Positions 1 to 64,000 of a DNA stretch of 64,000 nt are shown piece after piece. The notes under the pieces were generated by a model, which was not told where the DNA came from, searched no databases, and saw only the letters and a list, made by a program, of their open reading frames with translations. Positions within the stretch are counted from its first letter, which is position 1; each line of letters starts with the position of its first letter. The stretch comes from Podarcis pityusensis (taxonomy: Eukaryota). The translations under genes and the position numbers were made by a program. The stretch is from the NCBI GenBank assembly GCA_964106645.2, contig OZ067048.1. One strand, written 5' to 3'.

Positions 1-545
1 TAAAAGATGCCTGCTCCTTGGGAGAAAGGCGATGGCAAACCTAGACAGCATATTAAAAAGCAGAGACATCACCTTGCCAACAAAGGTCCGTATAGTTAAA
101 GCCATGGTTTTCCCAGTAGTAATGTATGGAAGTGAGAGCTGGACCATAAAGAAGGCTGATCGCCGAAGAATTGATGCTTTTGAATTATGGTGCTGGAGGA
201 GACTCTTGAGAGTCCCATGGACTGCAAGAAGATCAAACCTATCCATTCTTAAGGAAATCAGTCCTGAGCGCTCACTGGAAGGACAGATCTTGAAGCTGAG
301 GCTCCAATACTTTGGCCACCTCATGAGAAGAGAAGACTCCCTGGAAAAGACCCTGATGTTGGGAAAGATGGAGGGCACAAGGAGAAGGAGACGACAGAGG
401 ATGAGATGGTTGGATGGTGTTCTTGAAGCTACTAGCATGAGTTTGATCAAACTGCGGGAGGCAGTGGAGGACAGAAGTGCCTGGCGTGCTCTGGTCCATG
501 GGGTCACGAAGAGTCGGACACGACTAAACGACTAAACAACAACAA
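1..545 (+). mobile_element. BovB (RTE-clade) LINE, 3' end; runs off the window start
   Basis: ORF 32..535 encodes the BovB RT C-terminus (LDSILKSRDITLPTKVRIVKAMVFPVVMYGSESW...DAFELWCWRRLLRVPW). It ends in GGGGTCACGAAGAGTCGGACACGACTAAACGACTAAAC and a (CAA)n tail. Confidence 0.92.
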
Positions 546-776
546 AGATCCAAACCTAAAGTTATGATGTGTGTTTTAAACCCTCACAGAAAACAGTGAG
601 AGTCTGGAGGCACCTAAAGTGATGGGGAAATGCACTAAAAAGTGGGGGGGGGGGAGAGAATAATAGGTTAATAGGAGGGTGTATAACCACCGCACAAGGC
701 AAACTAGGGTGAAATCGGGATAAATGTTCGTTGTCGCATCACCTCTCTGCTGACAAGTCAGAATGAATGCTGAGTA

Positions 777-1018
777 CAGTGGTACCTCGGGTTAAGTACT
801 TAATTCGTTCCGGAGGTCAGTACTTAACCTGAAACTGTTCTTAACCTGAAGCACCACTTTAGCTAATGGGGCCTCCTGCTGCCGCTGCACCACCGGAGCA
901 TGATTTCTGTTCTCATCCTGAAGCAAAATTCTTACCCTGAGGTACTATTTCTGGGTTAGTGGAGTCTGTAACCTGAAGTGACTGTAACCTGAAGCATCTG
1001 TAACCCGAGGTACCACTG
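777..1018. mobile_element. Tc1/mariner-Tigger-type MITE (CAGTGGTACCTC TIR family)
   Basis: TIRs CAGTGGTACCTCGGGTTA...TAACCCGAGGTACCACTG flanked by TA. Related copies lie at 21700-21925 and 30388-30607, and a second right end lies at 1149-1237. Confidence 0.85.
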
Positions 1019-1331
1019 TAATAACTTGAGACTGTTCAGTTTTGGGGAGGAAGGAAAATTGTTAACAGCATTTATATAGCACTTTTAAGTGTTTGATGCA
1101 CTACAGATGCAGTATATTGATGTAATTCTTACAATAATCCTGCAATGTGCTTAACCTATAGCACTATTTCTGGGTTAGCAGAGTCTGTAACCTGAAGCGT
1201 ATGTAACCTGAAGCGTATGTAACCCGAGGTACTACTGTTTAGCCTGGGAATCACCTAAGCTTGCTTTGTGCAAGCGAATCAGGGTGCTCAGTAAATCAGG
1301 ATGAATGCTCAATAAACGCAGCCTCGAGAAG

Positions 1332-1920
1332 GTCGGCCAATTGGTGCCAAAGAAGGATAGAACTTTCTTTATGTATGCCACAACAGCAGCAAGAATACTT
1401 ATTGCAAAGTATTGGAAGACACAAGATCTACCCACCTTGGAAGAATGGCAGATGAAGGTGATGGACTATATGGAACTGGCAGAAATGACTGGCAGAATCC
1501 GAGACCAGGGAGAAGAGTCGGTGGAAGAAGATTGGAAAAAGGTCAAAGACTATTTACAGAAATATTGTAAAATTAATGAATGTTAGAATGATGTTGGATA
1601 GAAACTAAGTGGTTTTTAGCTGTAATGTTATAAGGGAATATGAAAAAATGGACTATTAATAGGCAAAAATCTAATGTTACAATACTTTAAGATTGAAGAC
1701 TAGGATAAACAAAGAGGGGAGGGATTTGCTGAACTAACAAACTGAATTGGAATACAGAAAAGGAAGGCGTGAGGAGGTCCGGGAAATAAGCAAATGAAAG
1801 ATAAGTGATTGAAAGACTGAATTGTTTTTAACTACTTTTATTTTGTATTTTTCTTTTTTCTTTTTCTATTTTGTAATATTTTGAAAATCCTAATAAATAT
1901 CTTTAAAAAAAAAAAAAAAA
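1332..1920 (+). mobile_element. 5'-truncated L1-type LINE (ORF2 C-terminus, 3' UTR, poly-A)
   Basis: ORF 1305..1586 resembles an L1 ORF2 C-terminus (AARILIAKYWK...PTLEEW). AATAAA and a poly-A end at 1920. TSD CGCAGCCTCGAGAAG at 1317-1331 and 1921-1935. Confidence 0.85.
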
Positions 1921-2791
1921 CGCAGCCTCGAGAAGCCCCAGGAGGCGGTTGCTCCATTGAACTCATCAGGACTTACTTCTGAGTAAATGTGTGTCCTGTG
2001 CCCACATTTATTTGAGAACGAAGCCCTACTGAACTTTGGGGAAGGGCAACAGCTCATGGACAAGCTTTACATGAAGATCCCAACAGGTGGATCAGATACC
2101 CCGGCGGCAAATGGAAAGGCCATTTCCTGACGCAGATCCTAGAAAGCCACAGCTGCCAGCCAGAAAAGATAAAATACTGGGCTAGACCGACAAAGAGCCT
2201 GGCCAGCATAACGCGGCTTCTTGGACTTCTATAAACTCGGTGGAAGTGGCGCGCTTACTTCCGAGTACAGGTATGGGGGAACCTCAGAGCCGCCAGGTGC
2301 TTTCCTGAACTACCATCATGCCTGGCCGCGCTTGCTGGGGCTGATGGGAATTGTAGTTCAGCAACTACATCCGGCGGCCAAAGCTTCGACATACCTGTGC
2401 TAGAAAACCGGGCAGCTTGGAGAAACACCGCCGACTTTCGGCCGATAGGTGGCGCTGCACCGCATTCTTTTCTCTATGAGCCCTGGCTGGGCGAATCCAT
2501 TTAGCCAACGGGAGGGGAGGGGGAGCGTAGTCGTTAAAGGCATCGTGCGTTTCCTCCTCCACCCCCCCCAAGGATCCGGCGCTCTCCCAACCTCCCGGAT
2601 CGGCAGTTCCGGCGTCAAGTGAGGACGTGGCTCTGCCGTTTCCCAGCCTCTTCCTGTTCCGCTGCGGGCCCAGGCCTGCCCGCGGGCCTTGCCGGTTGGC
2701 GGAGCCGGCCCTCAGCCCGCGGAGGATGAGGCAGCCCCGCGCCGGGAGCGAAGGCGGCGGCGGCTGAGGAGGCCCGGCCCGAGAGCCGGCG

Positions 2792-19324
<16,533 letters not shown>

Positions 19325-20021
19325 CCGGAAGCTGAATCTGTAGGGTTCACTGTCTGTATTTCATCAGGTGAATTTGCACATAAATGTACAGAAACAAATG
19401 CCGTATATATTTGGATTTTTAGAAAATGTTACATACCTTTAAAAATAAGATCAAGAGATTTAAGAAGAGGTGGGTTAAGTAGAACATATGCTGTATATGT
19501 GGAAATACTGGCAATGTAAAAATACTGTTATTTGGTGTCTATTAAAGAAATTTTGCTATGTGATTGTGGATGAGCACAACTATATTGCACATTTCCCCCC
19601 AAAAGGAATATCAAGCATTTCTCTACCATCTCAAGCCTAAAGAAAATAATTTTAGGTTGCAACAGAAATAGCCAGACTCCAAAAAATGACATCTTCAGAG
19701 TTATTTTGCTGCTGTATGTGTATGTGTATCTACACATTTTTAAAATGGGTTTTTCAAAGTTCATTAGATACAAATGAATATGTACAATTTTATATTCCAG
19801 TTCTGTATATAATCCTATTTTCTAAGCACAGCTTTGTTAAATAAGGAAAAATAGATTCTACCAATTAAAAATTGTCACTGAGCTGAGCTAATTTTTTAAA
19901 GAAGAAAAGTTATTTTAACAATTAGTCAGGGGTATAAAATACATTATTTGTTCTTGCGCTCCTATGTTTCTGTTCAGTGGGAAAGTTGAATAACTAATTG
20001 GAAATTTGAACCACTATGTAA

Positions 20022-20027
20022 AATAAA
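20022..20027 (+). terminator. Candidate SLC30A5 polyadenylation signal
   Basis: AATAAA at the end of an AT-rich 3' UTR, followed by a T-rich stretch. Confidence 0.45.
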
Positions 20028-21699
20028 CATTTTATAATTTTTATATATTTCTAGTGACATATTATTGATTACACCTTAAAACTTGACTTATAGGATAGAA
20101 AGATGTCCCAGTGATGAGACAATTTAGTTCTGTATGAGTTTCTTCTTAACTGGCCTAGTCTGTAGTTAATGATTTATTGTAAACATTGAGATTGTTCCTG
20201 CTTTGTCTCTTCTCTCTAGCTAGCAGGAGTAACAAACCACATAGCAATTTAAAAAGCACATGTCCCAATACCCAATTGGTAGACCATGCTTCTCGTATCC
20301 CAGCAGTGTAAGAACTGTCAATTTATTCCTACTCTCTACTCCTGTTCATTAACTATTACTGACAGTTACAGAAAAAATGGGGTTGACTTTATAGGGATTC
20401 AGTGTTCCCTAAAACTGTTATCAGTCAGAAAGGTAGGATCCAGTGAAAGCAAGGAAACCCTTTATTTTCTGTTGCAACAGAGTCCGCCCCCCCCCCCTTT
20501 GCAAGGAGGTGAGGACCAAAGTCTGTAGCCCCTTTAAAGACTTTTGAAATTGCCCTACCTAGGCAGTCTGGCCATTCTTTTGAGATGCTTTAGTTTTTGG
20601 ATCCAGGTCCCAGGCATACCCTATTCATATACAAAATATGCCCTCAAAACATATGTAGGGTTTGTAAGTGAAAAGAACTTATCCAAGATAATTCCTTCTG
20701 CAGACAAAATCTTTGGAGTCATTAAGAGTCAAGGTGACTTCAGGATTGTTCTCCTGTACTATTTCAGACATGTGGCTTGAATGTGTGTTTACTATGTGCA
20801 TTTATGAACATTTATTCTATATTAGAGACACTAGAATTTTTATAACAATTCCATAAGAGTACCTCCCTTTACATTCCGAGACTGCTAAACATACACAGGA
20901 GACTAAATTCATGAGATTGATTTTCACCCCTTATAGTCTATAGACTTCCATTTTCTGAAGGAAACCGCCTTCTAGTAGCTTCCAGTACTTTGCTTGTTTA
21001 CCACACTGGCATCCTCTTGACCTTGAGCTATGTTGTATATTCTGACTAAATTTCTATTATTGTGCTTTTGAAACCTCCAAGTTTTCAGGAGAGATTTGGC
21101 ACTTGATTTTTATCAGTCTTTTGGGCAAGCTTCCTCTTTGGAAGTGAAATGTGGAACCGTTGGACTTTTTGGGTAATTGCCCACTTCTGTACATGTAGAA
21201 TTCGATAGTACTGTGCTTGCTGTTCTCAGTTCATTCAACATCACACCAAATACCAGGAGCACCACTTAAGATTATGTTCAGTGTTGCTGACCCTCTCCTC
21301 ACTTCCATGAGCAAACTATTCTAGGGCCTGGTCATTTTGGATATCTAGAAATTTTACCTCTTTGTGATAGGATCACACTTATTTGGTACATGTGAGGGTA
21401 ACTGAAAATACAGGTTGCTGCAACATTTCCTGCTTGATTTCATTTTCCATCACCAACTCACAAGAGTACTCTCCGCTCCTGTGCTTTCCACCAATTAGTA
21501 TCCAGAAACATACTGATCATGAAGGCCTCTGACCCTGAAGGCAGTAACAATTTTTAAAAATCGGTAGGGGAGAAACCCTAAAACGGGACAGGGACTGAGC
21601 ATGCTCAGTAGCTATGACATGCTGACTGAGTTCCTTGGAGGAAGTTACATAAATGTAACCAGGACACTATAATACAGCTATCGCCCCAAATACTTTATA

Positions 21700-21925
21700 C
21701 AGTGGTACCTCAGGTTAAGAACTTAATTCGTTCTGGAGGTCTGTTCTTAACCTGAAACTGTTCTTAACCTGAAGCACCACTTTAGCTAATGGGGCCTCCT
21801 GCTGCCACTGCACCGCCGGAGCACAATTTCTGTTCTCATCCTGAAGCAAAGTTCTTAACCCGAGCTACTATTTCTGGGTTAGTGGAGTCTGTAACCTGAA
21901 GCGTCTGTAACCTGAGGTACCAATG
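21700..21925. mobile_element. Tc1/mariner-Tigger-type MITE (CAGTGGTACCTC family)
   Basis: TA-flanked TIRs. Near-identical to 777-1018, including 128 bp of right flank. Confidence 0.85.
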
Positions 21926-22629
21926 TAATAACTTGAGACTGTTCAGTTTTGGGGGGGAAGGAAAACTGTTAACAGCTTTTACATAGCACTTTTAAGTGTT
22001 TGATGCACTACAGATGCAGTATATTGATGTAATTCTTACAATAATCCTGCAATGTAGGTTACTGTCCCCATATTGCAGTGTTAGGGTAGGAGCTGAGGCA
22101 AGATGCTAATGCTTGTGTAAGGCTACCCACTGAATTCATGGCAGAGGTGAGCCAGAGACCTCAGCCTATCCTTGTTTTTCTTCTACACTTGCCTAGTCCT
22201 AAGGGATTTATTCCTTATCCTTTTCAACGCTTGTACGACAAAGATTCCATCAGCGTACATTTCCCAGCATAGGGTAGGAAAAACCTGCGGCTGTTGCATT
22301 CCTTCCTATGGTGACGCTATTAAAATTACAAGTGGGTCTGGAAAGCCGTTGTAGTCCAAAACATTCTTGTGCAATGCGCTCGGCTTTACCCAACTTATTT
22401 TTGTAAAAACTATATATATGGACCAATGGGAGTTGAAAATCCGGCGCACGTAAGCAAGCGGGAGAGGACGCACAACTCAGAAACACAGTCCCATAAGGAG
22501 AACGATAATAGTTTGGATTAATTTCTTGATAGCCGGGAGGTACTTTTCTAGATGAGAAGCAAACGGCTCCACCTATTTATTCCCCCTCATCCACCAGCTG
22601 AGCTCCCAAACTGAAAGCTAGCCATCCTT

Positions 22630-22810
22630 TCCACGTGACCTTCCGCATCTTCTCGCCACGCCCCCCTTTTCGAACGCCCGGAGAAGTCAGCCTCCTTGTA
22701 GCCGTGGAAACGCATTCAGGGTGTAACGCCGCACGGCCAATGGGAAGCGGCGGACGCCGAGAGAGGCAGCCAATGAGCGCAGCCTGGTGCGAGTTTTAAA
22801 CTTGCGGCGG
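22630..22810 (+). promoter_or_regulatory. CCNB1 G2/M promoter: E-box, two CCAAT boxes, CHR
   Basis: CACGTG at 22632-22637, CCAAT at 22737 and 22770 (33 bp apart), TTTAAA at 22795-22800. This is the known cyclin B1 NF-Y/CHR promoter layout. Confidence 0.85.
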
Positions 22811-22926
22811 TAGGTGGGGCGGCCGTCGGACTCGTGCGCAGCAGGAATCGGCCGCTGGGAGTTTGCTGGGAGCGGAGGCGACTGGTTCGGATTAACATCT
22901 CGTGTTGCGCGGATCGAGTCTGGATC

Positions 22927-25900
22927 ATGGCTTTGCGGGTCACCCGGGTAGGAAAGGGGCTTTTGGAGGGGGAGAATTTTTTTGTTTTTCAGGCTTCCTG
23001 CTGCGCCCTCTTTTTTGCAAGAGGTGGCAAACTTAAGGCTGCAGTCCTATGCAGGCGTATAAATGGGGCTTACTCCCGAGGAAACGTGCATAAGCTTCTG
23101 TTTCACAGGAAGTAAGGGGCGGTGGTGCTAGTAACTGCTAATTGCCATATGAAAAATTGAATTATACTGCTGTGTCGAGTTTTTTCTGCCTACCAGAATT
23201 AGTAAATCGGTTCCCAGGCCCCCTTTTTTTTTTGCGGGGGGGGGGCGTTGGGCGTTGCCCTGGCTTGTTGAGTTTTACCAGTTGTGAATTGGCTAAGGCT
23301 TCTGCTTAATTAGTACTGTGCCTCATCAAAATTGATAGGAGGAGGGCTTTAAGGTAGGGAAGCTTGTAAGGTTCAGAACTCTTATTCCTACCCATCCTCG
23401 CTTTATCATAAAGCTGTGCAAATGCTTCCTTGTGTTTGTGAAACAGAAAGGTACTTAAACGGGTTCTTCCTCCTTCCTGCAGAACACAAAGATCAATGCA
23501 GAGAACAAAATCAAGGCTGTAATGGCAACCAAGCGGGGAGGCGATGGTGCCAGACCCGGCTTGAGGCCTAGGACTGCCTTGGGGGACATTGGCAACAAGG
23601 CATGTGAAGCAAAAGCCAAGGCTGTAATGAAAAAGGTAAGTGTCTCCTTCCCTTCCCCCTTCCAAGTAGAGCTTAACATTGGGAACTATCAGGGCTACTG
23701 CAATGATTCCTCCCTCTACCCACTTCTATTCCCTCGCCCAGGAAATACTGAAACCTGCCATTTTGGACAAAGTTATAACTCAAAAAGTCACAAGACCTAC
23801 TGAACAGCCAAATGAATCTGTGAAAGAAGAAAAGCCCATCCTTGAACCGGTTAAGGTATCAAATGACTTGCAAATGATAGCCCTAGCTTTATGGTTGGGT
23901 GGGGCATGGGGGTGAAGGATTCTGAATAACATTTTTGCTATATATGTTGTACATATATGCTATATAAGTATGTGTTGTCTCTTGATATTGAAACAGCTAT
24001 TTTTGAGCATTCATTAGCTACTCTTAGCAATAATTGGCAGTTTGCATACTGAGGCTTGGGTTTTAGCCCCTGGGTGGGCTACATTGTCCAACTTAAGGCT
24101 GTCTGAACAATGTACCTTAATGGCAACCAGCTTTCTTCCAGAGCTTGCAAAGTGTGTGCCCAGTGGCCTCCAAAACACCACTGGGTATTTCCTGCTGCCA
24201 GATTAATACTGATTTTCTCCCCCTAGATGCAGAAACTTGAGACAAACCATGTCTATTACAATGGGCTTTTGAATCTTTAACTGCAATCCCTTTGGTTGCA
24301 AGTCCAATACTCAATCCGGTATCTGACTTAAGGTGGATATTTGAATCCTTCTACCTTAGCACTTGTCTCTGATGTGTCTGTTCTTCCTGCAGCCTGAGTA
24401 TGGATCATTGAATCCCTTTATGCTTCTATACCCATTAGCATCATGATTACACCTGTGTCACTAACACGCAAGTAGCTTTGCATCCCATGCAATGCTCTTG
24501 TACAAACTATTGTTCAGGAGTCTGAATATTGATTAGGAGTCTGGCATTTCACTTCTGGTCAGCATTCGTGGGCCATATGGGCAGAGCAACAAATGAGAAA
24601 TTTACCTTTGCACCATAGCGTGACTTACACACACACCCCTCCCCAGACAACAGGCAAAATAGTTCTAGGACACATTCCAGCTTGACAAAAACACTTGAGC
24701 AAATCAGGGCCTTTAAGACGTGTGATCTGGGGAGATTCTAAAGACCAGTAGGCCACATTTGGCCTCTAGGCCAAGAGATTCCCCTAACCCTGACATGGAT
24801 GCAGCAGAGACTTGCAGTTGACTTGTAACTGGGCTATTATACAGAGACCACATATACCTTCTGCCTACCAATCTATAGAGTGGTCAGAGGACTCATGATG
24901 CAGCCACCTTGCTGAAGCTAAACAGGTCTGAGTCCTGAATTAGAAGCCCAGTTGCAGTCCCATGTATGCTGCCATGAGTTCCACAATCCAAGGAGACATG
25001 TAGTGTTGTAGCTCAGATACTAATAAGTATAAACCTCTCTTCAACAGTTGGAGTCTCCATCCCCCAGCCCAATGGAGACTTCTGGTTGTGCACCAGCAGA
25101 GGAAATACTGTGCCAGGCCTTTTCAGATGTTCTGCTTGAAGTGAAAGACATTGATACAGATGATGCTTCAGATCCAAACCTTTGCAGCGAATATGTGAAG
25201 GATATCTACAACTACCTGAGAGATCTTGAGGTTGGTTCAAGTAGCTAAGGCATGCCTGATATGCCTCTAGAAACTGAGGTTACTTCCAAATCTAAGTTAA
25301 CTAGGAAATGTCACTACTTAAGTTTGTGCACAGCAGGTGCCCCCCCCCCCAAATGAAAGCAGCAGCTAGAGTCTTGCTCTTTGCGTGCCCTTGCTGTGCT
25401 TGCAAAATATCAATGGAATCCAAACTCAGTTTATAAAACTGGGGGCAAGGAACTTGCTAGTTCAAAAGCAATGAATGGTGGCGACACGTCAGCTTCAGCT
25501 GCAACAAGGCTTCCTTTCTTTCGTTTGTGCGGGTAAACATGATTTGACATCTGTTGTTTTCTTCACAGGCTCAGCAGTCAGTGAGACCAAACTACTTGGC
25601 AGGCCAGGAAATTACTGGGAACATGCGGGCAGTCCTAATTGACTGGCTTGTGCAGGTCCAGATGAAATTCAAACTCCTGCAAGAGACTATGTACATGACT
25701 GTTGCCATTATTGATCGCTTTATGCAGGTAAGAGCAGCATGGCAACACTTTTCTTTTTTGGCCTGTTTGCAGCTGTCTTTCCTTAAGAATCTGCAGGGAC
25801 ACAGAAGGCAGAGGGGCTTAGCTGCCTTGGATGGAGGCCATACATTGCATCACAATGTTTCCCACGCCCATGTATGAATTTGATCATACATGGAACAATG

Positions 25901-27783
25901 CACTTTCCTTTTAGATTGAAAGCTGCATGCTTGGTAGATGCACATGCTACACAGCTCTCCCAGGGTAGCTAGACTGGTGATGGCTTATCAGTTCAGGAAG
26001 TTGACCATTGAACTTGCAGTGGAACAAGTGCATAAATATTCCTTGCTGAAGAGTGTGTCCGCTTTGGGAGTAAGCGGTCTTCCCCAATATTGTTATTGGC
26101 CAGTTTGGCTAACAGTTGTTTCTATTGCAGAACAACAAAGTTCATAAGAGGATGCTGCAGCTGGTTGGTGTAACAGCCATGTTCGTTGCCAGCAAATACG
26201 AAGAAATGTACCCTCCAGAAATCGGCGACTTTGCCTTTGTGACAGATAACACCTACACCAACGTACAGATTAGGCAAATGGAGATGAAGATCCTGAGATC
26301 ACTGGACTTCAATCTTGGTCGTCCTCTTCCACTGCATTTCCTACGGAGGGCATCAAAAATTGGAGAGGTAATGCTGTTTAAGGGGATGCCAATCTCACTA
26401 GGTCACAGTATGACACTCCTGAGTCAAATATGTGTGTAGGAAGATCAAACTTGGAATCCTAAAATGTCTCCTTTTGGCGTGAGGAGGTATATTCAGTATC
26501 CTACCAGTAGGTCAGTCTTTTCCAACCTGGTTCCTTCCAAGTGGGTGAGTCCCATTGATTGCAGCCAGCATGTCTATTGGGAGTTGGGCCAAAACAACTG
26601 AAAGACAAATTTTGGGGAAAGCAGAAGTAGGCTATCATTACTTTTATGAGCATTTGTGGTTCAAAATGGAGCCTGGCAAATTTAAAATTGGCCATGGAGT
26701 TGGATTGTTTTGTCCTGAAAAAGCTGTAAAAAGCTCAACATCTTGCTTTGTCTTAACTGTGTGTAGCTGTGAAGGCACAACCTTTTGATTCAGTTCTTCA
26801 GATAGGGAGAAATGTAATGCAAGGCACAGTCTTCCTTGTTGATCTTCAGGGTTCGTTGGCGATAAACACTATCTTACCCTAACTATTCCAGGCCGATGTA
26901 CAGCAACACACACTTGCAAAATACCTGATGGAGCTCTCACTGGTGGATTATGACATGGCACACTACCCTCCCTCTCAAATTGCTGCTGCGGCCTTTTGCC
27001 TATCTACTAAAATACTTGAAGAGGGAGAATGGGTAAGTAACTGAGCCCAGACATAGCCTTAAATTTGTAAGGTAAAAGACTTTGCTTTTCACCGCCACTA
27101 AATACCAGAAATGACTTTGGACATTTGTTTCCATGACTTTCATTCCCATGTGTGAGCTAGAATTGCTAGAGCAGAGTGGCTTGGAGAACCAGCTGTGACC
27201 CTGGAAGATCTACCTCAAAACTTGCCTCTGCTACAAAGCCTCTAGGTAGCCTTAAGCACACCGTTATGTGTGCCAGGGTCCCTAGATCAAGTGCAGAGGA
27301 GGTTCATGGGGCATTCTGAGCTTTTCCATGACGTTCAAGTGTTACTCAGAAGGATTTCTAACGCTTAACTTCTTGCTCTTAGACAACAGCTCTACAACAC
27401 TACATGCAATATACCGAGACTGATCTTATTCCTGTTATGCAGCATATGGCAAAGAATGTGATGTTGGTAAACAGAGGCAATGCAAAGCATCTGGTAAGCA
27501 AAAACCATACCACCATGTGTCTGGTTACATGTAATTCCTAACTTGCTACTAAACAAGGTTTATAGCTAAGTCAGTATGATTAAGCACAGGTGTGCTTTGG
27601 TTATGCTAATATGTAGTGATATAGTTGGCTCTACAATGGTGCAAAAATTGTGTTAACTATTGATCAATCTCTCCACAGACCGTCAAGAACAAATATGCCA
27701 CCAGCAAGCATGCCAAGATCAGCACCCTTCCAGCACTGAACTCTGCAGTCATAAAGGATCTGGCTAAACCATTCTCGAAATAA
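22927..27783 (+). CDS. CCNB1: G2/mitotic-specific cyclin B1, 9 exons, 407 aa
   Basis: Exons 22927-22947, 23483-23635, 23742-23855, 25048-25230, 25569-25727, 26131-26367, 26892-27032, 27383-27493, 27679-27783 (1224 nt). MALRVTR start, D-box [22 protein letters not shown]...LCQAFSDV, cyclin box [12 protein letters not shown] and [10 protein letters not shown]. Confidence 0.97.
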
Positions 27784-27836
27784 ACCTAATTTAACTGTTG
27801 GACAAAGTTGACACCGTGTGTTGCTACTTAAGTGTG

Positions 27837-27876
27837 TGTATATTATAAATATAGTGGTTATAAAAGTTTTAATAAA
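27837..27876 (+). promoter_or_regulatory. CCNB1 3' UTR: CPE overlapping the poly(A) hexamer, with a Pumilio-like site
   Basis: TTTTAAT (27867-27873) overlaps AATAAA (27871-27876). TGTATATT at 27837-27844. Confidence 0.7.
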
Positions 27877-28925
27877 CTTCTTTTTTACTTTAACCTGCTT
27901 GTCATGGTCTAATTGAAATTCCTGAATTGCAGATTAGCAGCCTATAATTTTAAATAAGCTATAAATCTTTGGCTTCTCAGTATGAAGATGGTTGTATGTT
28001 CTTCAGCACAATGGAGAATACATGAGCAAACTTTACTAAAAAGCAGCTGATTGGTTTCCCCAAAGCATACTTTTATAATCGTTTGCCAATTTGGCTAGAC
28101 TTTTAGGTTGCTTTTGTCTGCAGGAAAAGTAAGTTGTGAGAGCAAACTTCTAATAGTCGAACTCTTCCTGTTCTTTTAAAGTCTATTTTATTGCTGTCCT
28201 GTATCAGAGACTCTTGTTAGCATGACCAAGCTGCTATATGGACACAAGTGGAAATCAAATGTAATCACAGGTACATGGAATATAAAATACCGGTAAGCCA
28301 TGACTACTTGACATGTAGATCAGTCTCTGATACCTGGAATGTAAGGCCTTCCTTCCCTCCTATTAGTGTAGTTTTTAAACTTCAGTATTTGTTGCAGCAG
28401 CAATTCTGAAGGAATAACAGAACACACTTTTAAATTAACATTGTTTTAGCTAATGCAAAAAAAAAAAAAGGGGGCTATAGAGAATTATAGCTGTCAGCTC
28501 AGGCCTTACAAATTGGGTTTTCTGGAGAGGTCAGGTGAGATATACCCTAGTTTTTATTATTTGAATTTATAATAAATTGCTTGCGATGTTTCATACTGTA
28601 GCTTCCAGAGTCTGGTGAAAGTAATAAAATAACTTGATTGGGGAAGGTTAGCCTGAAGCTAGTCAACTTTAGTAGGTTCTGTCACTTTAAAAGTAGCAAG
28701 CCATGCTGAAAAGGATGGGAAATGGCTGCCTATCTGAATTGGTGAAATCATTTTGAGTGACTTCAATTTATCTGAGCCAGGTGCAACATGTGTGCTACTC
28801 CTGCAGTTGGGTGTGGTGGGAGGAAAAATCTTTATTCTGATGTTCACAGCAACTCAAGCATGCTAGTAAGGATTCATGGTCACAAATTTGCAAGATCTTG
28901 GAAAGAGCACTACTACAATTACACT

Positions 28926-29825
28926 TGTTGTTGTTGTTTAGTCGTTTAGTCGTGTCCGACTTTTCGTGACCCCATGGACCAGAGCACGCCAGGCACTTCT
29001 GTCTTCCACTGCCTCCCGCAGTTTGGTCAGACTCATGTTTGTAGCTTCGAAGACACTATCTAACCATCTCGTCCTCTGTCGTCCCCTTCTCCTTGTGCCC
29101 TCCATCTTTCCCAACATCAGGGTCTTTTCCAGGGAGTCTTCTCATGAGGTGGCCAAAGTATTGGAGCCTCAGCTTCACAATCTGTCCTTCCAGTGAGCAC
29201 TCAGGGCTGATTTCCTTAAGAATGGATAGGTTTGATCTTGCAGTCCATGGGACTCTCAAGAGTCTCCTCCAGCACCATAATTCAAAAGCATCAATTCTTC
29301 GGCGATCAGCCTTCTTTATGGTCCAGCTCTCACTTCCATACATCACTGCTGGGAAAACCATAGCTTTTACTATACGGACCTTTGTTGGCAAGGTGATGTC
29401 TCTACTTTTTAAGATGCTGTCTAGGTTGGTCATTGCTTTCCTCCCAAGAAGCAGGCGTCTCTTAATTTCGTGGCTGCTGTCACCATCTGCAGTGATCATG
29501 GAGCCCAAGAAAGTAAAATCTCTCACTGCCTCCATTTCTTCTCCTTCTATTTGCCAGGAGGTGATGGGACCAGTGGCCATGATCTTCGTTTTTTTGATGT
29601 TGAGCTTCAGACCATATTTTGCGCTCTCCTCTTTCACCCTCAATAAAAAGTTCTTTAATTCCTCCTCACTTTCTGCCATCAAGGTTGTGTCATCTGCATA
29701 TCTGAGGTTGTTGATATTTCTTCCAGCAATCTTAATTCCGGCTAGGGATTCATCCAGCATAGTTCATAGCTTCTCTGAGTTCTTCAAGCCCCTTCATCAC
29801 GGCAAGGCAGTGATCCATGAAGGGG
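28926..29825 (-). mobile_element. Internally deleted BovB (RTE) LINE: short 5' segment joined to ~830 bp of 3' end
   Basis: ORF 29056..29760 is RT (NLRYADDTTL) with small indels near its 3' end. (CAA)n tail at 28926. TSD ACAATTACACT at 28915-28925 and 29826-29836. Confidence 0.9.
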
Positions 29826-30061
29826 ACAATTACACTGCTTGATTGGAAATATTTCCAGTTCAGTCAGGCAAAAGGGAGGGTATGGCACACTTGAATTTGT
29901 GTAAAAACAAGACAGCTGCAGCTGTTGTTAAAACCAACCAATGTAATGACTACAATGAACATGGTCACCTATGATATAGGTCAGTCTTGGCAGATGCTAT
30001 TGTATAGTGAGCTCTAGTAAGGCCAACCTGCTTCTGTTTAAATCCTACTTAAGTAACTGGC

Positions 30062-30236
30062 TGTTTCTCATGAGGTGGCCAAAGGACTTGAGCCTCAGCT
30101 TCAGAATCTGTCCTTCCAGTGAGCACTCAGGGCTGATTTCCTTCAGAATGGATAGTTTGATCTTTTTGCAGTCCATGGGACTCTCAAGAGTCTCCTCCAG
30201 CACCACAATTCAAAAGCATCAATTCTCCAGCGATCA
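30062..30236 (-). mobile_element. BovB LINE fragment
   Basis: Similar to 29140-29307 (TTCTCATGAGGTGGCCAAAG...CAAAAGCATCAATTCT). Confidence 0.75.
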
Positions 30237-30387
30237 CCCTGCCCTTATATATAGGTTGACGCTTGGCAAATCCACACAGCGATCAACTTAACTCCTGCCC
30301 GGAAACCAATGTCTCCACTGTGGAAGGACATGTGGATCCAGAATTCGCCTCCACAGTCACTTAAGGACTCATTGTTAAAACCGTGTG

Positions 30388-30607
30388 CAGTGGTACCTCG
30401 GGTTAAGTACTCGATTCGTTCCAGAGGTCCGTTCTTAGCCTGAAACTGTTCTTAACCTGAAGCACCACTTTAGCTAATGGGGCCTGCCGCTGCGCCACTG
30501 GAGCACGATTTCTGTTTTCATCCTGAAGCAAAGTTCTTAACCTGAGGTACTGTTTCTGGGTTAGCGGAGTCTATAACCTGAAGCGCATGTAACCCGAGGT
30601 ACCACTG
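30388..30607. mobile_element. Tc1/mariner-Tigger-type MITE (CAGTGGTACCTC family)
   Basis: TIRs CAGTGGTACCTCGGGTTA / TAACCCGAGGTACCACTG. Confidence 0.85.
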
Positions 30608-30654
30608 TATATAGAAGACAATCTTACTCTGCTACGAGTGATCGCCAAAGAAGA

Positions 30655-30770
30655 ATATAAGGGTCTGGTGACTTCTGCTTCACTGTAATGAAGTGTGCAT
30701 GCACACGAAAGTTTATACCCAGAACAAACTTAGTTGGTCTATAAGGTGCAACTGGACAATTTTTTATTTT
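30655..30770 (+). mobile_element. Penelope-like element terminal (pLTR) relic with a decayed hammerhead
   Basis: Colinear with about 46347-46470 (AAGTGTGCATGCACACGAAAG...AACTTAGTTGGTCT..AAGGTGC.ACTGGA). Confidence 0.75.
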
Positions 30771-31189
30771 TTCATCCTAACACTGCAAGCCTAAATTCAC
30801 CAGTTCCACCAAATTCAAGGTGCAAATGTGTTCAGGATTGCAGCCTAAAGCCCCGCCCCTTGTTTTAGTTGGTTTATAACCGCCCCCCTTTACCCATTTT
30901 TCTTTGTTTTCTTATGGGTGTCTGCGCGAGAGAGGACCTAACGCTGTAGTAGTAGTAGTAATTAATAAAATGATGGCCCAGGAAAAAGACTCTCTTTCCC
31001 CTTCTGCGGGGTCAAACGCGACTCCACGCACTTGACGCCCCGCCCCCTTGAAGAGGAGCTTTCTTCGGCACGCCCATCGCAGCTGGGAGGCGTGGCCCAC
31101 CAGGCCGGAAGGTAGAGCGTCTTTGGATTTCGTTCGGAGCTGGGAGTGGGGCTTATCTCAGGCAGGAGCAATCGATCGTCGCATTCCTT

Positions 31190-31232
31190 CGGGACCGTGA
31201 CGTAAGGCTGCGGCGGCGGGTCTTTTGAAACA
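31190..31232 (+). promoter_or_regulatory. CENPH promoter CRE-like site and CDE/CHR element
   Basis: TGACGTAA at 31198-31205. GGCGG ending at 31219, a 4-nt spacer, then TTTGAA at 31224-31229, all within a CpG island. Confidence 0.75.
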
Positions 31233-31292
31233 GAAGGGAGGGAGGGAGTTGCGCGAGGGAAACGGGCCTGGCTGGGAGCTGCTGCTGCCGGG

Positions 31293-34200
31293 ATGGAAAC
31301 AAGGGAGGGCGCGGCGGCGGCGGCGGCGGCGGCTCCTCTTGAGGGCTTCGTTGAAGAGACAGCAGAAGAAGCCCGACGGCTCGTGGGCGAGGAGGGGCAG
31401 GAGAAGCTGGACCTGGTGTCGCTTTTAAGGTCAGGCCCTCTCTGTGTATTGGTGTCGGGCGGAGTCTCAACACACAGAGAAACACTCACACTCCCTCACA
31501 TAGGAGCCAACGCCCTTCGCTCCCCCATAAAATATTTGAAGGGGCCGCCCCCCCTAAAGTTGATGGGCATTGCCATTCAAATAGTGAACGTGCGCCACGT
31601 CATGTGATTGATTATTGTTGTTCCGCCTGGCCTTTGGCTTGGAGCCAATTTGATTCCCTTCCCCTCTTTCTTTTTTCTTTCTCCTCCTGTGATGAGGCTG
31701 CATTTTAATGTTTCAATATTTTAATGTTGTATTTTAATCTTGTTTTTAAGTTGTATTCATTCAACTTATTTTTATTATTGCTTGTTAGCCGCCCTGAGCC
31801 CGGCCTTGGCTGGAGAGGGCAGGGTAAAAATTATTATTATTATTATTATTATTATTATGCCTCCCCCCAAAAAATATTTTATTCATGTTGGCACCCCTGC
31901 CGTCTCTACAGGCACCCACACACAAACACACACACACCCCTCCAAACTGCCGCATTTTCTGTTAAAAATCATGGTGAATTTGAATTTCTATGCCACCTCT
32001 GTAATATTATTTAGAAAAAAATGCATTGGAAGCATGCAAACCTTAATTGTGCATATTTAGTTATTTATTAAAGTGCCCAGGTTAGTGCAGTGGGTCTGTG
32101 CATCTGGCTGTTAACCAGAAGGTTAGTGGTTTGAGCCCACCCGGGATGGCTGTGGGCAGGATTCCTGCGTTGCAGATGACCCTCGGGATCCCGCCCAACT
32201 TTATGATGCTGTGGCTTTTATTTGTTGCTTCCCAAAGAAAAAATGTCCTGAAGGGATTTAACAGTGAAAACATGCATAAAAAACAACTTGGGGTCCAATG
32301 CAAAACAAAAATCTACCCTTAAGAGGCTCGTGGGAAAAGGAAAGTCTTCAAAAGACTATAGAGGCAGCATCTGATATGCAGTGGGAGGGAGTTCCAAAGA
32401 GTAGGTGCTGCCATGCTAAAGCCCCAGTTTCTACATTGCATGGAGCAGGCCTCCTGAGGATATGTTATCTGTAAGAAACCCTCTCCTTCAGAGTGCAGTC
32501 ATAGGCTGGGCATAAAAGGATAAGATTATATTTTAGGAATTATGGTTCCAGGCTGTATTGGGCTTTGTCTAGCTGTATTGACATTACAGCTAGTTGAGCC
32601 ATTGTGTTTTGCATTAGCTGCAGCTTCCAGACCAATCTCAATGGCACCCACACACCCTCACATTATAGGTTATAAGTTTCAAGTGGTATACTATGCTTGA
32701 GCCCAGGCCAGCTAATTATGATTCATTAAGAGAACAAAGGGAATGACTCTGTGCCAGAGGCCAAATGGGTGGGCCTCCCTCCCTGATTAGTTAAAGGTAA
32801 AGGGACCCCTGACCATTAGGTCCAGTCGTGGCCGACTCTGGGGTTGTGGCGCCCATCTCGCTTTACTGGCCGAGGGAGCCAGCGTACAGCTTCTGGGTCA
32901 TGTGGCCAGCATGACTAAGCCGCTTCTGGCGAACCAGAGCAGCACACAGAAACGCCGTTTACCTTCCCGCCAGAGCGGTACCAATTTATCTACTTGCACT
33001 TTGATGTGCTTTTGAACTGCTAGGTTGGCAGGACCCTGATTAGTTAGGTAAAAGTAAAAGGCCATAGCTGAAAATTCAGTTATGTGAATGAGAAGTTGGG
33101 AGAGAGGCTGCAGGCTGCAATGGCAGAGAGAGTGTCATGGCTGATTTCTTCTGGAATCCAAGGTTGTGGTAATGGGAGAAGCAAGATTCTTTCGGGATGT
33201 TAATTTTTTATTATTATTAAATTTGTATACTGCCCTTCATCTGAAGATTGGGCCTTTCTAAAGACATACCCAGCTCCTCCTTTAAAATGCTGATCAGAAT
33301 GCTACTGTCTTTGATTTCAGTATCAGATAAAAGGTGGATGCTATTAATTCATATGTGAACAAGATAAATTTTCTGTAAACTACTACCAGATCCACTCTCT
33401 TGATTTTTTTCTGTTAATTTGTTTTTTTACTTTGTAGAGTAAGAGAACAAATAAAGCAACAACTTTTGGAATATAATGCAACAGTTAATGCAAGTAAGTG
33501 TGTGACTACCATTGTGAAAAATAAAAACTTTCTTATGTTTATATATTGCTAAATAAAAAACACAGTACAAACATGTAAAGTTATTTGATAAGCCCTTGTT
33601 TAGAAAGTAAATACCAGGATGAAGTCTCTTGAGGACTTTATTTCTCTTTGTGATGTATAATCCTATGAAATGGTGTTCTGAAACTTACTATACTATTGGC
33701 ATGTTCCTCTTGGGGGGGGGGAAGTGTTTTTCAGTTACTTCTAACATATTCATCTTTTATGTGACAGATGAAGAAATCATTACGGATCAAGTTATTGATG
33801 AAAAGGCCATTGTGAGGTGTGTCATCATAACTTATTAATGAATATGCTACTATGATGTTTCCATGGTTTCCCCCCACGTACAGTTCAAACAAGCAAAAAC
33901 TTACCATATTTTTTGCTCTATAAGACTCACTTTTTCTCTCCTAAAAAGTAAGGGGAAATGTGTGTGCGTCTTTTGGAGCGAATGCAGGCTGTGCAGCTAT
34001 CCCAGAAGCCAGAACAGCAAGAGGGATTGCTGATTTCACTGCGCAGCGATCCCTCTTGCTGTTCTGGCTTCTGAGATTCAGAATATTTTTCTTCTTGTTT
34101 TCCTCCTCCAAAAACTAGGTGCGTCTTGTGGTCTGGTGCGTCTTATAGAGCGAAAAATACGGTACTTTTGTGCTCTATGCAAAAGGCAAAGGACTAACGG

Positions 34201-37200
34201 CAATGTTATATTTGTAAGGAGGAAATGGGCATGAAGCATTAACTTGTATCTCTTTACATGTTGCATATTCTAGTTCATTTCTATTTGCAGAATTATCTGT
34301 GATTTAACAAAATAACTGAAAATGTTGTAGTATTTATAAACTATCAGGCTTGTGTTTAAAAGTGTCTAAAATATCTTTATGCTTGTTCTGAGTTTAAATG
34401 GCAAGCTTTAAAATTGTTTATCCTTAACAAACATAGTTGAAAGTAAACTGTACTTATTTCAGTGGGATGTATCTCCAAGGGAATGTGTGTGAAAGCAAGG
34501 TAAATGGGATAAGCGGCTTGTTGTGGTTTTGTTCATTGTGCTCAGACCATGTTAAAAAAAACACACAAAAAACTGGAAGTTCTGTGGCCAGTTTAAATTG
34601 TGTAAATGGTTGTCTGCATATTTTGTATGTTTGCCCCTTTGAAGAGCAACAAGCTGTCCATGGTGTTAATACTCCACTGCCTGTGTTGGGAATTCTGCTC
34701 AATCCCTTCCCCTGTATTGTCCACCCACCAACCTTATTTCATAGCCTTGGGGTCTAGAAACTGGATTAATTTCTCAATGAAAGTTGAAATCTGTATGCTG
34801 AATGCTGCATCCAATAACAAGTTACGTGCTTGTGTGGCATGGTCTCAGAAAGCTTTCCCACCCAATAATGCTGGCAACACAGATGTTACATTAAATGCGG
34901 AGGAGGAGCAGATATCATTATATGAATAATTTTAGCATTACATATCTACCTACTGTTCTACATCTCCAAGTTCCCAATGCAACTTGCAGAAAGAGTAAGA
35001 ACCAATCTCTGAGCAGAGCAATATTGCTTTTCAAACATCAATAACTAGGAAAATGTATTAAAAACTTATTCAGTTGTTAGAAAAGTTTGATAGAAGAATC
35101 ACCTTCTAAGAAATATATGTTTCAGATCACCTGATCCTTGGTTTCTGTTTACCTGAGTTTTCTTTTGCTCTTAGTACAATAGAAGACTTGGAAGGGGAAT
35201 TGGAAGAAGTGAAGCTATCACACAGACACAAAACTTTGGCATTACAAAGGTAAAGATTCAGTCTTTCTGAAAAGTTGAAGTATAACATAGGACATGAATG
35301 AAGAACTAATGTAGATTGGAGGAATTGAAAATATACTGTGTCTGTTACCACAGGGATGGCTTGTTTGGTTAGATTCTTACCACATGGAAATTAAAAAATC
35401 CAAGCCACAATCCAGCAAATGTTATGTGGAATTAAGATCCACTGAAATTAATGGGGTTGTGCATCCAACTCAGTGCTTGATTGTGCAGCAAAGTTACATA
35501 TGTGAAATTACTTAATAGTAATTTTTATGCTTTACAAAATTGAGCATTAGACAACTTTTTACTCTGCAGCTGCCTTCTATTGAACTTCATATATGTCTGC
35601 TTCTTTTTTAAAAATGGTTTAATGGTTTAGTGAATATATAAATAAAACCTATGACATTTAGCCATAGCTGTCAACTTACAGATTTGAAAATAAGGGACCA
35701 GCAGCCTCAAAAATAAGGGATCAGCAGCCAGAATAAGGGATTTCAGAGCACAGCTATGTTCAACTTCTGAGCCCCTCCCAGCCAAAGGCAGAAAGCCCAG
35801 TCAGCAGCCAAACGAAGCCTCAAGCGGTGGTTCCCACAGCGCAGCAACCCAGCAAAGGGGATGCAGCAAGGAAAACCACCGTCGCCTCTCCGCTGCGAAG
35901 CGCTGAGCAAAGGCGAGTCCCCAGGCAACGCGGCCAATTTGATCGGCACAAGGCATGCAAGCTCCACCCCCCCAGTCGTTCTTAGACTCCTTATTGGGTG
36001 AGCAACGCAGCCAAGCAACACAGTTGGAGCCTCCCTCCTCCCTGGCCGGCAGGGAGGGAGGGAGAGGAGCTGCTTCCTTTGAAATTTAAGGGACATCATT
36101 TAAGGGACATCCATCAATAGGGGACAGCAGCGGGACACAGCGCTGGGATAAGGGACTTTCCTGCCAAATAAGGGACGGTTGACAGCTATGCATTTAGCAC
36201 ATGAAACAGCTTAACCACTAATTGAAATAAAATATATTATTGGAATTTCATCAGAAATACAAACACAAGGTTCCTTACTATACAAAGTTTCATACACATC
36301 TTGATCTTTGAAATACTCTGATGTGATGTGTAATGTTTAGCCAGTAAGTTATGGTGCATCACTTGTTCATGGAAATGTGTATATGAAAGCAGAAAAAAAT
36401 GCTTAGAATCCAGTTCTTATTTCTTCTATGAATGTCCTAGACATACTGTTATGCATTTCCTCAGAACACATCTTACTTTTCTTCTTCTTTTTAACTGTAT
36501 AGGTTGCAAGTAAATGATGCACTTAGAGCCAAGCTGAGGAACAATGATGACAACTTAAAGTAAGGGGATTTGAAAGTCCAAGGAGTTATTTAAACTGAAT
36601 TATTTAACTGACAAGAGTATTTGTAGCTTGTTTAATGACTATGGAATTGATATTTAAATACTGCTTCTGTGGATAATAGAATATTTCAGAAAGGCACCCT
36701 GGTTAGACAACTGATATTCCTAGATGAAATTTCTAGTCCCTTATAGTTGGTTTAAATCAGCTGTTGCAATGACCTATTTTAGTCCTTTGTAAAATTCTCA
36801 TACTGTGGTTCCATTTAACTACAACTGGGATACAGTTTAAAACTAGAATCAGGTTAAAATTAGCTGTGATCTCAGCAAACCTATTCCTTAGAATTGTGCT
36901 GTTGCTGATTTTTATAGAAGGCAGCTGCTGCTTTTGTTTTTGGTTGGTTGTTGGGCAGCGTCCACTTAGAGTAAGCGCCTATGTCATTTACCTCCCCATA
37001 ACATGTTTTGGCAGTTTCTCACAGGGAAGTCATAACAGTGAAAGTAACTCCCCTAGGAAGAAAACAGCTGAAGAGGGGAAAACATGGACAATAAAAAAGT
37101 GGGCGGTCTAGCATGCTGTTGTCCCCACCCTGGTTTTCAAATGGCTCCAGCCCCTTTGCTTCATAGGAACTTGACCAAATCTGCATTACAACGCACAGGT

Positions 37201-40200
37201 GCTGGTGCCATAACATGTACTTTTGAGACTTTTTCTCTAAATACTGCTTTTTATTGTTGTTTTTCACTGCTTGCAACTTGCTGCAGCTGCAGATGAATAT
37301 CTTGATGCCCAGGTGTGTTGCATGCTTAGCTGGCATAATACACACATAGAAGTACTAGTAAAAGCCAAAGACAGATCTCTTGATATATGAATATTTGGCC
37401 ATTAGAAATACCCCCATCACCTGGCTTTTAGACCTGATCTGGTGCAGGCCGTTTTCAACTCTTTTTGTTAGAGAATAGTGGATTGAAGTCAAACTGCCTT
37501 CACTTGAATTGAATCTGTGAATAGATTTAAACCAAGGGTGGGGAATCTGTGGCCCTCCAGATGATGTTAGACTACGTTTGTTTGTTTGTTTGTTTGTTTG
37601 TTTGTTTACTTATCAGTTTCTACACCACTCAACATAAAGATATCTAGGCACCAAAGCAAGAAACTCAATATAATATAATATAATATAATATAATATAACA
37701 TAAAATACAGAATAAAACTGTATGTTATGTTCAGTAAAACATACAAGGCTGGGTCATATTGCAGGGGAAATGTGTCAATAAAGTCTTAACCAAGAGTCCA
37801 AAATATATTTTCCATAATCCCTGACTATCGGCCATCCCGGTTGATGGGAATTGGCCAACACCTGGAAGACTCAAGAGTTCCGCAGCCCTGGTGTAAACTA
37901 AGGACCAAATGAAATGCTACACACAAAATGCACAACAAAAATACCAGCCACTTTGGGATGGGATGATTTGGAGAGAAATAGCAGTATGGGGGCTGCTTAA
38001 TGCTTTCTGCTGCAACTCCCCCTGTGGGAAACACATTTGAAACTCTGTAGGGAAAAGAACAATGTGGGAAGGGGGGGGGGGATTTACAGCAGAAAACCAC
38101 AGCAAGGGAAAGAATTAAGCAGCTTAATCCAACACTGCATATTCACTCCAAATCACCCCATCCCAAAGAGAAAGGGCTGTAGTTCGGTGGTAGAGCTTTG
38201 CATGCTTTGCTGGGAATGTCCCCTATCTGAAACCCTGAAGAGCCACTGCCAGTCAGTGTAAACAGTACTGCGCTAGGTGGACCAGTGGTCTTCCTTGGCA
38301 TAAGACGACTTTATATGTCCCTATATATGCTTTTCTTAGAAGAAAAGGGCATCAGGCTTCTGTTTAAGTGCATTTGCATATAAGTTTGATTTGATTGTAT
38401 GGGCCTCAGGGTCATGCTGATTTCTGTTTATGCTTTCATTAGGTTGATCGGGGAGACTATAAAACACATTATGATGCTTAGTACTGCAGTAATTAAATTA
38501 AAGCAGGCAAGTATCCTTTCTGTTAAAACGTTAAGGCTCATTGTCTAGAAAAGATATATTTGCCAACCCATGGTAGATACAAGTGTAGCTGTACTTTAAA
38601 AAGTTACTGTGTTTACATACTACACTTTTTCCTAAAAAAAAAAGTACTAAAGTTAATATTCACAGTTACAGTATTACTTTGGGGTGTTGGGGGGTAGTGG
38701 GGGGGACACATTGTGCTCTTTTCAGGGTAGCTTGTCCACGTTTGGTCCCCACCCTGCACCTGTGGCTCCTAGAAGCTGTCAGCATGCAACAGTAGCCACA
38801 CCCCGGGAATGGCTTTGACTGGCCAGCTAAACCAGGGGAGGGGAGCCAATGGGTCTTAAACCATCAGTGAATAAGGGACTTCCGAATATGTGAAGACAGG
38901 TTTCGGCAGATTGAGTGGATGAGACCAATAATGGGTCCAATGTTCAAGAAGTTGGTTTCTGCACAGGCTATATAGAGAAGTGAGGGGCAGATGGGGCTTA
39001 TCTGGGAAGGTAGTCCATGTAGGAGGAGGAAAACTGATCCCAAACCTCTACTGCCTTGTGGGACATCTTTAGGAGAAGAAAATCCTAAGGAGTAAACCCT
39101 ACACAAATCTGGAATGGAGTCCTTAAGGTGGTTGGATGGCATCTTGTACACCACCTTGTGGCAACTCCTGCAGCCAAGTTGGTGCCAAATATATTTACCG
39201 TATTTTTCGCACCATAGGACGCACTTTTTCCCTCCTAAAAAGCAAGGGAAAATGTCTGTGCGTCCTATGGAGCGAATGCAGCGGGGAGGCAGGCGGGAAA
39301 AGCCCCCAAGAGCCGCACACAAGCTCCATGCGCTCTTGCGGGCTTTTCCACAGGAGGGAGAATGGACTGACTGGCCGCATCAGTCCCTTCTCCCACCTCC
39401 CAGAAAAGCCAGGAGAAGCCGCAATCTCTTTAAAGGGGTTGCGCGGCTTCTGCGGGCTTTTGCGAGAGGTGAGGGAATCCCCCCACCTCCCAGTAAAGCC
39501 AGGAGAAGCCGTGATCTCTTTAAACGGGTTGCGCGGCTTCTGCGGGCTTTCGGGAGAGGTGAGGGAATCCCCCCCACCTCCCAGGAAAGCCAGGAGAAGC
39601 TGTGATCTCTTTAAACGGGTTGCGCGGCTTCTGCGGGCTTTTGGGAGAGGTGAGGGAATCCCCCCACCTCCCAGGAAAGCCAGGAGAAGCCGTGCAGCCC
39701 TTTTAAAGTGCGCGCGGCTTCTGCGGGCTTTTGGGAGAGGTCAGGAAATCCAACCACCTCCCAGGAAAGCCAGGAGAAGCCCTGCGCAGCGTCTCCCAGC
39801 AAGGAGAGGCTGCACGGGGCTAAAGGGGAGGCCAAAACAGCGAGCGGGATCCATCCCGCTCGCTGCCTTGGCTTGCTCCATAGCTGCGCGCAACCCCTCC
39901 GGCAGGGAGAGGCTGCACGGGGCTATGGCTTCTTTAGCCCTGCGCAGCATCTCCCGGCAAGGAGAGGTTGCGAGGGCTAAAGAGGAAGCCAAAACAGCGA
40001 GCGGGATCCATCCTGCTTGCTGCCTTGGCTTGTGCCATAGCCGCGTGCAACCCCTCCGGCAGGGAGAGGTTGTGCGCAGCCTGTACGCTGCTCTTTGGGG
40101 CTGGGGGGGGGGAAATATTTTTTTTCTTGATTTCCCCCCCCCCCTAAAAACTGGGTGCGCCCTATGGTCCGGTGCGCCCTATGGTGCGAAAAATACGGTA

Positions 40201-42389
40201 TCTGCTTTCCTTTGGACCACAGCAGCGAGGCCAAGAGGGGGCGGTCTTGTCATCTGGGCATCCCAGGACCTCCATACACACTGCTCAGGCTTATGCCCCA
40301 GGGAGGTCACTTTGGTGCTGCTAACTCAGTGTTTTGACTTCACCTCTGGAAGAGCACTCCATTGTCTCTTGAGGTAGACGGATGCCAACAAGTATTACTC
40401 TGACAACCGGGGTAGATATTTTTTACAAAATGTATTAATGAACTGCATTTTTAATATAGCAGTCACGTGAACTGGAAGAAAAATTGAATGAAGTTAAGCA
40501 GAGAAGACAATGTAAGTTTTTTAACCGTAGTGAAATATTGGTTTCCCTTTGGTATCTTATAAAGGTGGTGTGCCATGAAAATGAGAGTGTGTTGGAAACA
40601 TTATCATTCCACCCAATGATGGATGTGCACATTATAAATTCTCATGGATAGTCAGTTTGGTGGTTAGTGCAAAAGGGGTGTGGTAAGGAAGGTGCCCCAA
40701 GAACAGTATAAAGGCCACATCACAGTAGCATTGTGTGCAATTACACAGGTGGTAAGGCTTCTTTCTGTGGGCATTCAAGAACAATAACAGAAATAGGTAA
40801 GCATCCCCACAAAGTTTTCCGTTAACTCCTCCAATTCTGGTTTTACTGGATGATTACTGCCACTTGCTTTACTCATACAGTGGTACCTCAGGATGCAAAC
40901 GGGATCCGTTCCGGAGCCCCGTTCACATCCTGAAGCGAACGCAACCCGTCTGGGGGGGGGTCGCGATTCGCCGCTTCCGCGCATGCGCAAGACGTCATTT
41001 TGAGCATATGCGTGAGCGGCATCGGTCCAGCTTGCTTCTAAACAGCCTGGCACTCCCTGCTCAAAGTTTGCTTTTACTATATAAGATCACTTACCTTTGA
41101 TTTTTGTTCACTACTCAGTGCTGACTTACTACTTTTTACAGTGTTGAAATGCAATACTTGCATTGTAGTAGCTTCTTTAAGTGTTTTGTAGCTCGTTATT
41201 GGTTGTATTAATACTATGCATGCCCATAAATCTGCTCTGGAAGGTCCCCCAACCCTGTGGAGCAGCTTTTGAGGGTGTACAGATGGCTGCAGGAGGGGGG
41301 AAAAGGAAAGGGAATTGAAGTTGTGTCAGATGGAAGTCTGTTCTGCTCACGAAACAGCAGCATTGGATAAAACTCTACATGTGTTTAGAGTTCTAACGGT
41401 TTAAGCATGGTGTGTGGAATGGAGGCATACAGCCATACCTTGGAACTTGAACGGAATCTGTTCCGGAAGTCCATTTGGCTTCCAAAATGTTCAAAAACCA
41501 GATCATGGCTTCTGATTGGCTGCAGAAGCCTTGTTGGACATTCGGGTTCCCAAAGAACGTTCACAAACCAGAACAATCACTTCCAGGTTTGCGGTGTTTG
41601 GGAGCCAAAACTTATGAGTTCCAGGGTGTTCGACAACCAAGGTACAACTGTATTTCTTTATTTTAAAACCGTGTCATAAATCACTCACTACAAAGCCTCT
41701 TCTTGCACTAGGGTTTGGGAAATAATCAAGTTCATAGTTTCATATTTTTCTCCTCATAATTCAATAGCACTAAAGCAAGCTATGGATTGCAAACTGGCAG
41801 ATATACATAATATGAATATGAAACGAAAAGAGGAACTGGACAATATGGAAGTGAGTGAAATGTTGAAGAAGGCCCGTAGAAATCTGCAAAAGGAAATTGA
41901 GATGACGACATTGATTCAAAACATCTTCCAGGTAAAACTGCCTCTGAGAAGGACAGATTAGTTCATTTTGATCACCTATGACAAATCTGTACTAAATATA
42001 AATTGAGTCAGTTTATATCCTACTAGCAAGAATGACTTTACTGATGAGAAAGCTGCTTTTACTGGGGAATTTTGTGATCTATTGACAGTTTAATATATTA
42101 AACTTTTAAATTTCTGTGCATAGATGGAGAATGACCAAACGTATAACTTGCACGATGCATGACCACTTTCTTTTATCAGCCCACATTTTTTCCCCTTTTT
42201 TAGTATTGACATCCTGAAGAGAGTTCCATTTGCTATTGGGAGCATGAAGTAGCTGAAGTATTTCTTTAAAAGCTAAACAAATTGATTTTGTTTCAGAATC
42301 TCATTATTGGAAGTGAGGTCAATTGGGCAGAAGATCCAGCTTTGAAGGAAATTGTTCTGCAACTGGAGAAAAATGTGGCTAGAATGTGA
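31293..42389 (+). CDS. CENPH: Centromere protein H, 9 exons, 248 aa
   Basis: Exons 31293-31429, 33438-33493, 33768-33816, 35175-35249, 36503-36559, 38443-38506 (GC donor), 40460-40511, 41768-41931, 42297-42389 (747 nt, in frame). Coiled-coil protein ending IQNIFQNLIIGSEVNWAEDPALKEIVLQLEKN. Lies between CCNB1 and MRPS36 as expected from synteny. Confidence 0.93.
32794..33033 (-). mobile_element. 5'-truncated Sauria-type SINE
   Basis: AAAGGT tail at the left end. TSD CCCTGATTAGTTA (32781-32793, 33034-33046). Confidence 0.85.
33904..34162. mobile_element. Tc1/pogo-type MITE (CCGTATTTTTCGC family), short form
   Basis: TA-flanked TIRs and an internal ~30-bp-stem hairpin at 34003-34073. Confidence 0.85.
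35663..36190. mobile_element. hAT-type non-autonomous transposon (CATAGCTGTCAAC TIR)
   Basis: TIRs CATAGCTGTCAAC / GTTGACAGCTATG, perfect 8-bp TSD CATTTAGC and subterminal TAAGGGA repeats. Confidence 0.88.
37575..37697. repeat. (GTTT)n and (TAA)n microsatellites
   Basis: Read directly from the sequence. Confidence 0.85.
38681..40390 (+). mobile_element. Non-autonomous RTE-like retroelement (5' UTR-like segment plus 3' tail) interrupted by a MITE
   Basis: TSD AGTATTACT (38670-38678, 40391-40399). 3' end CATTGTCTCTTGAGGTAGACGGATGCCAACAA. The RTE assignment rests on recalled resemblance only. Confidence 0.55.
39198..40198. mobile_element. Tc1/pogo-type MITE (CCGTATTTTTCGC family), long form with a 90-bp tandem array
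   Basis: TIRs CCGTATTTTTCGCACCATAGG / CCTATGGTGCGAAAAATACGG with TA TSD. About 4.3 units of ~90 bp (39392-39780) and a ~158-bp duplication (39781-40080). Confidence 0.88.
41430..41650. mobile_element. Diverged Tc1/mariner-type MITE
   Basis: TA-CAGCCATACCTTGG ... CCAAGGTACAACTG-TA. Confidence 0.6.
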
Positions 42390-43439
42390 AGAAGCAGAGC
42401 AGTACATTTTCTATGGTCTGCTGATTCAGAGGAGAAGCAGTAGTCTGACAAGCTATTGTGACAAAGAGGTGTGTTTTCATAATCATAACTCCAGTGGCGC
42501 TTAATTATATTGATGCACAGATGGACTTGAAAACTTCCTGCTGTAAAATATGTTGCCTAATTTAATGGCTAGATTTGTTTGCTCTACCTTGGAAGAACCA
42601 TTCCAGTTTTATGGAAGGAGTTATTAACGGAGAGTATTGTAACTGCAACATTCTTCCCACCGCCTCCTCAATTTCCAGAGAAATTATTGGCTGTTGCCTT
42701 GGAACGAAGACAGAGCAACAGGTTTGCCTTTTAAATCTTATTTCCTGCTGGGAAGGCAGGAATGCCTTTCCTTACATTTTGACTTTCTTTACCACCTATA
42801 ACGAGCACATCATTTTTATGTGTGCCAGTGGAAAGCAGCTTAGCATTTTGAGGGATCATTTTTGTGATCATTTTTGTTATATTCAATGGATTTCCAAAGC
42901 CACTTCACTACATTGGTATGTTATGCATGTTTAGTTAACTGTTGTGCATTTAAATAGTTGGCTGCCGCTATTATTGCAGTGCCATCAGTATACATGTAAC
43001 ATTGTGCATTTAAGTGTTTCATTAAAAAGTTAGGTGCCTGACTCCAAGGAACTTGAAATCTAAAATAATGAGGAACATAATGAAGGGAAGGACAGGGGTG
43101 GAGAAATTTTACTGTAGAATGACCATAGGTTAGAATTCTTGTATTGTTTATACATGTTATGCCATAGTATTGGCTGCATTTGCAGTGAAATAAAATAGCT
43201 TTATGTGTTATCCTATATGGTTTGGAGGGTTCAAACCTCTTACAAGCTTAGCACTCATGGGAATAAGATGTGGCCCTCTTGTGGAAGGATGGTTATTGGT
43301 TTGGTTTGCTTTTATTGTATATTTTGCATCTTCATTTTGTATTTTTATGTTGTGAACCATTCTGTGGTCTTCACATGAAGGGTGGTATATAAATCAAAAA
43401 AATAACTCTTGTATATCAGGAATGGTTCTACGAAGGGAG

Positions 43440-43990
43440 GTAAATTGGTGGTGATTGGCCAGGAACAAGATCTTGGGGTCATGTTGATCCACTATATAGC
43501 AGTTGCAAAAAATATAAATTCCATGCTAGGGATCATTAGGAAAGAATTAAAAATAAAGCTGCTGATAGCATAATGCCATTATACAAATCTATATTGCAAC
43601 TGTATTCCTACTGCCCGTAGTTCTGGTTGCCTTACTTCAAAAATGATACTGTTGAGTTGGAAAACGTTCCAAAAAGTGAAAAGCAAAATGATCAAGGAAA
43701 TGGAACAATTCTCCTATAAGGAAAGGCTGCAGCATTTGGAGGTGTTTTTTAATTTAGCTAAGAGGTGACATAATATAAACGTGTGTGATGCTGCCATGGA
43801 GAAAGTGGATCAAGGCAAGTTCTTCTCCCTCATAACATTTGACTTGTAGCTATCCTATGGAGCCAAATGTTGGGAGATTCAGAACAGACAGAAGAAAGTA
43901 CTTCTTCACACAGCACATATTTAAAACCATGGAATTTGCTCCCACAAGAGGCAGCCACGACCACCAAGCCAGATGGTTTAAAGGAGAATT
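43440..43990 (+). mobile_element. Degenerate CR1-type LINE 3' fragment
   Basis: Recognisable CR1 RT-end motifs (GATCTTGGGGTC...GCTAGGGATCATTAGGAAAG...TACTTCTTCACACAGC) with many stops. Confidence 0.6.
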
Positions 43991-43995
43991 TAGGT

Positions 43996-44256
43996 CAGGG
44001 GTCAGCAACCTTTTTCAGCTGTGGGCCGGTCCACCATCCCTCACACCATGTGGTGGGCCGGACTATATATATTTTTTTGGGGGGGGAGAGAATGAACAAA
44101 TTCCTATGCCCCACAAATAACCCAGAGATGCATTTCAAATAAAAGCACACATTCTACTCATGTAAAAACACGCTGATTCCCGAATCATCTGCGGGCCAGG
44201 ATTGAGAAGGCAATTGGGCCACATCCGGCCCACGGGCCTTAGGCTGCCTACCCCCA
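43996..44256. mobile_element. hAT-type non-autonomous transposon (same family as 3362-3664)
   Basis: TIR CAGGGGTCAGCAACC and TSD ATTTAGGT/ATTTAGGC. Confidence 0.8.
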
Positions 44257-44305
44257 ATTTAGGCAAACCTTGGAGGATAAAGCCTACTGAAGGCTACCAA
44301 CCATA

Positions 44306-44313
44306 ATGGCTAT

Positions 44314-44353
<40 letters not shown>

Positions 44354-46207
44354 TTTTCCCTCCACTGTGTAAGATACAACCCAGATCTCAGAAACAACCC
44401 AGACATTATAATTAAAGAAGCAGACAAAGGTGGAGCTGTCGTCATCATGAACAAAACTGACTACATTCAGGAGGCTCACAAACAACTTTCCAATACCGCC
44501 TTTTACACAAAATTGGACTCAGACCCCACACAAGAATACAAGAAAGAACTGAACAAGATTGTTAAGGAACTACCCCCACACATCCAAGAACAGATCCTCA
44601 CCAACACACCAACAGAACCTCGACCAGGAACTTTCTATCTTCTACCTAAAATACACAAACCAGGAAATCCAGGACGCCCCATCATTTCAGGTATTGGCAC
44701 TATTACAGTGGGTGTCTCCGGTTATATGGACTCTGTTCTGAAACCATATGCCATCAGTGCTCCCAGCTATGTACGTGACACCACAGATTTTCTGAGGAAA
44801 ATACAATCTTTAAATAATCTTCCCAACAATACTATACTAGCTACTATGGATGTGGAATCTCTGTATACCAACATCCCACACAACGATGGTTTACAAGCTA
44901 TAAGGAACACCATTTCAGATAAAACCACAGCGGACCTTGCCACCAAACTCTGCCAATTTGTCCTTACCCACAACAACTTCAAATTCGGTGATGACCTGTT
45001 CCTTCAGATCAGCGGCACAGCAATGGGCACCCGCATGGCCCCACAGTATGCCAACATCTTCATGGCAGATTTAGAACAACGTTTCCTAAACTCCTACCCA
45101 CTCAAACCTCTCTTGTACCTACGATACATTGACGATATTTTTATCATCTGGACACATGGTCAACAGACCCTGGATACCTTTCACCAGAAATTTAATGATT
45201 TTCACCCCACAATCAACCTTACAATGAATCAATCTATGCAAGAAATACATTTTTTGGACACTACTATAAAAATACAGGATGGGCGCATAGACACCACCTT
45301 ATACCGTAAACCAACTGACCGACAAACATATCTACATGCCTCTAGCTACCATCCCAAACATACCAAACAGTCCATTGTATACAGCCAGGCACTACGTTAC
45401 AGCCGCATCTGTTCCAATTCTACAGACAGAGACTCCCACCTAAGAGATCTACAGCAAACCTTTTCAGAACTAAAATACCCAGCAGATGAAGTTAGACAAC
45501 AGATCAACAGAGCCAGACTTATACCCAGAGAGAACTTGCTGCAAGACAGACCCAAAAAAGAAAATAACAGAACACCTCTAGTCATCACATACAGCTCCCA
45601 AGTTAAAACAGTACAACGCATCATCAGAGATCTACAACCTCTCCTGAACAATGACAGTTCTCTTTCTCAAGCTCTGGGAGGAAGACCTTTCATTGCCTAC
45701 AGACAGCCACCCAATCTTAAACAACTCCTAACCCACAATAATACTACAACCAGACTTAACACGGACACTGGCACCAGAGCCTGCAATAAACCCAGATGCC
45801 AACTTTGCTGCCACATACACCCGGACAACACCATTACTGGCCCCAACAACATCACACATACCATCTCGGGACTATTCAATTGCTCATCATCTAACATTGT
45901 GTATGGCATCAAATGCCAACAGTGTCCTTCAGCTCTCTATATTGGACAAACAGGCCAAACCTTACGCCAAAGAATAAATGGACATAAATCTGACATCAAG
46001 AATCACAAAACAGAGAAACCAGTAGGAGAACACTTCAATCTCCCAGGACATTCTATACAAGATCTCAAAGTAGCTGTTTTACTACAAAGGAATTTCAGAA
46101 ATAGACTGGAAAGAGAAACTGCTGAATTGCAACTCATTACCAAACTTAAAACCATGGAGACACCTGGTTTGAACAAAGACATTGGATTCTTATCCCATTA
46201 TACATGA
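44306..46207 (+). CDS. Penelope-like reverse transcriptase / GIY-YIG endonuclease (element-derived part starts near 44381)
   Basis: ADKGGAVVIM, YLLPKIHK...GRPII, DVESLYTNI, GTAMGTRMAPQYAN, RYIDD, Cys-rich linker CNKPRCQLC, and VYGIKCQQCPSALYIGQT...RINGH...GEHF...GLN. Confidence 0.9.
44314..44346. repeat. (CT)n microsatellite
   Basis: Read directly from the sequence. Confidence 0.9.
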
Positions 46208-46505
46208 CTAAGCCATTTCTCACCTTCTCACCCCTTGCCTTTTCCTGTAAGACCTATTACAGTCGTTAAGAGTCGTCAGCAGGCTCATCTCAGCTATCTC
46301 CCATTCCCACCACCCTTCTGAGTAATACCCCTCCCCACCTTCTCACTATATAGAAGGATCTGGCAACTTCTGTTTCAGTGTATCTGAAGAAGTGTGCTTG
46401 CACACGAAAGCTCATACCAAGAACTAACTTAGTTGGTCTTAAAGGTGCTACTGGAAGGATTTTTTTATTTTGACTATGGCAGACCAACACGGCTACCTAT
46501 CTGTA
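44379..46505 (+). mobile_element. Penelope-like retroelement (Neptune-type), 5'-truncated, young
   Basis: Uninterrupted RT plus GIY-YIG ORF, a 3' terminal region containing a hammerhead, and a 15-bp TSD ACTGTGTAAGATACA (44364-44378, 46506-46520). Confidence 0.93.
46380..46417 (+). ncRNA. Minimal type I hammerhead ribozyme
   Basis: GTAT-CTGAAGA-A-GTGTGC-TT-GCACAC-GAAA-GC-TC^ATAC. The core is intact, helix II has 6 bp, helix I is GTAT/ATAC, and palindromic AGCT replaces helix III. Predicted cleavage is after C46413. Confidence 0.8.
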
Positions 46506-46568
46506 ACTGTGTAAGATACAGTACAGGATGGGAGAGAGCAGTTCTGGTTGCAGACTTGTCGTAGGTAT

Positions 46569-47591
46569 TGTAAGAATTTAAGGTCTAAAAAAGGTAAAGG
46601 TAAAGGGGCCCCTGACCATTAGGTCCAGTCGTGACCGACTCTGGGGTTGCGGCGCTCATCTCGCTTTACTGGCCAAGGGAGCCGGCGTACGGCTTCCAGG
46701 TCATGTGGCTAGCATGACTAAGCCACTTCCGGCGAACCAGAGCAGCACACGGAAACGCCGTTTACCTTCCCACTGGAGTGGTACCTATTTATCTACTTGC
46801 ACTTTGACGTGCTTTCGAACTGCTAGGTTGGCAGGAGCAGGGACTGAGCAACGGGAGCTCACCCCATCGTGGGGATTCGAACCGCCGACCTTCTGATCGG
46901 CAAGCCCTAGGCTCTGTGGTTTAACCCACAGCACCACCCACGTCAAGGCATGTACAAGGCAAACAGATACATAAACCACATGTCTGAATCAGTACAGGAA
47001 GGCAGTCTGGAAACCATTTTGACTCTCCCAAATTGACCAAATGTTTCTCTGCAAGGAGGGAGGAAATGTCTCTGTGCTAACCAATCCTGCCGTAAGGGCA
47101 CATTTAAGGTGTGAATAGGGTGAGCCTGTGACCTGGATTCAGGAATTAAGTAGTTATAATAAAAGAGTGCTCAAAACCCAGATAATGCATTCAGGTAACC
47201 TGCCAGACATAAACAACACACTCAGGATTCTGTTTTAGACTGCCCCCTGTGTTGTATGTATGATGCATTGTGGAAGGTGGTCCTGGGATACACCCCTTCT
47301 GTGATGTATGTATGATGTTTCTGGGGGGTGGTCTGGAGTTTGAGGGTGGGCAATTTACAAGGTCTCTATAAGGGCCTTTGTTCTGGGTTTCTCCTCCCTC
47401 CGGCATGTGGTGAGTGAGGACCCTGTTGCAACAGTTTAATAAAGATGAGACTTACTAGCTGCTTTGCTTCTCATTATTCTCTGGTTGGTCTCTGTTATTT
47501 TCTCCTACCGATGGAGAACCTACAAAAGGACTCTGTATGGGCTCTTGGGTACCCCATAAGGGAAAAGGAGCAGGTTTTTCTCCTCATAACA
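46569..47591 (+). mobile_element. Probable solo LTR interrupted by a SINE
   Basis: TGT...ACA ends with GTAT on both sides (46565-46568, 47592-47595), TATAA near 47367 and AATAAA near 47438. The left boundary is uncertain. Confidence 0.5.
46591..46942 (-). mobile_element. Sauria-type SINE, full length
   Basis: Reverse complement of the 5593-5943 family, with an (AAAGGT)n tail at the left end. Confidence 0.88.
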
Positions 47592-47750
47592 GTATCTAGT
47601 TGGCCACTGTGGGACCAGGATGCTTTTGAGGTGGGCCAAGGGCCTGATCCAGCAGGGCTCATATGAAGAAGTTCCCAACGGAAATAAATCCAGCAGGCCA
47701 TTGCTACTGGTTTCTTGATAGCTTTAGGACACCCCCGCCATCCATAAGAC

Positions 47751-47887
47751 CAGGCTTCCTCAACCCTGGCCCTCCAAATGTTTTTTGGCCTACAGCTCCT
47801 ATGATTCCTAGCTAGCAGGACCAGTGATCAGGGATGATGGGAATTGTAGTTTCAAAACAGCTGAAGGGCCGAGTTTGAGGAAGCCTG
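47751..47887. mobile_element. Short palindromic MITE (CCTCCAGATGTT / ACTACAAYTCCCA family)
   Basis: TIRs CAGGCTTCCTCAA / TTGAGGAAGCCTG, with CATAAGAC on both sides. Relatives lie near 15745-15866, 53240-53370 and 55934-56050. Confidence 0.75.
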
Positions 47888-48039
47888 CATAAGACCATCC
47901 TTTCTAGAGAATTAGCTTGCCTTGCACTAATGAAATCAATGGACTTGGAAAACAAAACACACTTTCCCTGTCCCAGTAGGAACTTTTTACTTATTTTTTT
48001 CCCTCGGCTGTTAAGGACAAAATGAGACAAAGCGAGTGT

Positions 48040-48750
48040 CAGGGGCCCGCCCAGGCTTGTCAGCTTGGACTCTGAGCAGTTCAGTAACGCGGCGTGTGGC
48101 GCCCGCCCGGCCTCTTCTTTCACGGAAGCCGCCCGACGGATCCGCTCCGTGCGCTGAGCGCCGCCGTCAAGGCCCCTCCCGTGGGCGGCGCTTCGCTAGG
48201 CCGCCGCCCGCTCCTCCTCGAAGCCCCGGCCCCCGTCGGCGCGCACTTTCTCCTGCCTGGGCCGGGCGGGCCGGCGGTCACCATGGGCAGCAAGATGGCG
48301 GCCGCCAGTAGGGTCGTTCAGGTAAGTCCTTTAAGGCGTTTCTGCCGCAGGAGACCCCGCTCCGGCTTGGCGCACGGCCGGGCCTCGCACCTCTGGGCCA
48401 GGCTTCGGCGTCCGGCGGCGGGGAAGCGGGTCCCTGGCCCCGTGGGACTAGCGGAGGCCGGTGCCCTTGGGCGGGCAGGGGGAGAAAGCGCAGGAGGGAA
48501 GGCGGTCGAGGGGGGATGCGCTGCCTGCCGACCTCGGGAGAGGAAGGCGAGAAAGCGGCTCGGCTGGGGCCTCGTCACCTTGGCGGCTTCGGAGGGAAGA
48601 GGCAGAGAGGTTTGTTGTGCAGCCTTTCCCGGTCGCTTCGCCTGTCCTCCGCCTTTGCCCCCGAGGGTCCCATCCCAAAGCAACAGGGTCGCAATGCTGT
48701 CCTACGGTGCACCATCATCGGCACTATCATCTTCCTCATCGCCTCGGGAT
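48040..48750 (+). promoter_or_regulatory. MRPS36 CpG island / promoter
   Basis: GC/CpG-rich. CGGAAG near 48123 and a YY1-like CAAGATGGCGGC at 48291-48302 inside coding exon 1. Confidence 0.65.
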
Positions 48751-51700
48751 TAGATCCTTCTGGACTCTGCAATTTAACTCCGGATTAAGTCTCTCGTCTC
48801 AGCCCTCGTGTCAATGACAAGCCTGTCAACTGTAAATAAGAGTTGAGTGAAATATCAGCGTTTGCAGTTCCCCTGGCAAAAGAGGGAAATAAACTGTTGA
48901 ACTGGACATGTTGACGAGCAGTTTGACCCCGTTTTTGCTCACAGGCAATGTCTGAAAAGATTTCTGGCTGGCTTGGTGACTTGGAGAGAAGTGGCTCAGT
49001 CCGTTTTTAGTGCTTGGCACAGCGAGCGGGATGGTGATAATAACCAAAATGACTGGCAGTTTCCTGCCCTTTAGCAGTAAGGTGGCTAGAGCACCTTACT
49101 TAAATATTTGTACATCTTAAGTTTAGGGTGGAAAAGCAAAAGGTGTATAGGGAAAGGCATTGTTTGGAGTGCGAAATAAGTTTTTCTTCCTCTTTCATAT
49201 TATTGGAACTCAGGTCATCCCATGGAATTGATATTTGGCAGTAGAACTAGAATAGCCATATATATATATATAAAACTAATGTGCACAAAGCATTCATTAA
49301 CTTAGGGAATTCGCTGCCACAAGTTGTGCGAAACTAGACTTGATGCAAAATGTGTCATTATTAGCCACTTATTTTATGCTTTAAATGAAAATAATGCCAG
49401 GAGTAGGAGGAGGTGCTTTTCATCAGTACTGCAGCTTGTAATTGAAGTTAGATTTAAGCCTTTCCATAACTGCAGTTCCAACAAAAATCCCATTTTCATA
49501 CTTGCCATTGGGGTTTGTTTTTTTTTAAATATAAACATCGTTGCTAACAATTCTTTTAGTGCCACTTCTAGTTTGGCTCTTAGATGGCTTTAAAAGGGAA
49601 TTAGAAAAAGGTAGTTTTCCTATCATAGTTCTGTCATGCAGGTTTCCCTTATTCCAGCACACTTTACTCTTGCAGAACATAACAAATGATCTACATTTCA
49701 GACATCACAGCAGCTATAGACTGCCACTTGTGAGCAACATTCTGTGAGGATAGCAAGTGATATACTTCCTGACCACCCCTTAGGTAAACAGTAAACAGAA
49801 CAAAAAACCCTTTCTTCTCTGCAATAGAAATAATAATGGATAAAGAAACACTTCTGGAGAAATCTGTGCAATTCAAGTATGACTACTGGACCTTGTACTT
49901 AGTGCTTGTTAACTATCCATGCAGATAAACCTGCTGCCTTTTGTAGTACAGTAGTCCACCAGCTATGTTTCATTTGTCTTTGGATAGCATTAGATTGTGA
50001 ATGAATAAGTGGGTAGTGTTTTTAGAGTTTACATGATAGGTTTTGTTCTTCACTGCGCCAACATTTCAAATGTAAAAGTTGAACTCTTCAAATGTCTTTG
50101 TATTTTGCTCCCAAGCAAGCCAGTTTGCATTGTATCCCATTCTACTCAGAAGCCATTGCTGTTGCCAGTGTTCTGTTCCAAAAGGAGTTGGGTTGGGCTC
50201 CCCACTAAAATGCCATTTAGCAACAGTGCTTGGTGTATTACACCTTTTCTTTGCAAGAAAATGTGAATATGTATATTGAATTGCTGTCCTAGTTATCTTA
50301 CATTGCCTTCCATTTACCTGTTTTACTCTAGGTAGTGAAGCCACATACACCCTTAATTAAGTTTCCAGACAGAAGAAGTACTCCCAAACCTACAAGTAAG
50401 TATCTCTTTTTGTAAATGTTTGTTAATTTTATCTAGTAATGTTTTATCTAGTAATGTTTAGGAAAAGTTTGCCATAATACCATCCCATCCCAGGCTTATG
50501 TATTTATAAGTATGTTTTATTGGATTCCATGTAACCTACTTCCATGTAAAAGTGCATAGGATCACAGCCTTAGTCACCATATTTCTTTTGCTTAGACTGG
50601 AAATTGATGTTAACTGACATTTGCTGTTTCTTTGAACATACCATTCCAAAATACCATTCCCCTTTTCACTTAAACAAAGTTATTTTTGTTATTTTTTCTG
50701 TAACAGAATAACGTGGCTATTACTCTGAATGCTTCATGATCTAGGGTTTCCTGAATATTTTTGCTAAAGTAAATGGTTTAGAACCTGTTGCTTGTTCCTT
50801 CAGTACAGGAGCCTCTACAGTCAAGAGTGCCTCTGCCTCATGGTTCAGCCTCACAACTCTCTGCAGGAGGTGGGCCGTCATCATCTACAAATATTTCATT
50901 CTCCAGTAGAATTCAAGGCACACCTGACACTTCAGAATTAGTAAAAACGTTACCTCAGAAATATAGAAGGAAACCCATGTCGGTGGAAGAGATGGAGTAT
51001 ATCCAAGTAAGGTCCCAGAGATTTCCTACATAATTTATTCTTTGCATTTGTTTTACTGAAATATCTATTATGTTGCCTTTCTTTTATAAATTGGACACAA
51101 GGTGGCCATTAAATGAAATAGTTTAAAAATAAAAGCCGAGGGCAGTCAATGGGAATGTCTGCAATCTAGTGCTGTGTTGATAAAACAATAACCAGCATTG
51201 AAACGGTTCCAACAGCCTCATAGCTGTTGGAACAATAAAATAAGCATTAGATGAAAAACCAAACTGTCAAAACCTAGATAATAAGACAGCCTAGTGTCTA
51301 GAAAAAATTAGGTTGCCAGGTTTATCTTTCTTGGGATGAAGTTCCACAGATGGGGCGCAACTGCAGAAAGGGCCCCCTTTCTCCTAACCTTTTCTAAACT
51401 TTACCAACAGGGGCACCCAGAGAAAGTTTCTGATGATAAAAACACAAAAACTCTGCTGGATCAGACTAGAGACCTATGGATAGTCCCCAAGAAGGACCTG
51501 TTGCCAATAGCTCTTTTTCATTATTGTTTTTCAGCAACTGGTATTCAGAGGCCTGGTGCTTCTGTTCCTGTAGATACTGTATATCACAATTATCATTATC
51601 ATAATCATTATCATCTATTATTTGTACCCTGCCCATCTGACTGGGTTGCCCCAGCCACTCTGGGCAGCTTCCAACACATATAAAAACATGTTTTAATGTT

Positions 51701-53852
51701 TTCTGTGTTGTAGCTATGACGATCAGTTCTCAGGCCAGTTGATATGGAAGTGGATGAAACACTGTGGAAGCCTGCTCTTAGACAGCCTGGCTTTAAATGT
51801 TAAAAACAGCAGTTTGCATTGTTCCCAGGAACAACCGGAAAGCCACTGTTGACCTTTAGAGCAGGTATATGCCTGCATAACAAGCCATGATCTGCAACCT
51901 AGCTGCTGCATTCTGAACCAGTTTAAATTTTTAGAGGCAGCTCCATATATAATGTGTTATGGTAATCAGCCCTTTGTGTTACTAAAGCATGGACAACTTG
52001 TGTAGGAGAGTGAGTAGCTGGCATAAAGGTACTTAGCGCTATGAAAACAATCTCAATATGCAGTATCCCTAGCTTCTACATCTAATATCCCTGTAGGAGT
52101 GCAACCCCATACAGTACAAGATAGCATCTTCAGCGTCAGATAACATACCACTAGATATCTTTTCTTTATTCAGCTCCAGTTTATTAATGCCCACCCATCA
52201 CATTACTGCAGGTGTGGAGAACCTTTTTATTATTATTTATAATTTTTATTAAATTTCTAAATTGTGCATCTCAAAATAAACATTTAATATAATACCATAT
52301 ATCAGTTGGCATACCTTCTTCTCATTCCATGGTTCATTTTACTTATCTCTCATTTCTGCGTATTTTACTATAACCATTTTAGTCAATTCTCCAATTTACA
52401 TCATTCAATTATTAAGCACACTGTTGAGTTTATCTTTTCAGTTGTACACAGTTCTTTTCTAAAGAATCAGCAAAAAAATTCCACTCCTCTCTAAATAAAA
52501 ATTCTTCTTGCTCTTGTAATCTATAAGTTAAACCTGAAAATTCTATCATCTTAAGCTGCCAATCTTCCTTACTAGGGACCTGTCTCACTTTCCATCTTTG
52601 GGCTAACTAAACTCAAGCCGCCATTGTTGCATACATTAATAGATTTCTCTGATATCTGGGAACGTCAATTCGAACTATTCCTAACAAAAATGCTTCAGGT
52701 CTTTTGGGGAAACTTGTTTTAAACATTCTTTTCAACTTATTGAAAATCATTTCCTAATATTCCTTAACCTTGTTACACATCCACTACATATGAAAAAAGG
52801 TTCCTTCAATTTATTTACATTTCCAGCACATATCTGATTCTGCTTTATACATCTTAGCCAACCTACTCAGAGTTAAATACCATCTATGAATCATTTTCAT
52901 ATAATTCTCTTTCAATGTATAATATGCAGAGAATTGGAAATCATTCTTCCAGAGTTTCTCCCAGAGGTTTAAATCTATGTTATGCCCTATATCCATTGCC
53001 CAGTGTGTCATAGAAACTTTAACTAGCTCATGGTTTGTTTCCCATTCTAGCAATGTTATACATTTTAGACAATAATTTATCCTAATTCCATAGTAACTCT
53101 CTTTCAAACTGTGAGCTTTGGTCCAAAATCCATTTTTTAGTCTGTTTTATACAAATCATATAATTGATGGTACTGTAACCAATCCATAACTTGGCTCCTT
53201 ACTTCTTCCATTGGTTTCAACCCGGGTTCACTACCTGTGCAGGTGTAGAGAACCTTTATCCTTCCAGATGTCACTGAACTACAACTATCATGAATCCCAG
53301 CAAGAATATCACATCACCCAGAATGATGAAGTTGTAATTCAGCAATGTCTGGAAAGCCAAGTGTTCCCACCACCTATCTTAAAATGACTGTTCGGAACAT
53401 CAGCTGCTTTGCTTGGACTAAAAGGAGAAATAGCAATGGGTGTCATCCACATTTTGATAACACTTTACTCCAAATCCCACATGACCTTCCTGGATTACAT
53501 GAAATAGTTTCATGTTCAAGATTGCAGTGTTTGGGGGAGGACACTTAGTGCACAACTGTGGGTTGGGCCCAAGGGACTCAAATTTATAATGTTTTGAGAA
53601 ATACAGAAATACAGGCAGGCAGTTAATTTACTGGACCCGTATATAGTAAGTGGGATATAGCACACTACAAAAAAGCCCAAATGGCAACAGAAAAATTATG
53701 TGTGGCTTGCTGTTATTCTGTATATCCCTATAAAGTTAGACATCAGTCACTTTATCCAAATGCAAACGGATATCAGTGCAAGAACTGATTTTTCTTTCTG
53801 TTGAAACATAAATAACCAATATTTTTTCTTACAGCGTGGAGGTCCAGAATAA
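48283..53852 (+). CDS. MRPS36: MRPS36 / KGD4 (alpha-ketoglutarate dehydrogenase component 4), 4 exons, 107 aa
   Basis: Exons 48283-48321, 50332-50395, 50804-51006, 53835-53852 (324 nt). MGSKMAAASRVVQVVKPHTPLIKFPDRR...LPQKYRRKPMSVEEMEYIQRGGPE*. Confidence 0.95.
52227..53237 (-). mobile_element. 5'-truncated L1-type LINE
   Basis: ORF 52811..53107 is a zf-RVT-like ORF2 segment (KMIHRWYLT...CWKC). Tail at the left end. A 20-bp TSD TGCAGGTGT(G/A)GAGAACCTTT lies at 52207-52226 and 53238-53257. Confidence 0.85.
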
Positions 53853-56800
53853 CGCACAAGACTCCGGTTAGCTACTGGTGTACAACAAACTCTTATATTC
53901 ACAACAAAGGCCTTCCTCACTCTCTGAATGTTATAAAAGTCTAAAAGCAAATAGCTTTGTTAAAGGTATTTCACGAGGGATGAGAAGGTAAATACTTCTT
54001 CAGAAAGTGGCGGTGTCCTAGAACAGAAGACCATTCTGTTTTGAGTAATTGTGACTCCACTTTATACAACTCTACAATTAAAATTTTATTTTATTTGTTC
54101 TACTTAGCAATAATGGTTTTGTTATCTCCTTTGTAGCTGTTGTTGATACACTAAGGAAGAACAGCAAAATTTCGTGATGTTTTCACTGTTCATGTAATGC
54201 CTGTCTGGCATGAAGGAAAGCAATATTTGTTTCTTCTCTCCAGCAGCATCAATTATGTCCTTTGGGAGAGTTTTTTTTAAGGGTGGGGGATGTAAGAGAC
54301 AGTATCAAGACAGAACTTGCAGGTGTTAGTGGATGAATTGTATTTATTAAACATCAGTTACGTATTATTGCAAACTTATCTGCCTGCTCTTTTGGAAAGA
54401 AATACAGACCTCCATTCTTGACAATTCCACTTGTAGGTACTACTCTCACTCAGCCTGCTTGTCAGATGAAACGTAGTCCAAATATACAGGAACTCGTTTT
54501 AAAATGTATCTCTAAGTTATGCTAATGACTAGAGGTTTTTCTTTTGAAATCTCAAAAGAGTAAGAAATTAAAATGTTTGCACCATCTACTCATCAAACAA
54601 GTTTTGTATTGATACTATCTTTTGGCCTCAAAATGGACTTTGTTCCTGTGATCCTCATCAGTTGTGGTGTGCAATGAGGATCTTCTGAAGGCTCAGGTGC
54701 CCATTTATTTTAATGAAATGAGGCATCTATCAGTACACATAGTAGTAGCCAGAGATACCCTCCCAACACCAGTGTCATTGTTGCTTATCTATAGTAAGGT
54801 CAGGCCTACCCAGTTATATGGCTGGGAGCACTACAATCAATCTGACACTCCTGCTGCACTCATGTCGTCCTGACCTTGCTCCTGCTCATCTTTGTGCTTT
54901 AGAAACATATTATAAGTTCAAGCTACTAACATCAGTTAGAGTTGAGGCCTGGAACTTTTTCCCCCTATCTTCCAACCACTCCCAAGTTTGCAAGGATCAC
55001 TGGAAATGGTTTCTGAGTGGGGGGGGAGAGGGGCAGGGATTGATAAAGCTGTGTTCTTAAGTGAGAATTCTATAAGTGGAAAGTGTTGGAAGTATAGGGA
55101 GATCCAGTTATGTATAAATTTCATTGTAAAGAGGTTTCCCATCTATTGCATACAGCTTCCAGAGACTGAACCTGGAACTTTTTAAAAATGCAAAGCATAC
55201 GTGCTACCACTGAACTATAGCACTTCTTAAAAATAAATGCATGAATGAAATCTGCCAAGGAAGGCAACAGACACGTCTTGCAAATAAAATGCTGGTCGCA
55301 TCCACATTGTAGCAGGATATCTACTTCCCTTTTGATTCCCTGGTCATGAAATGACATTTCCGTTTGAACAAAATGGGTTCTGCTCCAACCTACATCAAAT
55401 TGTGGAATCTTCTAAATGTGATGGGTTGATTACAAATAAAGCTGCAACTGTTAATTTTGAAGTGCTTTTTTTGCTCTTTAGTTTATCTACAAAGTGGCCT
55501 TAAATAAAAAGCTGCAGGGTATAAATCCTGAAAATAAATAGAGTAATAAATGCATCTTTTGTTTGGAAAGTCCAACAACAACAAAACAATCAGGATGTGC
55601 ATGCCTACTTATTTTTTGGAATTTGCTTCTGAGTAAATAAACTGGTATCACATTGTGCTGCATTTATATTTTCTCAGACTCATTTGTGTGCAACCAAACA
55701 TGCATTTATTATGTTACCTTTACTGCTGTAGTCAGGTGTAGTGGCTGCCTTGGCACTTGGGAACTTGAAAAGAGGGAGCTGCTTGAGCAAAGTGGTTGAG
55801 GTTCACTGGAGTTTGCTCACTCCCCTATAGTTTTCACTAAACTTGCCAACTTATGATTGCAATTTATATATGATCCAATGCAGTGGATTGTGGTCCATGA
55901 AAGCTGACGCCATATTAAATACTCCTTTTCAAGCAGGGATGAGAACTTGTGCCTCTCCAGGTGTTGAGTTCGACTTCAGTTCCCACCAGCCTTGGTCAGC
56001 ATGACCAGTGAGAGTAACAATATCTTGTGGGCCACAGGTTCTCCACCTCTGCTTAAAGTGCCACAACACTTGTTTTTGTTGCAAGACTAACACTGCTTAA
56101 CAACAAGCTTCCCCACCCCTCTCTTTTGGGATGGCAGTGACAGCTGGGAAACAGGAATTTAGACTTTAGCAAGATGTGTAAGGGCAGCAGAGGGCTCTCA
56201 CAGAAGCAATGAGATGAGTTAACCGGGTCCCCCCCCCAACTTTTCACATTATTTGTTACGATAAAACAGCACACACCTACCACTTCTGAGGGCATCAGGC
56301 TAGCTCACCAAGTCAAAGGGCTGGCAATATGATATGCACAGTTGTACATCCAACTGATAAGGTCTGACTGCTGGTGCAACTGCTTCTTCTCTCTGCCCAA
56401 TGGTAGCGCTGGCCCTGCTGCAATCTGAAGGGTGCTTTTGACTAGCAAACCCCCCACCTCCCAGCAATATTAACAATGGTATACATTTCTGGCCTGTCAC
56501 CAGCTGGTCATCCCCAGTGCCCCTCCCCACCCCAGGGGCACACTTACAATATGGGGATACTGGAGTTCACCGGCAAGGTGCTTTTAAACGTGTACAAAAC
56601 AGTCACTAGAAATCAAAGCAGGGGGTTCCTCTGCCGCTACCTTTCTTTAGGCAGACGAGCGACGTACAAAGCTGCAGCTTCCCAATGATCGAAACCCCGA
56701 ATTTCTCCTCTCTTTTTTTTAAATGGACAGCCCTCACTAGCACTCCTGGGTGGGCGGAGAAGTTGCGACCCGAGAAGAACACCACGGATTTTTCTATCCC

Positions 56801-56859
56801 CGAAACAGCTCTATGAGGATTTTGCCTGCTCGTCTATCCTTTCTTATCTCTATGTTGAG

Positions 56860-57048
56860 AGGCTGTTGTCACGACCGGCGGAAACCTAGGGGGGGGAGGG
56901 GGAAGCGCCATTTGCCAGCGTGCGTGGCGCATGCGTAGAACGCGGTGGGAAGGCCGGTGGTATACGGGAGAGGGGGGAGGAGCCGGAGTCGCGCTGGTTT
57001 CCTGGAGGCGTCGTAAACTTGACGGTTTTTAAATCGCGCTTGGTCGGG
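56860..57048 (+). promoter_or_regulatory. CDK7 CpG-island promoter
   Basis: NRF1-like GCGCATGCG (56927-56935), YY1-like CGCCATTT (56906-56913) and TTTAAA (57028-57033). Confidence 0.65.
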
Positions 57049-63607
<6,559 letters not shown>

Positions 63608-64000
63608 TGACTTAATTTTGTGGCCGATGAATAAGCTTTTGCTTTGTTTATATATTGAAACCAAAAGTCCTGGGGGAAAGTTATAAGAGTTGGAGAAGAG
63701 ACATGGAGGAAGGGGGTGGTAGAGGAGAACAACAGAGAAAGCAGAACAGTATGCCTCTTCTTTGCATCTGTTTTTAGACTGTAAGCCCCTTGGGGTTGGG
63801 ATCATCTTTCATTCTTTCCAAAGAGTTGTGCAGATAGGTGGCGCTGTATCAATACTTTTTAACATAAGCAGAATAACAGGTTTTATGCATAAATAACTCA
63901 TGGTAGGTTTTGTGTATCTGCTAGAGAAAGCAGGCATACACACATTTTCAGCAGCTAAAGAGTAATACAGACTTCATTTGAAGGGAAATAATTGTAATTG

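Follow-up and report, generated by a model that had tools for sequence, protein, structure and literature searches.

A 5'-truncated Penelope-like element between CENPH and an MRPS36-like gene of Podarcis pityusensis, and the minimal hammerhead motif in its 3' pseudo-LTR

The DNA that follows the last CENPH exon (PF05837) in Podarcis pityusensis carries a Penelope-like element (PLE), and within the element lies a short motif that was described preliminarily as an intact minimal hammerhead ribozyme (min-HHR). The locus therefore raises the question whether this motif is a genuine hammerhead sequence, to which kind of element it belongs, and whether a lone copy could act on the RNA of its neighbours. 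We analysed the whole 64,000-nucleotide stretch of contig OZ067048.1 (assembly GCA_964106645.2), hereafter the window. The gene behind the element was read as MRPS36 from a weak PF10937 match (E 0.035), a reading that we take to be supported by the CENPH-MRPS36 gene order. The best overall explanation, which we hold with considerable confidence, is a minimal hammerhead in the 3' pseudo-LTR (pLTR) of a 5'-truncated PLE, likely of the Neptune type, inserted between the two genes as a lone and likely inactive copy.

The motif and the element that carries it

The letters at 46380-46417 are exactly those given in the preliminary description, with all core nucleotides in place. Helix I is formed by GTAT (46380-46383) and ATAC (46414-46417), a short helix of 4 bp as claimed; the boxes CTGAAGA (46384-46390, matching CUGANGA), GAAA (46406-46409, followed by GC) and UH are intact, and with U16.1 at 46412 and C17 at 46413 cleavage is predicted after C46413. 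An unpaired A (46391), standing between nucleotides 9 and 10.1, precedes helix II (46392-46405), which has the G10.1-C11.1 pair. The AGCU palindrome (46409-46412) constitutes the 15.1-16.1 segment of a hammerhead without helix III, again in line with the earlier reading. Helix II had been counted as 6 bp; ViennaRNA gives 5 bp with a CUUG loop, which is the better way to write it, and since the C-G pair inside a gCUUGc tetraloop is reported to be partly populated (PMC10401711), the count of six is defensible. From these letters, 46380-46417 is a real minimal hammerhead sequence with predicted cleavage.

A structure-aware min-HHR descriptor, which requires both core boxes together with helices I and II, matched 46380-46417 and nothing else on both strands of the window. 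Any match with at least 4 bp in each helix occurred in 8 of 300 dinucleotide shuffles, and with helix II of at least 5 bp in 3 of 300. The core-only pattern without helices gave 14 matches in the window against 9.8 expected, which is not significant, and the MFE z-score of the isolated fold (0.16) is unremarkable. The Rfam search that had been proposed as a check returned no hammerhead match, whether for 42000-49000 (E<=5) or for 46340-46520 (E<=10); with no covariance-model match and no helix III, the motif falls outside the canonical type I hammerhead of Rfam.

The PLE spans 44379-46505 and is bracketed by a target duplication of 13-15 bp (Table 1). Its reading frame ends with TGA at 46205-46207, and the hammerhead begins 172 nt after this stop, close to the distance of about 170 nt described before, inside the target duplication and at the location expected for a PLE hammerhead. 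The reverse transcriptase (RT) domain PF00078 covers query residues 139-287, and the GIY-YIG domain PF01541 was recovered with E 2.5e-4, just under the Pfam cutoff. Among the best protein matches is one relative at 98%, followed by turtle gene models at 65-70% identity. An alignment of 17 of the 120 listed homologs showed conservation of the RT motifs, of a linker of the form CX4CXXC, and of both the CCHH residues and the catalytic residues of the endonuclease (EN), with YIDD, the linker cysteines C471, C476 and C479, the residues C515, C518, H554 and H560, and R534 and E585 invariant. A single ORF with RT and, at its C-terminus, a GIY-YIG domain bearing CCHH residues is the organisation of an endonuclease-bearing PLE. 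A Cys-rich CX2-5CxxC linker between RT and EN marks Neptune, and also Nematis, elements (PMC8557442), and the linker found here points to a likely Neptune-type assignment.

Table 1. Coordinates of the features in the window
Feature	Position	Strand	Details
Decayed second pseudo-LTR fragment	30655..30770	+	81% identity
Target-site duplication, left copy	44364..44378	+	15 nt exact; 13 nt if element ends at 46507
5'-truncated stop-free ORF	44379..46207	+	RT + Cys-rich linker + GIY-YIG
3' UTR / pseudo-LTR	46208..46505	+	promoter motifs, hammerhead, T-run, tail
TATA box TATATAG	46347..46353	+	30 nt before predicted start, 37 nt before CUGA; putative function
Initiator-like TCAGT	46375..46379	+	predicted start A46377, 3 nt upstream of helix I
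Minimal type I hammerhead motif	46380..46417	+	sequence, descriptor, folding, covariation
Candidate structure 3' of hammerhead	46432..46498	+	folding; predicted
Likely PLE 'tail', ~41 nt	46467..46507	+	family reads show loose-end piles behind 46466 (possibly due in part to T-run length, an artefact) and behind 46507
Target-site duplication, right copy	46506..46520	+	exact repeat; family loose ends behind 46507

Because homologs run to 830-890 residues, approximately 250-280 N-terminal codons are missing from the copy. A contig of run X2 carries 338 nt of other sequence upstream of 44385, and therefore the family extends further 5'. The insertion looks young, its ORF being stop-free and its target duplication exact, and it is truncated at the 5' end and lacks the 5' pLTR. 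The tandem or partially tandem pLTRs needed for activity are thus replaced by a single truncated copy, and a second PLE ORF was not found in the 64 kb window. Of the proposed module of Penelope RT, GIY-YIG and self-cleaving RNA, both domains and the min-HHR motif are present; a working module at this locus is not, as the 5' pLTR and the N-terminal codons are missing. Nor is the hammerhead the 3' terminus of the element, as had been supposed, for the copy extends 92-94 nt beyond the cut site. Since the copy spans this site, the template RNA must have been uncut, or religated.

Several further observations concern the insertion and its surroundings. At 44306-44378, a flanking ATG opens a frame that crosses a (CT)n microsatellite and continues into the truncated ORF as a chimera of 633 codons, and the (CT)n tract beside the target site fits the reported insertion bias of Neptune. 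At position 45906 nearly all family reads disagree with the copy, in which a conserved Ala of the GIY-YIG motif has become Gly, and about 25 further differences from the family majority were seen among those listed. A very high-copy short element with inverted ends, presumably MITE-like, lies at 43996-44254, with reads showing an internal repeat joint from 44171 to 44108. Directly downstream of the PLE, at 46590-46945, is a repeat with a similar copy at about 32900-33000 (near 32950), both presumably SINE-like, and the segments 32-535 and 29056-29760 are presumably RTE/BovB-like RT fragments.

Family copies and known systems

Reads or contigs from 4 of the 24 listed runs (X1, X2, X21, X23) aligned to 42400-46590 at 85% likeness. 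Of the two RNA runs, X21 and X23, one was sampled to about 6% and the other to about 12%, and their source has fixed differences from the window in the CENPH 3' UTR, so that it is a related organism or strain that may lack the insertion; all read results refer to the best-supported of the listed entries, and contig depths are not copy numbers. Family depth climbs steeply toward the 3' end and reaches its maximum in the hammerhead bin. Between 46365 and 46398 the depth rises 2- to 12-fold, with no further rise at 46458, past the cut site (46458 against 46398: 469k vs 659k in X1, 47k vs 155k in X2, 388 vs 383 in X21, 720 vs 683 in X23), so that copies do not preferentially begin at the cut site. 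Among the entries listed for X21 and X23, reads did not pile up, by their starts or by their ends, at this site or at the predicted start, although this is only a weak test. The loose ends found ahead of 46380, 63 reads in X21 with an agreement of 0.41, would fit copies that begin near there; a conserved motif with diverging subfamily sequence upstream of it would give the same picture. The family is transcribed in sense, since nearly every read of the stranded run X23 over 44360-45619 has the orientation of the CENPH reads. The lone copy in the window is probably the inert product of a 5'-truncated cDNA.

In the family, position 46398 is A in 96.9% (X1), 98.3% (X2), 374/383 (X21) and 665/683 (X23) of the aligned depth. 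With this A, helix II forms a perfect 14-nt palindrome, as it does in about 97% of the reads of the family; the window copy carries T46398 and hence a rare CUUG loop variant. We considered the palindromic helix II as a dedicated dimerisation device and set it aside, given that the chance palindromy of a 4-nt loop is 1/16 and that the turtle motif lacks it, and because a double-swapped dimer through helices II and III looks, by reasoning only, sterically closed.

By its boxes and helices, the window hammerhead belongs to the min-HHR class of metazoan PLE pLTRs already described by Cervera and De la Pena (2014), who reported it in a turtle and in snakes (PMC4209133). In that work single min-HHRs did not cleave and dimers cleaved weakly, and Table S1 contains many 5'-truncated PLEs with only a 3' hammerhead. 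The Chrysemys picta motif of Fig. S3 resembles ours in its 4-bp helix I, CUGAAGA box, unpaired nucleotide before helix II, G10.1-C11.1 pair, GAAA box, AGCU palindrome and UH; by eye, it differs by one compensatory pair per helix, by H17 and by the loop, which is not palindromic, whereas helix II of the window family is. No lizard motif of the window family was found among the 56 motifs of that figure in the PMC4209133 supplement. What the present locus adds to the described class is the palindromic helix II of the family, the rare loop variant of the window copy, and a TATA box and initiator directly before helix I.

Another close comparison is PAc, a Poseidon element of Anolis carolinensis and like ours an RT and GIY-YIG PLE with a pLTR hammerhead, for which Frangieh et al. 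(2024, PMC11167929) reported that reverse transcription starts 85-92 nt past the cut and that uncut RNA is the main template. Cleavage of the PAc hammerhead needs protein and depends on C3 and G8; in vitro, core mutants left insertion unaffected, and no RNA-seq reads ended at the cut site. Genomic ends about 90 nt 3' of the cut (85-92 in PAc, 92-94 in the window copy), two end points that define a tail, and an uncut RNA template are common to both elements. PAc belongs to a different clade, the window element having the Cys-rich linker, and the PAc start codon lies inside the hammerhead, whereas the window hammerhead has no such ATG. Non-LTR retrozymes (PMC7229834; bioRxiv 10.64898/2026.07.22.740005) likewise bear a type I hammerhead in a PLE-related repeat; they are described as non-coding tandem repeats, whereas the window element is a single copy on a coding PLE end and is thus no retrozyme. 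In Adineta vaga, the Penelope pLTR has a putative TATA box and initiator (TCACT; Arkhipova et al., 2013, PMC3846280), an optional 31-nt tail and 8-10 bp target duplications, all of which can be likened to the window element; PMC3846280 is not known to relate that promoter to a hammerhead, whereas the initiator here abuts helix I.

We also scanned metagenomes with the core pattern, which gave 13 loci, none with family-level DNA similarity to the window element; 10 of them have a PLE ORF and form three families. Three bacterial matches have no PLE ORF. Viral contigs yielded 0 pattern matches and 0 confirmed protein relatives. One family, represented by locus L010, shares the 38-nt layout of the window motif, and 6 of 9 helix pairs differ from it on both sides; this comparison is of two sequences only, and the search pattern itself fixed the core as well as three pairs. 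Together with the published turtle motif, this is the helix I/II covariation that had been suggested as a check. In the two remaining families helices I and II are only 1-2 bp, which counts against strict structural conservation. These two families comprise tandem PLEs (L001-L007, L009 and L012; e.g., L006 840-6031) with RT frames of 610-640 codons, in some loci with endonuclease-like pieces that lie outside the RT frame, and with runs of (CCCTAG)n behind the pLTR; a telomere association and a variant hammerhead fold are possible for them. Well-formed minimal hammerhead-like motifs with a 4-bp helix II and a helix I of 4-5 bp, and no PLE ORF, were seen at L008 42-78 and near 2994 of L072.

Promoter motifs and predicted folding

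The spacing of -30 between the TATA box and the predicted start is canonical. TATAWAR occurs 35-37 nt before CUGA in the window element and in all three of the other PLE families, and at that spacing in 0 of 102 controls, that is, pattern matches in loci without a PLE ORF (drawn from a relaxed pattern that gave 120 stretches, 80 of them listed as loci, none with a PLE ORF); the background in the window is 1.2%. Some 250 nt beyond its motif, L010 has a frame led by an ATG. As TATA box and initiator directly precede helix I, both here and in the three other families, the hammerhead would sit at the very 5' end of the element RNA. An initiator-like YCABY was counted by eye in approximately 18 of the 56 motifs of Fig. 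S3 (PMC4209133) against 18 of 102 controls, so the link between initiator and hammerhead is not universal. We found no published link between start site and hammerhead in the literature searched, which included two retrozyme papers, and Lunse et al. (2017), Arkhipova et al. (2017) or the bioRxiv supplements may already describe the promoter link or the family.

It is quite unlikely, in our estimate, that the sequence before helix I is a splice acceptor rather than a promoter. A pyrimidine tract and CAG do end at 46378, and in Drosophila virilis Penelope an intron ends at helix I (PMC4209133) and the promoter is TATA-less (PMC2377424). On the other hand, the AG is absent from the 30655-30770 copy (TCACT), from L010 and from the turtle motif, and the TATA box stands 35-37 nt before CUGA in four of four PLE families.

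In all 18 contexts folded with sequence upstream of 46377, helix I had p<=0.12 and helix II p<=0.25, and in 14 of these 18 a hairpin between UUUCAG (46373-46378) and the CUGAAG core had p>=0.63. For RNA starting at 46377 or 46380 (six contexts) the values were 0.06-0.60 for helix I and 0.27-0.67 for helix II. Folding thus predicts that in CENPH read-through RNA the hammerhead core would be buried by pairing with the upstream UUUCAG. The classical helix III dimer, at -11.1 kcal/mol, is no better than two monomer folds at -6.0 each, and an off-pathway helix II duplex reaches -25.7 kcal/mol. 3' of the hammerhead, P1 (46432-46439/46481-46488; 8 bp, -8.8 kcal/mol) and P2 (46443-46449/46491-46498; 7 bp with a bulge, -4.2 kcal/mol), which crosses P1, form a possible pseudoknot around the T-run, between the hammerhead and the element end, and a candidate RT-binding or initiation element. 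In one X1 loose-end consensus behind 46466, with an agreement of 0.7, two positions of P1 are changed and their partners are not, which speaks weakly against the pseudoknot.

A partner in trans or a tandem copy had been thought necessary for a single copy to cleave, and neither the descriptor nor a pLTR comparison revealed an intact second hammerhead in the 64 kb window. The second pLTR fragment at 30655-30770 has lost the CUGA box through a 4-nt deletion; its helix II is a perfect 14-nt palindrome (30693-30706), and it ends in the T-run, without the tail. This fragment is a solo pLTR about 520 bp upstream of the CENPH ATG.

Alternative readings and a proposed model

The suggestion that the motif cuts CENPH read-through RNA with a partner in trans, and so shields the MRPS36 promoter, is very improbable. 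The motif is in sense to both genes, its cut site lies 3.2 kb downstream of an AATAAA (43189) and 1.9 kb upstream of the ATG (48283), and the abundant family RNA means that trans partners exist. However, the window holds no intact partner, the core is predicted to be blocked in read-through RNA, and RNA depth past the CENPH 3' UTR is low: in the unique DNA at 43520-43799 it is 0-0.6 in X23 and 1.1-1.5 in X21, compared with 10.7-14.4 in the CENPH 3' UTR in X21, the source being the related organism that may lack the insertion. Moreover, as the insertion looks young, CENPH termination predates it. The lone copy probably has no effect on its neighbouring genes. That the motif is a chance match has a negligible probability. 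The frequency of the core-only pattern, the unremarkable z-score and the missing Rfam match would suit such a match; the rarity of the full descriptor in shuffles, the expected position in a PLE, the helix covariation and the near-identical published turtle motif speak against it, and position, family conservation and covariation together refute it.

A more serious alternative is that the fold is kept mainly for binding or positioning of the RT-endonuclease, with cleavage rare or incidental, which we regard as possible, if somewhat unlikely. It is favoured by the derivation of copies from uncut RNA, by the PAc core mutants without effect on insertion in vitro and the lack of reads ending at the cut (PMC11167929), by the spread of Naiad PLEs without canonical hammerheads (PMC8557442), and by the two other PLE families that keep the core despite helices of 1-2 bp. 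Against it stand the conservation of catalytic boxes and helices among animals in the alignment of 56 motifs (PMC4209133) and the dependence of PAc cleavage on C3 and G8 (PMC11167929).

In the reading that we prefer, a minimal hammerhead in the pLTR of a likely Neptune PLE, the pLTR of an intact tandem element would likely start transcription at the TATA box and initiator 3 nt before helix I. The hammerheads of the 5' and 3' repeats would swap strands via the AGCU palindrome and helix I, probably aided by element protein, and slow cutting would yield unit-length RNA or the loss of a 37-nt capped leader. Mostly uncut RNA would be copied into DNA, reverse transcription likely beginning approximately 50 or 90 nt 3' of the cut site and usually stalling early, so that very many short hammerhead-bearing ends would be scattered. 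An asymmetric version of this model, tentative and in our view unlikely, supposes that a TATA-initiator-hammerhead cassette is conserved in many PLEs with the hammerhead transcribed first. The initiator UCAG can pair with the complementary CUGA core, so that folding would be confined to the copy at the RNA 5' end and the 3'-repeat copy would be blocked; the 5' core would then cut the 3' site and the cap would be spared. Were this true, cDNA running off from the tail as far as the start site would account for the flood of ~130-nt hammerhead-only copies.

As found, the hammerhead in the window is of little importance in itself, the motif being a described one that exists in very many copies. If transcription does start next to helix I, cleavage in the 5' repeat would remove the cap, and folding would differ between RNA that starts there and RNA that reads through; such start-coupled folding offers a testable logic for slow ribozymes and for copies made from uncut RNA. 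This young reptile family provides a clean test case for the role of PLE hammerheads.
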